From a virus: a DNA stretch of 64,000 bases. Under the pieces are notes generated by a model. It had not been told where the DNA came from. It saw nothing but the letters and a program-made list of their open reading frames with translations, and ran no database searches. Within the stretch, counting starts at the first letter, position 1; every line of letters starts with the position of its first letter. The position numbers and the translations under genes were made by a program. The stretch spans positions 1 through 64,000 of the IMG/VR virus record IMGVR_UViG_3300036792_000218. One strand, 5' to 3'. Of the stretch, positions 1 through 64,000 are shown in pieces.

Positions 1-119
1 CACTCGGGGACGTCACTGGTCTCGGCGGTGAACTCCGCGCGGAGCGCTATGAGCATCGCCGCCGCCCCGTGGACGCTGATGTCGGCCGTGGTGGGCGCGG
101 CGCTTACAAGGCTGGTCAT
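1..119 (-). CDS. hypothetical protein, truncated at window edge
   Basis: ATG at 119 overlaps the stop of the upstream gene (ATGA); frame open to position 1. Confidence 0.5.
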   Translation of the reverse strand, partial: MTSLVSAAPTTADISVHGAAAMLIALRAEFTAETSDVPE

Positions 120-379
120 GCGTTCCCCCTGGCTAGTGCCCGGAACAGGACGTGGCTGCCGCCGTCGTCGCCGGGCGTGATCACGGTGAAGCCGCGCCTG
201 CGTGCCTCGTTGCGGGCCATGCGCGCGACGTCCCGGTACGTCGGGCTGTCCGGGTAGCGGTGCGCGTCGTCGAGAGCGCTGAGCAGGCCGCCGTCGGTCA
301 GCGTCGCGACCTCGTCGCGGGTTTCCCGGCTGTGGCGGGCTGCGGCCTTGAGGTCGGGGCCCGCGTCGGCGCGCTTCAC
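116..379 (-). CDS. hypothetical protein
   Basis: GTG at 379 coupled (GTGA) to the upstream stop; shortened form of ORF 116..418. Confidence 0.6.
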   Translation of the reverse strand: MKRADAGPDLKAAARHSRETRDEVATLTDGGLLSALDDAHRYPDSPTYRDVARMARNEARRRGFTVITPGDDGGSHVLFRALARGNA

Positions 380-555
380 GCGGCGCTCACGAGCTCGGCG
401 CGGGCCTCGGCCTGCCAACGCTGCTTCTCGGTGCGGCGTCCCTCGCGGTGGGGGATCACCGGGCCGGCGTTGGCGCGTATCTCGTCGTTCCAGTGGCCGC
501 GCAGTCCGGACGGCTTCCCTTTCCGGGTCGGGCTGTAGATGGCCTTGGTGCTCAC
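376..555 (-). CDS. hypothetical protein (59 aa)
   Basis: GTG at 555 preceded by AAGGGGG RBS, directly downstream of promoter copy 1. Confidence 0.65.
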   Translation of the reverse strand: MSTKAIYSPTRKGKPSGLRGHWNDEIRANAGPVIPHREGRRTEKQRWQAEARAELVSAA

Positions 556-580
556 TGGTGCCCCCTTGGTAGCGGTGAAC

Positions 581-625
581 CTTACAGAGACAACATTATA
601 GAGACAGCATAGTCTTGTCAATTTG
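581..625 (-). promoter_or_regulatory. repeated promoter/operator, copy 1 (TTGACA-17-TAATGT)
   Basis: -35 at 621-616, -10 at 598-593, 17-bp spacer, imperfect GACAA...TTGTC inverted repeat, predicted +1 G at 585. Confidence 0.85.
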
Positions 626-836
626 AACACGCCGGAAGGTTGGACCGTGCCCGCCACCTGGATCGAGACCACCGAACTACCCCTCGACCAGCTGCAACGG
701 CTGGCATGACGGCGAGGGTGGCGAGCAGGTCGGCGGCGGTGTCGGGGCCGAGTTCGCCCCGGCCGGCCAGGTCGCGGACGGCGGCCTCGACGTTGGCGGG
801 GACCGTGGGCTCTTGGGTGCTTCCGGTGCTGCTCAT
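618..836 (-). CDS. hypothetical protein
   Basis: ATG with AGGAG RBS; follows 856..1323. Confidence 0.55.
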   Translation of the reverse strand: MSSTGSTQEPTVPANVEAAVRDLAGRGELGPDTAADLLATLAVMPAVAAGRGVVRWSRSRWRARSNLPACSN

Positions 837-855
837 GTCGTTCTCCTGTCGGTTG

Positions 856-1323
856 TCAGGCGGCGGTGACGATGCTGTTGACGTGGCGCTGCTCGCCGAT
901 CCCGGCGGTGCCCTCGTAGACGTCCTGGACCCACACGTCCAGGGTGCGGAGCGCGTCGTCGAGGACGGCGAGGTAGGTGCGGGGGAGCATCCCGTACACC
1001 TGGTGGCCGTGCTCGATGCCGAGCGCTTCGGCCTGGTCGGCGATCGTGCCGGCGGTGACGCTGCCGGGCTGGCCCATCCGCAGGTCGTACGGTGCGATCG
1101 CCTCGTCGAGGGTGATCAGCCCGTGGAGGGCGGACAGGACCAGGATCCGGGTAGGCGTTCCGTTCGCGTTGCACCAGGCTGCCTCGGTTTCGGCTGCGGC
1201 GAGCGTGTGGCGGAACATGGGGCCGGTGTAGAGGTCGCGGGCCGGCGCGGGGCGGTCCTGCTTGGCCGCCCCGCAGGGGATCACGTAGGTGATGGTGGCC
1301 TGGTTCCCGTTAACGTCGCTCAC
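856..1323 (-). CDS. DUF6884/YaaA-like protein, probably leaderless
   Basis: Motifs VIPCGAAK, PARDLYTGPMF, VLSALHGLI, IAPYDLRM; GTG sits at the predicted +1 of promoter copy 2. Confidence 0.75.
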   Translation of the reverse strand: MSDVNGNQATITYVIPCGAAKQDRPAPARDLYTGPMFRHTLAAAETEAAWCNANGTPTRILVLSALHGLITLDEAIAPYDLRMGQPGSVTAGTIADQAEALGIEHGHQVYGMLPRTYLAVLDDALRTLDVWVQDVYEGTAGIGEQRHVNSIVTAA

Positions 1324-1365
1324 AAGGACAACACTATCAGAACTCGTGAGCGTTGTCGCTTTAAA
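1319..1365 (-). promoter_or_regulatory. repeated promoter/operator, copy 2 (GCGACA-17-TAGTGT)
   Basis: -10 at 1336-1331, degenerate -35 at 1359-1354, GACAAC...GTTGTC inverted repeat. Confidence 0.75.
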
Positions 1366-1900
1366 GTCCGGCGTTTCCCGAGGTCACCCACGCCACCGCC
1401 TCGTCAACCGGCACCCCAGGCCGCGCCCCCTCCGACCCCGCCGGAACCACCTCGCCCGCCGCGTAGAACCGCACCGGGAACGACCCGCCGCGCCCCGCCT
1501 GCGTCACCCACGTGTACACCGTCTGCGGCCGGAACGACCCCGGCACCAGCCCCCGCTCCGCCAGCACCGCCCGGAACTGGTACGGGCTGCACACCCCGGC
1601 CGGGAACGGCGACCCCGCCGCCTTCCGCCGGACGGCAACCGGGCCCGGCCCGGTGACCGCCGGCCCCGCAAGCCCGGCCACCGGGCGCGGCAGCGGCCGC
1701 ACCGCGAGCCTCGCCACCGTCCGGTTCAGCGGAGGCTGCTTACCGAGCACGTGCCCCGACTCGTGGCACGGGCACACCCACACCTTGACCGCCGCGGCCG
1801 ACCCGTTCTGTACCGTCTCCGGGCACAGGACGTGATCCCCCGTCACGCAGAACCCGCACAGGTGCCCGCCCGCCACCATCACTGCCTTCAACGTCGCCAT
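1361..1900 (-). CDS. Cys/His zinc-binding N-terminus plus putative DNA-binding C-terminal domain (paralog of 1971..2636)
   Basis: HLCGFC..H..C..CPCH; C-terminal FP.G..SP..FR..L...GL...Q.VY.WV...SFPVR...RPGVP..EA.AW shared with 1971..2636; AAGGGG RBS. Confidence 0.7.
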   Translation of the reverse strand: MATLKAVMVAGGHLCGFCVTGDHVLCPETVQNGSAAAVKVWVCPCHESGHVLGKQPPLNRTVARLAVRPLPRPVAGLAGPAVTGPGPVAVRRKAAGSPFPAGVCSPYQFRAVLAERGLVPGSFRPQTVYTWVTQAGRGGSFPVRFYAAGEVVPAGSEGARPGVPVDEAVAWVTSGNAGL

Positions 1901-1970
1901 CGCCGTTTCCCCTTGTCCGATGAAAGAGGCCCGCGCCGGGCGGCGCGGGCCGTTGCCCTCAGGTCCGCGC

Positions 1971-2636
1971 TTACTTCGCGCCGTGGTGCTCCGCGTACCA
2001 GGCCAGCGCCTCGGTGAGCGGGACGCCCGGCCGGGTCTCGCCGGGGATCTTCACCGCGTGGACCGCGCCGTCGGCGCCGACGTGGCGGACCGGGAACGAC
2101 TTGGAGCCGACCCAGTTGTAAACCTTCTGGGTGGACAGCGCCGGGCCGGCCAGTCCCTCACGGACGAGGTAGTGGCGGAACGCGATCGGGGTGATCATCC
2201 CCTCGGGGAAGTCGGCCGGGGCGTCCTTGGCGTCCTGCGCGGGGCCGGTGGCCTGCGCGGGCCGCTTGGTCCGGGGCTTCGCCGGGGTGTCCTCCTGCGC
2301 GGGGGCGGGGTCCTCGGTGGGCTCGTCCTCGGTCGCCTCGCCGGCGTCCTCGGTGATGTCCACGTGGCGGGTCTCCGCGATCACGACCACGTTGCCGTCG
2401 GGTGCGACTGCCGCGATGGTCGCGCCGTCCTGGTCCGCTGCGGTCTCGGTGTCGGCTTCGGGCTCGCCCGCTTCCGCCTGCGCGAGGATCTCGGCGATCT
2501 CGGCGCTGGCCGCTTCCATCCGGCGTCCGAAGGTGCGGACGGACATGCCGAGCGCTTCGGCTGCGCGGCTCTTGTTGCCGTCGGCGGCGGTGAGGGCTTC
2601 GGCGATCTGGGTGGCGGTGGCGGTGGTGGCGGTCAT
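1971..2636 (-). CDS. Fis-type HTH protein with acidic linker and shared C-terminal domain
   Basis: IAEALTAADGNKSRAAEALGMSVRTFGRRM matches the Fis/HTH_8 pattern; AAGGGGG RBS; first gene after promoter copy 3. Confidence 0.8.
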   Translation of the reverse strand: MTATTATATQIAEALTAADGNKSRAAEALGMSVRTFGRRMEAASAEIAEILAQAEAGEPEADTETAADQDGATIAAVAPDGNVVVIAETRHVDITEDAGEATEDEPTEDPAPAQEDTPAKPRTKRPAQATGPAQDAKDAPADFPEGMITPIAFRHYLVREGLAGPALSTQKVYNWVGSKSFPVRHVGADGAVHAVKIPGETRPGVPLTEALAWYAEHHGAK

Positions 2637-2663
2637 TGTGTTTCCCCCTTGGTAGCGGTGTTC

Positions 2664-2710
2664 CTTACAAAGACAACACTATCTATGGTGACCAGTGTTG
2701 TCAACTTAAA
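2664..2710 (-). promoter_or_regulatory. repeated promoter/operator, copy 3 (TTGACA-17-TAGTGT)
   Basis: -35 at 2704-2699, -10 at 2681-2676, perfect GACAACACT...AGTGTTGTC inverted repeat. Confidence 0.9.
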
Positions 2711-2790
2711 GACGCCGACACGCCGGCCAGAAAACAGAACCGGGCGGCACCCCCGCAGGAGCACCACCCGGCCAGGCCGAGCCAACCGCG

Positions 2791-3192
2791 CTACCCGGCG
2801 TCACCCGCCATCCGCGCCGAGCAGCCCGCCGTGTCCCGGCACGCCACGTTCCCCGCCGGGTTGAACTGCTCAAGCGTCCCGCCGTCCCCGGTCGTGCCCT
2901 CCACCCCGCAGTACGAGCACGCGGGCAGCGCCTCCGCGACGATGACCAGAACGTCGACCATGGTGTCCGACCGCAGGTGCGCGACCACCGGGCGGGGCTC
3001 GCCCCCGGCCGTGTACCAGGTGCACATCCACACTTCGTTCCCGAACGACGTGCCCACCTTCCGGTCCAGGTAGCGGATGCGGCCGGCGGGACGGGCCAGG
3101 ATCATGCCGGGCTTCAGTTCCCGTGCCGGGCACTGCGAGCCGCGCACCCGCATCAAGGGCGGCGCGGTGGTTTCGGTCTCGGTGGCGGTCAT
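2791..3192 (-). CDS. hypothetical protein with C-terminal Cys cluster
   Basis: ATG at 3192 with GAGGGG RBS; CSYC...C....C. Confidence 0.6.
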   Translation of the reverse strand: MTATETETTAPPLMRVRGSQCPARELKPGMILARPAGRIRYLDRKVGTSFGNEVWMCTWYTAGGEPRPVVAHLRSDTMVDVLVIVAEALPACSYCGVEGTTGDGGTLEQFNPAGNVACRDTAGCSARMAGDAG

Positions 3193-3236
3193 GTGGTTCC
3201 CCCTCGTGTTTGTGGTCGGGCTGGTCAGCGCGCGCC

Positions 3237-3518
3237 TCACGCGCGCGGGAGGCCGATGCGGTCGGGCATGTACGTGGAGAGTTGCAGGCCGTAGCCGTTG
3301 ACGTCGTTCCAGTCCATGCAGTAGTCGGTGAAGCTCGCCATGGTGGCGGTCTCGATCCAGGTGCGGATGTACTTGCGCCGGTAGGCCTCGCGGCTGGCCA
3401 CGTCGGGGAAGATCAGCCAGATATTCGCGAGGCCGTGGGCGTCCGTGCCGGTGCCGAGGGTGATGGTGCCCTCGGGTACGTCGGCGAGGGCGCTGGCGAT
3501 CGTGGTCACAGTTGGCAT
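3237..3518 (-). CDS. hypothetical protein
   Basis: ATG with GAAGGG RBS, phage-like composition. Confidence 0.65.
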   Translation of the reverse strand: MPTVTTIASALADVPEGTITLGTGTDAHGLANIWLIFPDVASREAYRRKYIRTWIETATMASFTDYCMDWNDVNGYGLQLSTYMPDRIGLPRA

Positions 3519-3545
3519 CGTGTTGCCCTTCGTGGTCGTGGCCTG

Positions 3546-3782
3546 TTAGCTGCCGGTGACGAGGCGGACTGAGTCGACGTCAACGGTGCGGGACGCGACG
3601 GGAGTCCGGCCGTCCTGGCTGTAGGCGATGCGGTTCTCGGTCCAGTAGTGGAGGGTGACGCGGGTGTCGTCGCCGCCGTCGACCCACCGCAGGTCGACGG
3701 TGTCGCCGATCAGGGCGGTTTCGCGGGTGAGCTCCTGGCCGTTGCGGCGGGTGTCCATGGGTGCCTCCGGTGTGATCGCCAT
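3546..3782 (-). CDS. hypothetical protein
   Basis: ATG 8 nt after the predicted +1 of promoter copy 4. Confidence 0.65.
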   Translation of the reverse strand: MAITPEAPMDTRRNGQELTRETALIGDTVDLRWVDGGDDTRVTLHYWTENRIAYSQDGRTPVASRTVDVDSVRLVTGS

Positions 3783-3785
3783 CGC

Positions 3786-3832
3786 CTTACAAAGACAACA
3801 CTACCAAAGTCAATGAGTGTTGTCACCTTAAA
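3786..3832 (-). promoter_or_regulatory. repeated promoter/operator, copy 4 (GTGACA-17-TAGTGT), divergent from terminase
   Basis: -35 at 3826-3821, -10 at 3803-3798, perfect GACAACACT...AGTGTTGTC inverted repeat. Confidence 0.85.
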
Positions 3833-3849
3833 CACGGCGGGGGTGAGCA

Positions 3850-4356
3850 ATGCCGCGACGCCGGTCCTCCGCGACCATGGAACGCGACGCCAAGGCCTAC
3901 GACCTGTTCCGCCGCGGCCTCAGCTACCGGCAGATCGGCACCGAACTCGGCGTCAGCCACCAGGCCGCATTCGAAGCGGTCCGCCGCGCCGCGAAAGACA
4001 ACGCCGCCAACCCGCTCGAACAAGCCGAGGCACGCCAGGCCGCACTCGACCGGCTGCAGGACTACCGGCGGCACGTTCTCCGGGTCCTCACCGGAAAGCA
4101 CTACGTCGTGTCCCAGGGCGGCCACATCGTGCTCGGCCCGGACAACAAGCCGCTCATCGACACCGACCCGGTACTCAGGGCCGTCGACCGGCTGGTCAAG
4201 ATCGACCAGGAAGACAGCAGGCTCCGCGACCTGTACCCGGCGGCCAAGGCCCGCGTCGAGGTCATCACCGAGGACGCGGTAGACGCCGAACTGGCCACGC
4301 TGGCGAGGCAGGTAGCCGAGAACGATGCCCGCGCCGCTGATACTGGCACCGGCTGA
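3850..4356 (+). CDS. terminase small subunit (N-terminal HTH)
   Basis: HTH (GLSYRQIGTELGVSHQAA), helical body, position overlapping the large terminase. Confidence 0.8.
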   Translation: MPRRRSSATMERDAKAYDLFRRGLSYRQIGTELGVSHQAAFEAVRRAAKDNAANPLEQAEARQAALDRLQDYRRHVLRVLTGKHYVVSQGGHIVLGPDNKPLIDTDPVLRAVDRLVKIDQEDSRLRDLYPAAKARVEVITEDAVDAELATLARQVAENDARAADTGTG

Positions 4357-5899
4357 GAAACTGCAGCGGCTCGCCGAGCTGCGCGAGCGCCTGCGGCTGC
4401 AGGAAGCCGAAAAGCTCCGCAAGACCGACCCGTTCGCGAAACTCGGATTCGCCCCGAACCCCGGCCCGCAGACCCGGTTCCTGTCACTGCCCGACGAGAA
4501 CATCGACGTCCTGTTCGGCGGGGCCGTCGGCGGCAGCAAGTCGACGTCGCTGCTCATGTACGCGATCCGCGCGTGCACCAGGTACCCAGGACTTCAGGCG
4601 TTCTGGTTCCGCCGTACCTTCCCCGAGCTTGAGCACTCCGTGGTCCGCCTCCTGGGCCGCTACGGGTTCGCCAGGGCGCTCGGCTGCCGGTGGCGGGCCG
4701 ACAAGCACGAGCTCCGGTTCCCCAACGGGTCGACGCTGACGTTCGCCCACGCGAAGAACGTCAAAGAGGCCACCGCGTTCCTGTCCGCCGAGATCAACCT
4801 GCTGCTGATCGACGAGCGGACCACGCTGCCGCCCGACGTCGTCGACCTCCTGTACACCCGCATCCGCACCGGTGTACCCGGTGTGCCCGTGCTCGGCTGC
4901 CGCAGCGCCACCAACCCCGGCGACGTCGGCCACTCACGGGTCCTGACCGACTACATCGACGCGACCGGCCACGGTGAGCGTGAGATCACCGACGACAACA
5001 ACCGCCGCCGCATCTTCATCCAGTCGAGGATCGGGGACACGCCCCAGCTCGGCGCCGACTACCTGAAGAACCTCGCGGGCCTGCCGGAAAAGCTCCGTAA
5101 GGCCTACCTGGAGGGCGACTGGACCGTGTTCGCCGGGCAGGTGTTCGACGAGTGGCGGCACGCCCGGCACGTCGTCAAGCCGTTCACGCTCCCCGAGTCG
5201 TGGAAACGGTACTCGGGCACCGACTGGGGCTTCGCCGCCCCCTGGTGCACCCTGTGGCTCGCGGTCGACGAGGACGGCCGCGTCTACGTGTACCGGGAGC
5301 TGTACGCGGCGCAGGTCGGCGAGACGCAGCAGGCGCAGCGGATCGTCGAAGCGGAGGCCGGCGAGCAGGTCGCCGTCCGGTACGCGGACGACGCCATGTG
5401 GGCCACCCGCGGCGAGCTCAAGAGCGTCGCCGACGTCTACGCGGAAAACGGCTGCCACCTGACCAAGGCGGGGAAGGGCCCTGACTCGCGGATCGCCCGC
5501 GTGCAGCGGATGCACACCTACCTCGGTGAGGCGCCCGCCTGCCCGTCGCACCGGGCGCAGGGGTGGGAGACGTGCCCGAAAGTCCACGTGTTCCCCGTCT
5601 GCGCGAACCTGATCCGGACCCTGCCGACGCTCCCGCACCCGACGACGGGCAACCCGGAAGACGTCGACACGAACGCCGAAGATCACGCGTACGACGCGCT
5701 CACCTATGCCCTGGTGAACCTCGGCACCGGCCCGGTGTTCATCCTTCCCGACCTGCCCGCCGCGCAGCTGACCGAAGGCGTCGAGGCGCTGCAGCAGGTG
5801 GGCGCGTTCGCCCGCCGGCCCGACCCGAACGCACCCGAGCGCGACCCGGACGACGACGAGGCCCCGACGGGCATGACGCAACGCGCCCCATGGGCCTGA
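4325..5899 (+). CDS. terminase large subunit
   Basis: Walker A GGAVGGSKST, Walker B LLLIDE, ATNPG coupling motif, nuclease motifs GTDWG and EDHAYDA. Confidence 0.95.
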   Translation: MPAPLILAPAEKLQRLAELRERLRLQEAEKLRKTDPFAKLGFAPNPGPQTRFLSLPDENIDVLFGGAVGGSKSTSLLMYAIRACTRYPGLQAFWFRRTFPELEHSVVRLLGRYGFARALGCRWRADKHELRFPNGSTLTFAHAKNVKEATAFLSAEINLLLIDERTTLPPDVVDLLYTRIRTGVPGVPVLGCRSATNPGDVGHSRVLTDYIDATGHGEREITDDNNRRRIFIQSRIGDTPQLGADYLKNLAGLPEKLRKAYLEGDWTVFAGQVFDEWRHARHVVKPFTLPESWKRYSGTDWGFAAPWCTLWLAVDEDGRVYVYRELYAAQVGETQQAQRIVEAEAGEQVAVRYADDAMWATRGELKSVADVYAENGCHLTKAGKGPDSRIARVQRMHTYLGEAPACPSHRAQGWETCPKVHVFPVCANLIRTLPTLPHPTTGNPEDVDTNAEDHAYDALTYALVNLGTGPVFILPDLPAAQLTEGVEALQQVGAFARRPDPNAPERDPDDDEAPTGMTQRAPWA

Positions 5900-5919
5900 C
5901 CCGTGCCGGGAGGTACTGA

Positions 5920-7845
5920 ATGCCCCTCGCCGACCCGCGCACCTGGTTCCGCCGTCAGGTCACGGGCGACCTGGAGGAAGCCGCGCCGAGCGCCCGCGCG
6001 CTGCCCGCCAGCGCCGTCAAGCGCGCGGGCTACGAGTCGGGCATCCCGCAGGGCGGCATCGACGAGAACAGCGCAGGGGTAGGCGCGTCGACCCAGACTG
6101 ACCGCCGGTCAGCGCTGACCGAACTGTACGAGGCGTACATTGCCTGCCCGTGGGCGTGGGCGTGCGTCAACGCGATCGCCCGCACCATCACCGCCGGCGG
6201 CCTGGTCAGCGACTGGGACAGCGACAACGGCGAAGGACAGGAACAGCCCAGCAAGCCGCCCCAGGTCCTCGCGCTCGAGGCGCTGATCGCCTACACCAAC
6301 CCGCGGCAGAACATCCGCCAGCTCCTCCGCTCGTTCATCGTCGACCTGCTGGTGTTCGGCGACGCGTTCTTGGAGATCTGCTGGTGGGGCAACCAGCCCG
6401 TCGCGCTCTACAACCTGGACAGCGCGACCACGACGCCGATCGCCGACGAGCACGGCGTGGTGTCCGGGTACGTGCAGGTGACCGACTACGGCCAGAGGGC
6501 CAAGTTCGACGAGCGCGACGTCATCCACGTGTCGCTCGACTCGCCCCGCTCCGGGATCTTCGGGATTCCCCCGATGCAGGCCGCCCTGCTGCCGATCACC
6601 GTGTGGCTGCACGCCGCGGCGACCGGCAAGGAAATGATGCGCAAGGGGTTGCCGCCGGAGATCCACGCGGACTTCCCCGCCGGCACCAGCGACAACGAGA
6701 CGAAGCGCTGGCGCGACCGCTACATGATCACGAACATCGGGCCGCGGAACATCGGCGCCCCGCGGATCACCAAGGGCGGCGCGAAGCTCAACGAGCTGCA
6801 AACCGGCAAGACGACCGACGTCCTCGCGACGAAGGACCAGGCGCGCGACGAGATCCTGTCGTGCTTCGGCGTCCCCCCGTCCAAGGCGACGGTCATCGAG
6901 TCGGGCAACCTCGGAGGCGGCACCGGCGACGACCAGCACCGCACCTACGAGGTAGACACCTGCGGGCCGATCGCCGAACTCGTCCTGGAGGCGCTGAACT
7001 TCGCGGTCACCAAGAAGGGGTTCGGGATCACCGACTGGCGCATGAAGTTCCGCGAGGTCGACTACCGGTCGTCCACGATCATCGAGAACATCCGCGACCA
7101 GCGGCTCCGGAACGGCGCGTGGACGCTGAACAAGTACCGGGCGGAGATCGGGGAGCCCCCGGTCGAGGGCGGCGACGACGCGGTACTCGTCGACCGTCAG
7201 AACCTCGTGCTGTGGGCCGACATGAGCGCCATGTCGAAGGCCGTCGTCGCGAGCAAGGGCGCCCCGGCCGTCGCGGCGGGCGAGGGCACGCCGAACGGTG
7301 AGCCGATGACCGGCGCACCGCAGGACGAGCCGCAGGACGGCCAGGAGCCGCCCGCCGAGAACGTGCCCGTCCTCGTCCTGGCCAGGTACCAGGAGCGGCT
7401 ACGCGAAGCACTCGCCGCGCTGCCCGTCACCGAATCCGACGGCGCCGGCGCGGAGGTGTACGCCCAGCTCGCCCCGGCGTTCCCGCCCTCGGCTATCGCA
7501 TGGGTCAAGAAAGTCACCTGGTCAGGCCCGAAGACCGTGCCGCTCGACCAGGTCGATACCGGCGACCGCGACGACTGGGACGCCTCGCACGAGCCGGGCG
7601 AGGTCAAGCGGCTGCGGAAGAAACTCCGCCGCAAGCTCAAGCGCGGCGAGCAGCCGAAACCGCTGATCCTCGTGAAGGCCCCCGGCTCCGGTAAGTACCT
7701 GATCGCCGACGGCCACCATCACTACCTCGCCGCGGAGGCCGAGGAGCTGACCAGCCTTCCCGCGTACACCGGCAAGGTGAGCGCGAAAGACGGGCCATGG
7801 CGGACGTTCGCCACACAGGAGAAGCGTGACCGTTCCGCGGCCTGA
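5920..7845 (+). CDS. portal protein with C-terminal ParB/Srx-like domain
   Basis: Portal motifs (DLLVFGDAFLEI, DVIH, FGVPP, WTLNKYRAEIG); C-terminal PLILV...YLIADGHHHYLAA. Confidence 0.9.
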   Translation: MPLADPRTWFRRQVTGDLEEAAPSARALPASAVKRAGYESGIPQGGIDENSAGVGASTQTDRRSALTELYEAYIACPWAWACVNAIARTITAGGLVSDWDSDNGEGQEQPSKPPQVLALEALIAYTNPRQNIRQLLRSFIVDLLVFGDAFLEICWWGNQPVALYNLDSATTTPIADEHGVVSGYVQVTDYGQRAKFDERDVIHVSLDSPRSGIFGIPPMQAALLPITVWLHAAATGKEMMRKGLPPEIHADFPAGTSDNETKRWRDRYMITNIGPRNIGAPRITKGGAKLNELQTGKTTDVLATKDQARDEILSCFGVPPSKATVIESGNLGGGTGDDQHRTYEVDTCGPIAELVLEALNFAVTKKGFGITDWRMKFREVDYRSSTIIENIRDQRLRNGAWTLNKYRAEIGEPPVEGGDDAVLVDRQNLVLWADMSAMSKAVVASKGAPAVAAGEGTPNGEPMTGAPQDEPQDGQEPPAENVPVLVLARYQERLREALAALPVTESDGAGAEVYAQLAPAFPPSAIAWVKKVTWSGPKTVPLDQVDTGDRDDWDASHEPGEVKRLRKKLRRKLKRGEQPKPLILVKAPGSGKYLIADGHHHYLAAEAEELTSLPAYTGKVSAKDGPWRTFATQEKRDRSAA

Positions 7846-8038
7846 CGCGGCCCGGCTGCTCGCCGACGTCGCCAGCGCGCTCAACGCGTGCGAGGCCGCG
7901 GCCATCACGGTCAAGCTCAAGCACGGCGCGGTCATCACCCGCAACGGGTACGTGCTGCCCGTCGGCGACGCGCAGTGGGGCGCGCGGACACTGGCCTACT
8001 CACCGTTCGGCGCACCGGAGGGAGACGACGGTGACTGA
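7826..8038 (+). CDS. hypothetical protein
   Basis: GTG with AGGAG RBS overlapping the portal end. Confidence 0.6.
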   Translation: MTVPRPDAARLLADVASALNACEAAAITVKLKHGAVITRNGYVLPVGDAQWGARTLAYSPFGAPEGDDGD

Positions 8039-8162
8039 GCCGCCGCCCGAGCAGCCCTACGAGCTACCGGGCACCAGCCCGGCATGGGAACCCGGCACGC
8101 AGCCCGATCACCCGCTGAGGGCCGTGGACGCCGCGGCCCTGATCCCGAAGCAGGTCGGCTGA
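8031..8162 (+). CDS. small Pro-rich hypothetical protein (43 aa)
   Basis: GTG with GGAGGGAG RBS; TGATG coupling to the next gene; below the ORF-track cutoff. Confidence 0.45.
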   Translation: MTEPPPEQPYELPGTSPAWEPGTQPDHPLRAVDAAALIPKQVG

Positions 8163-8296
8163 TGCCCGCCGGGTGGTTCTTCGGCTGGTACCCGGCCGGG
8201 TACCGCCCCGAGCGGCCCGCCCCTTGCCACGGCAAGCGCCGCGGCGTCACCAAGTCACCCAAGCGCGCCAAGCGCCGCAACCGGAGGAAAGCCTAG
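8162..8296 (+). CDS. small basic protein (44 aa)
   Basis: Coupled ATG; Arg/Lys-rich C-terminus KRRGVTKSPKRAKRRNRRKA. Confidence 0.45.
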   Translation: MPAGWFFGWYPAGYRPERPAPCHGKRRGVTKSPKRAKRRNRRKA

Positions 8297-8298
8297 CC

Positions 8299-9018
8299 AT
8301 GCAGCCCACTGTCTGCCGCACCGTCCTGTACAGGCTCCACGCGGGCGACGCCGAGCAGATCAACCGCCTCCGCGACGACTTCGCCGCGTTCAACCGGTCG
8401 CACCGGCACGCGGACCATGAGCCGGGCAGCTTCCCCGGCCGGTCGGGGCACATCGGCCACTTCGGCAACCAGGTCAGCGAAGGCGACTCCTACCCGGCGG
8501 TCGTGGTCCGCACGTTCGGCGGCAGCACGGTCAACCTCAAGGTCCTGCTCGACGGGAACGACGACTATTGGGCGACGAGCCGGGCCGAGGGCGACGAGCC
8601 GGGCCAGTGGTCCTGGCCCCTGCTGGTGACGGGCCAGCCGCTTACGGGGACGCTCACGCGCACCGCGCCGCGGGTCACCGACCTCGTGCACTACGTCAGC
8701 CACGGCAGCCCGGTCAGGGCCGACGGGTCGCAGGCGTACAAGTCGGTATGCCGGGCGGCGATCGTGACCGGCGGCCCGCACCTGGTCTCGGGGACGTTCG
8801 ACACCGGCGGCGGCGAGGCGCTGAGCTTGTGCGTGCTCAACCCCGAGGGCATGTTCTTCAACCAGCACGTCCTGTTCGACGCGGCCGTGGCCACTCCCGG
8901 TGACCCCGAGTGCCTGAGCCGCGTCAACCACGGCAACCCGTTCCGCTACTGCGAGTGCGGGTGGATCGAGGCGGCGTTCAAGGGCGGCACCTGGCACCAG
9001 CCCGGCCCCGGCTGCTGA
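8299..9018 (+). CDS. hypothetical phage protein with two tandem related domains
   Basis: ATG with GGAGG RBS; two units of P.V...V.Y...AA/PA(I/V)V...(G)TW/QW.(W)P. Confidence 0.7.
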   Translation: MQPTVCRTVLYRLHAGDAEQINRLRDDFAAFNRSHRHADHEPGSFPGRSGHIGHFGNQVSEGDSYPAVVVRTFGGSTVNLKVLLDGNDDYWATSRAEGDEPGQWSWPLLVTGQPLTGTLTRTAPRVTDLVHYVSHGSPVRADGSQAYKSVCRAAIVTGGPHLVSGTFDTGGGEALSLCVLNPEGMFFNQHVLFDAAVATPGDPECLSRVNHGNPFRYCECGWIEAAFKGGTWHQPGPGC

Positions 9019-9025
9019 TACGCCG

Positions 9026-9322
9026 ATGTGCACGCGTCCCGGTGGCCGCGACGGCGACCCCGAGTGCCTTGACGACGAAGGCGGCCCGCTCGTCGGCGAA
9101 GACGACCCGTGCCCGGACGAGGCGGACCACGACGTGTGCCCGGACGAGGCGGACCACGACGTGTGCCCGGACGAGGCGGACCACGACGTGTGCCCGGACG
9201 AGGCGGACCACGACGTGTGCCCGGACGAGGCGGACGACGACGTGTGCCCGCACTGCCAGCGCCGCCAGCACGCCCGCTGTACCGACCCGCGGTGCACCTG
9301 CTGCCTGGGGAATGAGGACTAA
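9026..9322 (+). CDS. Cys/His/Asp-rich repeat protein (CPDEADHDV x5)
   Basis: Fills the gap between two plus-strand genes; repeat is in frame; weak RBS. Confidence 0.55.
   Translation: MCTRPGGRDGDPECLDDEGGPLVGEDDPCPDEADHDVCPDEADHDVCPDEADHDVCPDEADHDVCPDEADDDVCPHCQRRQHARCTDPRCTCCLGNED
9109..9250. repeat. 27-bp tandem repeat GTGCCCGGACGAGGCGGACCACGACGT, 5 copies plus 7 bp
   Basis: Units start at 9109, 9136, 9163, 9190, 9217; one substitution in the last unit. Confidence 0.97.
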
Positions 9323-9324
9323 CG

Positions 9325-9681
9325 ATGCGCACGGTAGCGGTCGACTTTGACGGCGTGATCCACGCGTACGGCCGGGGCTGGCAGGACGGCACGATCTACG
9401 ACGAGCCGGTTCCCGGCGCGCTCGACGCTCTCCGGACACTCATGGCGGACCACGCCGTGTTCGTGCACACCAGCCGGAACGTTGACCAGGTCGCGATGTG
9501 GCTGTCCGGCCATGGGATCGACTGCTCGCGCCTGGTCGACGATGACCGCGAATTCTGGAATGAGCTTGGCCGGGTGCTCGTGACGAACCGCAAGTACCCG
9601 GCGGTCGCCTACATCGACGACCGGGCCATCCGGTTCACCGACTGGGCGCAGGCGTTCGAAGACCTGAAGGAGTTCACCTGA
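9325..9681 (+). CDS. HAD-superfamily phosphatase (minimal)
   Basis: Motif I VAVDFDGVI, motif II HTSR, K in NRKYP, motif IV YIDDRA. Confidence 0.85.
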   Translation: MRTVAVDFDGVIHAYGRGWQDGTIYDEPVPGALDALRTLMADHAVFVHTSRNVDQVAMWLSGHGIDCSRLVDDDREFWNELGRVLVTNRKYPAVAYIDDRAIRFTDWAQAFEDLKEFT

Positions 9682-9989
9682 TGGCCACCGTTGACGTCAC
9701 CGCCCTGGCCGACGCCGTCCGCGAAACCGGGATCGGGCTCAAGCCGGGCGACGTGCTCGCGGTACGGCTGCCCATGGAAATCAACCAGGCAGAGCTTCGC
9801 CATGCCCGGACCTACGCTGACGCCGTCGGCAGGGACGCGGGGATCACGGTCGCGCTGATTCCTGGCGAGGAGTTCGCGCACACCACGGTCAACGTCAACG
9901 TGACCGTGAACGGGACAGACCCGGAGACGCTGGCCGGCGAGGTACGCCGCCAGGTGCTTGAGCGCGCCCCGGCGGGCCCGCTCGCTTAG
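9681..9989 (+). CDS. hypothetical protein
   Basis: TGATG coupling and AAGGAG RBS. Confidence 0.65.
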   Translation: MATVDVTALADAVRETGIGLKPGDVLAVRLPMEINQAELRHARTYADAVGRDAGITVALIPGEEFAHTTVNVNVTVNGTDPETLAGEVRRQVLERAPAGPLA

Positions 9990-10107
9990 GTCAGGCTGCC
10001 GGGGCCCGGTGCCAGCCCCAAGCCCCCGTGCGGGGCGGTCAGCGCGCATGGCTCGGAATCCCGGCGCGCGCCCGCCCGGCAGCCTGCAAGAACGTACGAT
10101 CGGAGGC

Positions 10108-10278
10108 ATGTTCAGCAACGACGCGTTCGGCAAGCTCCTGCGCGGCATGCTCGGGCCACCTGACCCGCAGCCGGGACCGCCGTACGCGCACACGCTGACG
10201 CACCCGGAGACCGAGGAAGAGATGGCGGCCGAACCGGCGTTGCCGTCTTTCACCGTGGAGCGTGGCCGGCGGCGCTAG
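10108..10278 (+). CDS. hypothetical protein
   Basis: ATG with GGAGG RBS inside ORF 9958..10278. Confidence 0.4.
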   Translation: MFSNDAFGKLLRGMLGPPDPQPGPPYAHTLTHPETEEEMAAEPALPSFTVERGRRR

Positions 10279-10520
10279 AACGGCACCCGGTCAGGCGGCG
10301 GCTCCCCGTACTGCTTGCGTGCCGCGTCCGCTGTCATGCCGATGGCCGCGCCGATCGCGTCCCACCCGATACGGAGTTGGCGCGCGTACCAAACGCGCTC
10401 ACGTTCCCGCTCGTCGAGCGCGGCGCGTTCGACTGGGATCTCACGGAGCCCGGCCATGATCGCCGCCTGCTCGCGGGCGAGGACCGCGGCGTCATCGTCG
10501 GCGAAGTCGTCACCCGTCAT
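10275..10520 (-). CDS. small HTH protein, counter-oriented insert
   Basis: ARQLRIGWDAIGAAIGMTADAARKQY HTH pattern; ATG coupled to 10517..10771. Confidence 0.6.
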   Translation of the reverse strand: MTGDDFADDDAAVLAREQAAIMAGLREIPVERAALDERERERVWYARQLRIGWDAIGAAIGMTADAARKQYGEPPPDRVPF

Positions 10521-10771
10521 GGAGTCCCGTTTAGCTTCCGGTTGTACGCGGCAACGAACTTGTGAGCTGACCGGACGTTCCCCTGAACGGTCCACGAGTC
10601 AAGCACCCGGCCGTCCGGTGCCCTGAGCGAGACCAGGCTGGTCGACCCGTGACCGCCCCGGCCGGGAGACTGGATTTCGGCCTGCGCGCCAGCAGTGAGC
10701 CCGCTATCGATCCGGGCCGTGCTGATCTTCGCCGGGGCATGCCGGTACGGTGCCGTAAGTTTCTTCAACAT
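10517..10771 (-). CDS. hypothetical protein, counter-oriented insert
   Basis: ATG with AAGGGGG RBS. Confidence 0.5.
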   Translation of the reverse strand: MLKKLTAPYRHAPAKISTARIDSGLTAGAQAEIQSPGRGGHGSTSLVSLRAPDGRVLDSWTVQGNVRSAHKFVAAYNRKLNGTP

Positions 10772-10916
10772 GGTGATCAGTCCCCCTTGACTGGTCTCCG
10801 GTTCCGCTGGCCAGGGCGAGGATGCCCCGTTTGAGCGCTTCGACTTCCTCGCGGGTCACGCCCGACTCGAAGTTCACGAGGTCAAGCTAGCGCCAAACCA
10901 GCGGGGAGGTTGCCCC

Positions 10917-12392
10917 GTGGCCGATGCGCAGCCCGACTACTCCGGTTCCTGCATGATCGCCCTTTACCCGCCGCCCGAGGTCGCCGGGGCGCTCGCGGTA
11001 CCGGACGGCCTCAGTGCCGAGGGCATGCACCTGACGATTGCCTACACCGGCGACGCCGCCGACGTCGACCCCGAAGCGCTCAACGCAGTCGCGCGGGCAC
11101 TCGCCGGCCGGCCGCCGGTCGCCGCGGTGATCTCCGGTCACGCGCGCTTCACCGGCGGCGAGCAGGACGTGATCGTCGCCCTCGTCGACTCACCGGACCT
11201 GGAAACGCTGCGGGCCGACGCACGGGAAGCGCTGGGTGCGGCGGGAATCGCGATCCCGTCCGAGCACGGGTTCACGCCGCACATGTCGATCCGGTACTGC
11301 GCGGCTGACGACGTCGACCCCGTTGGCCGGCTGGCCTCGTTCCCCGTGGCGTTCGGCGCGGTCTCCGCCGTCCACGGCAAGGCCCGCACCGACTACCTGT
11401 TCGACGACCCGCTGCCCGGGCAAGCCAGGGAAGCCTATGCCGCGGGGTGGGCGCTGTCCGGCGGCCCCATGACCGACCGGGTTAAGGCCGGGTGCACGGC
11501 AGCGATCGCGCGCGCCCTGGAGAACCGTCACGACCCCGCTGTCCTCGAGGTAACGCTAGACCTCGGCAAGCTGCAGGGGACGTGGGCGGAGGTGTACCGG
11601 CGACGCGAGGAACTGACCGCCGGCCACGTCGACCTGATCGCCGCGGCCTGGCGGAAGCTCGTCAAGCGCCTCGACGTGCACGACCTCGTGAAGCAGTGGA
11701 AGCGCCACGCGTCGCTGCCCGCCCCGATGGAGTCAGCCGACCAGCAATGGCGGAAAGCCGCTGTCGTCGCGGTCCTCGCCTGGCTCCGCTCCGTCCTCGC
11801 CGACCCCGACTACCGGGAGCTCGCGCAGGCGGTCACCGCCGCGCTGACCGCCGGGCAGGCCGAGGGCAGGACCGCGGCGCTCGCCGTGGCCGCCGACCAG
11901 GCCGGGGCCGTCGGGTTCGACTGGGACAAGGCCTACGACGCCATGACCCGCGACGTCGCCGTGCACCTGCCCGATGCGGCCGAACCGTGGGTGCAGCGGA
12001 TCATCGCCGGCGCGGCGGCCGACGGCGGCAAGCTGCTCGCGGACCTGGCCGACGAGGGCGAGAGCGATACGGCGATCGCCAAGGCGGTCCTCGACGTGAT
12101 CGCGGGCACCACCCCGAAGGCGCTGACGCTGATCGCTGACTACGCGATGGGCGCGGCGATGGCACGCGGCTCACTCGACCTGTACGCGTCCGAGGGCCTG
12201 ACGCTGGTCGCCTGGATGACGGCCGGGGACGGCCGCGTCTGCCCTGCCTGCCAGGACAACGAGGACAACGGCCCCTACGCGCCCGAAGCGTTCCCGTCGT
12301 GCCCCGATCACTACCGCTGCCGCTGCTGCCCCGCACCCGCCCAGCCGCTCCCCGTGTCCGCTTACGCGGCGTTCCTCGTCCCGGCCGCATAG
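10917..12392 (+). CDS. 2H phosphoesterase (Acb1-like) fused to MuF-like minor head protein
   Basis: HxT/S pair HLT (H38) and HMS (H122); C-terminal WMTAGDGRVCPAC...P..PDHYRCRC MuF motif; GGGGAGG RBS. Confidence 0.85.
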   Translation: MADAQPDYSGSCMIALYPPPEVAGALAVPDGLSAEGMHLTIAYTGDAADVDPEALNAVARALAGRPPVAAVISGHARFTGGEQDVIVALVDSPDLETLRADAREALGAAGIAIPSEHGFTPHMSIRYCAADDVDPVGRLASFPVAFGAVSAVHGKARTDYLFDDPLPGQAREAYAAGWALSGGPMTDRVKAGCTAAIARALENRHDPAVLEVTLDLGKLQGTWAEVYRRREELTAGHVDLIAAAWRKLVKRLDVHDLVKQWKRHASLPAPMESADQQWRKAAVVAVLAWLRSVLADPDYRELAQAVTAALTAGQAEGRTAALAVAADQAGAVGFDWDKAYDAMTRDVAVHLPDAAEPWVQRIIAGAAADGGKLLADLADEGESDTAIAKAVLDVIAGTTPKALTLIADYAMGAAMARGSLDLYASEGLTLVAWMTAGDGRVCPACQDNEDNGPYAPEAFPSCPDHYRCRCCPAPAQPLPVSAYAAFLVPAA

Positions 12393-12402
12393 GAGGCACC
12401 CC

Positions 12403-12804
12403 ATGGCGTTCGACGACTCCGGACGGCTCATCTGGTCCCTGGCCGGCTCCGGCCTCGGTACCACGCTCACGACGTCGGGGAACTCAGGCGGGTACACGCC
12501 TGGCACCCCGAACGCCCGCAGTGCCGTCGACCTCCGCAGGGTCGATGACCTGTGGCTGTCGGCGGTCGCGGGAGCCGGGTCCGGTACGGCGCTGACCGTG
12601 CAGGTCGACGGCTACGACGACCAGGGGAACCTGTTCCCGCAGCTGCTCAAGGTCACCGTCGCCGCCGCGCCCGGGCAGGCCGTGGCGTTCGGCGGCCGGC
12701 ACAGCGGCGGCAGCTCGTACCTCGTGCTCCCCGACTGGGGGCGCGTCTCCTGGGCGCTCACCGGCACCATGACCGGCTGCGCGATCTCCCTGTACGCCCG
12801 CTGA
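12403..12804 (+). CDS. putative virion structural protein (beta-rich)
   Basis: AGGAGG RBS, Gly/Thr/Ser-rich, within the head module. Confidence 0.65.
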   Translation: MAFDDSGRLIWSLAGSGLGTTLTTSGNSGGYTPGTPNARSAVDLRRVDDLWLSAVAGAGSGTALTVQVDGYDDQGNLFPQLLKVTVAAAPGQAVAFGGRHSGGSSYLVLPDWGRVSWALTGTMTGCAISLYAR

Positions 12805-12851
12805 CCACCGTCCCCCCGCCGTACCACCAAGTCCCGTGAAAGGGGATCAGC

Positions 12852-13172
12852 ATGGCTAAGAACGGCATCGTGACCGACTACGACGACGCCGGCTACCCGC
12901 AGGTAGCCGCGTCCACCGCGAACATCACCATCGGCACCACGCAGACGGTGAAGGGCGCGCCCGGCCGGCTGGTCAAGGTCATCGTGACCACGGTCACCGC
13001 CACCGCCGTCACGACCATCTACGACTCCGCAGCCGCCGCGTCCGGCACGCCGCTGCTCGTCATCCCCATAGCCGCCCCTGTCGGCACCGTCTACACCATC
13101 GACCTGCCCGCAGTGAACGGCATCACCGTCGCGGGCGCCGGCACCGGGGCGATCACCATCGGCTACAGCTGA
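12852..13172 (+). CDS. putative head decoration/structural protein
   Basis: AAGGGG RBS, Thr/Ala/Val-rich beta-type sequence. Confidence 0.65.
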   Translation: MAKNGIVTDYDDAGYPQVAASTANITIGTTQTVKGAPGRLVKVIVTTVTATAVTTIYDSAAAASGTPLLVIPIAAPVGTVYTIDLPAVNGITVAGAGTGAITIGYS

Positions 13173-13232
13173 CAGCCGCTGACCGCATGACACCGGCCGC
13201 ACGAGCACGAGCACGGGAAAGGAGGCGGCGGC

Positions 13233-15128
13233 GTGGCCAAGACCATCGCGACGATCACCGGCACCGCGCTCAAGCCGGGCGTGTCCCGTAACGGCCGCTG
13301 GTACAAGCCGGAGCACGTCACCGGCGCCGTCCAGAGCGCCCAGGAACGCATCGCGGCCGGCGAGAAGCCGATGGTGATGCTCACGTTCCACGGCGCCGAG
13401 GACGACAGCCGGGAGATAGCGGCGACGCTCACCGGCATGACGCTGGCCGAGGACGGCAGCGCCGAGTTCTCGGCGGGCCTGACCGACACCCCGGCCGGGT
13501 GGGACATCGCCCGGCTGACCGACACCAGCGACGGCCAGCCGGCGCACCTGCGGACCGTCAGCATCCGCGGCGCGTGGACCGGGCGCGTCCGCAAGGAACG
13601 CGGGCCCGGCGGCCAGGTCGTCGAGGTCGGGGAGGGCCTGCAGCTCGACGGCGTTGACTTCACGAAGTCACCGGGTGTCGACGGGGCGCAGATCAAGACG
13701 TTCGCGTGGGCCAAGGACGGCACCACGGAGACCACGGAGCGCGTGCTCATCACTGAGAGCGTGCAGGAGGCGCATGTGACGATCAGCGAGGAAACCGCGC
13801 CTGCCGCGCCAGCAGTGCCGGACGGGGTACGGGAATTGCTCCGCACCGTGTTCGGTGAGCACGTCGCGGAGGCGGCCACCCCGGCAGTGTCGAAGCGCGG
13901 CAGCGGCCTGTCCGACGGCTCAGGCCGCGCGTTCGCGGACCCCGGCTACCAGGCGGACAAGAAGCAGCGGTACGACCTGACCACGAAAGCCAAGGCCAAA
14001 AGCGCGTGGTCGTTCGTCAACCAGGCCGACAACGCGAAGCTGTACAGCGGCCCGCAGCTCAAGCAGATCAAGAAGCGGATCGTCGCGGCCCTGAGGAAGT
14101 TCGGGGTCACCGTCGCCGCTGAGGGCTGGTCGGTAGACCCGCCGCTGCTGCTCACCGAGGCGCTGGTCGAGTATTACGGCGGTGACCCGTCCTGCGCGGG
14201 CTCCTACAGCCTGTCCGCGACCAACGGGCCGACCACGGTCAGCATCTACTCCTACGGCTGCGACCCCGCCGACCTTCAGGTGATCCTCGCGAAGGCGTGC
14301 GAGGGCGCTGGGCTGGCCCTGAAGTCGCTCGACCCCGACATGGACGCCGACATCGACCTGCCCGGCGACGGGGACGAGAGCGCCCCGGACGAGGCCGACG
14401 CCATGGCCGAGCGGTTCGCCGCGGTGCTCCGCGGTGAGTCCGCCGAAACCCTGGACGCCCTGGTCTCCGAGGCGAGAGCGTCCGCAGCCGTCACCGAGAC
14501 GGCCACCGACCCGGCACCCGACCCGGCTGCCGCAAACCCAGAAGGAACGGAGGGCCCCGCTGTGAGCGAGACCACCCAGGAGGCGGCAGGCACGGCCACG
14601 GCTGCGCCCGCCACCCTCTCCATCCCGCAGGACATCATGGACGAGGCGATGCGGAAGGCGGCGAAGAAGGCCGCCAGGCGCGCGCTCGCCGGAACCGCGA
14701 CCACCGCCCCGGCCGAGTCCGCCCCGGCCGCGCCCGCGACCGCGGCGGTGACCGAAACCGACGAGCAGCGGATCACCCGGATCGTCGAGGCGCAGGTCGC
14801 CGCGAAGCTCGCCGAGTCGGCCGCCGCCGAGACCGAAGAGGCGCGGATCGCCCGGCTCGTCGAGCAGGGGGTGGCGGCCGCGAAGCAGCAGCTCACCGAG
14901 CAGGGCGGCGGCCCCGGCCGCAAGGGCCTCAACCCCGGCGGGACGTCGGTCAACGAGGCCGCCGGCGGCGCCGGCACCACGGCGGGCCCCGAGCTGAACG
15001 CCCACGGCATGCCGCGGGACTGGCCGGACAAGCCGCTGCACCAGTTCAGCAGCGACGAGCTTGACCAGTACGTCGGCCCGGCCGTGACCCGCCACTACCT
15101 CGGGGACCGCGCCAACCTGATCGGCTGA
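13233..15128 (+). CDS. capsid maturation protease-scaffold fusion with inserted DUF6582-like domain
   Basis: GVSRNGRWY, TFH, VSIRG, VDFTKSPG protease motifs; FADPGY...RY...AWSFVNQ...IKKRIVAALRKFGV insert (13932-14108); Ala/Glu-rich scaffold; precedes the capsid gene. Confidence 0.85.
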   Translation: MAKTIATITGTALKPGVSRNGRWYKPEHVTGAVQSAQERIAAGEKPMVMLTFHGAEDDSREIAATLTGMTLAEDGSAEFSAGLTDTPAGWDIARLTDTSDGQPAHLRTVSIRGAWTGRVRKERGPGGQVVEVGEGLQLDGVDFTKSPGVDGAQIKTFAWAKDGTTETTERVLITESVQEAHVTISEETAPAAPAVPDGVRELLRTVFGEHVAEAATPAVSKRGSGLSDGSGRAFADPGYQADKKQRYDLTTKAKAKSAWSFVNQADNAKLYSGPQLKQIKKRIVAALRKFGVTVAAEGWSVDPPLLLTEALVEYYGGDPSCAGSYSLSATNGPTTVSIYSYGCDPADLQVILAKACEGAGLALKSLDPDMDADIDLPGDGDESAPDEADAMAERFAAVLRGESAETLDALVSEARASAAVTETATDPAPDPAAANPEGTEGPAVSETTQEAAGTATAAPATLSIPQDIMDEAMRKAAKKAARRALAGTATTAPAESAPAAPATAAVTETDEQRITRIVEAQVAAKLAESAAAETEEARIARLVEQGVAAAKQQLTEQGGGPGRKGLNPGGTSVNEAAGGAGTTAGPELNAHGMPRDWPDKPLHQFSSDELDQYVGPAVTRHYLGDRANLIG

Positions 15129-15235
15129 CCCCGCCTTACCCCCGCTTCACCTTCCCCTTTTTGGCCGCCAGCCGTCCCGGCTGGTGCTACCCAGCGCGGT
15201 AACGGCCGTCATCTCGAAACAGAGAGGAGACGGCC

Positions 15236-16612
15236 ATGCCGTCAGAGCTCCGCGAGGCGCTGAACGCCGCCGGCGCATCAGCCCTAGTCCCGAAGATCAT
15301 CTCCCCGATCCTGGTCGAGTACCAGCGTCGTTACGCGCCGCTGTGCCGCTCGATCCCCATGGAACCGTGGGCATCGGACATCTACTACTTCAACCAGCGG
15401 ACGCAGAACCCCGGCGGCGGCGCGGTCCCCGACGGCGGCGCCCGCCCGGTCACCAACTCGACCTACGTGCAGAACCAGTTCCAGATGAAGCACGTGGAGA
15501 GCGTCGGCGCGGTCACCGGCTACAGCCAGGAAGTGACCCGGCAGCTGATCGGCGACCTGCGGCAGACGGAAATCCAGGGGTCCATCAAGGGCTACTACTG
15601 GGACGTCGAGACGTTCATCGGCTGGGGCAACGCCGCGGCCACCCTGAACCAGGCTCAGCCGCAGTTCGACGGCCTCGACACGCTGATCAACACGTTCAGC
15701 GGCGGCACCCAGAACGCCATCGACAAGGCCGGCAACTCGTTCACCCTCGCGTTCGCGGACGAGCTGATCGACATGGTGGAGTCCAACGCCGCCATGCCGG
15801 TACAGGACGAGTCGTGGATGTTCGTCACGAGCTCGACGGGCAACAGCCGGTTCAGCCAGCTGCTGCAGAACCAGCAGCGGTTCATCGACAAAGTCGAGAT
15901 CGCTCCGGGCCTCATCGTGCCGTCGTACAGGAACATCCCGATCGTGAAGTCGTCGTTCCTGTCGATGCGAGGCTACAACGTCGGCGCGGTCACCTCCGCG
16001 ACCGCCGCGAACGCCGCGGCGACGCTGAACGGCACCTACAAGTACACGGTGTCCGCGATCATCGCCCGCCAGGGTGAGATCGCGCCGAGCGCCGAGGTGA
16101 GCCAGGCGGTCACCACGGGCAACAACGTGGTCCTGTCCTTCACCCCGCCGTCCGGTCAGGACGGGCTCGCGCCGCAGCTTTACAAGGTGTGGCGCACCGC
16201 CGCGAACGGCGCGTCGGGGTCGGAGACGTTCCTCGGCTACGTCGATGCGACGGTTGGCCTGCTCGCCGACGGCGTGACGCAGGTCCTCACCAACCAGATC
16301 GTCGACACCGGCGCGGCGCTGATCCCGATGCAGTCGAGCGGCAGCATCGTCCCGGGCATCCTGCCCGCGACGTACATCGGGACGAACACGGCGATGCTTC
16401 CCCCGTCCGCCGGCCTGGAGAACTTCTTCCTGATCAGCCGGGACCGGGGCAACCTGTGCCGCCCGTACGTGCGCGAGGCGAAGCCGCTCGACGTGTACCC
16501 GACCACGGCGGCCCCCGACACGCTGCCCTACGCAGTCATCGGGGACACCACGCTCGCGGTCCGGGCGCCCAAGTTCCTCGGGCGCCTGTACCGCACCGCG
16601 ATCGCGGTCTAG
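15236..16612 (+). CDS. major capsid protein with Ig/FN3-like insertion
   Basis: Position after scaffold; GAGAGGAG RBS; LVPKII, QFDGL motifs; insert TYKYTVSA...E..PSAEVS...VVLSFTPP...YKVWRT. Confidence 0.88.
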   Translation: MPSELREALNAAGASALVPKIISPILVEYQRRYAPLCRSIPMEPWASDIYYFNQRTQNPGGGAVPDGGARPVTNSTYVQNQFQMKHVESVGAVTGYSQEVTRQLIGDLRQTEIQGSIKGYYWDVETFIGWGNAAATLNQAQPQFDGLDTLINTFSGGTQNAIDKAGNSFTLAFADELIDMVESNAAMPVQDESWMFVTSSTGNSRFSQLLQNQQRFIDKVEIAPGLIVPSYRNIPIVKSSFLSMRGYNVGAVTSATAANAAATLNGTYKYTVSAIIARQGEIAPSAEVSQAVTTGNNVVLSFTPPSGQDGLAPQLYKVWRTAANGASGSETFLGYVDATVGLLADGVTQVLTNQIVDTGAALIPMQSSGSIVPGILPATYIGTNTAMLPPSAGLENFFLISRDRGNLCRPYVREAKPLDVYPTTAAPDTLPYAVIGDTTLAVRAPKFLGRLYRTAIAV

Positions 16613-16625
16613 CCGGTACCAGTCT

Positions 16626-16670
16626 GGTGTGCCCGGCGGGGGTCGGCTCTCCCGCCGGGCACACCGGTTT
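16626..16670 (+). terminator. 15-bp hairpin after the capsid gene
   Basis: GGTGTGCCCGGCGGG / CCCGCCGGGCACACC followed by GGTTT. Confidence 0.75.
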
Positions 16671-16686
16671 CACGAAAGGAATCGTC

Positions 16687-17238
16687 GTGCTGGTTTCCGG
16701 TGAACGGGACGGGCAGGTCGTCGCCCACACAGGCGGCATCTACCGTTTCCCCGCCGCCGGCCAGCCGGCCGAGGTTCCCCGCGCGCTGGCCGCGCACCTC
16801 CTGGCGGCCGGCGGGTTCCGGTCGCACCACAACAGCGAAAGCGGAGGCACCGTGCACCTGCAGAAAGACCAGGGCGGCTGCGAGATCACCCACAAGGGCA
16901 GCCAGTACGCCTGGGAAAACGACGGGGACGTCACCGAGGTCCCCGACGAGCTCGCGATGGAACTGGTACCGCTCGGCGGCTACCGGGTGGTTCAGCCGAA
17001 GGCGGCGGAAGACCCGGAGGACACCGGCGACGGCGGCACCGGCGACGGCGGCGACGGCGAGACCGGCGGCCCTGACGAGGCCGGCGACGGCACCGAAGGC
17101 GGAGACGGCGAGGACGGCGAGGACGGCCAGGGCGACGACGCCACCGGGACCACCGACCCCGACCCGGACCCGGACCCCGCCCCGGAAGGCACCGCGAAGC
17201 GCGGCCGCACTTCACGCCGCAAGACCACCACCACCTGA
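16687..17238 (+). CDS. hypothetical protein with duplicated N-terminal domain and acidic tail
   Basis: GTG at 16687 (AAAGGA RBS) and second in-frame GTG at 16852 (GGAGG RBS). Confidence 0.65.
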   Translation: MLVSGERDGQVVAHTGGIYRFPAAGQPAEVPRALAAHLLAAGGFRSHHNSESGGTVHLQKDQGGCEITHKGSQYAWENDGDVTEVPDELAMELVPLGGYRVVQPKAAEDPEDTGDGGTGDGGDGETGGPDEAGDGTEGGDGEDGEDGQGDDATGTTDPDPDPDPAPEGTAKRGRTSRRKTTTT

Positions 17239-17270
17239 CCGCTGGTCCTCGAGCACGCAGGGGGTGAGCC

Positions 17271-17933
17271 GTGGCTGACTCGGTTGTTCCCCTTTGCAGC
17301 CCCTCGCAGTTCAAGGAGGGCGCGTTCTCTGACCTGGTCAAGGGCTACAGCGCGCAGGCCCTCGCCGACCTGCTGGCGGAGGGCACGCGGCTGTGCGAGG
17401 ACGCGACCGAACGGCGCCTCGCCCCGTTCACGATCACGGAGCTGATCAGGGCCGACGGGATCGACCCGGACGAGTACACCGACAGCGCGAACCTGCCGAT
17501 GGACATCCGGTCGACGCTCGGCGCGTCGTACGCGCAGGCGCTCGGCGCGTCGTCGCTGGTCCGCCACTGCTGGGTAAGCGAGTTCGCGCCCCGCTACCAG
17601 GACATGTGGGCCTACACCGAGGTGTCGGTCAGCATCATCCGGTCCTACGGCGGCAGCCAGGACGTGAGCCCGGCGCAGATCCTCAGCGGGCCCGAAGCGG
17701 ACTCCGGTCACCTGTGGTTCCAGCTCGGCATGTTCCTGCCGGTCGGCAGCCGCGTGCAGGTCACCTACTCGGGCGGGTACACCGTCGCGGTTCCCGCCTC
17801 CCTGGTGCGCGCCAACAAGTTCATGAGCGCGTACCTCGCCGTCAGGGAACTCAACCCGGACGACGTGCAGCACGACCCCGCCCAGCTCCACGCCGACGCC
17901 CTGATGTCCCTCGGCGGGTTCGGGAGGGACTAA
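17271..17933 (+). CDS. head-tail adaptor/connector
   Basis: Position after capsid; VQVTYSGGY...VPASL motif typical of adaptors. Confidence 0.75.
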   Translation: MADSVVPLCSPSQFKEGAFSDLVKGYSAQALADLLAEGTRLCEDATERRLAPFTITELIRADGIDPDEYTDSANLPMDIRSTLGASYAQALGASSLVRHCWVSEFAPRYQDMWAYTEVSVSIIRSYGGSQDVSPAQILSGPEADSGHLWFQLGMFLPVGSRVQVTYSGGYTVAVPASLVRANKFMSAYLAVRELNPDDVQHDPAQLHADALMSLGGFGRD

Positions 17934-18169
17934 TGGCACCAAGGTTCAAGGCGCACAAGGGCAGGCACCCGCGCGCCGAGTTCGAGGCGCACAAGAGCGC
18001 CGTGCACAAGCGGGTGTTCTCAGCGCACGCCAGGGCGCTCCCGGTCAAGAAACCCAAGGCCGTCAAGGTGAAGAAGCCGAAAAAGCCCAAGAAAATGAAC
18101 ATGACGAAGTACAGGACCGCGCTGAAGAAGCAGGTCACCGCGGCGCTTGAGGCCAGGCAGGGGCTTTAG
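17933..18169 (+). CDS. small Lys-rich basic protein (78 aa)
   Basis: TAATG coupling, GGGAGGG RBS, VKKPKAVKVKKPKKPKK. Confidence 0.65.
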   Translation: MAPRFKAHKGRHPRAEFEAHKSAVHKRVFSAHARALPVKKPKAVKVKKPKKPKKMNMTKYRTALKKQVTAALEARQGL

Positions 18170-18174
18170 CGGCG

Positions 18175-18420
18175 CTAGTCCTCGCCGTCGTAGAGGGCCG
18201 GGAACGACCTCCGGGCGACACCATCGGCGTACGCCACCGCCTCCGGGGACAGGGACGCCACGGCGTAGCGGATGCGCTCCTCCGGCGTCATCCCAGCGGT
18301 CTCCCGCTCGGCCCGCTCGATGCCGCTCGTCCAGATCGCGATCAGGTCGCGGCCCGCGTCCTCCATTGCGACCGACGGCGAGAAGCGGAGCCCGAGGCGG
18401 TGCAGCAGGCGACGGAACAT
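18175..18420 (-). CDS. hypothetical protein, counter-oriented, probably leaderless
   Basis: TAGGCT 6 nt upstream of the ATG. Confidence 0.6.
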   Translation of the reverse strand: MFRRLLHRLGLRFSPSVAMEDAGRDLIAIWTSGIERAERETAGMTPEERIRYAVASLSPEAVAYADGVARRSFPALYDGED

Positions 18421-18429
18421 GTCCGCAGC

Positions 18430-18975
18430 CTAGCGCGCGCTCCTCTCCCCCTCGATGACCTCGGCGGCGGCGGCAACGGCGCGGATGCGCGGGTCCGCGG
18501 CGATGATCCGGCCGAACTCGGCGAACGCCGCGGCAAGGGGCGCGATTGCCCTGGTGATCGTGTCGGCCATCGAGGCGAGGGCTGCGTGCGCCTCTTCGAT
18601 GGTGAGCAGCCTGCCGTCGTAGCGGATGTGCGTGACCGGCTGCCCGTCGGGGCAGAGCGGGCCGCCGTCATCGCTCATGGTCGCCTGCGGTTTCCCGTCG
18701 TGCCGGCAGGCGGTGCCGTCCGCGTGCAGCAGCGCCACGCCAGCAGGGGGCGGCGCGTCCCCGATCGAGACCCCTCCTGAGTGATCGCACAGCGTCCCGT
18801 CCTCGTGGACCTTCCTCGGGTGCCCTGGCTGCGAGTAGTCCTGCCCCGCGATCACCTGGCCGCCTCCGCAGTAGACGGCCTTCTTGGGCTCGGCAGGCTG
18901 GCCGGCGTCCATCGCCGGCCGCATCAAGGTCGCCGGGATCTGCTCCGGCCGGATCTCGCTCATCTCCCTGGTCAT
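18430..18975 (-). CDS. hypothetical protein, counter-oriented, probably leaderless
   Basis: ATG at 18975 with CATCCT 7 nt upstream; H.DGT.C.H occurs twice. Confidence 0.55.
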   Translation of the reverse strand: MTREMSEIRPEQIPATLMRPAMDAGQPAEPKKAVYCGGGQVIAGQDYSQPGHPRKVHEDGTLCDHSGGVSIGDAPPPAGVALLHADGTACRHDGKPQATMSDDGGPLCPDGQPVTHIRYDGRLLTIEEAHAALASMADTITRAIAPLAAAFAEFGRIIAADPRIRAVAAAAEVIEGERSAR

Positions 18976-19008
18976 GCCCGACAGGATGCCACGGGAAGGC
19001 GGTGACCT

Positions 19009-19515
19009 GTGCCGGACTACACCGGCCTTAGCTCGGTAGAGACCCGTGAGGCCGCGTGGCTCACGGCCAGCGGTGACGGGCTGCCCGCGCTGCTGACCGC
19101 CGCGGGCGGCCCGTGGGACGTCATCCAGGCGTTCTGGCCCCGCACCCCGGCCACCCAGAAAACCCAGCTCTACGTGACGTCGCTCGACGCCGACGACGTG
19201 CGGGCGGCGAACATCCGGATCAGGCCGCACTACCAGATCGTGCTCGAGTTCCACTGGCCGGTGCGGGCTACCACCCCAGGGATCGCCGAGACCGAGCAGC
19301 AGAACCTCAAGCAGGCCCTTGACCTGCTGATCCAGCGGGTACGCGGGCCGGTGGGCGACAAGACCCACGGCGGCGCGTTCCTGTCCGCCGGCGAGGACCC
19401 GAGGTTTCCGGGCGTGCACGTGTCGATCGAGCAGCCGTGGGTGACGATCCCCGCGTCCAAGGAGCTACGCGGGACCGTCACCTACTTCGCGGACGACTTC
19501 GAGCTCAACGGCTAG
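19009..19515 (+). CDS. putative tail terminator/completion protein
   Basis: Size and position upstream of the tail tube gene. Confidence 0.6.
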   Translation: MPDYTGLSSVETREAAWLTASGDGLPALLTAAGGPWDVIQAFWPRTPATQKTQLYVTSLDADDVRAANIRIRPHYQIVLEFHWPVRATTPGIAETEQQNLKQALDLLIQRVRGPVGDKTHGGAFLSAGEDPRFPGVHVSIEQPWVTIPASKELRGTVTYFADDFELNG

Positions 19516-20074
19516 AGCACGCCGGGCAGAACATCTCCATCAGCGCGCTTCCGTCCGGCTCCGTCGTGGTCCGCACGTCCCTCGGTGTCCCGCAGTCCTC
19601 GCAGGCACCGTAAAGCGTCAGCTTGCGTACCGCGTCCTCGTCCATGGCCCCCGCCTCAGATGCCGCAGGGAGCCCGGCAGGCGGCGAAACAGTACGCGCA
19701 GACCGTCGCGCCGTGGCCCGGAACTCCCCGACGGGCACACTAGCAGCCGTTTCACCCGGCCCGCTTGCCCGCTCAGCGGCGTAGCAGCGGGCCGCCGGCA
19801 GGTACGCGCCGATCCGGTAGGTGACCGGGCCGCCGTCCGCGTCGATGCTGAGCAGCGCCCCCGTGTAGCCGTGCGGGTCACCGTCGCCGGGCTGGCCGGC
19901 GTCGCGGATCTCCGCCCACGGTGACTCGCCCGCGTCGACCAGGGCGATCAGCGGCACCGTCACCAGGATCCGCGCCGCGGCGGCGGCGATCCGCAGTCTC
20001 GGCCCGTTCGGCGGGTCATCGGCGAACACCGTGAAAACCTCGCCGAACTCCCGGCCGGCCAGCTCACCCGTCAC
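19505..20074 (-). CDS. hypothetical protein, counter-oriented, C-terminal zinc ribbon (possible separate start at 19645)
   Basis: TACGGT 6 nt upstream of GTG 20074; CEDC...CPAC. Confidence 0.5.
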   Translation of the reverse strand: MTGELAGREFGEVFTVFADDPPNGPRLRIAAAAARILVTVPLIALVDAGESPWAEIRDAGQPGDGDPHGYTGALLSIDADGGPVTYRIGAYLPAARCYAAERASGPGETAASVPVGEFRATARRSARTVSPPAGLPAASEAGAMDEDAVRKLTLYGACEDCGTPRDVRTTTEPDGSALMEMFCPACSSR

Positions 20075-20110
20075 CCGCCCACCGTAGCCCGAACACCGGG
20101 AGGTCTCTGC

Positions 20111-20398
20111 ATGTCCATGTCCAGGTACCGCAACGACACCGGGGGCGTGCTGACGGTCAATGACCTGATGCGCCAGGTGGGGCCGAACGAGGAATTCGAC
20201 TATGACCCGGAGACTTACGGGGTGATCCCCGGCTGCGCCCTGGTCGACGCGCCGCAGACCGAAACCGGGGCGGGCCAGGGCGACGGTACCGGCGACGCCG
20301 GCGAGCAGGAAGACACCGCGGCCGCGGCGGCCGGCGGCGACGCACCGAGGACCCGCAGGCGCAAGGGCGCAGGCGACGAGGGCAAGGAGACCGCCTGA
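20111..20398 (+). CDS. hypothetical protein
   Basis: GGGAGG RBS; TGATG coupling to the tail tube gene. Confidence 0.65.
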   Translation: MSMSRYRNDTGGVLTVNDLMRQVGPNEEFDYDPETYGVIPGCALVDAPQTETGAGQGDGTGDAGEQEDTAAAAAGGDAPRTRRRKGAGDEGKETA

Positions 20399-21561
20399 TG
20401 ACTTACCTGTCCCGCCTCGCCAAGCTCGGCGTAGCGAAGGAAACCACCCCGAACACGTGGCTCGCCCCGACCGTCAGCGTGCCGTTCAGCACCGCGAAGT
20501 ACGTCAACATGATCGACCAGAACCGCGACGAGTCGGTGCGGGCGAACGACGCCGTGCTGCAGGGCATCGTGCAGGGCGTCGCGTACGCCACGTGGGAGAT
20601 CGAGAGCAACAGCTACGCGGACCTGATCGGGCACTGGCTGAGGGCCATGATCGGCCCCGACACGGTGACGCCGGGCGTGTCGACGACCCTCGCGGCGAAC
20701 TGCGCCGCCGGGGCGACGTCGATCTCGCTCACCGCGACCGTGCCGGCGAACAGCATCCTCCAGATCAGTGACGCGTCCGGCGCGAACCTGGAATGGGTGC
20801 AGGTCGGCACCGTCACCGGCACGGGCCCGTACACCGCGCCGGTCACCACCCCGGCGGCGGGCACGAAGTACGCGCACACCGCGGCGGGCGGCGCGGTGCT
20901 GTCCCAGTCGACGCACCTGTTCAAGCAGAACCGCAGCTTCGCCACGGTGTGGCCGACGTACAGCTTCACGACCGACGACGGCGCCTCACAGCTGGGCTGG
21001 CCCGGCTGCGTCATGAGCGAGCTGGCCCTCAAGATCGACCCGAAGGGCCTGGTCACGTGGGGGCCGAAGTTCACCGGCTTCCCGAGCATCACCGAGGCGA
21101 CGTTCGCCTACGCCGCCTCCGCCGTGCAGCCGGTCCAGGGCTGGGCGTGGACCTGCACGAACGCCGGGGCGGCCTCCACGCGCGGCCTGACCATGGACAT
21201 CACCATGAAGCGGGCCGTCGACGCGATCAACAGCTCCGACGGCACGCAGGGGCCGCGTGAGGTGTTCCCCGGCGCGATGGAGATCGACGGCACGTACAAG
21301 GCGATCTACGAGAACCTGACCGATTACAACCTGTACGCGAACGCGGTGCAGACCCCGACGGTCCACACCCTCACGCAGCCGGTCGCGACCGGGGGCGCGG
21401 TCATCGCGGTCACCATGAGCCAGTCCGGTTACACCACGGGCGCGGTCGACCTCGGCAGCACCTACGTTCAGTCCAGCTACGGCGTGAGCGGCATCGCGAA
21501 CACCACCGACTCCGGTATCACGCAGGTGACGCTGAAGAACTTCCAGTCCGCTTCCTACTAA
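20398..21561 (+). CDS. major tail tube protein
   Basis: LGVAKETTP N-terminal motif, size, position before chaperone and tape measure. Confidence 0.85.
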   Translation: MTYLSRLAKLGVAKETTPNTWLAPTVSVPFSTAKYVNMIDQNRDESVRANDAVLQGIVQGVAYATWEIESNSYADLIGHWLRAMIGPDTVTPGVSTTLAANCAAGATSISLTATVPANSILQISDASGANLEWVQVGTVTGTGPYTAPVTTPAAGTKYAHTAAGGAVLSQSTHLFKQNRSFATVWPTYSFTTDDGASQLGWPGCVMSELALKIDPKGLVTWGPKFTGFPSITEATFAYAASAVQPVQGWAWTCTNAGAASTRGLTMDITMKRAVDAINSSDGTQGPREVFPGAMEIDGTYKAIYENLTDYNLYANAVQTPTVHTLTQPVATGGAVIAVTMSQSGYTTGAVDLGSTYVQSSYGVSGIANTTDSGITQVTLKNFQSASY

Positions 21562-21590
21562 ATCCAGCACGTAAACGGGGGAAATGCACG

Positions 21591-22016
21591 ATGGGTTACC
21601 GCAACCCGGTCATCACGTTCCGGTTCGACGAGCTGGTCGAGGAAGGCGACTCCTGTCACGTCGTCATCCGCAACCCGCGCCTCATGCCGGGCGCCGAGAT
21701 CAAGTCAATGGCCGGCATATCCGACGCCGGCGACGACGAAGCTACCGGCACGACGATGGACCGCGTGTTCGAGATGATCGCCAAGCTCGTCATCGGCTGG
21801 CGGGTGTACGACCCGACCACGCCGCTCAAGGTGAACGAGCACACCGGGGAACTGATCAACGACGAGGAAACCGAGCCCCGGCTGCTGCCGCTGCCCGCCA
21901 CCCCCGAACTCGTGGCGACGCTCCCGCAGGAAATCGTCATGAAGCTCATGGACGAGGTGACCGGCGCGATAAACCCTCCAAAGAGCCAGGAGGGGACTAC
22001 TTCGACAACGTCCTAG
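21591..22016 (+). CDS. tail assembly chaperone (G form)
   Basis: Position after the tail tube gene; acidic; slippery site near the 3' end. Confidence 0.8.
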   Translation: MGYRNPVITFRFDELVEEGDSCHVVIRNPRLMPGAEIKSMAGISDAGDDEATGTTMDRVFEMIAKLVIGWRVYDPTTPLKVNEHTGELINDEETEPRLLPLPATPELVATLPQEIVMKLMDEVTGAINPPKSQEGTTSTTS

Positions 22017-22240
22017 CCACCGCCGAGAGCGTTTACGACGGCACGTGGGGAAGCGGGCCGGTGCCGGAGGAACTGGCGGACTACGAGCTGATGCGGGACA
22101 TGGGCTGGTCCTGGCCTGACCTTGAGGCCGCCCCGCCGTACGTCCGCCGGTACTGCATGGACCTGATGATCATCCGCCGCCGCGTCGAGGCCGAGCGGGC
22201 AGACCGGGGGGCGGACGGTGACCGGCAACGCCGCCCGTGA
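21591..22240 (+). CDS. tail assembly chaperone (GT form, -1 frameshift at AAACCCT 21971-21977)
   Basis: X XXY YYZ heptamer A AAC CCT in register; -1 frame continues into LMRDMGWSWPDLEAAPPYVRR. Confidence 0.8.
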
Positions 22241-22712
22241 AGTCGCGGACAACCTGCGGCGGCTACGCGCCCTCGCCGAGACCGAGGCACCACTGGCCGC
22301 GGTGCGGGCACTGTCGCAGGGCGGCGAAACAGCCGTCAAGGTGAAGCTCACCTCGAGCACGCACACGGAGGGCACCCCGACGCCGTCGGCGCCGGGGGAA
22401 CCGCCGTCACTCATCAGCGGTGCCCTCCGCCGGTCGCTGAAACGGTCCCCGGCTGTCGTCACCGCCCCCGGCTGCGCGACGTGCGTCCTGGGGTCCTCCC
22501 TGATTTACGCGCCGGTCCACGAGTTCGGGCCGGTCACCATCACCAGCCACGGCAGCTACCCGCTGCGGAACAAGAACACGGGGCAGGTGTTCGGCCACCA
22601 GGTCATCATCCCGAGGCGCCCGTACATGGCCCCGTCGATGGCCGAGTACGTGGCATCAGGCATGGCCACCAGGGTTGCCGCCGCCGCGTGGGCGGCGGCG
22701 CTCGGCCTCTGA
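22218..22712 (+). CDS. HK97 gp10-like tail completion protein
   Basis: SAPGEPPSLISGALRRS, YAPVHEFG, IPRRPYMAP motifs. Confidence 0.75.
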   Translation: MTGNAAREVADNLRRLRALAETEAPLAAVRALSQGGETAVKVKLTSSTHTEGTPTPSAPGEPPSLISGALRRSLKRSPAVVTAPGCATCVLGSSLIYAPVHEFGPVTITSHGSYPLRNKNTGQVFGHQVIIPRRPYMAPSMAEYVASGMATRVAAAAWAAALGL

Positions 22713-22739
22713 CGTCCCGCCACCGGGGGGTGACCGCCG

Positions 22740-25700
22740 GTGTCCGGAGAACTGCCCCCGGTTGTCCAGGAATTCGGGGTCAACGGTGCCGCGTACCTTG
22801 ACGGCGTCGACGCGATGGCCGCCGCGAGCGACCGGCTCGCGGAGTCGATCGACGCGGTCCTCGCGGGCGCTGACCGGATGTCGGCGGCGCTCGACGCTGC
22901 CGCGGGCGCTGATGACCGGCTTACGGCCGCACAGGATGCCCTGGCCGCGCAGGTTGAGCGGGTCGTCGCGTCCCTTGACGGCCTGGCCGGCGCCGCTGAC
23001 GAGGCGTCCGCGTCCGCTGCGGCCGGGTTCGGGCGGGCCTCGGTGGCGGCTGACGCGCTGAGAGTCCAGGTCGGTGACTCGGCGGCGGCGGCCAAGGCGG
23101 CGGCCGGGTCGTTCGGCGAGGCCGCCGGGGCGGCGGACGCGTTCGCGGCGGCGGCCGGCCGGGCCGGGGGCGCGGCTGACGTCGAGGCCGCGAGTGCGAG
23201 ACGGGGCGGTGCGGCGGCCGCCGGCATGGGCGGCGCCATGAAGACGGCGCTGCTCGGCACGGCGATCGCCCTCGGGTACGGCATCGACAAGGCCGCCGGC
23301 TTCCAGAGCAGCATTGAGCAGCTGCACACCCAGGCCGGGATCTCGCAGTCGAAGCTCGCCGGGCTGTCACAGGGGGTCCTGAAGCTCGCCGGGCAGGTCG
23401 GCGAGGGCCCGGACAGCCTGTCTGAGTCGCTGTACCACGTGGCGTCGAACCTGGCCAGCACGGGCGCGTCGGGTACGCAGATGCTCAACGCGGTCAAGGT
23501 CGCGGCGGAGGGCGCGCAAGTCGGTAACGCCAACCTGGTCGACGTCACGAACGCGCTGGGCGCGGCGATCGCCTCCGGTATCCCCGGCGTGCAGAACTAC
23601 TCGCAGGCCATGGGTTACATGAATGCCACGGTCGGCGCCGGCGACATGAAAATGCAGGATCTTGCCGATGCTTTCGGCACTGGTGTCCTGGCGAATATCA
23701 AAATGTACGGCGTCACATTGCAGGATGTTTCCGCCGCACTCGCTACTTATGGCGATAACAACATCCGGGGTGCGAAGGCGGGCACTGACCTGCGGATGGC
23801 CGTGCAGGCGCTCGTCGCCCCGGTGTCGACCGCGGCCCCGGCCCTGAAGTCGCTCGGGCTGAACACGAAGTCGTTCGCGGACGAGATGAAGACCGGCGGC
23901 CTCAACGGCGCCCTGCAACTGCTGGTCAGCCGGATGAAGTCCGCGGGGGTCACGGCCAAGGACCAGGGTGAGCTGATCACCGAGCTGTTCGGCAAGAAGG
24001 CCGGAGCCGGGATCGGTGTCCTCGTCGGTGAGTTCGACCGGTTCCAGGGCAAGTACGCGCAGGTCAAGAAGGGCGCCGACGACTTCGCGGGCGACTGGGC
24101 TGCCCGGCAGAAGACGATGTCCCAGCAGTGGGACAACCTGAAGTCCAGCGTGCAGGCGCTGGCGATCAGCTTCGGGTCCGTCCTGCTGCCCGCCGCGACG
24201 AAGATCGTCGGGGCGCTCGCCAAGGTCGGCCAGTTCCTTGAAGCGCACCCGGCTATCGCCGCTTTTGCCGGGGCGATCCTCGCTGTCGCGGTCGCGTTCA
24301 AGATCGCGGCCACCGCCGAGGCCCTGTTCAACGCGGTTTCCGACGCGAACCCGGTGACGCTCGCGGTGATCGCGGTTATTGCCCTGGCCGCGGGCCTGTA
24401 CCTGCTGTACACGCACTGCCGGACGGTGCGGGTCGCCCTGGCCGACATCGGCGCGTTCTTCGCCGGGACGTGGCACGCCGCGGTCCGCGCGGCGGGCGCG
24501 GTGACGCAGTGGTTCGTGACCGGGCCGCTCGCGTTCGTGAAGCAGCAGCTGGCCGTGTTCGCCCAGTTCTGGGCGGCGCACGGCGCGCAGGTCGAGCAGG
24601 TCGCGAAGGGCGTCTGGAACACGATCGCGGCGATCGTCACGACGGCGTGGCATGTCATCTACGACGGGGCGATCCGTCCGGGCCTCGCGACGCTGGAGGA
24701 GATCTGGCGGGTCGCGTGGGGCGTCATCAGCGACGCGGTGAAGTTCGCCTGGAACACCATAGCGGCGATAATTCGAGCGTCAATTCGAATTTGCGTCGAC
24801 GTGATCAGCCTGGCGCTCGACCTGATAACCGGAAAATGGGGTGCAGCCTGGGCGGACCTGCGCAAACTGGGATCGGATGCCCTAAACGGGTTTATCAACG
24901 TCCTGCGCACGTTCGCCTCCGGCGCCATTCACCTGCTGTGGGACGCCGGCGTCAACATCGTGCGCGGCCTGATCCAGGGCATCGAGTCGATGGCAGGCGC
25001 CGTCATGGGCGTCGTCTCGTCGCTCGCCCACGGGGCGGTCTCCGCGTTCAAGTCCGCGCTGTCGATCTTCAGCCCGTCCCGCGTGTTCTACAGCCTCGGG
25101 TCGATGATCACGACCGGCCTCGCGAACGGCATCAGCGAAACCGCGTCGCAGGCCGAGGCCGCCGCCAACACCCTCGCCGCGAAGGTCAACGCCGCCTACG
25201 CCCGCGGCCAGATCACCGCCGTCCAGCAAACCCAGCTGATCGACCAGATCGGGCAGCACCTCGCGTCCCGGTCCGACACGCTCGGCAAGACCATGCAGAA
25301 ACTCGGCCTGGAAATGGGCCGGCAGCTGATCAGCTCGATCGCGAACGCGTCCAGCGCGTCGACGGCGAAAACAGCGGTCGACAAGCTGAACACCTACATC
25401 CTGCAAGCCTGGTCCGCCGGCGACGTGTCGTTCAACGGGGCATCCCGGCTGCTCACCTGGGTTGCGGCTGACAACTCCAGGATCCAGGGCCTCGCCGCGA
25501 AGCGGCAAAGCATCGTCGCGACGATAAAGGCCGCGGACACCTACGCCGCGAGCGTCACCAGCAGCACCGAGTCGTGGGCGAGCCTGTCGAACGCCACGTC
25601 CGTCGCCGGGGGCAGCAGCGGCGCGGACATCGGCGCGGGGATGCAAATGCAGCTCGCGCAGATCAAGACGTTCGCGACCGACATCAAGGCCCTGGCCAAG

Positions 25701-26348
25701 CGGGGACTGTCCAAGGCGCTGCTCGACCAGATCATCCAGGCCGGGCCCGCGAGCGGGCTGCCGATCGCCGAGGCGCTGATGGACGACAGCACCTCGCAGA
25801 TCAGCTCGCTCAACGCGTCCGAGTCCGCGATCACCTCCTACAGCACCAGCCTCGGGCAGACCGCGGCGAACGCGATGTACGACAGCGGAGCGCAGGCGGG
25901 CAAGGGGTTCCTGAGCGGGCTCCAGGCGCAGGAGAAGGCCATCACGGCGCAGATGGACAAGATCGCCGCGAGCATGGTCGCCACCCTCAAGAAGGACCTG
26001 AAGATCAGCAGCCCGTCGCGGGTCATGGCCGACACAGGCAAGGACACCGCCGCGGGGCTGGTGCAAGGCCTCGCCGGGGGCCAGAGCGGGGTGCAGGCGG
26101 CCGCGCACGGGCTCGCGCAGGCCATCACCGCCGGGGTGAACGGCGGCAGCGCCGCGGGGCTCCGCGTCAGCGCGGGCGCGGCGGCCGGCAGCGCGGCGGC
26201 GGGCAACACGACCGTGCAGATCACCGTGAACGGCTACATCGGCAGCGAGCAGGAGCTGGCCACGGAGCTTTTCACCCTCCTGCAGCACGCCAGCCTCCAG
26301 AACAACCGCAGGAATCCGACGAACGGCCTTGCGCTGGTGACCGTCTGA
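22740..26348 (+). CDS. tape measure protein
   Basis: 1202 aa, Ala-rich; TP901-type core (GAKAGTDLR, LFGKKAG), Trp-periodic repeats, IFSPSRV and ISSPSRV. Confidence 0.95.
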   Translation: MSGELPPVVQEFGVNGAAYLDGVDAMAAASDRLAESIDAVLAGADRMSAALDAAAGADDRLTAAQDALAAQVERVVASLDGLAGAADEASASAAAGFGRASVAADALRVQVGDSAAAAKAAAGSFGEAAGAADAFAAAAGRAGGAADVEAASARRGGAAAAGMGGAMKTALLGTAIALGYGIDKAAGFQSSIEQLHTQAGISQSKLAGLSQGVLKLAGQVGEGPDSLSESLYHVASNLASTGASGTQMLNAVKVAAEGAQVGNANLVDVTNALGAAIASGIPGVQNYSQAMGYMNATVGAGDMKMQDLADAFGTGVLANIKMYGVTLQDVSAALATYGDNNIRGAKAGTDLRMAVQALVAPVSTAAPALKSLGLNTKSFADEMKTGGLNGALQLLVSRMKSAGVTAKDQGELITELFGKKAGAGIGVLVGEFDRFQGKYAQVKKGADDFAGDWAARQKTMSQQWDNLKSSVQALAISFGSVLLPAATKIVGALAKVGQFLEAHPAIAAFAGAILAVAVAFKIAATAEALFNAVSDANPVTLAVIAVIALAAGLYLLYTHCRTVRVALADIGAFFAGTWHAAVRAAGAVTQWFVTGPLAFVKQQLAVFAQFWAAHGAQVEQVAKGVWNTIAAIVTTAWHVIYDGAIRPGLATLEEIWRVAWGVISDAVKFAWNTIAAIIRASIRICVDVISLALDLITGKWGAAWADLRKLGSDALNGFINVLRTFASGAIHLLWDAGVNIVRGLIQGIESMAGAVMGVVSSLAHGAVSAFKSALSIFSPSRVFYSLGSMITTGLANGISETASQAEAAANTLAAKVNAAYARGQITAVQQTQLIDQIGQHLASRSDTLGKTMQKLGLEMGRQLISSIANASSASTAKTAVDKLNTYILQAWSAGDVSFNGASRLLTWVAADNSRIQGLAAKRQSIVATIKAADTYAASVTSSTESWASLSNATSVAGGSSGADIGAGMQMQLAQIKTFATDIKALAKRGLSKALLDQIIQAGPASGLPIAEALMDDSTSQISSLNASESAITSYSTSLGQTAANAMYDSGAQAGKGFLSGLQAQEKAITAQMDKIAASMVATLKKDLKISSPSRVMADTGKDTAAGLVQGLAGGQSGVQAAAHGLAQAITAGVNGGSAAGLRVSAGAAAGSAAAGNTTVQITVNGYIGSEQELATELFTLLQHASLQNNRRNPTNGLALVTV

Positions 26349-26361
26349 CCGGGGGTGCCGC

Positions 26362-29052
26362 GTGTCCGTGACGATCCCGGTTCACAACTGGGCGGCGGTA
26401 GCACAGCCGGCCGGGTACGACGCGTACTCAAGCCAGCCGCTCGCCTGCATCGCCGGGAACTCCGGGACCGCCGGGAACTGGATGGTGGCGGTGTGGGCGG
26501 TGCGGCAGGAGCCGAGCGGCAACCCTGCAACCTGCGCGGTCGGCGACGACGCCCACAACTACTGGGAGCCGCTCGGCCCGCCGAACGGTGTCAGCAGCGC
26601 CTCAGGGGTGACCCGCTGCGGGATCTGGGTTTCCCGCAGTCCCCGCGCGGCGGGCAACGCGTACCTGTCGCCGACCAGCCCGGTCAAGGCGATGATCCTC
26701 ACGGTGTTCGAGGTGGCGGGGCTGACGCCGTGGGAGTCGCTTTCCGCGATCGTCACCAGCATGGCGAACGCGGCGACGGCACTCGGGTCGCTGAGCCTCC
26801 CGTCGCCGGGGGCGCCGGCGCTGCTGCTGACCGCCTGCGCGTCCGACAACTCGGCATCCACTGTTTCGCTCGGCGGGGCCGGCTGGTCGATGGTCACGGG
26901 CAGCACCCCGGCCATAACCAACGGCTCCGACCACACCGCCGACCTTGAGTTCCCGTGCATGTGGCAGGTCACCAGCGCGGCGGCCTCGCCCGCCTGGTCG
27001 GCGTCCCCGGCCGCGGACCTGTCCGGGTTCGCGGCGCTGATCCTCGTCACCGTTGCCGCCCCGGTCCCCGCGTCGCAGTCGTGGCCGATGGTGCAGCTTC
27101 TCGCCGGGTTCGGCTCCGGTGCGGGCACCCCGTGGGACCAGGTCACGTTCACCGACATCAGCGCCCGGTTCCAGAAGATGGGCACGCAGCGGGGCAAGCA
27201 ATACGAATTGGATACGGCGCAGGCCGGGACGGTCAACTTCGCGCTCAGCAATAACGACGGGGCGCTGACACCCGGCTACGCCAGTTCCCCGTACCAGCCT
27301 GAGGTGTACACGCCGGTCCTCGTGCTGGTCACCTGGCCGCCGCCTCCGAACGCCGCGGCGCGGCCGTACGCGGTGTTCCGCGGCTACATGGAACGCTGGC
27401 CGCAGGCGATCACCAAGACCCGCTACCAGGTGACCAACGCGGTCGCCAGTGACGTCCTCGCGCAGCTCACCCCGCTGTCGCTGACCGTCACCCGCGCGGA
27501 AATCCTGCTGGACAACCCCGCCGGGTACTGGCCGTGCGGTGACCCGGCCGGCAACACGACCGTGCAGAACCTCGCCCAGGGTTCCCAGCTCGTCATGCAG
27601 GTCACGCAGGCGAAAGGCGGCAACGGGGGCGCCACGCAGGCGTTCGGCGCGTCATCGGCGAGCCTGTGCGGCGACGGCGGCGCCACCTCCTGGTCCCAGT
27701 CCGGCCTCGGCGCCGGGGAAACCACCCAGGGCTACACCCTCCAGGTCACCTCCGGCAGCATGCCGTCGCTGGCGGCCGGTGTCACCCTTGAGGGCTGGTT
27801 CACCGTCGATAACACCGTCCAGCCCGCCACGGTCAACCTGCTCATGTCGCTCACCGGGCCGGCCGGGCCCGTGTTCCAGGTGATCCTCGCCCAGAGCACG
27901 GGGTTCCTTTACGTCCGCGCGTACGACAAGGTCACCCGCGCCATGACGCAGACGCTCGTCAGCAACCTGACGAGCTTCGCGAGCAGCGTCGGGTTCCACC
28001 TTGCCCTGACCCTCACGCAGACGGGCTGGCAGGTTTACATCAACGCCGGGGCCTTCCCCGGCGCCACCGGGTCCTGCAACCTCGCCCCCGGCTGGTACAC
28101 GCTGTCGTTCAACGGGCAGGCGACAAGGGCCGCGACCGGGGCGATGTTCAACGGGGTCCTCAGCGAGCTCGTCCTGTTCCCCGAGGTACTGGGCCAGGAC
28201 CGGATCGTCACCCACTACTGGGCGACGCTGCTCGGGCTGGCCGCCACCGACACGGCCGGCCGGCGCATCGACCGCCTGATGCTCGAGTCGGGCTGCGGGT
28301 ACCCGCGCGTCATCACCGCGACCACCAACGGGATACAGGGCGCGGTCGACCAGCAGGGGCAGCAGCTCGCGCAGAACATCGTGAACATGGCGGAGTCCGA
28401 CGGCGGGCTGCTGTTCGTCGACGGCCCCGGTTACGTGTTCTACATGGGCCGGGGCGCCGGGTACAACCTGCCGGTCACGGGCACGTTCGGGGAGAACACG
28501 GCGGCCGGCGAGTACCCGTACCTCGACGACATCGGGTTCGACGACGACCCCGCCCAGGTTTACAACGACATCACCCTGACCCAGTTGTCGGCGCCGCAGG
28601 TGATCGGCGCCGCGGACGTGTCCGCTGTCGTCACCCCGGTCAGCACCGCCGCGGTTGCCGCGAGCGTCGAGCAGTACGGTGACCAGACGCTGCAGCAGAC
28701 CAGCTACCTGTTCGACCTGCCGATCATCCAGGACAGCGCCAACTGGATTTTCTGGACCAACGGCACCCCGCAGATCCGCGTGGCGCAGCTGACCCTCGAC
28801 CCCGGCGCGAACCCCGCCCTGTGGCCGGTCGCGCTCGGCGTCGAGGTCGGGCAGGTGTACACCGTCAACCGGCGGCTAGGCGGAACCCAGGTCGTCATCA
28901 CGGGCGAGTTCCAGGTCATGAGCGTCGCCCACACCGTTCAGGGGCGACGCTGGCAGACGAAACTGACGCTGGTCACCTACCCCGGCGTCGTCCTGACCGC
29001 AGACGACAGCGTCCGCGGGCTGCTGAACGGGTCGAACCGGCTTTCCTGGTGA
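26362..29052 (+). CDS. minor tail protein with LamG-like domain
   Basis: Follows the tape measure; GTVNFALSNNDGALTP, PAGYWP, TLEGWF, FHLALT motifs. Confidence 0.8.
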   Translation: MSVTIPVHNWAAVAQPAGYDAYSSQPLACIAGNSGTAGNWMVAVWAVRQEPSGNPATCAVGDDAHNYWEPLGPPNGVSSASGVTRCGIWVSRSPRAAGNAYLSPTSPVKAMILTVFEVAGLTPWESLSAIVTSMANAATALGSLSLPSPGAPALLLTACASDNSASTVSLGGAGWSMVTGSTPAITNGSDHTADLEFPCMWQVTSAAASPAWSASPAADLSGFAALILVTVAAPVPASQSWPMVQLLAGFGSGAGTPWDQVTFTDISARFQKMGTQRGKQYELDTAQAGTVNFALSNNDGALTPGYASSPYQPEVYTPVLVLVTWPPPPNAAARPYAVFRGYMERWPQAITKTRYQVTNAVASDVLAQLTPLSLTVTRAEILLDNPAGYWPCGDPAGNTTVQNLAQGSQLVMQVTQAKGGNGGATQAFGASSASLCGDGGATSWSQSGLGAGETTQGYTLQVTSGSMPSLAAGVTLEGWFTVDNTVQPATVNLLMSLTGPAGPVFQVILAQSTGFLYVRAYDKVTRAMTQTLVSNLTSFASSVGFHLALTLTQTGWQVYINAGAFPGATGSCNLAPGWYTLSFNGQATRAATGAMFNGVLSELVLFPEVLGQDRIVTHYWATLLGLAATDTAGRRIDRLMLESGCGYPRVITATTNGIQGAVDQQGQQLAQNIVNMAESDGGLLFVDGPGYVFYMGRGAGYNLPVTGTFGENTAAGEYPYLDDIGFDDDPAQVYNDITLTQLSAPQVIGAADVSAVVTPVSTAAVAASVEQYGDQTLQQTSYLFDLPIIQDSANWIFWTNGTPQIRVAQLTLDPGANPALWPVALGVEVGQVYTVNRRLGGTQVVITGEFQVMSVAHTVQGRRWQTKLTLVTYPGVVLTADDSVRGLLNGSNRLSW

Positions 29053-29072
29053 ACGGCGGGGGGCGGTGAAAG

Positions 29073-30182
29073 ATGGGTAACCCGACCGTCCCCAGCCCGT
29101 TTACGTGGGTGCCCGGGCCTGTCCCCGTGTGGGGGCTGCGCGACGTCTCCAACGCCGTCAGCTTCCTGTCCGGGCCGCCGCTGTTCATGGGCTACAGCAC
29201 GTCGTTCAGCGTGCCGACCGGCCCGACCACGCCCGTGACCCTGGACACCGAGGCGGTGGACACGTGGGGCGGGCACACGCCGCCGGGAGCCCCCTACTTC
29301 TGCTGTGCGCCTGGCTGGCACCTGGTCACCGCCGCCGCCCAGTTCACCTACACGACCGCGACCGCGAAGGACTTCTCCGTGCTCCTCCAGGCGGGCAACG
29401 GGGTGACCGTGTCGCTCACCCTCCAGGGCGAGCAGGTCGCCGGCGGGTCCGGCCAGAACCCGTGCGCGAGCGCCGCCGACCTCGTGCAGCTCGTCAACGT
29501 CGGCGCGGACTTCGTTCAGATGGCAGGACGGCAGGACAGCGGCAGCGCGTCGGCGCTGGCCGGGAACCCGTACATGTCGGCCCGCTGGGTGTGCGCGAAC
29601 TCGGGGACCGCCGGGCTGGCCGTCCCCGCGAACGCGGCGTGGCCGGTGCCGCCGGCGTACGTCACGAGCGCGTTCCTGAACGCGAACATCCGCGACGCGA
29701 TCAGGTTCCTCACCTACCCGCCGATTTTCCGGGGCTACTACGCCGGGTCAGGCAACACCCTCCCGTCGCAGGCGTTCCCCGCCGGGACCGTGATCCCCCT
29801 CGACACCACCACGGGCAGCACCGTCGCCGGCGGCCCTGCGGTCGACAACTACAGCGGCTGGAATTCCGGCGGCAACTACTGGACCGCACCCGTCGCCGGC
29901 GTTTACGCCGTCTACGGGCAGGTCGCGGTGTCGACCTTCGCGGCGAACGGCACGCTAGCCGCCGGGTTCTCCGTCAACGGGACCGCCCAGTGGCTCAAGT
30001 CGTACTTCACCCAGACCGCCGCGGTTCCCCGTTCGGCGCTGGCCGCCCGGAAAATCAGGCTCAGCGCCGGCGACAGGGTGCAGCTCGTGGGATCGCAGAA
30101 CTCCGGAAGCAGCCTGGCGCTGGAAGGATCGGGCACCGCCGCTGTCTTCAACAAGCTGATCATCGTGTGGGAGTCCGCGTGA
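29073..30182 (+). CDS. minor tail protein (C1q-like beta domains)
   Basis: WTAPVAGVYAV, LSAGDRVQL; repeated LRD.V.FL..PP.F unit. Confidence 0.7.
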   Translation: MGNPTVPSPFTWVPGPVPVWGLRDVSNAVSFLSGPPLFMGYSTSFSVPTGPTTPVTLDTEAVDTWGGHTPPGAPYFCCAPGWHLVTAAAQFTYTTATAKDFSVLLQAGNGVTVSLTLQGEQVAGGSGQNPCASAADLVQLVNVGADFVQMAGRQDSGSASALAGNPYMSARWVCANSGTAGLAVPANAAWPVPPAYVTSAFLNANIRDAIRFLTYPPIFRGYYAGSGNTLPSQAFPAGTVIPLDTTTGSTVAGGPAVDNYSGWNSGGNYWTAPVAGVYAVYGQVAVSTFAANGTLAAGFSVNGTAQWLKSYFTQTAAVPRSALAARKIRLSAGDRVQLVGSQNSGSSLALEGSGTAAVFNKLIIVWESA

Positions 30183-30207
30183 TGCCGGGCGGTCAGGGCG
30201 GCCGGCG

Positions 30208-30729
30208 ATGACGCTCTCAGCTCCTGTCGTCCCGTCATTCCCCGCCGGGTACGGGCCGCTGCCCGCCGACTTCAACAACTGGGTTCAGGCGCCGCTCGCC
30301 GCGCTGACGTCACGGGTCGTGTTCCGTGCGGTGAAAACCAGCTCGCAGACCCTCGCCGCCGGCAACAACACGATCCAGTTCAACAGCATCCTGGAAGACC
30401 CCTACAGCGGCTGGAACCCCTCCACGTTCACGTGGACGCCGCCGGCGGCCTGGTCGGGAACCTACGTCGTCAGGGCCGGGATCGTCACCGGGGGCACCGC
30501 CGGGGGCCGCATAGGCGTCCTCGTCGGCCTCAACGGCAGCGCCCTCTACACGCTGGACACCATATGGACTTCGACCAGCGTCGCGAACTCCGCGTGCGGG
30601 GAAGCGCCCGTGCAGCTCGTCGGGGGGCAGGACCAGGTATCCGTGATCGGTTACTCCACGGTAGCCGTCAACGTGGGCACCCTCGCCGGCGAGGAATGCA
30701 CCTGCGAGATCACGTGGTACTCAAACTGA
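30208..30729 (+). CDS. minor tail protein (C1q-like)
   Basis: EDPYSGWN...WTPP...GTYVV resembles the preceding gene. Confidence 0.7.
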   Translation: MTLSAPVVPSFPAGYGPLPADFNNWVQAPLAALTSRVVFRAVKTSSQTLAAGNNTIQFNSILEDPYSGWNPSTFTWTPPAAWSGTYVVRAGIVTGGTAGGRIGVLVGLNGSALYTLDTIWTSTSVANSACGEAPVQLVGGQDQVSVIGYSTVAVNVGTLAGEECTCEITWYSN

Positions 30730-30745
30730 CCGGGGGTGACCGCGC

Positions 30746-32002
30746 GTGGCGCTGCTAACAGTCGAGGTGACGGGCACGTTCACCGACGGGAGCGGCGAGC
30801 CGCTTGCGGGCACTGCCACGTTCACGCCGACGTCGACGGTCTACGCGGGCGGCGTGCCGGTCCTGCAGCCAGACGCTCCCGTTACCGCGCAGATCACGGA
30901 CGGGCAGCTCAAGGCGCCGTCGGGTGACCCGCTGACGCTGACCGCGACCGACAACGACGGCCTGACGGTGGAGGGGCTGACGGGATGGTGGGCGTGGAAC
31001 GCCCAGGTCACGGTGAGCGGGCAGGTACAGCCGCCCTGGTCGTTCTTCCTGCCTTACTCGTCCTCCCCGGTTGACCTGACGTCACTGGTGAACTCGCCGG
31101 CCAGCGGCGGCGGCTCCGGCACGGTCACCAGCGTCAACCACGTCGACCCCGACGGGTCGGGCAACGTCACCCTCACGGCCGCCCAGGTCGGCGCGGACGC
31201 CTCCGGTGCGGCGGCGGCAGCGCTGTCGGCCGCCGAGACGTACGCGGCCGGCGTGGCGTCGGCGGCGCAGTCCAACGCGGAGACTTACGCGGCGGCGCAG
31301 GCCAGCGCCGCGCAGTCCGCGGCCGAAGCCGCATCGGACCCGGCCGGGGCCGCCGCGACAGCCCAGGCGAACGCGGAGACGTACGCGGCCGGGGCGGTCT
31401 CGGCCGAGACGACGCGCGCTGAGACGGCCGAGGGACTGCTGATCCCCCTGACGCAGCGAGGCGCTAACTCCGGTGTCGCCACGCTCGACACCGGCGGTCA
31501 CGTTCCCACCGGGCAGCTTCCCGCCGCGACGACCGGCGCGCAGGGCGCGGTGCAGCTCGACGGGACCGCGGGCGACATCCAGCCGGTAGGCACCGCGGCC
31601 GCGGCCGGATCGGTCGGCAAGGTGGCCGACGCCGGGCACGTCCACGCGGGCCTGTCCAAGGTCACCGCGACGCCCCTGGCCGGCTACACGCTGGTCAACG
31701 GCACCGGCACCGTGTCGGGCATGACGTGGACGTCGCCGAACGACGGCCAGATGCACATGATCCTGGTGACCGCCAACATAGACGTCACCTCAAATGAGAC
31801 GGGCGGCGCGATCGGTGTCTCGCTCACGTCACCGAACGGTGTAACGCACGTTCCCGGTGTCTACGCCGCCGGCCTCAGCGCAGGGTTCGCCTACTTCACC
31901 ATGGCGTACTTCGTCGAGCCGAACACGACCGTGACGCTACAGCAGACGACCGCGCTCACCGCAGGCGCGGCGACGCTGTGGGCCGCGATCTGGGCACTCT
32001 AG
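30746..32002 (+). CDS. tail fibre / receptor-binding protein 1
   Basis: VTSVNHVDPDGSGNVTLTAAQVGA, GVATLD, DAGHVH fibre motifs. Confidence 0.8.
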   Translation: MALLTVEVTGTFTDGSGEPLAGTATFTPTSTVYAGGVPVLQPDAPVTAQITDGQLKAPSGDPLTLTATDNDGLTVEGLTGWWAWNAQVTVSGQVQPPWSFFLPYSSSPVDLTSLVNSPASGGGSGTVTSVNHVDPDGSGNVTLTAAQVGADASGAAAAALSAAETYAAGVASAAQSNAETYAAAQASAAQSAAEAASDPAGAAATAQANAETYAAGAVSAETTRAETAEGLLIPLTQRGANSGVATLDTGGHVPTGQLPAATTGAQGAVQLDGTAGDIQPVGTAAAAGSVGKVADAGHVHAGLSKVTATPLAGYTLVNGTGTVSGMTWTSPNDGQMHMILVTANIDVTSNETGGAIGVSLTSPNGVTHVPGVYAAGLSAGFAYFTMAYFVEPNTTVTLQQTTALTAGAATLWAAIWAL

Positions 32003-32018
32003 GCGGGAGGCGCCGCAC

Positions 32019-33920
32019 GTGCTTTCCTACACGGAGATAACCGGGACGTTCGCCGACGGCGGCGGCAACCGGCTATCCGGTACCGCCGAGTTCACCGTGA
32101 ACACGACGCTCTACTCCCCGGGCGGGCCGGTGTTCCAGCCGGACGTCCCGATTCAGGCGGTGATCACCGGCGGCGAGCTCCAGTCGCTGTCAGGGGGCCC
32201 GCTCCGGCTCCTTGACCTGGCCAGCGCGGGCCTGGAAATGGCCGGGCAAACCGGGTTCTGGTTCTGGACCGCCTGCGTTACCGTCGCCGGGCAGGTGCTC
32301 CCGCCGTGGAGTTTCTTCCTCGAGCATTCCGCTACGCCCGTTGACCTGTACTCACTTGCCGATACCGGCTCCGGGGGCGGCGGCGGCGGATCGGGCACCG
32401 TCACCAGCGTCAACCACGTCGGCCCCGACGGGTCGGGCAACGTCACCCTCACGGCCGCCCAGGTCGGCGCGGACGCGTCGGGTGCCGCTGCCGCCGCGCA
32501 GTCAGCCGCGGAGACCTACGCGGCGGGCGCGGCATCGGCGGCGCAGTCGGCCGCCGAGGCGGCATCGGACCCCGCCGGGTCTGCCGGCGCAGCGCAGGCG
32601 GCCAGCCTCCAGAAGTCGGCGAACCTGTCCGACCTGGCGAACGCCGCGACGGCACGCGGGAACCTCGGTCTCGGGTCGGCCGCCACGCAGCCGTCTAGCG
32701 CGTTCGACGCGGCGGGGGCCGCCGCAGCGGCACAGTCCGCAGCCGAGGCCGCATCGGACCCGGCGGGTTCCGCCTCGACGGCACAGGCCGCGAGCCTCCA
32801 GAAGCTGGCCAACCTGTCTGACCTGGCAAGCACGGCAACCTCCAGGACGAACCTCGGGCTCGGGTCAGCCGCTGTGCACCCGGCGACGGACTTCGACGTG
32901 GCCGGGGCTGCGGCGGCGGTGGCAAGCGCTATCGCGGCCGAGCTCGGTGCCGCCAGCGGCATCGCCACACTGGACGTCTCCGGCCACCTGACCGCCTCGC
33001 AACTCACCGCGGCGATCGTGGCCGCCGTCGGCGCGCTGCTCGCCGGCAACAACCTCAGCGACCTCGCGAACGCCGCCACGGCACGCGGGAACCTCGGTCT
33101 CGGGTCGGCGGCGACGCAGCCCAGCAGCGCGTTCGACACGGCCGGGGCGGCGGCAACGGCACAGGCCGCGAGCCTTCAGAAGTCGGCGAACCTTTCCGAC
33201 CTGGCCAGCGCCGCGACCTCCAGGACGAACCTCGGGCTCGGCACCGCGGCGACGCAGAACAGCGGCGCTTTCGACGCGGCCGGGGCCGCCGCAGCGGCGC
33301 AGGCGGCGGCTGAGGCGGCATCACTGCCCTCAACCGATGACCTGTCCGCGATCGCGAACGCCAACCCTGCAGCCGCGAACGTGCCGATGAACAGCAAGAA
33401 GTTCACCGGCGTGGCCAACGGCTCCGCGGCTACCGACTCGGCCGCGTTCGGGCAGATCCCGGTGGTCGACTCAACCGCTGGCGACATCCAGCCGGTAGGC
33501 ACGGCGGCGGCGGCCGGGGCGGTCGGCAAGGTGGCCGACGCCGGCCACGTGCACAAGGGCTTCGCCAAGCTCGCCACGACGGGGACCGCAGGGTTCGCGC
33601 TGCAGAACGCCACCCCGAACGTCATCTCCTGGACGGCACCAAACGACGGCGCCGTGCACATGTTCGTCGCGGTCAGCGTGGTGCACGTGACCAGTGCTGA
33701 AACGGGCGGCACGATCCAGGTCATCTACCAGTCGCCGACCTCCGGGGCCGGCAACCACTTCTCGCAGCTCCTCGCCGGCGGCCTCGGTACCGACGTCAAC
33801 GGGCAGACCGGCACCACGATCTTCGCGCTTGTCCAGCCGGGGACCACCGTCACTATCCAGCAGACCGCGGCGCTCACCGCGGGCGCCGCAACCTTGGTCG
33901 CGGAGCTGTGGGGCAACTGA
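32019..33920 (+). CDS. tail fibre / receptor-binding protein 2 (paralog)
   Basis: Same N- and C-terminal architecture as 30746..32002; four NLSDLA.AAT.R.NLGLG repeats. Confidence 0.8.
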   Translation: MLSYTEITGTFADGGGNRLSGTAEFTVNTTLYSPGGPVFQPDVPIQAVITGGELQSLSGGPLRLLDLASAGLEMAGQTGFWFWTACVTVAGQVLPPWSFFLEHSATPVDLYSLADTGSGGGGGGSGTVTSVNHVGPDGSGNVTLTAAQVGADASGAAAAAQSAAETYAAGAASAAQSAAEAASDPAGSAGAAQAASLQKSANLSDLANAATARGNLGLGSAATQPSSAFDAAGAAAAAQSAAEAASDPAGSASTAQAASLQKLANLSDLASTATSRTNLGLGSAAVHPATDFDVAGAAAAVASAIAAELGAASGIATLDVSGHLTASQLTAAIVAAVGALLAGNNLSDLANAATARGNLGLGSAATQPSSAFDTAGAAATAQAASLQKSANLSDLASAATSRTNLGLGTAATQNSGAFDAAGAAAAAQAAAEAASLPSTDDLSAIANANPAAANVPMNSKKFTGVANGSAATDSAAFGQIPVVDSTAGDIQPVGTAAAAGAVGKVADAGHVHKGFAKLATTGTAGFALQNATPNVISWTAPNDGAVHMFVAVSVVHVTSAETGGTIQVIYQSPTSGAGNHFSQLLAGGLGTDVNGQTGTTIFALVQPGTTVTIQQTAALTAGAATLVAELWGN

Positions 33921-33984
33921 CGACCCGCCGCCGCTCACGGCACGTATCACCTGATGATCATCGCGTAAGGCGGGAGGCGCGCGT

Positions 33985-34374
33985 GTGCTGCTGTGGCTGG
34001 CCGTCACCGGCCCCGGAACGAGCGTCACCCCGATCGACACGGCATCCGACAGCATCACCGGGTACATCCTCGGTTTCGGGCCGCTCGGGATTATCGCCCT
34101 CGCCCTGGCATGGCTGCTGTTCCGCGGCTGGCGGCTCGTGTCACCCGAAGGGGCGGCCACGATCCGGGCGGAAGGCCGCGCGGACCTGATCGCCGAACGG
34201 GACCGCCTGCTAGACGAGAAGCACGCCGCCGAGCGGGAGCGTGACGAGGCGTCCAAGGTGGCCCGTGACCTCGCCCCGCTGCTGTCGTCATTCATCGCGA
34301 GCACGGGCGCGCTGATCCCGATCCTCCAGGGCATCATCGCCACCGGGCGCGGACGGGGAGGCGGCACCCCTTGA
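33985..34374 (+). CDS. putative holin / membrane protein
   Basis: TM segment GYILGFGPLGIIALALAWLLF plus coiled coil; first gene of the lysis region. Confidence 0.6.
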   Translation: MLLWLAVTGPGTSVTPIDTASDSITGYILGFGPLGIIALALAWLLFRGWRLVSPEGAATIRAEGRADLIAERDRLLDEKHAAERERDEASKVARDLAPLLSSFIASTGALIPILQGIIATGRGRGGGTP

Positions 34375-34616
34375 CCGATCCCGAAGACCTCGAGAAAGCC
34401 GAACGGGTGCAGGCTCAAGCCGCCGGGTTGAACCTCGAAGGTGTCGCCGAGCTCGCCGCCCAGGCCGTGGCCCACGGCGGGACCCCGGACATGCCTATCG
34501 GTGAGGTCCGCGACCTCGCCAGGACCGCCGTTGAGCAGGCCAGGAGCGTGACGGCCCTGCTTGAGCGCCTGTCGGCCTTGCTCGCACCGCCCCAGCCGCC
34601 GGGGGGTGACCAGTGA
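34371..34616 (+). CDS. hypothetical protein
   Basis: TTGA coupling, GGGGAGG RBS. Confidence 0.6.
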   Translation: MTDPEDLEKAERVQAQAAGLNLEGVAELAAQAVAHGGTPDMPIGEVRDLARTAVEQARSVTALLERLSALLAPPQPPGGDQ

Positions 34617-34746
34617 GCGCAGCCGATGTCAAGGGCGGCGCCGAGCTCAAGGACGTCCTCGCCGAACTCGAAACGCTCATGGGCTCACTGCGGGTCAACG
34701 TCGACACGCTGCAGGCCATCCTGACCGAACCGGAGGTGCCCGATGA
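34613..34746 (+). CDS. small hypothetical protein
   Basis: GTGA overlap upstream and ATGA overlap downstream; exact boundaries approximate. Confidence 0.4.
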
Positions 34747-35306
34747 CGCCAGAGCCTGACCCGGACACCACGGAAACCGAGCTGCTGCCACCGGACCCGT
34801 CGGACCCGCTGGCCACCGCCCGGTACCTCGGCGCGTCAATGATCCGCATGGCGGCGCAGCTGAAAGCGTCGACGACGGCGAGCGAGGACCGTGACGCGAA
34901 GCTTGACCGGTACGCGCGCCGCAGCCGCCTGTACATCTGCATCGACGTCTTCCTGACCCTCGCGCTCGCCGGGATGGGCTTCTGGGTGAGCAGCACGTCG
35001 GAGCGGGCCAGCTCGGCGAGCACCAGCGCGGCGGCGGCCAACGCGAGGGCCGCCGCGGTGACCGCCGTCGAGCAGGCGCAGCACGCCGAGGCGGTCAGCG
35101 GGTGCGTGAGCGGCAATCAGTACCGCGCCGGGGTGGTCGTCTCACTGGACCGGCTGGTGATGCTCCTTGAAGGCCCCCACCCCACCGCCGTGATACGGAA
35201 GGCAGCCGTCGGCTACGAGCGGTACGTGCTGTCGAAGAACGAGCCGAGGGACTGCGCGGCCTCCTACTCGCTACCCAAGCCGAAGGAGACCGCTAGTGCC
35301 AAGTGA
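34743..35306 (+). CDS. membrane protein (lysis region)
   Basis: Single TM LYICIDVFLTLALAGMGFWV; GGAGG RBS. Confidence 0.65.
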   Translation: MTPEPDPDTTETELLPPDPSDPLATARYLGASMIRMAAQLKASTTASEDRDAKLDRYARRSRLYICIDVFLTLALAGMGFWVSSTSERASSASTSAAAANARAAAVTAVEQAQHAEAVSGCVSGNQYRAGVVVSLDRLVMLLEGPHPTAVIRKAAVGYERYVLSKNEPRDCAASYSLPKPKETASAK

Positions 35307-35778
35307 CGACGTCGCCGCGCACGACCAGGCCGAGGGGCATCACTACCTGATGCACTTCCCGCCGCACCCGGCGCGCGAGGACGACCCGCACTACGCCGAC
35401 TTCGACCACTATCACCGCAAGACGCGGGCAGCCGCGCGGTGCTTCATCGGCGAGCGGATCGGGTTCGGTGACTGCAAGGACGCCCAGTGCAAGCCGTGCC
35501 CGCCACCCGCCGGCGGCGGCGAGCAGCCGGGTCTGGAACTCCATCACGCGCACGTCGAGTTCAGCCTTCAGAACGGCGTTGACCTCGCGGCACTGGAGAA
35601 GGACTACCCCGGCATCTCCGACCCGTCGCAGGTCGGGGCATGGGTCGAGTCGGATGCGAACTTCCGCTGGCTCTGCGCCTGGCATCATCGCGGCGCGGCC
35701 GGGGCCCACACCGCGTCGCACAGTGACTGGGAGGCCTCGCAGTACGTGCAGGGCCTGATCACGGCCGCGCCCAAGTGA
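35296..35778 (+). CDS. HNH-like protein
   Basis: C...LELHHAHVE...N..WLCAWHH...GAH pattern. Confidence 0.55.
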   Translation: MPSDDVAAHDQAEGHHYLMHFPPHPAREDDPHYADFDHYHRKTRAAARCFIGERIGFGDCKDAQCKPCPPPAGGGEQPGLELHHAHVEFSLQNGVDLAALEKDYPGISDPSQVGAWVESDANFRWLCAWHHRGAAGAHTASHSDWEASQYVQGLITAAPK

Positions 35779-35873
35779 CCTGGCGCTGTTACCGCTGCGA
35801 TCGCCCGTTCGCCCACGCCCGGTTCCTGGTCACGCACCTGATCGAGATCCACGGGGAAGGGGCGGCCAGGTGA
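35775..35873 (+). CDS. C2H2 zinc-finger microprotein (32 aa)
   Basis: WRCYRCDRPFAHARFLVTHLIEIH; GTGA coupling at both ends. Confidence 0.65.
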   Translation: MTWRCYRCDRPFAHARFLVTHLIEIHGEGAAR

Positions 35874-36286
35874 ACCGGCTAGGCGACGTCGGGGAAGTCA
35901 CCCAGACGATCCTCTACACGCCCGAGCTCAACGCGCGGGGTGTCTACGGGAATTGCCTCCAGGCGGCTGTAGCGAGCGCGCTCGGCGTGGACCTGGACGC
36001 GGTGCCGCACTTCGGGGCGTTCGCCTGGTGGGAGCCGGCGGCGCGGCTGTGGCTCCGTGGCCGGGGCCTTGACTGGCGCATGGTTAGCGGTATCCCGCCG
36101 GGCCGGTCGATCGTGGTCGGCCCGACCGTCCGGGAAACCGGAGAGCACGCGGTCGTCGGTGATGACGGGCGGATCGTCTGGGACCCTCACCCGTCACGCG
36201 CCGGGCTGACCGCCGTCAAGCGGTCGTACGTGCTCGAGGAATGGCCCGGCGCGGAGCCGAGCGGCTGCGTCTGCTGCGACGGCTAG
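35870..36286 (+). CDS. hypothetical protein, possible papain-fold peptidase
   Basis: GNCLQAAVAS...HAVV...WDP gives Cys-His-Asp order. Confidence 0.55.
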   Translation: MNRLGDVGEVTQTILYTPELNARGVYGNCLQAAVASALGVDLDAVPHFGAFAWWEPAARLWLRGRGLDWRMVSGIPPGRSIVVGPTVRETGEHAVVGDDGRIVWDPHPSRAGLTAVKRSYVLEEWPGAEPSGCVCCDG

Positions 36287-36295
36287 GGGGCAGCC

Positions 36296-37438
36296 TTGCG
36301 CGGCATCTTGGACGACCTGTTCGGGCCGGGCACGTGGGGCACCGGCGGAAACATGGTCGCCTGGGTGCTGTGCGGGGCGATCGGCGGTGCCGCGGCGTTC
36401 CTGCTGCGGCACAAGATCGGGAAGCGGCTGGCCGCGTGGTGGGCGTTCCACCACGGGCCGCACGCCGTTGCCCAGCACCTGGAAGCGCTGCGCCTGCACG
36501 AGGCAGCGAAGGCGGCCCGGCAACCAGGCCGGGGTGACAAAGGGAACGGGGGAGTCATGACAGCAAGCGCGCAGGGCTTCGACATCAGTTCGTATCAGCC
36601 TCGGCTTGACGTGGCCGCGATCCGCGCGGCCGGGCACGACTTCGGGTGGGCCAAGGCGACGAACGGTCTCAGCGGCGAGGATCCGGAGTTCGCGGCGTCG
36701 TGGGAGACGCTGCTCACCGCCGGCGTGCACCGCGGCGCCTATCACGAGATGACCGGGGCTGACCCGGTCGCGCAGGCCCGTGACTTCGTCGCCGTGGTCG
36801 CGGGGCGCGGAATCCGGCCGGGTGACATGCTCGCGATCGTCGCCACCGACTACCAGGTCAGCGGCCGGAACCTGAAAGCGTGCTGCGACGAGGTCGCGCG
36901 GCGCGTCGGGCCGCACTGCCCGGTGCTCGTGTACGCGTCCACGGGCAAGCTCCCGGCCCTCGGCGAGGCCTCCGCCTACCCGCTGTGGGCGGCCGAATGG
37001 CGGGCGAGCGCCCCCACCGACGTCGCCCCGTGGCACAAGTGGGTGTTCTGGCAGTACGCGCCCGGCGGCGGCGCGGACGGCGGCGACAAGGACGCGTTCA
37101 ACGGCACCGCGGCCGACCTCAACGCGTGGATCGCTTCGTACACCAAGACCGCCCCGGCGCCCGTGCCGGTCCCGCCGAAGCCGGTTGTCAAGGAAGCCGT
37201 CTCGGTGTCCATCACGTCGGTACAGAAGGGCAGCACCGGCCAGGCGGTGAAGAACTGGCAGGGGCTCCTGATCGCCCGCGGGTACGACCTCGGGACCAGC
37301 GGCCTGCGGAAGGACGGGGTCGACGGCGTGTTCGGTGACGGGACCGACACCGCGACCCGCCACCTCCAGGCGTCGGCGCACCTCCCGGCTACCGGGGTCG
37401 TCGACAAGGCGACGTACACCGCCGCCCTGCACACCTGA
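36296..37438 (+). CDS. endolysin: GH25 muramidase plus peptidoglycan-binding domain, with in-frame N-terminal TM extension (internal ATG at 36557)
   Basis: GFDISSYQ, KATNG, RGAYH, LWAAEW, FWQY, DKDAFNG; C-terminal V..WQ.LL...VDGVFG..T..A...LQ. Confidence 0.9.
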   Translation: MRGILDDLFGPGTWGTGGNMVAWVLCGAIGGAAAFLLRHKIGKRLAAWWAFHHGPHAVAQHLEALRLHEAAKAARQPGRGDKGNGGVMTASAQGFDISSYQPRLDVAAIRAAGHDFGWAKATNGLSGEDPEFAASWETLLTAGVHRGAYHEMTGADPVAQARDFVAVVAGRGIRPGDMLAIVATDYQVSGRNLKACCDEVARRVGPHCPVLVYASTGKLPALGEASAYPLWAAEWRASAPTDVAPWHKWVFWQYAPGGGADGGDKDAFNGTAADLNAWIASYTKTAPAPVPVPPKPVVKEAVSVSITSVQKGSTGQAVKNWQGLLIARGYDLGTSGLRKDGVDGVFGDGTDTATRHLQASAHLPATGVVDKATYTAALHT

Positions 37439-37517
37439 CCAAGGCTTTACCGATCGCCGCGCTTCTCGCGCGGCCCCAGGCAGACCGATTAAGCAGACCA
37501 CCAGAAAGGCATCACAG

Positions 37518-37799
37518 ATGACCACCACGCCGGCCCCTGAGCCGACCCCAGTCACCCCCGCCGCCCCGGCAAGCCCGGCGCCCCCGGCCGGGGCCAACCC
37601 GGTTACCCGTGCCGTGCACTGGCTCGAATCCCATGTCGTCCCGGCGCTGAAGTCCGTGGACGCCGCCGCGGAGCGGGTCATCAGCGAGGCGCAGAAGCTT
37701 GAGGCGGTCGTCGAGGCCGCGGACCCGGCGCTGGCCTCCCAGCTGACCGCGAGCGCGGCGGCGCTGCGGGAGATCGCGGCGGACCTCGCCGCGCTGTAG
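37518..37799 (+). CDS. hypothetical protein
   Basis: ATG with GAAAGG RBS; last gene before the terminator. Confidence 0.6.
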   Translation: MTTTPAPEPTPVTPAAPASPAPPAGANPVTRAVHWLESHVVPALKSVDAAAERVISEAQKLEAVVEAADPALASQLTASAAALREIAADLAAL

Positions 37800-37819
37800 C
37801 GTCCGGCCTGGCCTGACAT

Positions 37820-37866
37820 AGCGGGGCCCCTGGCTGCCTTCACCGGCGGCCAGGGGCCCCGCTTTT
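37820..37866 (+). terminator. intrinsic terminator ending the virion/lysis operon
   Basis: 18-bp GC stem 37821-37838 / 37845-37862 followed by TTTT; lies between convergent operons. Confidence 0.85.
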
Positions 37867-37974
37867 CGCGTGCCGTGACACTGCGGTCACAGAGTGCGGT
37901 AGCGTTCCTGTGGGGGTTGTGCAGCGGCCAGGCACCCTGAGTTGACGGGACCTGGCCGCGTCCCCTCCGGGGCG

Positions 37975-38496
37975 TTACGGGGCGTGCTCTTCACCTCTGA
38001 TGTGTGCCAGCGACTTGACCATGCTGACCAGCCAGTCCTCACGGATACGCCGGGGCGCGTCGCCGGTCTCGGGCCACAGCATGCCGTGCACCACACCGAC
38101 GGCGGCGAAGCTGGCCAGGAGCCGCGCTTCCTCGTCGGTCCCCTCGACCTGGTGCACGACGTTGACCGGCGTCAGGCACGGGATGCTCCCGCCGCCCGAC
38201 CCGTAGGCCTGCATCTTCTCGACGGTGTACGGCCCGTGCTCGGGGTTGAGCGCGAAGACGAACAGTTCGTGGGTCGCGCCGATGAACTGGCGGGCCGGCG
38301 GCTTGAAGCCGGGGATGCCGTCGCGGAGCCGCACCATGCCGAGCAGGTACTGAGCCCACAACGGGTGGGCGTGCGGTGCGGTGAGCAGCCACGAGCACAC
38401 CGTCTCGGCCGACTCTGGGACGTCGGGCAGCGGGATAAGCCGGGCGCGCCCGTAGTGCCCCTTGAACTCCGTCTCGTCGCCGGTGATCTCAGGCAC
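37975..38496 (-). CDS. hypothetical protein
   Basis: GTG overlapping the GH26 stop by 8 nt; globular composition. Confidence 0.7.
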   Translation of the reverse strand: MPEITGDETEFKGHYGRARLIPLPDVPESAETVCSWLLTAPHAHPLWAQYLLGMVRLRDGIPGFKPPARQFIGATHELFVFALNPEHGPYTVEKMQAYGSGGGSIPCLTPVNVVHQVEGTDEEARLLASFAAVGVVHGMLWPETGDAPRRIREDWLVSMVKSLAHIRGEEHAP

Positions 38497-39349
38497 TCCC
38501 TGCCGCCTTCCTGAACGCGGCGAGCGCCGCCGGGTTGCCGTCGATGCTCCACTGCTTGTTGCCGGGCAAGTCGAACAGGACCACCGCCGCGAGGTGGCCA
38601 GCTTTTGCGCCGGCGAACAGGCCCCTGATCTTGGCTGCCTGCCCTGCGGCAGGTGCGGCCGCGGTTTCCGACAGGATCACCGGGCCGCCCCAGAACTTGC
38701 GCACCGCGGCGACCGTGGGCGCTATCCGGTTGCCGTAGGTCATGGACGCGGTGTCGAAATACCCATCGAGGCCGACCATGCCGACGTAGGCCTGCCCGGG
38801 CCACCAGTCGGCGGGCGCGCTGACACCGGGGCTCGCCACGTTCACGGTCCACAGCCAGGCCACGTTCGCCGCCCCGGCCTGCCGGAACAGCGTCACGACG
38901 TGCTGCCAGGCGTCGACGTAGAGCGCCGGGGTGACGTGCTTGTATCCCCACGTGTACCAGGGGCCGTTCATTTCCGGGGCGAACCCGAGGATCAGCGGCT
39001 TGCCGTAGGCCTTCGCGTCCGCGGCGAGGTTGCGGAGCCGGTCGTCGTACTTCCCGGCGGCGACGCCGGCGAGCGGGGTGCGGCGCGGAAGGACCTGCAC
39101 CAGCGGCTCGGCGGGGCCCGCGAACGCGACGGGCAGCGGGTCCCAGAGGGGAATGTAGTGCTCGACGATCGCGGGCCGTACCCCGGTCGCGGTCACGAAC
39201 GCCTGGTAGCTGGAATCAGCGGCGCCGACCAGGAGGTGACCCGGCCGCAGGGTCGAGGCCACCGGGCGCGGCGCGGCGGTCACGGCCGAGCAGGCGGCCA
39301 GCAGCGCGCACAAGGTGAGCACCGCCAGCGGGCGGCTGATCCTAGGCAT
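38489..39349 (-). CDS. exported glycoside hydrolase family 26 (probable lipoprotein)
   Basis: Signal with LLAAC lipobox; FAPEMNGPWYTW (acid/base Glu), WLWTVN, WWPG..YV.MVGLDGY, PVILSET (nucleophile Glu). Confidence 0.88.
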   Translation of the reverse strand: MPRISRPLAVLTLCALLAACSAVTAAPRPVASTLRPGHLLVGAADSSYQAFVTATGVRPAIVEHYIPLWDPLPVAFAGPAEPLVQVLPRRTPLAGVAAGKYDDRLRNLAADAKAYGKPLILGFAPEMNGPWYTWGYKHVTPALYVDAWQHVVTLFRQAGAANVAWLWTVNVASPGVSAPADWWPGQAYVGMVGLDGYFDTASMTYGNRIAPTVAAVRKFWGGPVILSETAAAPAAGQAAKIRGLFAGAKAGHLAAVVLFDLPGNKQWSIDGNPAALAAFRKAAGSA

Positions 39350-41024
39350 CCGGTTCCTCCATCGTGACCTCGATGTTCTGCCGTGTTCCCCATCCGGTCG
39401 TCCTGCACGTCGCCGCCCCGTACCAGCGCCAGGCGCGCAGGACGGTCAGGGACCAGAGCACGGCCAGCGGGGCGAGCGACCACGTGAGCAGCCGGGACCG
39501 CCATGTCTCGTCGGACCGGCTCACCGTCAGGTAGGGCAGGCCGAGGCCGTACCCGGCGATCGCCGGGACGAGCAGGACCGACCACGACCAGTCGCCCCGC
39601 ACCACGGCGGACACGAGGACGTCGGCGAACGCCCACGCGGAGACGGCCGACAGGACCCACCCGGCCAGGTGCCACCAGAACGCGTAGGACGACAGCGGCA
39701 GGTACCGGAACCGCCACCAGGAACGGATGAACGACCCGCGCATCCACCGGAGGTACTGGCGCTTGTGGTGGCTGAACGTCTCGGGCATCGCGGCGAACGC
39801 GAACGCGGACGGCTGGTGCACCGCCCGGCCTTTCAGGTAGGCGAGCAGCGTCAGCATCGAGTCGTCGCTGAACCCGACCGGCACCCCGAAGAACGTCTCC
39901 CCGAGGTACACCGGCAGCGCCTCCCGCACCGCGCCGGCACGGTAGGCGGCGATCGCCCCGGAGTTCACCAGGACCGACCGCATGACGCTCATGCCGCCGC
40001 GGACCATCAGCTGCGACGGCAGGTAGATCAGGTCCGTGAGGCGGGCGAGCAGCGTCGTCGTGTTGTTCGCGGCGAGGAACACCCCGGCGACGCTCATGAC
40101 CCGCGGGTCGGCGAACGGGGCGATCAGCTCGGCGGCCGCGTGCTCGTCGAGCTCACTGTCGGAGTCGACGGTGACGTACACGTCGGCGTCGGGAGACGCC
40201 TCGACCGCGGCGGCCTGGGCGTGCCGCTTGCCGGCGTGCTCAATGCGTATCCAGGTGAACCGGGTGCCCGCCAGTTCGGCTAGCCGCCCGAATTCGTGGC
40301 GCAGCAGCGAGTAGTCCGCCTTCGGGTCGTCGGACCCGTCGTCGACGACGATGACGTGATCGACGCGCCGTGACTGCCTCAGCATCGACATCAGGGACCG
40401 CCGCGCGATCGCGACGTCCTCGTTGTACAGGGGAACCGCGATTGTCAGGTTCAGCGTGTCGAGCACCGCCTGCCCGAGCGGGGTGACGCGGAACGGGCGG
40501 TCGACCGCGTAGAGGGTGACCTGCCAGGCCAGCGCGAGGAACGTCAGCGCGTACAGCTCGCCGAGCGGCGTCCCGTGACCGTCGAGGACCGCGCGGGCCG
40601 CGGCTAGGTGACGGGCGCCCCATGCGGCGGAGCCGGCCAGCAGGACGGCTGAGGCGAGGGCCTGCCTGAGCGGGTGGCGGGACGCTGAGCGGGCTACGGC
40701 ACCAGTGCCGTCTTGCCCTGCCGCCACCCGAGCCTCACTGACGCCGCCCACGCGGCTACCGTGGCGGCGGCGATGCCGGGTCCTTCCAGCATGGCCAGGC
40801 AGTGGGTTACCAGGTGCATCGGGGGTCCTTTCCATTACGGCTGTTCGGGGGTAGACGGTGGCGGGCGAGGTGCCCGCCACCTGTCTCATCGGGAGCGTCG
40901 GCACCTTCGGGATTGCCTCGGTGAGCGCTGCCGCTGCCTGCTTGGCCGCGATGCCGTTGAGGACGTCGAGCGCTGAGAACTGGGCGCCGGTGTCGGGGCC
41001 GGTGCGCGTGGCCGGGAGGGTCAC
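39342..41024 (-). CDS. processive GT2 polysaccharide synthase (hyaluronan/chitin synthase, NodC-like)
   Basis: VPLYNED, VDDGS, GKRHAQ, VTVDSD, SGAIAAYR, SDDSMLT, QYLRW, GWGTR; TM helices at both ends; GTG 41024 coupled to the xis stop. Confidence 0.9.
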   Translation of the reverse strand: MTLPATRTGPDTGAQFSALDVLNGIAAKQAAAALTEAIPKVPTLPMRQVAGTSPATVYPRTAVMERTPDAPGNPLPGHAGRTRHRRRHGSRVGGVSEARVAAGQDGTGAVARSASRHPLRQALASAVLLAGSAAWGARHLAAARAVLDGHGTPLGELYALTFLALAWQVTLYAVDRPFRVTPLGQAVLDTLNLTIAVPLYNEDVAIARRSLMSMLRQSRRVDHVIVVDDGSDDPKADYSLLRHEFGRLAELAGTRFTWIRIEHAGKRHAQAAAVEASPDADVYVTVDSDSELDEHAAAELIAPFADPRVMSVAGVFLAANNTTTLLARLTDLIYLPSQLMVRGGMSVMRSVLVNSGAIAAYRAGAVREALPVYLGETFFGVPVGFSDDSMLTLLAYLKGRAVHQPSAFAFAAMPETFSHHKRQYLRWMRGSFIRSWWRFRYLPLSSYAFWWHLAGWVLSAVSAWAFADVLVSAVVRGDWSWSVLLVPAIAGYGLGLPYLTVSRSDETWRSRLLTWSLAPLAVLWSLTVLRAWRWYGAATCRTTGWGTRQNIEVTMEEPDA

Positions 41025-41245
41025 GCCGCGACCTCGTAGCCGAGGGACCGCATCAGGTCGGCCTTGGCGACGGTCAGCCGCCCGCGTCCCACGCCGTCCC
41101 GGTGCACAGGGAAAGGGAACCCGTCCGACTTCGCCAGCTCGTACGACTTGCGCCGGCCGTGCCCCCACGCCTTACCCGCGGTCACTACATCGACCGTGAC
41201 GGGCAGCGCCTGTAGCTCTTCCAGGGTGAGCCTCTGAACTGCCAT
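41021..41245 (-). CDS. xis: excisionase / recombination directionality factor
   Basis: LPVTVDVVTAGKAWGHGRRKSYELAK..FPFPV actinobacterial Xis pattern; divergent from the integrase; GGAGGGG RBS. Confidence 0.8.
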   Translation of the reverse strand: MAVQRLTLEELQALPVTVDVVTAGKAWGHGRRKSYELAKSDGFPFPVHRDGVGRGRLTVAKADLMRSLGYEVAA

Positions 41246-41281
41246 GCACGTTCCCCTCCGTGATGCCGCTGAATGGTCACA

Positions 41282-41317
41282 CGTGATAACGCGTTTCTAG
41301 TGCGTGATGACGCGTTT
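41282..41317. promoter_or_regulatory. 15-bp direct repeat CGTGAT(A/G)ACGCGTTT between xis and int
   Basis: Copies at 41282 and 41303 (21-bp period), next to a leftward TACGTT -10 at 41324-41319. Confidence 0.6.
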
Positions 41318-41408
41318 TAACGTACACCAGAATCCCCGCTAGTTGCCGCCTGTCACCGCTAGTCCGCGTTCGTGTCCCCGCGTGCCCCGCTGCGGTTACC
41401 TTGGATTC

Positions 41409-42896
41409 ATGAAGGGCAGCGTTTACCGGCAGTGCTTCTGCCGTGACCCTCAGACGAAGCGGCGCTACAGGCGCGGCAAGTGCCCCGACTGGGGCAAGCG
41501 CAGCCACGGCAGGTGGTACTTCAAGTACGACGCCCCGGCCGCTCCGGGCGAGAGCCGGCGGCGTCCCGAGACCGGCCCGTTCGGCACCAAGAAGGAAGCC
41601 GATGAAAAGCTGGCCAAGGCGCTCGCCGAGGCGGGGACGGGCGTCGCCCTGGCCGACCGCTCGCTGAAGGTCGGCCCCTACCTGCTCGCCTACCAGGCGG
41701 GCAAGCGGAACCTGAAGGACAGCACCCGCGCGACCGACGACGAGGCGTTCCGCCTGTACTGGATTCCCGCGCTCGGGTCACTGCGGCTGGCCGAGCTGCG
41801 GGACCACCACGTCGGCCAGGTCCTCACCGCCATGAGCCAGGTGAACCGGCCGCTGCCCGACGGCGGGGAGCCGTCGGAGATGCTTCGCCGCATGACCGCC
41901 GCGCGTGCCGACGACGAGCGGCGCGAGCTGCCCGCCGGCGAGAAGCGGCACAAGAAGTCCGCCAAACCGCTGTCGCCGGCGCGGGTCGAGCGGATGTTCG
42001 CCCCGTTCCGGGCCGCGATGAACGCCGCGGTGAGGACGAAGAAGATCGGGCTCAGCCCGTGCACCGGTGTCGAGCTCGAACGGGCGCGCAAGGAGCTGGC
42101 GCTGGCCTGGACGCCCGCCCGTGAGGCGAAGTTCCGCGCCCAGCTGGCGAAGCGGGTCACGGCGGCTGAGAAGGCCGCCCCGGCGGGCCGGGTGGTGACG
42201 ACGGTCCAGCGGCAGGCGCTGTGGGCGGCGAGGGACCTGCGGCCCGGCAAGGTCATGGTGTGGCTGCCGGCGCACGCCGGCACCTTCCTCGACTACGTCG
42301 ACGTCGCGCGGGAACGGCTCGCGGCGCTGTTCGCGGTGGCGTGCTACTGCGGTCTGCGCCGCGACGAGATCACCGGCCTGAGGTGGGCTGAGGTCGACGT
42401 CGGCGAGGGCGTGATCTGGGTGCGGGAAACCGGGTCGGGCAGCGGGCCGAAGTCGAACGCGGGCACGCGGCCCGTCCCGATGGCGGCGGTCGTCAGGGAC
42501 GCGCTGGCGGCGTGGGCCGAGGTGCAGGACCTCGAGCGGAGCGTCCGCGCGTCGGAGTGGCCTGATACCGACCTGGTGTTCACGCACGAGACGGGGCTGC
42601 CGCTGAGCGGCCAGTGGGTGAGTACCCGGTTCGAGGTGCTGGCGTACCGGTCGGGTATGCCGCCGGTGCGGTTCCATGACCTGCGGCACGGCACCGCGTC
42701 GATCTTGAAGGCGTCGGGGGCTGATTCGAAGATGATCGCCGCGGTGCTCGGGCACGCCCGGTCGGACTTCACTGACCGGGTGTACGTGACGCTGTTCCCC
42801 GAGGTCCAGGCGGCGGCTGCGGAGGCCGCCGCCGCGGTGGTGCCGCGCAAGAGCCGCATGCCGGGCGAAAGCACGCCGGGCGGGTCTGCGGTCTGA
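41409..42896 (+). CDS. int: tyrosine integrase, probably leaderless
   Basis: CGLRRDE (R), PKS (K), FHDLRH, LGHA, RVY catalytic set; TACCTT 6 nt upstream of ATG 41409. Confidence 0.95.
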   Translation: MKGSVYRQCFCRDPQTKRRYRRGKCPDWGKRSHGRWYFKYDAPAAPGESRRRPETGPFGTKKEADEKLAKALAEAGTGVALADRSLKVGPYLLAYQAGKRNLKDSTRATDDEAFRLYWIPALGSLRLAELRDHHVGQVLTAMSQVNRPLPDGGEPSEMLRRMTAARADDERRELPAGEKRHKKSAKPLSPARVERMFAPFRAAMNAAVRTKKIGLSPCTGVELERARKELALAWTPAREAKFRAQLAKRVTAAEKAAPAGRVVTTVQRQALWAARDLRPGKVMVWLPAHAGTFLDYVDVARERLAALFAVACYCGLRRDEITGLRWAEVDVGEGVIWVRETGSGSGPKSNAGTRPVPMAAVVRDALAAWAEVQDLERSVRASEWPDTDLVFTHETGLPLSGQWVSTRFEVLAYRSGMPPVRFHDLRHGTASILKASGADSKMIAAVLGHARSDFTDRVYVTLFPEVQAAAAEAAAAVVPRKSRMPGESTPGGSAV

Positions 42897-43026
42897 CCAG
42901 AGTCTGACCGCACTCGCGAGCACCGGGGGGTCCGGGCGGATACTGGGGGACACGCGGTCAGGCCGCTGACCTGGTATCGGGTCATCCGGGGTCACGCGCG
43001 GAAACACCGGATCACGGGCCGTATCA

Positions 43027-43085
43027 CACTGCTAATGCGGTTTGGGAGTGATCCCATCCGGGGTTCAAATCCCCGATCCTCCGCC
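43027..43085 (+). other. attP core: 3' half of tRNA-Ser(GCT), not a complete tRNA
   Basis: CT-GCT-AA anticodon loop, long variable arm (TGGGAGTGATCCCA), T arm CGGGG-TTCAAAT-CCCCG, acceptor 3' strand ATCCTCC-G; no 5' half or D arm. Confidence 0.88.
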
Positions 43086-43099
43086 CCCCGAACAGCAGA

Positions 43100-43144
43100 A
43101 ACTCCCCGGCACCCGATTCATTGAGGTGCCAGGGAGTTCCGTTT
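43100..43144 (+). terminator. hairpin downstream of the tRNA fragment
   Basis: AACTCCCCGGCACC / GGTGCCAGGGAGTT with one mismatch, then CCGTTT. Confidence 0.65.
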
Positions 43145-43198
43145 AGGGGCCAGGTCTGACCAAAGTCTGACCGTCGGTGCAAACGGTCTGACGGATGG

Positions 43199-43522
43199 TC
43201 AGACCACCGGCACCGCGCCGGGGAACCGCAACAGCCGGCCCGTGCCAATGACCCGGACCACCGACGGGCACCGGCCGCCGTCGTGCGCGCAGCGCCCGCA
43301 GGGCCACCACGTCGCCTCGGGGTCTTCGAGGTGGCCGTCACAGAACACGTTGCCGGTCCAATGCTCATGCACGCACATGTACTCGACCCGGCGGGGTTCG
43401 CCGCGGTGCGGCTTGCCGTTCTCGTAGAGGCAGTCACCCGGAGGCAAGGCGCGCCAGGCCGCCGGGTCTTCCCCCTCCTCGTCTTCGTCGCCGGGTCCGT
43501 GGCACGTCATCTCCGTAATCAC
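43199..43522 (-). CDS. Cys/His-rich hypothetical protein
   Basis: GTGA coupling to the resolvase; CVHEH, CDGH, CGRC. Confidence 0.55.
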   Translation of the reverse strand: MITEMTCHGPGDEDEEGEDPAAWRALPPGDCLYENGKPHRGEPRRVEYMCVHEHWTGNVFCDGHLEDPEATWWPCGRCAHDGGRCPSVVRVIGTGRLLRFPGAVPVV

Positions 43523-44088
43523 TGGCCGCGCACCGCCTCGGGTTCGAGCGCCCGGTAGATGGTCTGACGGGAGACGCCTAGCAGCGCGGCGATCTCGGAG
43601 ACCGGCGTCTTGGCGTCGTAGAGCTGGCGGGCGTGGGCCCGCTTCGCGTCGGTCATCTTCGACTTGCGTCCGCCGGTGCGGCCGCGGGCCCGCGCCGCGG
43701 CGAGGCCTTCGTGAGTGCCCTCCACGATCAGCTCGCGCAGCCACTCGTCGATCGCGGCGAGGATGTGGAAGACCAGGCGGCCGGTCGCGGTGGTCGTGTC
43801 GATGTCCTGCTTGAGTACCACCAGGCCGATTCCGCGCGCCTGGAGCTGCTTGGCGATCGCGAGCAGGTCGGCCAGCGACCGCATCGCGCGGGACAGCCTG
43901 GTAATCACCAGGGCGTCGCCTTCGCGGAGGTACGCCATGCAGGCGTCGAGCTCGGGCCGGCTGGCGTGCTTGCCGCTGACCCCGTGGTCGATGAAGATCC
44001 GTTCGCAGCCGTAGGCGTTCAGTTCGTCGACCTGGCTGTCGTCGCTCTGGCCGCGGGTGCTTACGCGCGCGTAGCCGATGTTGGCCAT
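43519..44088 (-). CDS. small serine recombinase (resolvase/invertase family)
   Basis: IGYARVST catalytic Ser, SG...RPEL, LVITRLSR, GRTGGRK, C-terminal HTH VSRQTIYR. Confidence 0.95.
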   Translation of the reverse strand: MANIGYARVSTRGQSDDSQVDELNAYGCERIFIDHGVSGKHASRPELDACMAYLREGDALVITRLSRAMRSLADLLAIAKQLQARGIGLVVLKQDIDTTTATGRLVFHILAAIDEWLRELIVEGTHEGLAAARARGRTGGRKSKMTDAKRAHARQLYDAKTPVSEIAALLGVSRQTIYRALEPEAVRGQ

Positions 44089-44135
44089 AAAGGACTGCCC
44101 CCCGTTCGCGGCCTGCCCCGGTGGCACGGCCGCCA

Positions 44136-44260
44136 CTTAACCGTAACGCAAACGGTGGTCGTGGAACGTAGATTCCGGACGCGAGTTTCGGACACTTGTT
44201 AACAGGCACGATGCCGACCGGGCGGGGTGCGTCCGTAAACGGTCGTTTGCGGTACACGGC
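44136..44260. promoter_or_regulatory. res-like site and resolvase promoter
   Basis: Imperfect palindrome GTGCGTCCGTAAACG-GT-CGTTTGCGGTACAC (44227-44257) plus related half-sites near 44142, 44173, 44186; leftward TACGGT at 44145-44140. Confidence 0.65.
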
Positions 44261-44295
44261 TCACAGGCCGTCCGGTTCAGGTCTGCCCGGTACGG

Positions 44296-44667
44296 TCAGC
44301 GCACGACCACGGAAGGATCCTGCCCGCTCGCCGCCTGTGTCTCCCCGGTCAGGTCACTGGTCAGATGCCAGAAGCCGCAGCCGGGGCATTCATAGGGCCG
44401 GAGCTCGACGCCGCGCTGAGCCTTGATATGCCCGGCCATCTGCCGGGCCCGCTCGGACGTAGGGTAGCTGCCGCTTTTGTTGTTCCGGGCGCATACCGCC
44501 GCCGCAGCCGCCGCGTGCCGTGCCTCTCTCCTGTGACGGTTCTGCTGGCTTCGTTTCCGGCAGGTCTTTGAGCAGTAGAGCGCCGGCTTGTCGCATAGCC
44601 AGAAGGAATCATCCTCGGTGTCGACGCAGAACACGGTGCCGCAGCGCTTGCAGACCATGAGTTCCAA
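44296..44667 (-). CDS. zinc-finger protein
   Basis: CKRC, YCSKTCR, YECPGCGFWHLTS. Confidence 0.65.
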   Translation of the reverse strand: MELMVCKRCGTVFCVDTEDDSFWLCDKPALYCSKTCRKRSQQNRHRREARHAAAAAAVCARNNKSGSYPTSERARQMAGHIKAQRGVELRPYECPGCGFWHLTSDLTGETQAASGQDPSVVVR

Positions 44668-44856
44668 TCTAGGAGGTCGGGGCCGGTAACGTCAGCGACA
44701 TGCGAGCTAGCGGCTAGTGAGCAAGCTAGCTGGCATGTGCGCGGGTATGGGGCGGCCCCGGCCCGCCTGGCACCAGCGAACAGGGCGTTTCACGCAGAGT
44801 CGCACGCATGATCACTTTCCGTGCCCGGCCGCCCGGCCGGGGCGTACGGTCAGCGC

Positions 44857-45111
44857 ATGAACTCTGGAAACACTCCTGACCTGCCCGCATCCGGCACCGT
44901 GCTCAGGTCCCTGGGTGACGCGGCGGTCGCGATGCTGCTGGCCTGCCGTGGCGCCCTCGCCGCCGAGGCCGGCCTGTCCGAGGACCGGATCGCGTTCGTG
45001 ATCCCGGCGACGGCGCTGCCCGGTGTCGCGTGGCTGTACGGGTCACGGGTCGTCCGCGCGGACATCACCGGGCCGATGGTCGCGCTGTCCATGCCCACGC
45101 TGCCCGGCTAG
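44857..45111 (+). CDS. hypothetical protein, counter-oriented, probably leaderless
   Basis: TACGGT 6 nt upstream of ATG 44857. Confidence 0.5.
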   Translation: MNSGNTPDLPASGTVLRSLGDAAVAMLLACRGALAAEAGLSEDRIAFVIPATALPGVAWLYGSRVVRADITGPMVALSMPTLPG

Positions 45112-45117
45112 GCGGGG

Positions 45118-45291
45118 TCACTCGTCGCCTGCAGCCAGCCGGATCGCCTTTTCGTCCCACGCCCCACGGGTAGCGCTACCGGGCTCGAAACGGGACGCGT
45201 ACCGGGCCAGCCCGGCAGCCGCCTCCGCCTTCGGGACTTCCCGCATTACGCCGGCGTCGACGTCGTACACCGTCACCAGGTCGCCGCTCAT
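45118..45291 (-). CDS. hypothetical protein
   Basis: ATGA coupling to the upstream gene. Confidence 0.5.
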   Translation of the reverse strand: MSGDLVTVYDVDAGVMREVPKAEAAAGLARYASRFEPGSATRGAWDEKAIRLAAGDE

Positions 45292-45758
45292 GACGTGGCA
45301 CCGGGCAGGAGCGCGGGCATCACGCCGCGCCCGTAGACCGCGGCGAGCTGCGGTGCGGCCCACTCGCCGACCGTGGAGCCGTCGGGGAGGACGACGGAGT
45401 CAAGGAACTCGCGCTCGACCGTGGAGATCCCGGCCTCAACCGCTTCGAGTTTGGCCTTGACGACCAGGGCGAGGGCGCGCCACCGCTGGCGGGTTCCCTG
45501 CTCGTAGGCGACTTGGGCGGATGCCGCCGAACGGGTCTTGCCGGTCGGGGTGCGGGTGAACTCCGGGTCGCCTGGGTTCGGCATGGGTAGCCGGAACCGG
45601 ATGTGCCGGTCGGCGAGCTTGAACGCGATCGAGGCGGTCGCGTCGTCGTCGTCCCACGCGTAAGCGAACGCCTTGGCGCCGTAGCGCCGTAGCGTCCGCT
45701 CGATCTCCGCGCGTGACTTCTCGCTGGACACTTCGGTGCCCTGGGCGTAGGTGCTCAT
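45288..45758 (-). CDS. conserved phage hypothetical protein
   Basis: YA..T.V...KSRAEIERTLRRYGA...WRALALVVKAKLEAVEAGI, a recurrent phage family. Confidence 0.8.
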   Translation of the reverse strand: MSTYAQGTEVSSEKSRAEIERTLRRYGAKAFAYAWDDDDATASIAFKLADRHIRFRLPMPNPGDPEFTRTPTGKTRSAASAQVAYEQGTRQRWRALALVVKAKLEAVEAGISTVEREFLDSVVLPDGSTVGEWAAPQLAAVYGRGVMPALLPGATS

Positions 45759-45985
45759 TCGGCTTCCTCTTTCGGCTGCTCGGTTGAGGTCGTGCCCGCG
45801 CCGTCCTCGAGCGCGACGGTCAGGTACAGGCGGTCACCGTCGTAGGCGTCGGGCCCGGTGACTACGCGCACGCCCGGCATGCTGGTCAACTGGCTGGCCA
45901 GGTCCCCGGCTGACCCGCCTTGGAGTCGTACGCGGACGACGCCGGGCGGTAGCGGGGCGAACGTCCGGCCGCGACGGTCAGCCAT
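45755..45985 (-). CDS. hypothetical protein
   Basis: Overlapping start/stop chain. Confidence 0.5.
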   Translation of the reverse strand: MADRRGRTFAPLPPGVVRVRLQGGSAGDLASQLTSMPGVRVVTGPDAYDGDRLYLTVALEDGAGTTSTEQPKEEAE

Positions 45986-46418
45986 CGCCGTCATCCGCGC
46001 ACTCCCAGCACAGTCCGTCCTCGCCCGTCGGCTCGGCATGGCAGTTCGGGCACAGAGGGGTGCGCTCGCCGGGGGTTCCGACCTGCCGCCAGTCAAGCGC
46101 GGGCTTGTGGCCGGCGCTGGCCGCGTTGACTGCGCGGCCGTCGCCGGTGAAGTGGGACCAGCCCGCCATCAGGTCCAGGATCGGCTCACCGCAGACGGTG
46201 CAGTACGCTTCCGTCTTTTCCATGGCGGCCAGTGCTTCGAGCGCGGCGGCAAGGCTGACGGCTGCGGCTTCGAGGTCGGCCTTGGCGCCGTCCCAGCGGT
46301 CGGCGGGCGCGGTGGCCCGGACAGCGCCCCACATGCCCGCCCGCGCGAGGCCGACCTTGGAAGCGAGCTCGTCGAGGTGGGCCATCACGTCTTTGACGGA
46401 CGGCTTGTCAGCGGTCAC
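45978..46418 (-). CDS. hypothetical protein with two zinc ribbons
   Basis: CTVC, CPNC, CWEC; GGAG RBS. Confidence 0.6.
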   Translation of the reverse strand: MTADKPSVKDVMAHLDELASKVGLARAGMWGAVRATAPADRWDGAKADLEAAAVSLAAALEALAAMEKTEAYCTVCGEPILDLMAGWSHFTGDGRAVNAASAGHKPALDWRQVGTPGERTPLCPNCHAEPTGEDGLCWECADDGDG

Positions 46419-46603
46419 CGCCGGCTCCTGCGGCGGTGGTTCCCGCCGACCGGGCCTGACTCGCGGAGCGACAGCGGGCCGAGGCGGACGGTGCCCGACT
46501 GCCAGGCGCGGCCCCGGCCGATCGGGACGGACTGGCGGAAGCGGAAGCGGAACGGGCCGATGCGGAATGACTCCGACTCCGACAGGCGGAACCTGATCCT
46601 CAT
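46415..46603 (-). CDS. small Arg-rich hypothetical protein
   Basis: ATGA/GTGA coupling; repeated S.RIGPF / VRLGPL. Confidence 0.5.
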   Translation of the reverse strand: MRIRFRLSESESFRIGPFRFRFRQSVPIGRGRAWQSGTVRLGPLSLRESGPVGGNHRRRSRR

Positions 46604-46842
46604 GACGGGTCCTTTCGTGCCGCCGTGGCGGCGTCTGTGCTGGCGTGCTGTTGCGCTTGCTCTACGAACTCGGCGCGGTACTTGACGCCTGCCTTGCGGT
46701 ACAGGTGGCCGATCGCCACCGTGACGGTTCTTGATGACAGGTGCAGGCGGTTGGCGATCTGGGTGTTTGACAAGCCCTCCACGATCAGGGCCGTGATTTC
46801 CTGCTCGCGCGGGGTCAGCGGTGTGCCTGCGGTGCCGCTCAT
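46600..46842 (-). CDS. LuxR-type HTH regulator (standalone)
   Basis: LTPREQEI..LIVEGLSNTQIANRLHLSSRTV...LYRKAGV. Confidence 0.85.
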   Translation of the reverse strand: MSGTAGTPLTPREQEITALIVEGLSNTQIANRLHLSSRTVTVAIGHLYRKAGVKYRAEFVEQAQQHASTDAATAARKDPS

Positions 46843-47579
46843 GTGACCGTCCACGTAGTGACCGGCCCTTTGGTGGTCGCCGTTTTCGGGGTGGTCTCCG
46901 GTACCGCCTCGCCGTCCTCGCGCATGGCCTTCAGGCGGTACTTGACGCTGGACTTCGCGACCCCGAGCGCGCGGGCGATCGAGCACTCGGTCAGGCCGGG
47001 GTACGTCGTCAGGTGCTCGCGGATACGGGCCCGGAGGTCGTCGGCGGGGGCCTCACCCATCGCGGCGCGGCTGCCGGTTGCGGTGCTCTCACCGGGGCCG
47101 TCCCAGCGGACGGTGACGATCGCGCTTACGTTCGTGTCGCCGCTGATCATGCCGAGGACCATGCCGGCCAGGTGCCCGGCGCAGGCTTCTTCGGCCCCGG
47201 CCTCGGCACCCCAGGACGGGTCCAGGTCGGACCGTTCCACGATGAAGCGGGACGGCGCCCCGCACGGCTCGGCGTAACGGCGGCCGTCCCCGTCCTCGAC
47301 GTCGCCCTCGACGTCGGCCGTGCACACGGGCCGCTGGTCCGCGCGCCTGATGGCGAAGGCCCCGCCGTCGTCGCGCAGGTACAGGTCAAGCAGCGTCGGC
47401 AGGCACCCGCAGTCGTCGGCGCCCATGTGGTGAAAGCCGTTGGCACACCTATTGTCGGGGCACCCGCAGGAGTCCCCGGTCCAGGTGGTGCCGTTGCCCC
47501 AGTTGGCCCGGTCCCACTCGGCCGGGGTGACGCCGGCGCGGCGCAGAACCGCCCTCGCGGTCTCGTTCAGCTGGCTCAT
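46839..47579 (-). CDS. Cys-rich protein with C-terminal winged HTH
   Basis: DSCGCPDNRC...CGC; IREHL..YPGLTECSIARALGVAKSSVKYRL. Confidence 0.7.
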   Translation of the reverse strand: MSQLNETARAVLRRAGVTPAEWDRANWGNGTTWTGDSCGCPDNRCANGFHHMGADDCGCLPTLLDLYLRDDGGAFAIRRADQRPVCTADVEGDVEDGDGRRYAEPCGAPSRFIVERSDLDPSWGAEAGAEEACAGHLAGMVLGMISGDTNVSAIVTVRWDGPGESTATGSRAAMGEAPADDLRARIREHLTTYPGLTECSIARALGVAKSSVKYRLKAMREDGEAVPETTPKTATTKGPVTTWTVT

Positions 47580-47591
47580 GGTTGCTGTCCT

Positions 47592-47999
47592 TCAGCGCGC
47601 GACGTGGAACGCCGGGAAGTAGCCGCCTGCCGGGTTGAATGCGACCTGGCCGCCGGCCGTACCGCAGGGGCGGCCGAACACGTCGCCGACGACCCAGGTA
47701 CCGGCCGGGTTACGGGTGGTGAAGGTGAACGCGAGGCTGAACGCCTTAGCGTCCTGCTTGGCCACGGTGCTCCGTATGACCGCGCCGGTCTGCTCGTTGA
47801 CCGCTGTCGCCTGGATGTCGTCGGCGCAGGCGCTGACGCGGACGGCCAGGCCGAGCTTGACGGGCTCGCGGACGCTGGCGTGGGCGAGCTTGACCGACAC
47901 GGTCAGGGTCTTGAAGGCCCCGGCGTGCGCTGTCGCGGGCGTGAGCGCCACGGCGGTTACGGCGGCCGCGGCCGCGATCAGGTGCCCGGTCTTAGGCAT
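47592..47999 (-). CDS. secreted hypothetical protein
   Basis: Signal peptide MPKTGHLIAAAAAVTAVALTPATAHA; AAGGA RBS. Confidence 0.65.
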   Translation of the reverse strand: MPKTGHLIAAAAAVTAVALTPATAHAGAFKTLTVSVKLAHASVREPVKLGLAVRVSACADDIQATAVNEQTGAVIRSTVAKQDAKAFSLAFTFTTRNPAGTWVVGDVFGRPCGTAGGQVAFNPAGGYFPAFHVAR

Positions 48000-48366
48000 C
48001 GTTGCCGTCCTTTCCGGGTGCCTCAGCATCCGGGTAGTTGCCGTTGGCGTACAGCCGCATCTCGTCGGTGGTGTTCACGATCGCGGTGCTGACACGCGCT
48101 ACGCCGGCGTCGAACCCGGCCGCGTACGTGTCCGGGTCACCGGGGACCAGGAGGGTCAGGGTGCGGCCCTCCGCGCGGCGCTTGACGTCGTACCAGGTCG
48201 GGTGCCAGCGCTCGTCTATCCGGGCGTCGGTGGTGTACCAGTTGCCGATGTTCGACTTGTTCGACACCCAGACCTCCTGGTGTGACTCGCCCCAGTCGAT
48301 CGCGACCACGGAGCCGGTCGGGGGTTCCTCGTCGAGCCCGGTGGGCAGCGGGTCGTTCACGGTCAC
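47992..48366 (-). CDS. hypothetical protein
   Basis: GTGA coupling, GAGG RBS; Trp-rich. Confidence 0.6.
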   Translation of the reverse strand: MTVNDPLPTGLDEEPPTGSVVAIDWGESHQEVWVSNKSNIGNWYTTDARIDERWHPTWYDVKRRAEGRTLTLLVPGDPDTYAAGFDAGVARVSTAIVNTTDEMRLYANGNYPDAEAPGKDGNDA

Positions 48367-48920
48367 CGCTTGTCCTCTCCGGTCGCCGTGGCGACGTGGT
48401 CGGCCAGGCTGGCCGGCTTGAGCCCGGCGTCGTACGTGCCGGCCCCGAGGATCGTGCCGCTGACGGCGGCCTCGTCGCCGGTGCCCGGCAGGAGCCGCCA
48501 ATGGCGCTTGCGGGTTCCGGTGGAGAACCCGGTCTCCGCGTCGAACCGCATCGGGACGTCCGCCTCCGCCGTGGCGAAGACATCGGACCCGTCCGCGCCG
48601 AGCGCGGTTACCGTCGCGGGCTGCACTATTACGCCCTGGAGCGGCTGGCCGGTGGTCTCGTCGCACCGCACCAGGCGTGCGGCCATCCCGACCCGCCACT
48701 CGGTCGCGGTCGCGGCGTCGGGCGGGTCGAGGAAGAGGTGGAGGGTAACCACCCGCCCCGACTGGAGGGTCACGGTGAACGCCGCGTCCGCCGGGTCGCC
48801 GTCGAGCAGGTTGAGCGTTGACACCATGGGGGCGCCGTCGCGGAGCGCCACGTCGGGGGAGCGCACCAGCGCCCTCCTGATCGCGGCCAGGTCGGGGATG
48901 TCGAACGGGATGTCAGCCAT
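48363..48920 (-). CDS. hypothetical protein
   Basis: AAAGGA RBS. Confidence 0.6.
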   Translation of the reverse strand: MADIPFDIPDLAAIRRALVRSPDVALRDGAPMVSTLNLLDGDPADAAFTVTLQSGRVVTLHLFLDPPDAATATEWRVGMAARLVRCDETTGQPLQGVIVQPATVTALGADGSDVFATAEADVPMRFDAETGFSTGTRKRHWRLLPGTGDEAAVSGTILGAGTYDAGLKPASLADHVATATGEDKR

Positions 48921-48944
48921 CAGGTTTCCTTTGCTGTGGCGGGT

Positions 48945-48972
48945 GGCCCCGCAGGCGGTTGCCTGCGGGGCC
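48945..48972. repeat. conserved intergenic hairpin GGCCCCGCAGGC-N4-GCCTGCGGGGCC, copy 1
   Basis: Near-identical copies at 50900-50927 and 51530-51558. Confidence 0.85.
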
Positions 48973-48978
48973 CGGTGG

Positions 48979-49284
48979 TCAGGCGAGGCGGCGGCGGACG
49001 GTGACGGTGAAGCTGGCGGGAATGGCGATCGTGGTGCCGGACAGGAACCAAACCCTCTTAGCCTCGATCGGCATGCGCGGCCCGCGCGGACGGCTGGTCT
49101 CGTACATGGCGTGCCAGTCGCTGACGATGGCCTTGATGCCGCTGTTGATGACGGCGCCGCGGATTCCCCGCTGCGCGGGGAACGAGACCACGAAGTCGCC
49201 GTGCCGCAGTTCGGTGAACGTGACGTCTTCCGGGTCGGCGAACTGCGGCTCGGCGGTGGCGGGTTGCGTCGTGGCGGTGGTCAT
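48979..49284 (-). CDS. hypothetical protein
   Basis: GGGGGA RBS; first gene after promoter copy 5. Confidence 0.65.
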   Translation of the reverse strand: MTTATTQPATAEPQFADPEDVTFTELRHGDFVVSFPAQRGIRGAVINSGIKAIVSDWHAMYETSRPRGPRMPIEAKRVWFLSGTTIAIPASFTVTVRRRLA

Positions 49285-49311
49285 CGTGTCCCCCGGTGGT
49301 CTCGGTAGATG

Positions 49312-49357
49312 CTTACGGAGACAACATTATCCGTTCATAATAATGTCGTCAACTTAT
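49312..49357 (-). promoter_or_regulatory. repeated promoter/operator, copy 5 (TTGACG-17-TAATGT)
   Basis: -35 at 49352-49347, -10 at 49329-49324, GACAACATTAT...ATAATGTCGTC inverted repeat. Confidence 0.85.
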
Positions 49358-50863
49358 TCAGGGCGTGTCGGCGAACCCTTCCCCGTCCTCTCCGGTCCCG
49401 GCGGCGGCCTCGGCGGCGGTGCGGGCTGCGACCTCGGCGGCGTCCACGGCGGCGGCCTCGGCGACCGCTTCGGCCTTGGCCCGCACGGCGTCGACTACGG
49501 CCTGCTCGCACGGCGCCAGGTCGTATCCCCACCCGGCGAGCGCAGTCAGGTACTCAGCCGATGCGCGCTGCGGGGTGCGCCACGTCATGGTGTCGGCGGT
49601 CAGCCACTCGCACGCCCCTATCACCAGCGCGAAGGTGACCAGGTGGGCGCGCTGCTCGGACGCCCCGGTGAGGCTGTCGGCGAGCGGTGACTTGTAGTCG
49701 CCGTAGCCGCTGTAGCCGCTGTCGGCCTCGATGCCGCCGAGCAGGGCCCGCGCGGTCTTGTGCCTGCCGCCGCTCATGCTGGTGAACGACCGGATCAGGT
49801 AGCTGTCCGCCGCGGCGAGCGCCTTGACGGTGAACAGGGCGGCACCCGCGGGCAGGTCCTTGCCGTGCAGCAGCACGTCTGTCAGCCACCGCTGGCGGAC
49901 GGTCGTCGCGGACCGCCAGGCGCTGTTACCCTCGCGTACCCGCCTCTTGTCCTCGGGTGACGTCTCGGGCTGCCCGCTGTCGTGGCGCTTCTTGTGGCCG
50001 TTGGCCTTCGGGTCGGTGCAGTACCACGACTCGTCGACGTACCTGTTGTCGCCGTGGCCCATCACGTACAGGACAACTACGTTGCCCGGGCAGTCCTTGT
50101 GGCTTGCGGGGTCGAGCCGGTTCCCGTCAGTGTCCACCCAGTAATTCAGCCCGTTCTCGTAGTGGATTGCGTCGTCGCTGACCTTGATGCCCTGCCCGTC
50201 CAGCTCGGCGGCTCGGGCGGCCTTCATGGCCCGCTCGGTGCGCTTGTCGCGGCACTGCTGAACCTGGTGGTCGAACTGGCCGGGCTGGTCGACGGCGGTC
50301 ACGGCGAGGTGCTTGGCGATCGCGGGCTCGTCGTCGAACTCGGCGATCGCCGCGGCCTGGAGCATGTCGAGCGGGTACTGGTGGGCCAGGGTGCGCGCGG
50401 TGTCGGAGGCGTGAGTCTTGCGGGCGGCGGCGATCTCGGTCCGCTCGTAGCCGGTCATTTTCTTGACCGTGACGGCGTTCGCGCCGAGGTCGAATAGCTG
50501 GGCGACGGCGGCGGCGCGGTCGGCCGTGGTCAGGCCCTCGCGGTTCTCGTTCTCGTCCCATTGCTCGAGGATCCGCGCGATCTCCGCTTCTGTGGTTCCG
50601 GCGGTGCCCTCGACGACGACGGCCGGGACCTGGCATCCGACCTCGATGCAGGCCAGCCGGCGGCGTGCCCCGAACCGCAAGACGAGTTCGCCGTCCGGGG
50701 TCCGGAGGACGCCGATCGGCTGCCGGACCCAGTTCGCGCGGATGGAGTCGATGAGTTCCTTGCTGGGCTGCGCGTCGCGGATGTTGCCCACGACGGTGAT
50801 CGCCGCGGGGTCGAGCACTTCGAGCGTCATCGCGGGTGTCTTCACTGATGCGGTCTTCGGCAT
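49358..50863 (-). CDS. ParB/RepB/Spo0J-family protein
   Basis: NIR...ELIDSIRANWVRQPIGV...GARRRLAC...ENENREGL, then HTH and a long C-terminus. Confidence 0.88.
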   Translation of the reverse strand: MPKTASVKTPAMTLEVLDPAAITVVGNIRDAQPSKELIDSIRANWVRQPIGVLRTPDGELVLRFGARRRLACIEVGCQVPAVVVEGTAGTTEAEIARILEQWDENENREGLTTADRAAAVAQLFDLGANAVTVKKMTGYERTEIAAARKTHASDTARTLAHQYPLDMLQAAAIAEFDDEPAIAKHLAVTAVDQPGQFDHQVQQCRDKRTERAMKAARAAELDGQGIKVSDDAIHYENGLNYWVDTDGNRLDPASHKDCPGNVVVLYVMGHGDNRYVDESWYCTDPKANGHKKRHDSGQPETSPEDKRRVREGNSAWRSATTVRQRWLTDVLLHGKDLPAGAALFTVKALAAADSYLIRSFTSMSGGRHKTARALLGGIEADSGYSGYGDYKSPLADSLTGASEQRAHLVTFALVIGACEWLTADTMTWRTPQRASAEYLTALAGWGYDLAPCEQAVVDAVRAKAEAVAEAAAVDAAEVAARTAAEAAAGTGEDGEGFADTP

Positions 50864-50899
50864 TGAGTGTCCTGTCTGATCGGTGTGTGTTGTGGTGGT

Positions 50900-50927
50900 G
50901 GCCCCGCGGGCGGGTGCCTGCGGGGCC
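50900..50927. repeat. conserved intergenic hairpin, copy 2
   Basis: GGCCCCGCGGGC-GGGT-GCCTGCGGGGCC. Confidence 0.85.
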
Positions 50928-50936
50928 GTGGGGTGG

Positions 50937-51470
50937 CTAGTCGAGCTGGACGTGGGCGGTGTTGCCGGTGATCGCGGCGACGTGCCCTACGTACGGGATT
51001 CCGGGCTCTGCGTCGGTGACCTCGATCTCGACGCGGTGACCGACGGCGACCGGCGCGGGGCCCTCGATCGGCATGTCGAGCCAGCCGGTCCCGCCGGCCT
51101 CGATGTCGGCCTGCTCGTGGCGCTCAAGCTCGACGCCGGTCATGTTCACGGCCAGGTGGTGCGGGACGGGCTGCTCGGACAGTTCAGTGATGATCAGGCT
51201 CTGGGGCTGCTCTGGGGTCTTCTCCTGGTCCCCTCCGGCCGCCAGGAGGAGCTTCGCCGGGTTGATCGTGACCGTCCGCACGGCGGCGGTGCGCTTCTTC
51301 GCGGTGGGCGCTCCGTTCATGCGCTGCAGGCGGCCGGTAACCGTCACCGCCCCGGTTGCCTTGCTCACGCTGGCGTGGGTGACCCGGAGCCGGTAGGGCA
51401 GCTTCCTGACCCAGTCCGCGCCGGCGGGAACGATGATCTCGACTCCCGGCTCGATGTCCTCGGGTGACAT
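50937..51470 (-). CDS. hypothetical protein
   Basis: AGGAGG RBS. Confidence 0.65.
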   Translation of the reverse strand: MSPEDIEPGVEIIVPAGADWVRKLPYRLRVTHASVSKATGAVTVTGRLQRMNGAPTAKKRTAAVRTVTINPAKLLLAAGGDQEKTPEQPQSLIITELSEQPVPHHLAVNMTGVELERHEQADIEAGGTGWLDMPIEGPAPVAVGHRVEIEVTDAEPGIPYVGHVAAITGNTAHVQLD

Positions 51471-51529
51471 TTGGTCCTCCTGTCGCTTGGTGCTTACGGT
51501 GGCCGGGCCGCCCGGTCTGCTTGGGGACG

Positions 51530-51558
51530 GGCCCCGCAGGCAGGTCGCCTGCGGGGCC
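51530..51558. repeat. conserved intergenic hairpin, copy 3
   Basis: GGCCCCGCAGGC-AGGTC-GCCTGCGGGGCC. Confidence 0.85.
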
Positions 51559-51564
51559 GGGTAG

Positions 51565-51786
51565 CTAGCGCTTGATGGTCACTTCGGCGCCACGGGTGCC
51601 GTTGCCGTCGCCGATCTCACCGAACGCGGGCGAGCCCTGGATGCTGGTCAGGACGTCGCTGCGGACGTTCTCGACTACCTCGCGGGCGTAGAGCTTGCCG
51701 CCGGCGGCGGGTAGCCCGTACTTGTTGGCGTACTGCTGGACTTGCTGCTCGGTCATTTCGATGACGATCGGGACCTGGATTCGCAC
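51565..51786 (-). CDS. hypothetical protein
   Basis: AAGGAG RBS before the GTG. Confidence 0.65.
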   Translation of the reverse strand: MRIQVPIVIEMTEQQVQQYANKYGLPAAGGKLYAREVVENVRSDVLTSIQGSPAFGEIGDGNGTRGAEVTIKR

Positions 51787-51849
51787 GGGGTTTCTCCTTC
51801 GGCGATCGGGGGCGGGCGCCGCCGGCGGGTGCCGGCGGCGCCGGGGTGG

Positions 51850-52341
51850 CTAGTAGGCGGCTAGCAGGGCGTCAAGGTCGGCTTCGGTCGGGACCGAGTT
51901 GCCGTACAGGCCGCCGTCGAAGACCACGGGGATTTCGAGCTTGCCGGCGTTCTTGCGGAATGAGCGGTAGCGCTTGAGCGCGGTTTCGTTGCGGGTCCCG
52001 GTCACGCCGTTGGAGGTGAGGTGGAAAGTGATACTCACGTGGCCGGTTGTCCAGCCGTGGTAGTAGCGGCCGCCGTCGAGGTGGGTGCGCGTGGTTTCGG
52101 GGGTGTAGCGGGGGTCGTCGCTTTCGTGGTCGAGGGCGTCGTGTCCGGTGAGGGTGTTCGCGCGGGCGCCGGTGCTCTTGGGGAACCGGGCGGCGGCTTC
52201 CCTGGCCTGCTCGATCGTCTCGGTGATCAGGGTCGCGTGGATGCTGAAGCCGCCGTCGCGGTAGGTGACGGCGGTGATGTGGTACGCGGCGCTGTCGATC
52301 CAGTCCTGGTAGTAGCCGGTCCGCCTGTCGTTCGTGTCCAT
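51850..52341 (-). CDS. hypothetical protein
   Basis: AGGGGG RBS; first gene after promoter copy 6. Confidence 0.7.
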   Translation of the reverse strand: MDTNDRRTGYYQDWIDSAAYHITAVTYRDGGFSIHATLITETIEQAREAAARFPKSTGARANTLTGHDALDHESDDPRYTPETTRTHLDGGRYYHGWTTGHVSITFHLTSNGVTGTRNETALKRYRSFRKNAGKLEIPVVFDGGLYGNSVPTEADLDALLAAY

Positions 52342-52367
52342 CGTGTTCCCCCTGTGGTCCCCGGTTG

Positions 52368-52413
52368 CTTACAGAGACAACATTATGTGTGACGGTTAAA
52401 GATGTCAACTTAA
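52368..52413 (-). promoter_or_regulatory. repeated promoter/operator, copy 6 (TTGACA-17-TAATGT)
   Basis: -35 at 52408-52403, -10 at 52385-52380; upstream operator half-site degenerate. Confidence 0.85.
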
Positions 52414-52781
52414 TCAGGGCGTGTCGCCAAGCAAGTCCCCCTGCACCAGCGCCGCCCCGCCCCCGCCAGCGGCAGCCGGCGCCGGGTCGCGATCGGGAAA
52501 CCAGCCAAGCCGGAGACCCCGCTCCCACCTCGACGCCAGCCGCGCGTCAAGCGCCCCGTCAAGGCACAGCGCGAGCTCGTAATCGAGCAGCTTCTCCCGG
52601 CCGACCGGAATGTCAGCCGCCACCAGGGAACAGCGCGCGCAGCCCGCCCGGTGCGCCCAGAACCGCGCCGCGGCCTGGTCGCGGGCCGCCACGGCGTGCG
52701 ACAGGGACGGCTGGTAAGCCGGGTTCGGCACCGTCACCGGGGCGCGCACGGGAGCCGCGTCGAACAGCGCCCCGTCGTCAG
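52414..52781 (-). CDS. hypothetical protein
   Basis: Coupled to the upstream gene; H..GCARC; start uncertain. Confidence 0.45.
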
Positions 52782-53407
52782 CCACGGCCAGCCGTGCCGT
52801 CCGCCAGCGCGGCCAGCTCGCCGGACACCTCGGCCTCATGCGCCTGGCCGATCCTGGTGGCGCTCCGGGTCGCCCTCGCGGCGTCAGCGAGGTCCGCGGT
52901 GATGTCGACGTGGCCGGCGCGGCCAAGCGGGACGCCGTCGAGCTGGTCCAGCACCTGCAGCGCCGTCCGCGCCTCGCGCAGCGCCGACTCGGCGTCCCCC
53001 AGGGCGGTCAGCAGCCGGCGTGTCAGTTCCTGCTGGCTGGTCACCGTGGCGAGCCACCCGCGCGCGTAGTCGCAGTCTTCGCAGGCGGCGCACAGCTCGC
53101 AGACCTCGTGAGCGCAGATCTTGCCCTCATGCTTGCCGGCGAAGTGGGCGGCCCGGATCGCGCACGCACCGCAGGAGCAATCTCCGGGGTGGCCGGGTGC
53201 CTCGGTGCGGATGTGCTGGCGGGTGCCGCAGGACCACTCGGCCAGTAGCATCGACGGGTCGCTGACCCGGACGCCGTACCGGACGCAGGCGAGGGCGTCG
53301 GCGTGGGCCATCGCCGCCGGGTAACCGGGCGCGGGGTCCTGTGCTGTCTTCCACTCGCCGTCGGCGGTCATGCGGAAGGTGACCGTGTACAGGGTCGCGT
53401 CAGGCAT
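52778..53407 (-). CDS. Cys/His-rich hypothetical protein
   Basis: CSCGAC, C.HEVCELC..C..C; overlaps the upstream stop. Confidence 0.55.
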   Translation of the reverse strand: MPDATLYTVTFRMTADGEWKTAQDPAPGYPAAMAHADALACVRYGVRVSDPSMLLAEWSCGTRQHIRTEAPGHPGDCSCGACAIRAAHFAGKHEGKICAHEVCELCAACEDCDYARGWLATVTSQQELTRRLLTALGDAESALREARTALQVLDQLDGVPLGRAGHVDITADLADAARATRSATRIGQAHEAEVSGELAALADGTAGRG

Positions 53408-54209
53408 TGCCGGCGTCCTTCCGGTGCGTGTAGACGGAGATGAAGGAGCCCCGGTTGTCCGGGGTGTAGTAACGGCTGGCGATCTCGGTCAGCGCCTTGT
53501 CCATGGCGCGCCGCTCGGGACTGGCGATCGTCCACGTCGCCGGGGCGTTGTCGACGTGGATGTCGATCGAGGTCATCAGGGAGGCGTGCTCGCCCCGCAC
53601 GCGGATCTTGATGCCGTCGGGGCAGTGGGGCAGCGTCTTGCCGGCGAGGGCCGCCTTGATGTCGGCGCGGACCGCCTTGGCGGCTTCGGCGAGGGTGATG
53701 TCCGGGTACTTGAGCACGGGGGCGGGGCTGTCAGGTACGGCCGGGCCCGGCTTCGGCGCGGTGCCCTCGATCACGGCGCACGCCCGGCGTAGCTTGCGCA
53801 GGCCCGCCGCTGAGAGGGGAATGTCCAGGGCGGCGGCCAGCGCGTCCCGGTCCGCGGCGGTGAGGCCGCTGCCCTCGTCGTCGAGCAGCGGGTACAGCAG
53901 CGCGCGGGCCTCCGCGATCGCGCCGAGCGCCCTGCCGATGCGCCTGCCCGCGAGCCCGGCCAGCGCCTTCGCGGTCGCGGCGGGGTCGTCGCTCTCGCGT
54001 GCCTGGTACTCGGCGATGTCCAGTTCTGCCTTGTCGAGGACCGTGCGGGTCGCGTCGATGCCGTCGCGGTCGACCGTGACGGAAGGCAAGAGCAGCAAGT
54101 CATAGTCGCGGCGGGCCGCCCGGTTCGTCCGGGGGCGGTCCTCGGCGGACGGGTCGACGTCGGGCAGGTACCCGGCGAACTGCATGCGGTCAGGGTCGGT
54201 GGTGGTCAT
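53400..54209 (-). CDS. protein with C-terminal LPD29-like domain
   Basis: AKAVRADIKAA...GIKIRVR.EHAS..TSIDIHV resembles LPD29; AAGGAG RBS. Confidence 0.6.
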   Translation of the reverse strand: MTTTDPDRMQFAGYLPDVDPSAEDRPRTNRAARRDYDLLLLPSVTVDRDGIDATRTVLDKAELDIAEYQARESDDPAATAKALAGLAGRRIGRALGAIAEARALLYPLLDDEGSGLTAADRDALAAALDIPLSAAGLRKLRRACAVIEGTAPKPGPAVPDSPAPVLKYPDITLAEAAKAVRADIKAALAGKTLPHCPDGIKIRVRGEHASLMTSIDIHVDNAPATWTIASPERRAMDKALTEIASRYYTPDNRGSFISVYTHRKDAGNA

Positions 54210-54532
54210 AGGTCGTACTCCTTCGACTGGGCGAGCATCTGGGCGAGGATCCGTTCGGTTTCGGCTTGGCGCCGCTGCGCTTCTGCGGCTTCAGCGGCGG
54301 CGTGGTCGGCGTCGGACAGTTCGCGGGACTCGACGGTGGCGAGGGCGTCAATGCGGAGCGTGGTCGACCCGCTCGCCCCGTCGGCGGCCCACACGAGGCG
54401 CACGTAGTCGCCGGGGGCGTGGAAGCCGTCCCACGGTTCATCTGTCAGCGACTCGACGCGGACGGGGCCGGTGTGCAGGCCGGGGACGGTGATCAGGTCA
54501 CCCTTGCGGGCAAGCTCGATGGTCTCGTTCAC
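54206..54532 (-). CDS. hypothetical protein
   Basis: GTGA coupling, GGGAG RBS. Confidence 0.55.
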   Translation of the reverse strand: MNETIELARKGDLITVPGLHTGPVRVESLTDEPWDGFHAPGDYVRLVWAADGASGSTTLRIDALATVESRELSDADHAAAEAAEAQRRQAETERILAQMLAQSKEYDL

Positions 54533-54756
54533 AGGGCGCTCCCTAGCTGTGCGTCGATGCGGTGGTCGTCGAGGTCGCGTTGGACGCTCGCGCGGGTCGC
54601 GCCGCCGGTCTTGGATTCCCACTGGCCGCATGAGCAGGCGACGTCCCAGCCGGGCCAGGAGCCGGACATGGTGCTGGCGTGCGGGATCTTCTCGCGCGGG
54701 TACGCGGCGCTGCCGTCGCCCACCCACACGAACCAGCGGCCACGGTGGGCCTTCAT
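54529..54756 (-). CDS. hypothetical protein
   Basis: WDVACSCGQWESKTGGAT motif; start uncertain. Confidence 0.55.
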   Translation of the reverse strand: MKAHRGRWFVWVGDGSAAYPREKIPHASTMSGSWPGWDVACSCGQWESKTGGATRASVQRDLDDHRIDAQLGSAL

Positions 54757-54786
54757 GGTTTCGGGGTCACGAGCAGGTGCGGCATG

Positions 54787-55086
54787 TCAGGCCCCCGGCT
54801 TCCGGGCGGCCAGTTCAGCGGTCCGCGCCGCGTCGCACTCGGGGTGCATGTGGTCGTTCCGTGCGGTCTGAACGAGGGCTGACCGCTCGTCGCCGGGCTG
54901 GTAGCAGTAGGCGCAGACGGGGACCATCTGCCGGGCTTCCCTGGACGGCGGCCTGCTGTTGGGGTCGCTGGCGGCGGGGCTGGCTGCTACCTGGAGGCGG
55001 CGGAGGTGCGGCTTCGCGTTCAGTTCCGCCTCGGTGAAGAAACAGCCTGCGGCGATCTGCTGCTCTTCGGTGATGTCCCTGCGCAT
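54787..55086 (-). CDS. hypothetical protein
   Basis: AAGGAG RBS; CAYC...HPEC. Confidence 0.6.
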   Translation of the reverse strand: MRRDITEEQQIAAGCFFTEAELNAKPHLRRLQVAASPAASDPNSRPPSREARQMVPVCAYCYQPGDERSALVQTARNDHMHPECDAARTAELAARKPGA

Positions 55087-55116
55087 CGGGGTTGCTCCTT
55101 TCTGGCGTCGGGCGGT

Positions 55117-55518
55117 TCAGGCGGCGAACGGGAGGGCGAGCGGGCGGGGGGTGATCGCGATCACGAGGCGCAGGGCGCCGGCGTGCTTGCAGGGCTGCTC
55201 GTCGGCGGTGAGGCGCCCGACGCCGTGGCGGCAGTTGCACATGCCGTCGGGGGTGACGCGGTATGTGGCGTCGAAGTCGGTGCTGTCGACGATCCAGATT
55301 CCGGGGCGGCTGCTCGGGCGGACCGCGCCGAGTTCGACGATCTCGATTGCCTCGTCGACCTGGTCGTCGGACAGGCCTGCGAGGGCGGCGGACATCTTGC
55401 GCCAGCAGGTGGGGCCGTATCCGCGGCGCTTGCTAAGGGGGCTGGTGAGCTTGCGGCCGCATCCGGGGCGCTGGCAGCGGTGCTCGTCGGTTTCGGTGAT
55501 CGCGGTGGTGGTGGTCAT
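55117..55518 (-). CDS. DUF6011-like plus SWIM-type zinc finger protein
   Basis: C...GCGRKLT...S..RGYGPTC and CNC...CKH; first gene after promoter copy 7. Confidence 0.75.
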   Translation of the reverse strand: MTTTTAITETDEHRCQRPGCGRKLTSPLSKRRGYGPTCWRKMSAALAGLSDDQVDEAIEIVELGAVRPSSRPGIWIVDSTDFDATYRVTPDGMCNCRHGVGRLTADEQPCKHAGALRLVIAITPRPLALPFAA

Positions 55519-55545
55519 CGGTGGTTCCCCCTGTGAGCGCCGTTG

Positions 55546-55592
55546 CTTACAAGGACAACATTATAGCTAGCTAACAGTGTTGTCAATTTAAA
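55546..55592 (-). promoter_or_regulatory. repeated promoter/operator, copy 7 (TTGACA-17-TAATGT)
   Basis: -35 at 55586-55581, -10 at 55563-55558, GACAACA...TGTTGTC inverted repeat. Confidence 0.9.
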
Positions 55593-56016
55593 TGGGCGTG
55601 TCGCGCGCCCCACGAGCACCGACAGCCAGAACACCTCCGCAACCTCCGCAACCTTCGCGCCGACCACCCGCTCCGCCCGCGCCAACTGCCACGCCGCGTC
55701 ACGCTCCCGCCACTCGACTACCGACCGCAGGTAAGCGCCCCACGCGGCCTGCTGCGCCCCCGCCACGCCCGCCTCCGCAGACCGGCACAAGCGCAGCAGC
55801 CCCTCGTCGCTGATCACGGCAGCCGCCGCACCGACCGGGCGAGCGCCCGCGGCCGGAACCGCTCCGCGCAGGCACCCGAATCACGGCAGCGGTCCAGGTC
55901 CGGCCGCGTCGGAACCACCTCAAGCGCCCCGAACGGGAGCACGACCCGGCATGCCGCGCAGGTGCCCTTGACATCCGGCAACGGCACCCACAAGACCGGC
56001 GCCGGCCTGGCCGCCA

Positions 56017-56397
56017 TCAGAACGGGTCCTCGTCGTCCGGGTCGCCGGCGTCGTCCCCGGCCGCTTCGAGCTCGTACCGCCGCTGCTGTTCCTCCATGGC
56101 GACGCGTCGCGCGCGGGCCGCCTCCCACGCCGCGCGTACCGATTCCTCGGTGACCGGCCGCCTCGAGTACAGGGCGGTGCCCGCGTACTCCTGCCACGCG
56201 TGCGGGTTGCCGCCCCAGATCTTTTCCGGCAGGTCGACGTGGAACGCGGCCTGCCCGGCCAGCGTGATCTCGGTGACGTAGCCGGTCAGCTCGACGTGAC
56301 CGAGAAACGCGATGCGGAGCCACTGCCCCTCAGGCTGCTCTTCGACGGGCTCCACGCAGGTGCCGGCCGGCTCGCCCGCGAGCGGTTCGGTTGTCAT
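56017..56397 (-). CDS. hypothetical protein
   Basis: AAGGGAG RBS, ATGA coupling, acidic C-terminus ending EDPF. Confidence 0.65.
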   Translation of the reverse strand: MTTEPLAGEPAGTCVEPVEEQPEGQWLRIAFLGHVELTGYVTEITLAGQAAFHVDLPEKIWGGNPHAWQEYAGTALYSRRPVTEESVRAAWEAARARRVAMEEQQRRYELEAAGDDAGDPDDEDPF

Positions 56398-56576
56398 GAC
56401 TGGCTGTCTCCCTTGAGTGCGGTCCTGATCCTGGCGGCGGCTTCGCGGAACGCCTCCGCGCGGGCCCTGGCGCAGGCCCTGGCCTTGCGGGTCACCGCCG
56501 GGTCGGCGCTGGCCGCGTGGATCGCCTTCGCCTCGGTGTCGAGGTCGACGGCAACCCAGAGAAGCGCGGCGGTCAC
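56394..56576 (-). CDS. hypothetical protein
   Basis: GTGA coupling. Confidence 0.5.
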   Translation of the reverse strand: MTAALLWVAVDLDTEAKAIHAASADPAVTRKARACARARAEAFREAAARIRTALKGDSQS

Positions 56577-57154
56577 CGGGTGCCGTCTAGGGCTGCCGGG
56601 TCCGGGGTGCCGAGCGCTTCGGCGAGCACCACGGCACCGGCGCCGGCGCGCAGCTCGTCCGCCTCGGCGGCGATCGCGCGGCCGAGGTCGGTCAGGTCCA
56701 TCGCCTTCGCGATGAAGTCGCTGACCGCAGCGCCCACCGCCTCACCGGAGTCGTCGAGCGCCTTCGCGACCTTTTCCATGCGGGCGGTCAATGGCCCTGG
56801 TGCGGGCTGCGGCTGGCATATCTGGTGGATCGCGGCCGTGATCAGCGCGTCCGCCTCCGCCTTGGCCGCGGGGTCGGCCGGCCCGGTTGTGGGGCTGACC
56901 GCGCTGTACGGCGTGAGCCCGGCCGCGATCAGCGCATGGTAGATGTCGCTGCGCCAGGCGCCGTTCCCGAGCGGTGAACCCACGTCGAACCCGGTACCGT
57001 CGAACCACACCCCGGACAGGACGGCGGCGAGGAACGCGCCGACGGTCGACGCGCCCGCGTAGACCTGGGGCATCGGGGCGGCGAGCGCGGCGCGGACCCG
57101 CTCGGGAGTCAGGAACGCGGTGCTCGGGTCTTCGGTGACGGCGGTCTCGGTCAA
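56573..57154 (-). CDS. hypothetical protein
   Basis: TTGA coupling, AAGGAG RBS. Confidence 0.6.
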   Translation of the reverse strand: MTETAVTEDPSTAFLTPERVRAALAAPMPQVYAGASTVGAFLAAVLSGVWFDGTGFDVGSPLGNGAWRSDIYHALIAAGLTPYSAVSPTTGPADPAAKAEADALITAAIHQICQPQPAPGPLTARMEKVAKALDDSGEAVGAAVSDFIAKAMDLTDLGRAIAAEADELRAGAGAVVLAEALGTPDPAALDGTR

Positions 57155-57381
57155 CTGTCGACTCCTTCGGGTTGCAGGGTGGCTAGTTGCTGTTCAAGCT
57201 CGGTAACGCGGGCAGTGAGGGCCGCGTTCGCGTCACGCAGGGGCGCCAGCAGGGCGTCCTCGATCGCCCCGAACGTCTCCTTGTCTTCGGGCCTGATCTC
57301 TTCCCACGGCACCAGGCCGAGGCCGAGCCACGCCTTGCCGCTCAGCTCGTACAGGGTGCGGCCCTTCGCTGCGGCGGTCAC
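57151..57381 (-). CDS. hypothetical protein
   Basis: GTGA coupling, GAGGAG RBS. Confidence 0.55.
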   Translation of the reverse strand: MTAAAKGRTLYELSGKAWLGLGLVPWEEIRPEDKETFGAIEDALLAPLRDANAALTARVTELEQQLATLQPEGVDS

Positions 57382-57752
57382 TGGTCCCGCTCCTCGATCG
57401 CGTCGCTGAGGGACGCGCCGATGGGGTCGCCGTCCCAGCCCTTCACGCCGAGCGCCTGGGCGCGCTCGATCCGCCCGTCAAGCGCGGGGGACGCGATGGC
57501 GTCGTTCAGCAGCTCGGCGGCCAGCTCGCGGAGGTCGTCGCGCTGCTGCGTGACTTCGGCCAGGGTGCGCGACTGCGCCTCGCCGGGCAGTGGCAGCGGC
57601 GCGACGGCGGCCAGTTTGTCGCGGGCGAAGTCCACCCGGCGCTCAAGCTCGTTCCCGCTGTAACCCTCGGTGCCGAGCCATTCTTCGGACGCGAGCCGCC
57701 GTAGCGCGGCAGCGAGCCAGTCCCGCTCGGCCTGCACGCGGTCCGCGCTCAC
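57378..57752 (-). CDS. hypothetical protein
   Basis: GTGA coupling, GAGG RBS. Confidence 0.55.
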   Translation of the reverse strand: MSADRVQAERDWLAAALRRLASEEWLGTEGYSGNELERRVDFARDKLAAVAPLPLPGEAQSRTLAEVTQQRDDLRELAAELLNDAIASPALDGRIERAQALGVKGWDGDPIGASLSDAIEERDQ

Positions 57753-58675
57753 AGGTCGGCCTCGGTGCACGCGGCGTACGGCTGCCCGTCGGGGTCGCGC
57801 ACGTCGAGCGCCCCGGCGCGGTCGCGCCACTCCTGCTCGTCGGCGGTATCGGGGAACGACTGGAGCATGTCGCGGACAAGGCCGTTCAGCCCGTCAACGT
57901 TGCGGAGCATCGCGTTTTCCAGGTCGGTCGCCGGCCGCCCCGCTGGCGTCTCGCCCGCGCCGGAAACGACCGTCAGCAGCGCGGCCGCGTTTTCCTCGGG
58001 TGAGCGCCTGAGCATTTCCTCGAACGGCATCATGCGCTCGGTCTGGCTCACGGTCATCGCGTGGTAGTCGATGGCGAGCTGGCGGATTCGCTCGCGCTCA
58101 GCGTCGCGGGCTGCCTGTACCGCGGCGGCCAGGTCGGGGCCGGGCTGCGGGCCGGCGGGCGCGAGCTGGTGCACGTGGGCGAGTTGCGCGACGATCAGGG
58201 CGGCGGTCCCGCTGGTCCATGACTCACGCAGCACCATCCCTCCCGCGCCGCCCCTGAGTAGCCGGTCGACGTCCTCGACGAGACCGCGGAACACGGGAGA
58301 CGCGTTCGAGCGCCCCGTCTCAGGGTCCGCTGTCCAGTCGGCCGCCTGTCCCTGCTGCGGCTCCTGCTCGGCCTCGTACGCCTCGCGGAACAGGTCGTCG
58401 GCAAGCCGGAAGAACTCGCCCCTGATGCCCTTGATGACCCACTGGCCGGTGTAGACGAGGGTCCAGGTCGAGTGGAGCTTGCCGAAGACGGTCGCGGTGG
58501 CCTCGGGGTCGTCGCAGTTCGCGCGGTCCTGCTCGTCGAGGACGTCGAAGTTCTCGCAGCCGGTCAGCTCGTAAACCTCGTCGAGGTTGTCGCCGGTCCA
58601 GCGGACCGCCTCGACGGTAACGGGCTTCATGCGGAAGCGCGCCGGCGGCCCCGGCGCCGGTGCCGGGCCGTTCAC
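57749..58675 (-). CDS. multidomain phage protein with N-terminal KPV.(V/I)EA-family domain
   Basis: RFRMKPVTVEAVRWTGDN...GQWVIKGIRGEFF...DLFREAYE. Confidence 0.7.
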   Translation of the reverse strand: MNGPAPAPGPPARFRMKPVTVEAVRWTGDNLDEVYELTGCENFDVLDEQDRANCDDPEATATVFGKLHSTWTLVYTGQWVIKGIRGEFFRLADDLFREAYEAEQEPQQGQAADWTADPETGRSNASPVFRGLVEDVDRLLRGGAGGMVLRESWTSGTAALIVAQLAHVHQLAPAGPQPGPDLAAAVQAARDAERERIRQLAIDYHAMTVSQTERMMPFEEMLRRSPEENAAALLTVVSGAGETPAGRPATDLENAMLRNVDGLNGLVRDMLQSFPDTADEQEWRDRAGALDVRDPDGQPYAACTEADL

Positions 58676-59121
58676 CGGGCGCCCATCAGGGCGGAGAGCG
58701 TCAGGACGGTGTCGGCGACGGCCCGCCAGCCGTCACGCGTGCGGTCGGTGGACAGCCCCCACCGGGCGTAGGCCTTGGCGGGGTCGGTGATGCCCTCGTC
58801 CGCGGCGAACGCTGCGATGGCGAGCCAGTCGCCGTCATGGGCCGGGCCGTGTGCGAGGGGGTAGAAGCCGGTGAGCGCTTCGCCGGGCGGCGGGGCGTCG
58901 CGGTTCCCGGTGAGCCACCCGTGCCACAGTTCCCTGCCGTTGTCGCCGGTGACGATCGCGTAGTCGTCGCAGGTGATGCCCGACCGCTCGGTTTCGGTGT
59001 AGTCGACGATGACGCCGGCGACGTCGCCGCGCTGGTCGATCGCCTCGCGGATCATCGGGTCCTGGTACTCGGTGTCGGCGTCGATCTGCGTCTTGCCGCG
59101 TGAGTAGACGGTGATCTTCAT
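58672..59121 (-). CDS. hypothetical protein
   Basis: GGAGG RBS. Confidence 0.6.
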   Translation of the reverse strand: MKITVYSRGKTQIDADTEYQDPMIREAIDQRGDVAGVIVDYTETERSGITCDDYAIVTGDNGRELWHGWLTGNRDAPPPGEALTGFYPLAHGPAHDGDWLAIAAFAADEGITDPAKAYARWGLSTDRTRDGWRAVADTVLTLSALMGAR

Positions 59122-59907
59122 TTAGTTCGCCTCCGTGGTTTCGGTCTCTGCCAGTTCCCGCTGCAGGCGGGACGCGCGGGTGAGGCTGGCCAGGATGCGG
59201 GCCCGGCCGAGGTAGTCGAGCCGGCCCATTTCCCGGCGGATCCTCGCCTCGACCGCGGCCTCGTAGGCGGCGGCGCGCAGTCCCGCGCCGACCAGGTGCT
59301 CCGCGTCACGGAGCGTCCCGACGGCGACCCCGACGCCGTCCTCCGGGCGGACCAGGCCGGACACGGCGACCTTGCGGCTGGTGAGTGCCCTGGCGATGAT
59401 CTCGGTGAGGTGGCCGATGTCCATCGCGGGCAGTTCGGCGGGCGGCTCGGTGTCGTGACCGGGGATCTCCGGGGCGTCGCGGAGTGCGCCGACGTCGTCG
59501 GTGCCGATCCAGTCGAGGCAGGCGGCTGCGACCCGGTCAGGGTGGGCCATGTGCCCGGATGCGGCCCGGCTGCCGTCTTCGGGGTGGACGGTGACCCAGC
59601 AGCCGCGCAGCGCGGCGGTGAGCGTCGCCGGGGACACGCCGGGGTGCGGGTCGTCCCACCCGCCGGGCTTGACGGGGCGGCGGACGGCGGTGAGCGCCGC
59701 GGCGTTCGGTGACATGCCGGTGCCCGCGTCGGTGACGGTGCCGTCGTCGTCGACGTGCAGGCCGCTGACGTAGGCGATCAGGAATTCCGGGTGCCCTTCC
59801 TGCGGCAGGACGCGGTTCTCGGTGACGTACACGAGGCCGTGGTCGTAGAGCGCGACGTCGTCGGCCTGGACGTCGGCCCACGGCAGGATCAGGGTTGTGG
59901 TTGTCAT
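59122..59907 (-). CDS. hypothetical protein
   Basis: ATG at 59907 with GGGGGA RBS, ATGA coupling. Confidence 0.6.
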   Translation of the reverse strand: MTTTTLILPWADVQADDVALYDHGLVYVTENRVLPQEGHPEFLIAYVSGLHVDDDGTVTDAGTGMSPNAAALTAVRRPVKPGGWDDPHPGVSPATLTAALRGCWVTVHPEDGSRAASGHMAHPDRVAAACLDWIGTDDVGALRDAPEIPGHDTEPPAELPAMDIGHLTEIIARALTSRKVAVSGLVRPEDGVGVAVGTLRDAEHLVGAGLRAAAYEAAVEARIRREMGRLDYLGRARILASLTRASRLQRELAETETTEAN

Positions 59908-60359
59908 TCGGTTCCCCCGTTGGTACTGGTTTCGGTTTCGGTTACATGCGCCTCCGCCTGGCCGGCGGAGGTGGTCGGGTGGGTGGCCGCGTACGCGGCC
60001 GCGAAGTTCCCCGCGATCCCCGCGGCGATCGCGGGCGGCGGGGCCGACGCGACTTTCGGCCGGCGCCGGCGGGTGAGCTCGCGCAGCTCGGCGAAGTCCC
60101 GGTGACCTTCCCTCGCGTGGGCGAGGCGCCACAGGGTCAGCTCGACCTCGTCGTAGGTGACGCCGGCGTTGCGGCAGCCGCCCAGGACGCCGAGCAGGAC
60201 GACCGCGTCCCAGGGCTCACGGTCGGCGGGCGCGGCCGGGTCCGCTGCGGCGCGGGCAGCCGCCCACCTGGCGCGGGCAACAGCCCAGTCGTAGACGGCC
60301 CGCCACAGGGCACGGTCAAGCTCGTCGACGACGTCGGCGGGCGGCGGGGTTTCGGTCAT
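59904..60359 (-). CDS. hypothetical protein
   Basis: ATGA coupling. Confidence 0.5.
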   Translation of the reverse strand: MTETPPPADVVDELDRALWRAVYDWAVARARWAAARAAADPAAPADREPWDAVVLLGVLGGCRNAGVTYDEVELTLWRLAHAREGHRDFAELRELTRRRRPKVASAPPPAIAAGIAGNFAAAYAATHPTTSAGQAEAHVTETETSTNGGTE

Positions 60360-60439
60360 GCCATCCCCATGAACCAGCCGAGCGCGGCCATCACGATGAC
60401 CGCGAGGGCGACGAGGGCCCACTGCCGGGCGGTGGTCAC
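60356..60439 (-). CDS. 27-aa single-TM peptide
   Basis: MTTARQWALVALAVIVMAALGWFMGMA; coupled on both sides. Confidence 0.5.
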   Translation of the reverse strand: MTTARQWALVALAVIVMAALGWFMGMA

Positions 60440-60744
60440 CGGGTCACCGCCGGGCCCGCCGTCCCGCACTCCTGGCAGGTGAAACCGCGGCCTGGTGCGT
60501 CGTGGCAGTTGGCGCACGTCTCCGGGCTCAGCATCACGGCCAGGGGCACCCAGTAGGCGGCGGCGATCCTCTCAGCGGTGCTGAGCGTGGTGTCCATGCC
60601 CTGCTCGATCCGGCACAGGGTCGAGGGGGCGAGCTGGGTACGGCTGGCCCCCTTGTTCAGGGTCCATTCCCGTTCCTGGCGGAGTTCCCTGGCGCGGCGG
60701 CCGAACGCGATGGTGACGGGTGTCGGGGGGTTGCGGACGGTCAC
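60436..60744 (-). CDS. XRE-family HTH regulator with C-terminal zinc ribbon
   Basis: FGRRARELRQEREWTL...STLCRIEQG..TTLSTAERIA; CANC...CQEC. Confidence 0.85.
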   Translation of the reverse strand: MTVRNPPTPVTIAFGRRARELRQEREWTLNKGASRTQLAPSTLCRIEQGMDTTLSTAERIAAAYWVPLAVMLSPETCANCHDAPGRGFTCQECGTAGPAVTR

Positions 60745-61004
60745 GGTGCCTCACCTGTCCCGCCGGCCGGGGGCTTCGGCCGGGTGCGGGTCGCCAGGTA
60801 GTACAGGTCGGTAGCTGCCTGCTTCTGCTCGTCGGTCTGGGTGTAGACGACCTGGAGGCAGCCTTTGAGGGTCGGGTGGTCGGATACGCGGAGCATGTGA
60901 GCCCACCGGCGGCAGTCCGCGAGGTAGCGGAGCACGTGCGTTTTGAGGGCGGCGACGTCGACCACGGGCTCGACCCGCGTGCCGGTCTGCCACTCGTAGT
61001 TCAT
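60741..61004 (-). CDS. hypothetical protein
   Basis: ATG at 61004 within ORF 60741..61388. Confidence 0.45.
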   Translation of the reverse strand: MNYEWQTGTRVEPVVDVAALKTHVLRYLADCRRWAHMLRVSDHPTLKGCLQVVYTQTDEQKQAATDLYYLATRTRPKPPAGGTGEAP

Positions 61005-61033
61005 CCGGCCGCCGGTGCGGCGGAGGTCGCGGG

Positions 61034-61261
61034 TCACCCGGTCACCTGCGTAGCGCCGGCGCCGTCGATGAACTCGTTGAGGGCGTCGCGGAGCTTGACG
61101 GCCTGGTCGGTGTCGCGGGTCAGGCACGGGTGCCCGGGCGCGATCCACTTGGGCGTCTTCGTGGCGACCGGCTGCGTGACGATCGTCAGCAGGTCGCCGT
61201 CCTCGGTGGCGGTGACGCGGTGCCCCTGCGCGTCGATCAGGTCCGCGAGTACCCGGCTCAC
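61034..61261 (-). CDS. hypothetical protein
   Basis: GTGA coupling. Confidence 0.55.
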   Translation of the reverse strand: MSRVLADLIDAQGHRVTATEDGDLLTIVTQPVATKTPKWIAPGHPCLTRDTDQAVKLRDALNEFIDGAGATQVTG

Positions 61262-61776
61262 TGGCCCGGCTCCCGCTTCCAGCCGCCGCGCAGGACCAGG
61301 CGGGCAACCTCACGGCACCTGTCGCACGGGTCCGGGACCACGCTCGTGTTGCACTGGGCACCGTGGATCGCAGCGGCCAGCCGGTCAACCTCGTCCTGGT
61401 CAGGCTCGACGGCGGCCTCCGCGTGCACGGCGATCGCGGCGGCCAGCAGCCAGGCGTCGCCCGGTTCGATGCCCTGTTCTAGCTCGCGCTCGTCGGTGCA
61501 GACGCGTCCGTTCTCAAGCCACAGGTAGTAGCCCGCTACGGCGGTGTTGTGCTCGCTGGTGCCGATCGGCAGGTCCAGCGGCCGGGGCAGGATCAGCGGC
61601 GCGGGTAGCCCGGTGGCCTCGTACAGCGCTGCGGCGGCACCGGGCACGGCGGACTTCTCAAGCTCGACGCCTCGGGTACTGCCGTGGTCGTCGATCGTGA
61701 GCCATGCGGTGGTTCCCCGGCCGCGCGTGATCTTGAGGCGCCTGCCGGCGGTGTCGGGGTAATCGAAAGGCTCCAT
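61258..61776 (-). CDS. hypothetical protein
   Basis: GAGGA RBS. Confidence 0.6.
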   Translation of the reverse strand: MEPFDYPDTAGRRLKITRGRGTTAWLTIDDHGSTRGVELEKSAVPGAAAALYEATGLPAPLILPRPLDLPIGTSEHNTAVAGYYLWLENGRVCTDERELEQGIEPGDAWLLAAAIAVHAEAAVEPDQDEVDRLAAAIHGAQCNTSVVPDPCDRCREVARLVLRGGWKREPGQ

Positions 61777-61881
61777 ATGGTCCTCGCTTTAATCGGGGCT
61801 TGGGGGCTGGTGTTCGTCCTCCCGCCGCGCCCCGGAAACAGGGGTGGTGCTTCCGGGTCACGGCCGCAGGACGGGCGGGGT

Positions 61882-62703
61882 TTAGTGCAGCGGGGCGGTG
61901 CCGGACAGGAGCCGCAGGTCGAGCGCGATCTCCCGGAAGCTGGACACGCCGGTCAGCGCGGCGTAGGTGAAGAACTCGTTCTTCCTGCTGATGTCCCCGA
62001 GGTGCTCGACGAACTCGTCGTGGGCGTCGCCGTAGCCGATCGCGGCGAACGCGACGACCCTGCGCTCACTGCAGGTCAGCATGAACTCGTCGAACGCGCG
62101 CGGGTCGTTGAACCGGCCGTCGCCGGCGCCGAGGATCACCTGTGCCGGGCACTCGTCGTCGGGGAGGTAGTTCGGGCTCTTGGGGTTGCGGAACTCGTTG
62201 TCGAACGCGGTGCTGACCGCGACCAGCGCCGGGGCGACGAACGTCTGAAGGCCCCGGTACACCAGGCCCCTGTAGATCTCGACCTTCTCCAGGACGTTGA
62301 GGGTGTTCAGGTCGTGCAGGTCCCGCTCGTCGTCGGACTCGTCTTCCGGCACGCCGTCCTCGTCGAGACCGAACTTGATCTCGCCGGGGTAGCAGAACGC
62401 GAAGCCGCGCACGCCGCCCCGTCCGGTGCCCTCTTCCTTCTTGGCCATCGCGTCGTCACCCTCGAACGCGGTGACGAACTCCGGCAGGGCACTGGCGACC
62501 AGCTCGACCTTCGTGATCGTCTCCTCGGGGTCGGCGTACTCCTGGTTGGACCCGGACGCGTCGAGGACCACGCCCGGCTCCTTCTTGCGGTCGGTGTTGG
62601 GCAGCTCGAACCGCTCGCGCTCGGTGCGCTTGCCGGGGATGCCCGTGACGGGCTGCTCCAGGATTTCCCCGACCGTCATGCTGGCGATGCTTCTTCCTGA
62701 CAT
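61882..62703 (-). CDS. vWA-domain protein
   Basis: MIDAS motif VVLDASGS, T in GLQTF, D in LGAGDG; AAAGGA RBS. Confidence 0.7.
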   Translation of the reverse strand: MSGRSIASMTVGEILEQPVTGIPGKRTERERFELPNTDRKKEPGVVLDASGSNQEYADPEETITKVELVASALPEFVTAFEGDDAMAKKEEGTGRGGVRGFAFCYPGEIKFGLDEDGVPEDESDDERDLHDLNTLNVLEKVEIYRGLVYRGLQTFVAPALVAVSTAFDNEFRNPKSPNYLPDDECPAQVILGAGDGRFNDPRAFDEFMLTCSERRVVAFAAIGYGDAHDEFVEHLGDISRKNEFFTYAALTGVSSFREIALDLRLLSGTAPLH

Positions 62704-62764
62704 GGGCTGTTCCTTTCGTGGCCACGGGCGGCCCTTGTGCCGCCCGTGGGGCTTTGGGGGTTGC

Positions 62765-63088
62765 TCACCTGCGGCCCCGCGCGCGGAGCCTGGCGAGGAA
62801 CGTGCTGTGCGGGACGACGTTCTCCGGGGCGGGCTGCCTGGCTTCCTTGGCCCGCTCGCGGCGTTCCTTCTCAAGCGGGCAGGTCGCCACGTGCGGCATC
62901 AGGCGGCGCTCGTAGCCGTACGGTTCCTCACCGTCCTTCAACTGGCGGCTGAGCCACGTGCCGGTCCCGTCGCGGTACACGGCCTGGTTACCGTCCGGGT
63001 CCGGCTTCGGGTTGAGCGCGATCGACCGGTTGTTGACCGTCCGCGCCCACAGGAGCCGCGCGCCGCAGTCGCAGTTGAAGCGCCTCAC
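62765..63088 (-). CDS. hypothetical phage protein (zinc-binding)
   Basis: CDCGARLLWART...P.P.P.GN...PHVATCP, a recurrent phage motif. Confidence 0.7.
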   Translation of the reverse strand: MRRFNCDCGARLLWARTVNNRSIALNPKPDPDGNQAVYRDGTGTWLSRQLKDGEEPYGYERRLMPHVATCPLEKERRERAKEARQPAPENVVPHSTFLARLRARGRR

Positions 63089-63468
63089 GGGGTCGGCTCC
63101 CCGGCGTCGTCCGTGAGCGGGCGGCACGCTCCGGGGTGACCCCGGAAGAGGATGCAGCCGGGCACCCGGCAGTCAACAAGCCAGTCGACGCGGCGGCGCG
63201 GGCAATCCGGCTCGATGTCGGGGTCCTGGGGTGCCGGCCCGTTGATGTTCCAGCGGAGCCATGCCGTCGTGGTGGTGCCGTCGTCGTCAAGGCTGGCGAT
63301 CCACGAGCCGCAGTCGGGGGAGTGGCCCGCCTCGAGCATGCAGGCGGCACCGGCGACGGACACCTTGACGGGACCGCTCATGCCGTCCCCGTCGGCGGCG
63401 CTGCGAATGACTGCGGCTAGGTCGGTGTCGGTCAGGCTGGTTTCGACGTGGCAGGGGTTGAAGCTCAC
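63085..63468 (-). CDS. hypothetical protein
   Basis: AAGGAG RBS; C.LEAGH and C.LFRGH.G.C. Confidence 0.6.
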   Translation of the reverse strand: MSFNPCHVETSLTDTDLAAVIRSAADGDGMSGPVKVSVAGAACMLEAGHSPDCGSWIASLDDDGTTTTAWLRWNINGPAPQDPDIEPDCPRRRVDWLVDCRVPGCILFRGHPGACRPLTDDAGEPTP

Positions 63469-64000
63469 GCGGTTCTCCTTCGAGTGTGGCGCTTGTCGAC
63501 TTCCGTCCCCCGGCAGTGCCGGCAGAGGCGCGTTTCGGGGTCCTCGTCGTACTGGTGGCCTGCGTCCCGCTGCGCGGCGGGTGCTGCGCTGGCGCGGGCA
63601 GCGGCGGCGGCATCGGCCCACCACGGGCCGTCGTGCTCAAGTCGTCCGGGGTACTTCGTGCCTGGGTCTGCGGCCACGAGGCGCATCGCTGCGACGACGA
63701 GCGGCCACGGCCGGGCAGCGATGCCGGGGCGTTCGAGCACGCGGCGGACTGACCGGGCCGACCATTCGGGGCGCGCCCGGCCGACCTCGGCGGCGAGGGC
63801 AAGCAGTTCGGGGTTTCCCTGTGCCGGGAATTCCCTCCCTCCCTCCCCTGGGTTCGCGACGGCTGCGAGCAGCGGCGGCTGATAGGGGGCGGGGGGGGTA
63901 GGGGGGGTAGGGGGGTTGGTTTTAAGATCTTTAAAACCCAAAGACCCTGAACGCGCGCGCGAGGCGTCCGTGGAACCCGGACCCTTCACGACGTGAAACC
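63465..64000 (-). CDS. probable replication initiator, C-terminal part (5' end outside the window)
   Basis: Frame open to the edge; K..KTNPPTPP linker and YPGRL...GPWW C-terminus typical of actinophage replication proteins. Confidence 0.5.
   Translation of the reverse strand, partial: FHVVKGPGSTDASRARSGSLGFKDLKTNPPTPPTPPAPYQPPLLAAVANPGEGGREFPAQGNPELLALAAEVGRARPEWSARSVRRVLERPGIAARPWPLVVAAMRLVAADPGTKYPGRLEHDGPWWADAAAAARASAAPAAQRDAGHQYDEDPETRLCRHCRGTEVDKRHTRRRTA

Follow-up and report, generated by a model that had tools for sequence, protein, structure and literature searches.

P2 gpO and the nested lambda C/Nu3 genes combine a protease, at the N-terminus, with a C-terminal scaffold in a single gene, and the scaffold is lost through self-cleavage; P2 also trims its portal and capsid proteins. 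In phage T4, gp21 cuts after Glu in the motif L/I-x-E, propeptides of 7 to 65 residues are removed, and the internal proteins IPI-III and Alt carry capsid-targeting sequences, the internal proteins being basic (PMC9026906). The gp21-type proteases phiKZ gp175 and SPN3US gp245 remove propeptides from portal, capsid and ejection proteins and also cut themselves, gp245 cutting at A-x-E with Ser preferred at P1' (PMC10052503). Iyer et al. (2017) explicitly listed 2H domains fused to MuF or portal proteins, described a ParB family as a hub domain and proposed that 2H domains degrade nucleotide immune signals (PMC5512222). MuF or portal proteins with fused effectors, 2H among them, are thus on record, and so is Glu-specific head processing, in T4, phiKZ and SPN3US.

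Organization of the head module

The window analysed here is a stretch of 64,000 nucleotides (positions 1 to 64,000 of IMG/VR record IMGVR_UViG_3300036792_000218). The whole sequence is the complete 92-kb genome of an uncultured phage whose hosts are Streptomyces-like actinobacteria; no cultured relative was found in the phage collection searched. Region 5920-16612 is the head-assembly module (Table 1), in which enzymatic domains lie in frame with the portal and MuF proteins, beside the terminase gene. The original prediction for this locus held that three head proteins carry non-structural domains which a T4 gp21-like protease would free at recurring Glu-containing motifs. By profiles and folds all three domains are real: a ParB/Srx domain on the portal protein, a 2H phosphoesterase on MuF and a DUF6582 module within the protease-scaffold protein. 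The further idea that effectors are delivered by such fusions had already been published for 2H, PBECR and InPase domains (PMC5512222).

Table 1. Features of the head module and the neighbouring terminase gene, in window coordinates
Feature	Position	Strand	Basis or remark
Large terminase	4325..5899	+	phrog_2 and phrog_979 terminase large subunit
Portal, 641 aa, long form with C-terminal ParB/Srx domain	5920..7845	+	Pfam Phage_portal and phrog_12
Portal residues 18-21 LEEA, candidate N-terminal propeptide cleavage site	5971..5982	+	family consensus G-D-[VI]-T-E-A
Portal residues 494-497 LREA	7399..7410	+	inside conserved helix Y-R-x-R-L-R-E-A-L
Portal residues 503-506 VTES, portal core/ParB/Srx joint	7426..7437	+	homolog alignment
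ParB/Srx-fold domain, ~15 kDa, pI 9.45, basic helix	7438..7842	+	profile, AF2 model, Foldseek
Small-gene variable stretch between portal and MuF	7846..10916	.	ORFs, tandem repeat
2H phosphoesterase and short linker, MuF residues 1-169	10917..11423	+	PF13563, TIGR02258
MuF residues 170-173 AREA, candidate cleavage site, 2H/MuF joint	11424..11435	+	conserved MuF start
MuF/SPP1 gp7-like minor head protein module	11436..12392	+	PF04233 E 2e-4, TIGR01641 E 1.6e-4
Two small conserved head-module proteins (12403-12804, 12852-13172)	12403..13172	+	Glu-free
Prohead serine protease domain, residues 1-162	13233..13718	+	T4 gp21/assemblin fold, pLDDT >90
Disordered linker, residues 163-193, with TTE166, ITE175/S, VQE179/A, ISE186	13719..13811	+	pLDDT <50
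DUF6582 module, residues 225-300	13905..14132	+	PF20223, pLDDT 86-93
Residues 307-310 LTEA, downstream of DUF6582	14151..14162	+	family consensus [VIL]-T-E-A
Acidic middle domain, scaffold-like helices, folded C-terminal domain (586-631)	14163..15128	+	homologs, model
Major capsid protein	15236..16612	+	phrog_752

The Pfam Phage_portal match spans residues 78-408 of the portal protein, whose relatives occur as short forms of ~500-545 aa and long forms of ~630-750 aa. A profile of 10 homologous tails (residues ~507-641) matches the ParB/Srx-fold entries 1vk1, SerK and SbnI at E 4e-4, the 1vk1 and SerK alignments covering the DGHHR loop, and the Foldseek top matches listed for the AF2 model of the tail (pLDDT 83) are all ParB/Srx structures. 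At the gathering score Pfam ParBc (PF02195) has no match in this portal, where a weak DUF1015 match is seen (E 0.12); PF02195 appears in the precomputed annotation of two relatives (P0252 and P0281).

In the MuF gene (10917-12392) the 2H phosphoesterase matches PF13563 over residues 31-132 (E 3e-14; 53.8 bits, cut-off 27) as well as TIGR02258 (E 1e-5), and it carries two HxT/S motifs, HLT and HMS; at least two such motifs are present within the first 200 residues of 60 of the 67 long MuF relatives. The Acb1 anti-CBASS family (PF23474) scores 17.1 bits against a cut-off of 27, below its gathering score. The domain is generic LigT-like and may degrade signalling nucleotides. The 2H part is acidic (pI ~4.5), and a freed 2H domain would have no obvious means of staying in the capsid. 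The matches of the following module to PF04233 and TIGR01641 are weak, under both curated cut-offs and located at MuF residues 380-470; its SPP1 gp7-type Cys/His region and its position in the module agree with the MuF identity.

The protease-scaffold gene (13233-15128) begins with a protease domain that is, by its modelled fold, T4 gp21-like, as the original prediction had proposed from its VSIRG motif. The closest solved fold is T4 gp21 (5jbl), with Z 12.9 and rmsd 2.7 Å over 132 residues in VIA-align and TM 0.62–0.64 in Foldseek; herpesvirus proteases follow in VIA-align at Z 6.6–10.4. His 53 (13389-13391) and Ser 110 of the VSIRG motif (13560-13562), 57 residues apart, are invariant in 42 homologs. 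The only sequence-family match of the protease is phrog_207 'head maturation protease' (E 1e-4). Pfam gave no family for residues 1-196 even at E 10, NCBIfam gave no match, and a PDB profile search returned low-complexity matches only.

PF20223 (DUF6582) matches residues 233-295 with 35–37.5 bits against a cut-off of 27.3, and the module is found at the same place in all ~600-700 aa homologs among the matches listed. DUF6582 also occurs after both gp21-like and S78 proteases, before scaffold-like or capsid domains, and as a stand-alone protein, and is a basic module recurring in head-interior polyproteins of two protease families. The strongly acidic middle domain that follows it carries a DPDMDxDID motif. 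Two sites were examined for an internal start that could yield the scaffold as a product of its own, and neither showed one.

Between portal and MuF the spacing varies from ~100 bp to ~5 kb among relatives, and here the stretch contains a 27-bp tandem repeat of 5.5 units (9102-9250). The two small proteins upstream of the protease-scaffold gene contain no Glu in 133 aa (P 0.001) and 106 aa (P 0.004), and their orthologs mostly have 0–2.

Candidate processing sites

Every motif listed in the original prediction was located as stated, and its account of domains and motif positions holds; its claim that the loose motif [LVI]xE[AST] sets head proteins apart does not. Expected counts were obtained from composition-preserving shuffles of each protein, and the terminase served as a non-packaged control. 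The loose motif occurs 11 times in the protease-scaffold against 2.47 expected (P<0.002) and 6 times in the portal against 1.81 (P 0.004), but equally 6 times in the terminase against 1.38 (P 0.004), and for this reason it is no marker of head proteins. MuF has 0 strict sites, the capsid protein has 2 against 0.99 expected, and non-head proteins as a group reach ~1.3–1.5 times the shuffled expectation. These values could suggest that the motif pattern is a functionless by-product of an Ala/Glu/Thr-rich composition and helical periodicity, and several sites lack conservation: IVEA517 and LAES526 in the protease-scaffold, and in MuF both PMES (residue 270) and the first, internal AREA (residue 102). 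The two MuF sites look like chance.

The narrow motif [VIL]-T-E-[AST], on the other hand, is specific; homologs conserve it, and the linkers in which it lies are predicted to be disordered. The protease-scaffold has 4 occurrences where 0.25 are expected, a 16-fold excess, the portal joint has one, and the 56 non-head proteins together have 6 where 2.3 are expected. In alignments of 42 to 120 homologs, individual columns with these sites stay conserved while the surrounding linkers, predicted to be disordered, vary. With these observations the by-product reading is already unlikely, and we attach very little probability to it.

Where the disordered linkers are conserved among the 42 protease-scaffold homologs (47–69% identity), the residue is mostly a Glu preceded by a hydrophobic P3, namely E166, E175, E179, E186, E309, E402, E440, E446, E495, E508, E533 and E575. 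In the linker behind the protease domain E175, E179, A180 and E186 are invariant and E166 is nearly so. Downstream of DUF6582, 31 of the 42 homologs retain the [VIL]-T-E-A motif (LTEA here), and at least 80% retain E309. The linkers between scaffold helices contain VTET420, VSET444, PAE495, VTET506, AAET531 and VNEA573; sites 506 and 531 are not independent, since a helix unit has been duplicated and each copy holds one of them. Similar sites are found near two N-termini. Portal E20 is the commonest residue at its position (at least 90% of the 117 homologs aligned), with V, I or L at P3, and the capsid N-terminus M-P-S-E-L-R-E-A is nearly invariant among relatives (LREA at 15248-15259), with [LIV]-R-E-A-L in ~55 homologs. 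Portal LREA 494-497 is more likely structural than a joint site, because the conserved helix in which it lies is common to short and long portals in the homolog alignments.

Proposed cargo release or permanent fusions

The original prediction asked whether cargo domains swap at these motifs. ParB and 2H are independently present or absent in all four combinations among relatives, and the tree requires a minimum of 7 state changes for ParB and of 29 for 2H. Both are optional add-ons, placed exactly at conserved x-x-E sites. DUF6582, judged by the homologs, is a constant module of head-interior polyproteins and not an interchangeable insert in this family.

Our best explanation, to which we give about an even chance, is that the gp21-like protease cuts its own scaffold, that DUF6582, ParB and perhaps 2H are freed, and that the enzymes are preloaded in the virion. 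The protease would cut after Glu, with a preference near [V/I/L/A]-[T/x]-E followed by [A/S/T], like the studied gp21-type proteases, and would divide itself and the scaffold at ~10-12 conserved sites in the disordered linkers. Acidic scaffold pieces would exit the prohead, and the basic DUF6582 piece would probably remain inside as an internal protein alongside the DNA. The DUF6582-containing fragment bounded by E179 and E309 has a pI of 9.4 and is basic in 79% of 42 homologs, and the other protease-scaffold segments are acidic in nearly all of them; the portal ParB tail is basic in 76% of 63 relatives. These two are the only basic pieces, basic as the T4 internal proteins are, which is counted in favour of this explanation, and both are flanked by candidate sites. 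Similar cuts could fall ~20 residues from the portal N-terminus, 7 from the capsid N-terminus, and at the portal/ParB and 2H/MuF joints. Two optional enzyme domains would have been grafted onto termini facing the capsid interior: a basic ParB/Srx domain, possibly of NTP-binding or nuclease type, of which a virion could hold up to 12, and a LigT-type 2H domain, acidic and carried on the few MuF copies. ParB would probably be freed at a V-T-E/S cut; 2H may be freed at an A-R-E/A cut or retained on MuF. Cut or uncut, both would be preloaded and, if ejected, could be active in the host ahead of phage gene expression.

Release at the portal and MuF joints is plausible, and the evidence there must be weighed against the possibility, which we consider real though rather doubtful, that the fusions are permanent. 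The protease would then process only itself, the scaffold and perhaps the capsid protein, the portal crown would keep its ParB and MuF its 2H, both being ordinary polyvalent head proteins in the sense of Iyer et al., and the conserved joint residues would be structural, forming a linker, helix cap or domain contact. At the portal joint P-[VIL]-T-E-[AS] is present in 54 of 60 long, ParB-bearing portals and in 5 of 57 short ones, and its four-residue consensus V-T-E-[A/S] matches the linker sites of the protease-scaffold itself, which argues against permanent fusion; independent contrasts gave 5 pairs with p 0.125 and are underpowered. However, [VI]-[TDS]-E is also found in the short tails of many ParB-less portals (...VDERAA, ...VTERAA) and may belong to a conserved element of the C-terminus instead of marking a release site. 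Short portals and long ones both tend to end in Ala-Ala, a hint that the very C-terminus is important in the uncut protein. A helix cap can likewise consist of Thr or Ser with acidic residues behind it, and this counts against reading such positions as cleavage sites.

At the MuF joint, AREA opens the conserved segment A-R-E-A-[YF]-A-A-G-W with which the MuF module starts, and short MuF forms (325-345 aa) begin 7-10 residues upstream of it. Its Glu is kept in 48 of 68 forms without 2H (71%), as permanent fusion would allow, but it is stricter when 2H is present (80 of 82), also in independent contrasts (7.9 pairs concordant, 0.6 opposite, median p 0.02). The equal enrichment of the loose motif in terminase, and the published MuF and portal effector fusions, which are not known to require release by a prohead protease (PMC5512222), favour permanent fusion; studied gp21-type proteases, against it, do cut portals and packaged proteins (PMC10052503, PMC9026906).

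An unlikely alternative for the ParB/Srx tail is that it is a working part of the portal and not an ejected effector. Within the capsid, a set of twelve basic domains that bind NTP or DNA might, cut or uncut, grip or detect the end of the packaged DNA, for instance in headful sensing, retention or ejection priming. Portal C-termini face the capsid interior, and the basic tail contains a Lys/Arg-rich helix. The DGHHR motif, present in 52 of 62 motif-carrying relatives, reads DGHHH in this copy, its canonical Arg being His in 10 of the 62, so that classical catalysis may be relaxed; one relative (L034) has two tandem ParB copies. These points fit a working part. Against it, about half of the close relatives lack ParB and have otherwise the same head module, so the domain is dispensable for packaging, and its at least 7 gains or losses on the tree follow the pattern of accessory conflict genes.

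Relation to known systems

P2 gpO and lambda C/Nu3 share the one-gene arrangement of protease and scaffold with this phage, but their protease families differ from the one found here, and neither is known to include a DUF6582-like basic module.

The likeness to T4 extends from the closest solved protease fold to a presumed cut after Glu with a hydrophobic P3. Proposed here from sequence are also the dicing of the scaffold at many sites, the removal of short N-terminal leaders, the keeping of basic proteins with the DNA, and the preloading and ejection of enzymes (in T4, Alt). Sequence similarity of this protease to T4 gp21 was not detectable in Pfam and PDB profile searches. Unlike in T4, protease, DUF6582 and scaffold are here in one gene, and the cargo sits on the portal C-terminus and the MuF N-terminus, whereas T4 packages free proteins with a 10-residue targeting leader. 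This phage has an actinobacterial host and a 92 kb genome.

With the fusions of Iyer et al. the locus shares enzyme domains joined to MuF and portal proteins in the head module, read as effectors codelivered with the DNA (PMC5512222). They attributed processing to zincin-like peptidase domains and not to the prohead protease (PMC5512222). Here every fusion adds just one domain, located at a conserved Glu site, and the ParB domain is nearest, among the proteins compared, to SerK/SbnI/Srx-like members, the ParB family of Iyer et al. being DdrB-like. In phiKZ and SPN3US, whose genome size and host are very different, the cuts nearly all remove N-terminal propeptides, whereas the portal cut proposed here would free a folded C-terminal enzyme.

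The head gene cluster and its protease-scaffold protein

The IMG/VR record of which the window is the first 64 kb is 92,369 bp long, has direct terminal repeats and is rated complete, and the window has a G+C content of about 70%. Its relatives include, by source name, some from Streptomyces, Streptacidiphilus and Streptosporangiaceae; for MuF these include Streptomyces sp. NPDC059340, NPDC007148 and NPDC004008 and Streptacidiphilus griseoplanus. The INPHARED phage collection gave no DNA match to the head region and no protein match to the protease-scaffold or to DUF6582, and its portals reach only 21–23% identity to the window portal, so that there is no characterised relative for comparison. 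The genomic context of relatives was taken from 80 IMG/VR loci, among which the gap between the portal and MuF genes measures between about 100 bp and about 5 kb and is filled by variable small genes. In the window this gap also includes one gene matching two PHROGs of unknown function and a small protein matching phrog_1238.

Head region of the window, with features of the portal-MuF gap
Feature	Position	Strand	Remark
Large terminase	4325–5899	+	
Portal	5920–7845	+	
Variable small genes	7846–10916	mostly +	about 3 kb, between portal and 2H-MuF
ORF with repeats	9026–9322		encodes CPDEADHDV repeats
Tandem repeat	9102–9250		27 bp × 5.5
Gene within the gap	10275–10595	−	
2H-MuF	10917–12392	+	
Small conserved gene	12403–12804	+	133 aa
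Small conserved gene	12852–13172	+	106 aa
Protease-DUF6582-scaffold	13233–15128	+	
Major capsid protein	15236–16612	+	

The protease domain (residues 1–162 of the protease-scaffold) has a pLDDT above 90 in the AF2 model. Its best match among solved structures is T4 gp21, with Z 12.9 and an rmsd of 2.7 Å over 132 residues (Foldseek TM 0.62–0.64), and the herpesvirus assemblins are the next structural matches. His 53 and Ser 110, the latter in the VSIRG motif, show no variation across 42 protease-scaffold homologs, and the fold upholds the original prediction of a gp21-like protease. At the sequence level the domain gave no matches to protease families in Pfam, NCBIfam or the PDB, apart from a weak PHROG match; a PDB search with the protease-scaffold profile returned low-complexity matches only, and neither DUF6582 nor the middle or C-terminal domain has a match in PHROGs. 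A complex prediction of the protease domain with portal residues 484–530 scored 0.00 and weighs neither way.

Residues 310–400 of the protease-scaffold (14163–14450), which come immediately downstream of the basic DUF6582 module, are strongly acidic (median charge about −18 across homologs), carry a nearly invariant D-P-D-M-D-x-D-I-D motif and match no known family or fold. Searched only inside the 631-residue model, DUF6582 and this acidic middle domain yielded no persuasive structural match (Z 4 or less). At the two Met codons inspected no internal start that could give a separate scaffold product was evident, there being no Shine-Dalgarno sequence before the conserved Met 370 codon and a weak one before the next Met.

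Extra domains and their distribution among relatives

Three non-structural domains had been read on the head proteins, and profile and structure matches confirm that all are real. For the portal tail (residues ~507–641), a profile of ten homologous tails matches 1vk1, SerK and SbnI, which have the ParB/Srx fold, with E 4e-4 over a region spanning the DGHHR loop. The tail also has an NCBIfam SerK match (E 1.5e-5), and the leading Foldseek matches of its AF2 model (pLDDT 83) are ParB/Srx structures throughout. The loop reads DGHHH in the window portal and DGHHR in 52 of 62 motif-bearing relatives. The N-terminus of MuF scores well above the cut-off for PF13563 and contains two HxT/S motifs; its score against the Acb1 model is 17 bits, below the cut-off of 27, and it is therefore a generic LigT-like 2H domain. 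DUF6582 in the protease-scaffold exceeds its cut-off.

Portal relatives were compared from the 80 IMG/VR loci and the protein database. Short portals of about 500–545 aa end soon after a conserved helix, Y-R-x-R-L-R-E-A-L (e.g. ...LPGGVDERAA), and long portals of about 630–750 aa have the ParB domain. Likewise, short MuF forms of 325–345 aa start 7–10 residues ahead of A-R-E-A-[YF]-A-A-G-W, and long forms of 480–520 aa have the 2H domain. All four combinations of ParB and 2H presence occur, and core-domain trees require a minimum of 7 changes of state for ParB and of 29 for 2H. ParB and 2H are both dispensable accessory domains. The idea of optional cargo domains at candidate cleavage motifs fits these two, which come and go, but not DUF6582, whose position is constant in nearly all of the 120 listed protease-scaffold homologs of about 600–700 aa.

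Among 1.8 billion representative proteins searched, DUF6582 occurs in 1014 clusters, in most of them at about residues 180–300, after a protease-sized N-terminal domain. Elsewhere it lies at the N-terminus of scaffold-like proteins of 330–530 aa or of capsid proteins of about 850 aa, or stands alone (93–165 aa), and in a single 920-aa protein two copies lie between an HK97-type Peptidase_S78 protease and an HK97-capsid domain (the capsid and S78 architectures come from database proteins P0408, P0431 and P0493). The 12 apparent DUF6582 stretches of one further match, P0383, are false, this being an Ig-repeat surface protein. Given these varied architectures, DUF6582 is a recurrent head-interior polyprotein module found with two protease families and not an insert particular to this one phage; whichever protease family is present, the module travels with head-interior regions. 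No mention of DUF6582 was found in the literature searched, and its role as a basic head-interior module seems to be the first context for the family and apparently new.

Several relatives depart from the common layouts. Among the IMG/VR loci, L034 has a 779-aa portal with two tandem ParB domains (5992–8331), L062 a 703-aa portal with ParB and a Cys-rich tail (6453–8564), L075 a 907-aa portal-MuF fusion in one frame (5508–8231) and L016 a 695-aa MuF-family ORF (7053–9140) in which two pieces matching the window MuF lie ~400 residues apart. Portals P0244, P0248 and P0264, of about 980 aa, have ~340 extra residues, one extra-long portal homolog has a LAGLIDADG domain (PF14528) and the 701-aa MuF homolog P0166 has a Hint domain (PF13403); the extra-long portal homologs and P0166 probably represent inteins in head genes.

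Candidate cleavage sites

Every site listed in the original prediction is present. Against composition-preserving shuffles, however, the loose motif [LVI]xE[AST] fails as a mark of head proteins, because the terminase, which is not head-interior, is enriched to the same extent as the portal.

Occurrences of [LVI]xE[AST] relative to composition-preserving shuffles
Protein	Observed	Expected	P
Protease-scaffold	11	2.47	<0.002
Portal	6	1.81	0.004
Terminase	6	1.38	0.004
MuF	0	1.33	
Capsid protein	2	0.99	0.25

Comparative data rescue the narrower motif [VIL]TE[AST], which occurs 4 times in the protease-scaffold (0.25 expected) and 6 times in 56 other proteins (2.3 expected); the single portal copy lies right at the joint. 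Column by column across the 42 protease-scaffold homologs (47–69% identity), ITES173 is kept in 41, the Glu-Ala pair of VxEA177 is invariant, [VIL]TEA307, VTET420, [VM]xET444, VTE[TS]506 and VxE575 are conserved columns, and at ET533-534 Glu 533 is at least 90% conserved and Thr 534 invariant; as a caveat on these counts, sites 506 and 531 lie in the two copies of one duplicated helix unit. The conserved sites lie in segments that AF2 predicts to be disordered (163–193, 419–465, 487–508 and 559–585) or at helix starts, and the conserved residues of the linkers are mostly Glu, although some T-E-T motifs could be helix caps. IVEA517 and LAES526 are not conserved. The same is true of two MuF sites that we attribute to chance, PMES270, which had been listed as a weaker site after the 2H domain, and the internal AREA102.

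At the portal joint, P-[VIL]-T-E-[AS], a consensus shared with the sites of the protease-scaffold itself, is found in 54 of 60 long portals. The full pattern is present in only 5 of 57 short portals, many of which retain [VI]-[TDS]-E ahead of their short tail, and independent contrasts fall 3.6 to 0 in the expected direction, which is too few (p 0.125). A conserved site of the same kind, G-D-[VI]-T-E, lies ~20 residues from the portal start. The MuF joint Glu is found in 80 of 82 forms with 2H versus 48 of 68 without, and across 21 phylogenetically independent pairs 7.9 contrasts run the same way and 0.6 the opposite way (median p 0.02); therefore this Glu is either more important where an upstream domain is to be freed, or contacts the 2H domain. 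Two points speak against release: AREA at this position belongs to the conserved first stretch of MuF, and LREA494 falls inside the conserved portal helix. The capsid protein N-terminus, M-P-S-E-[LIV]-R-E-A-L, is nearly invariant in relatives.

Portals tend to end in Ala-Ala (...RAA, ...KAA): of those that have a ParB-type motif 54 of 64 do so, and of those that lack one, 22 of 56 (homologs P0241–P0360; 7843–7845 in the window). The ParB domain looks as though it had been placed between V-T-E and these conserved last residues, and an Ala-Ala terminus is reminiscent of ssrA-type degradation tags. Since V-x-E occurs in ParB-less portals and Ala-Ala in both portal forms, the C-terminal element may act in the uncut protein, which also speaks against release. 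The peptide L-R-E-A-L-x-A is common to the capsid protein N-terminus (S-E-L-R-E-A-L-x-A-A-G-A, 15248–15262) and the portal C-terminal helix (R-R-L-R-E-A-L-A-A-L-P, 7396–7413) and is conserved across relatives in both; it may reflect a common binding partner, or coincidence. The two small conserved head proteins contain no Glu (P 0.001 for the 133-aa and 0.004 for the 106-aa protein at the window's 5% Glu), and their orthologs mostly contain 0–2. Selection against a Glu-specific head protease could be the cause, or just a β-rich, Gly/Thr-rich composition; the lack of Glu is weak support for such a protease, because tail proteins are also Glu-poor.

Release, delivery and known systems

If the protease-scaffold were cut at its conserved sites, the DUF6582 fragment (180–309) would have a pI of 9.4 and be basic in 79% of the 42 homologs, and nearly all of these homologs would have acidic pieces everywhere else. 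The ParB tail (pI 9.45) is basic in 76% of 63, and 2H is always acidic (pI about 4.5). In T4 the internal proteins are basic and remain with the DNA, and scaffold peptides exit (PMC9026906). Basic charge therefore fits DUF6582 and ParB as DNA-associated internal proteins, and an acidic freed 2H would be harder to retain, so that it may stay on MuF.

We consider self-cleavage of the protease-scaffold at its conserved Glu sites probable; cleavage between portal and ParB is an evenly balanced proposition, and release of 2H from MuF is less likely than not. The original observation is largely upheld and the cargo interpretation in part: it keeps its optional ParB and 2H domains at conserved Glu sites and loses the loose motif, DUF6582 as a swappable insert and the PMES site. 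A joint reading, which we put forward tentatively and think unlikely to hold in every part, is that of a large uncultured actinobacterial phage family (many contigs about 90–115 kb) with three interchangeable capsid-interior docks, namely the portal C-terminus, the MuF N-terminus and the protease-scaffold, and gp21-type release at V-T-E or A-R-E. The basic passengers, ParB/Srx and DUF6582, would ride on the DNA and be ejected with it; preloaded 2H would arrive ready-made and, ahead of all phage gene expression, break down nucleotide immune signals or repair RNA that had been cleaved; and DUF6582 would represent a family of phage internal proteins that is widespread but so far undescribed.

The freeing of packaged proteins by Glu-specific head proteases is well established in T4 and giant phages. 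T4 gp21 trims off propeptides that are 7 to 65 residues long, cuts the scaffold into small pieces and processes both ends of the packaged Alt protein (PMC9026906), and SPN3US gp245 cleaves A-x-E sites with a preference for Ser at P1', the portal being one of its substrates (PMC10052503). Iyer et al. 2017 described fusions of MuF or portal with 2H, PBECR and InPase domains, named a ParB family as a hub among polyvalent proteins, and proposed delivery with the DNA, with 2H degrading nucleotide immune signals (PMC5512222). What seems to be new is the gp21-fold protease fused to scaffold in actinophages, the presence of a conserved, putative protease-type site precisely where single domains are grafted onto the portal C-terminus and MuF N-terminus, and the contrast evidence at the MuF joint. 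If the cuts are not real, these fusions simply belong to the class of MuF- and portal-fused effectors that is already published. If they are real, portals would be carriers of releasable enzymes, DUF6582, with about a thousand sequence clusters and no literature, would gain its first functional context, and Streptomyces phage virions would offer a testable case of preloaded anti-defence enzymes; this family would show, in phages far from T4, a simple loading rule, to graft a domain onto a capsid-interior-facing terminus already bearing a head-protease site, which could serve for engineered cargo delivery in actinophages.
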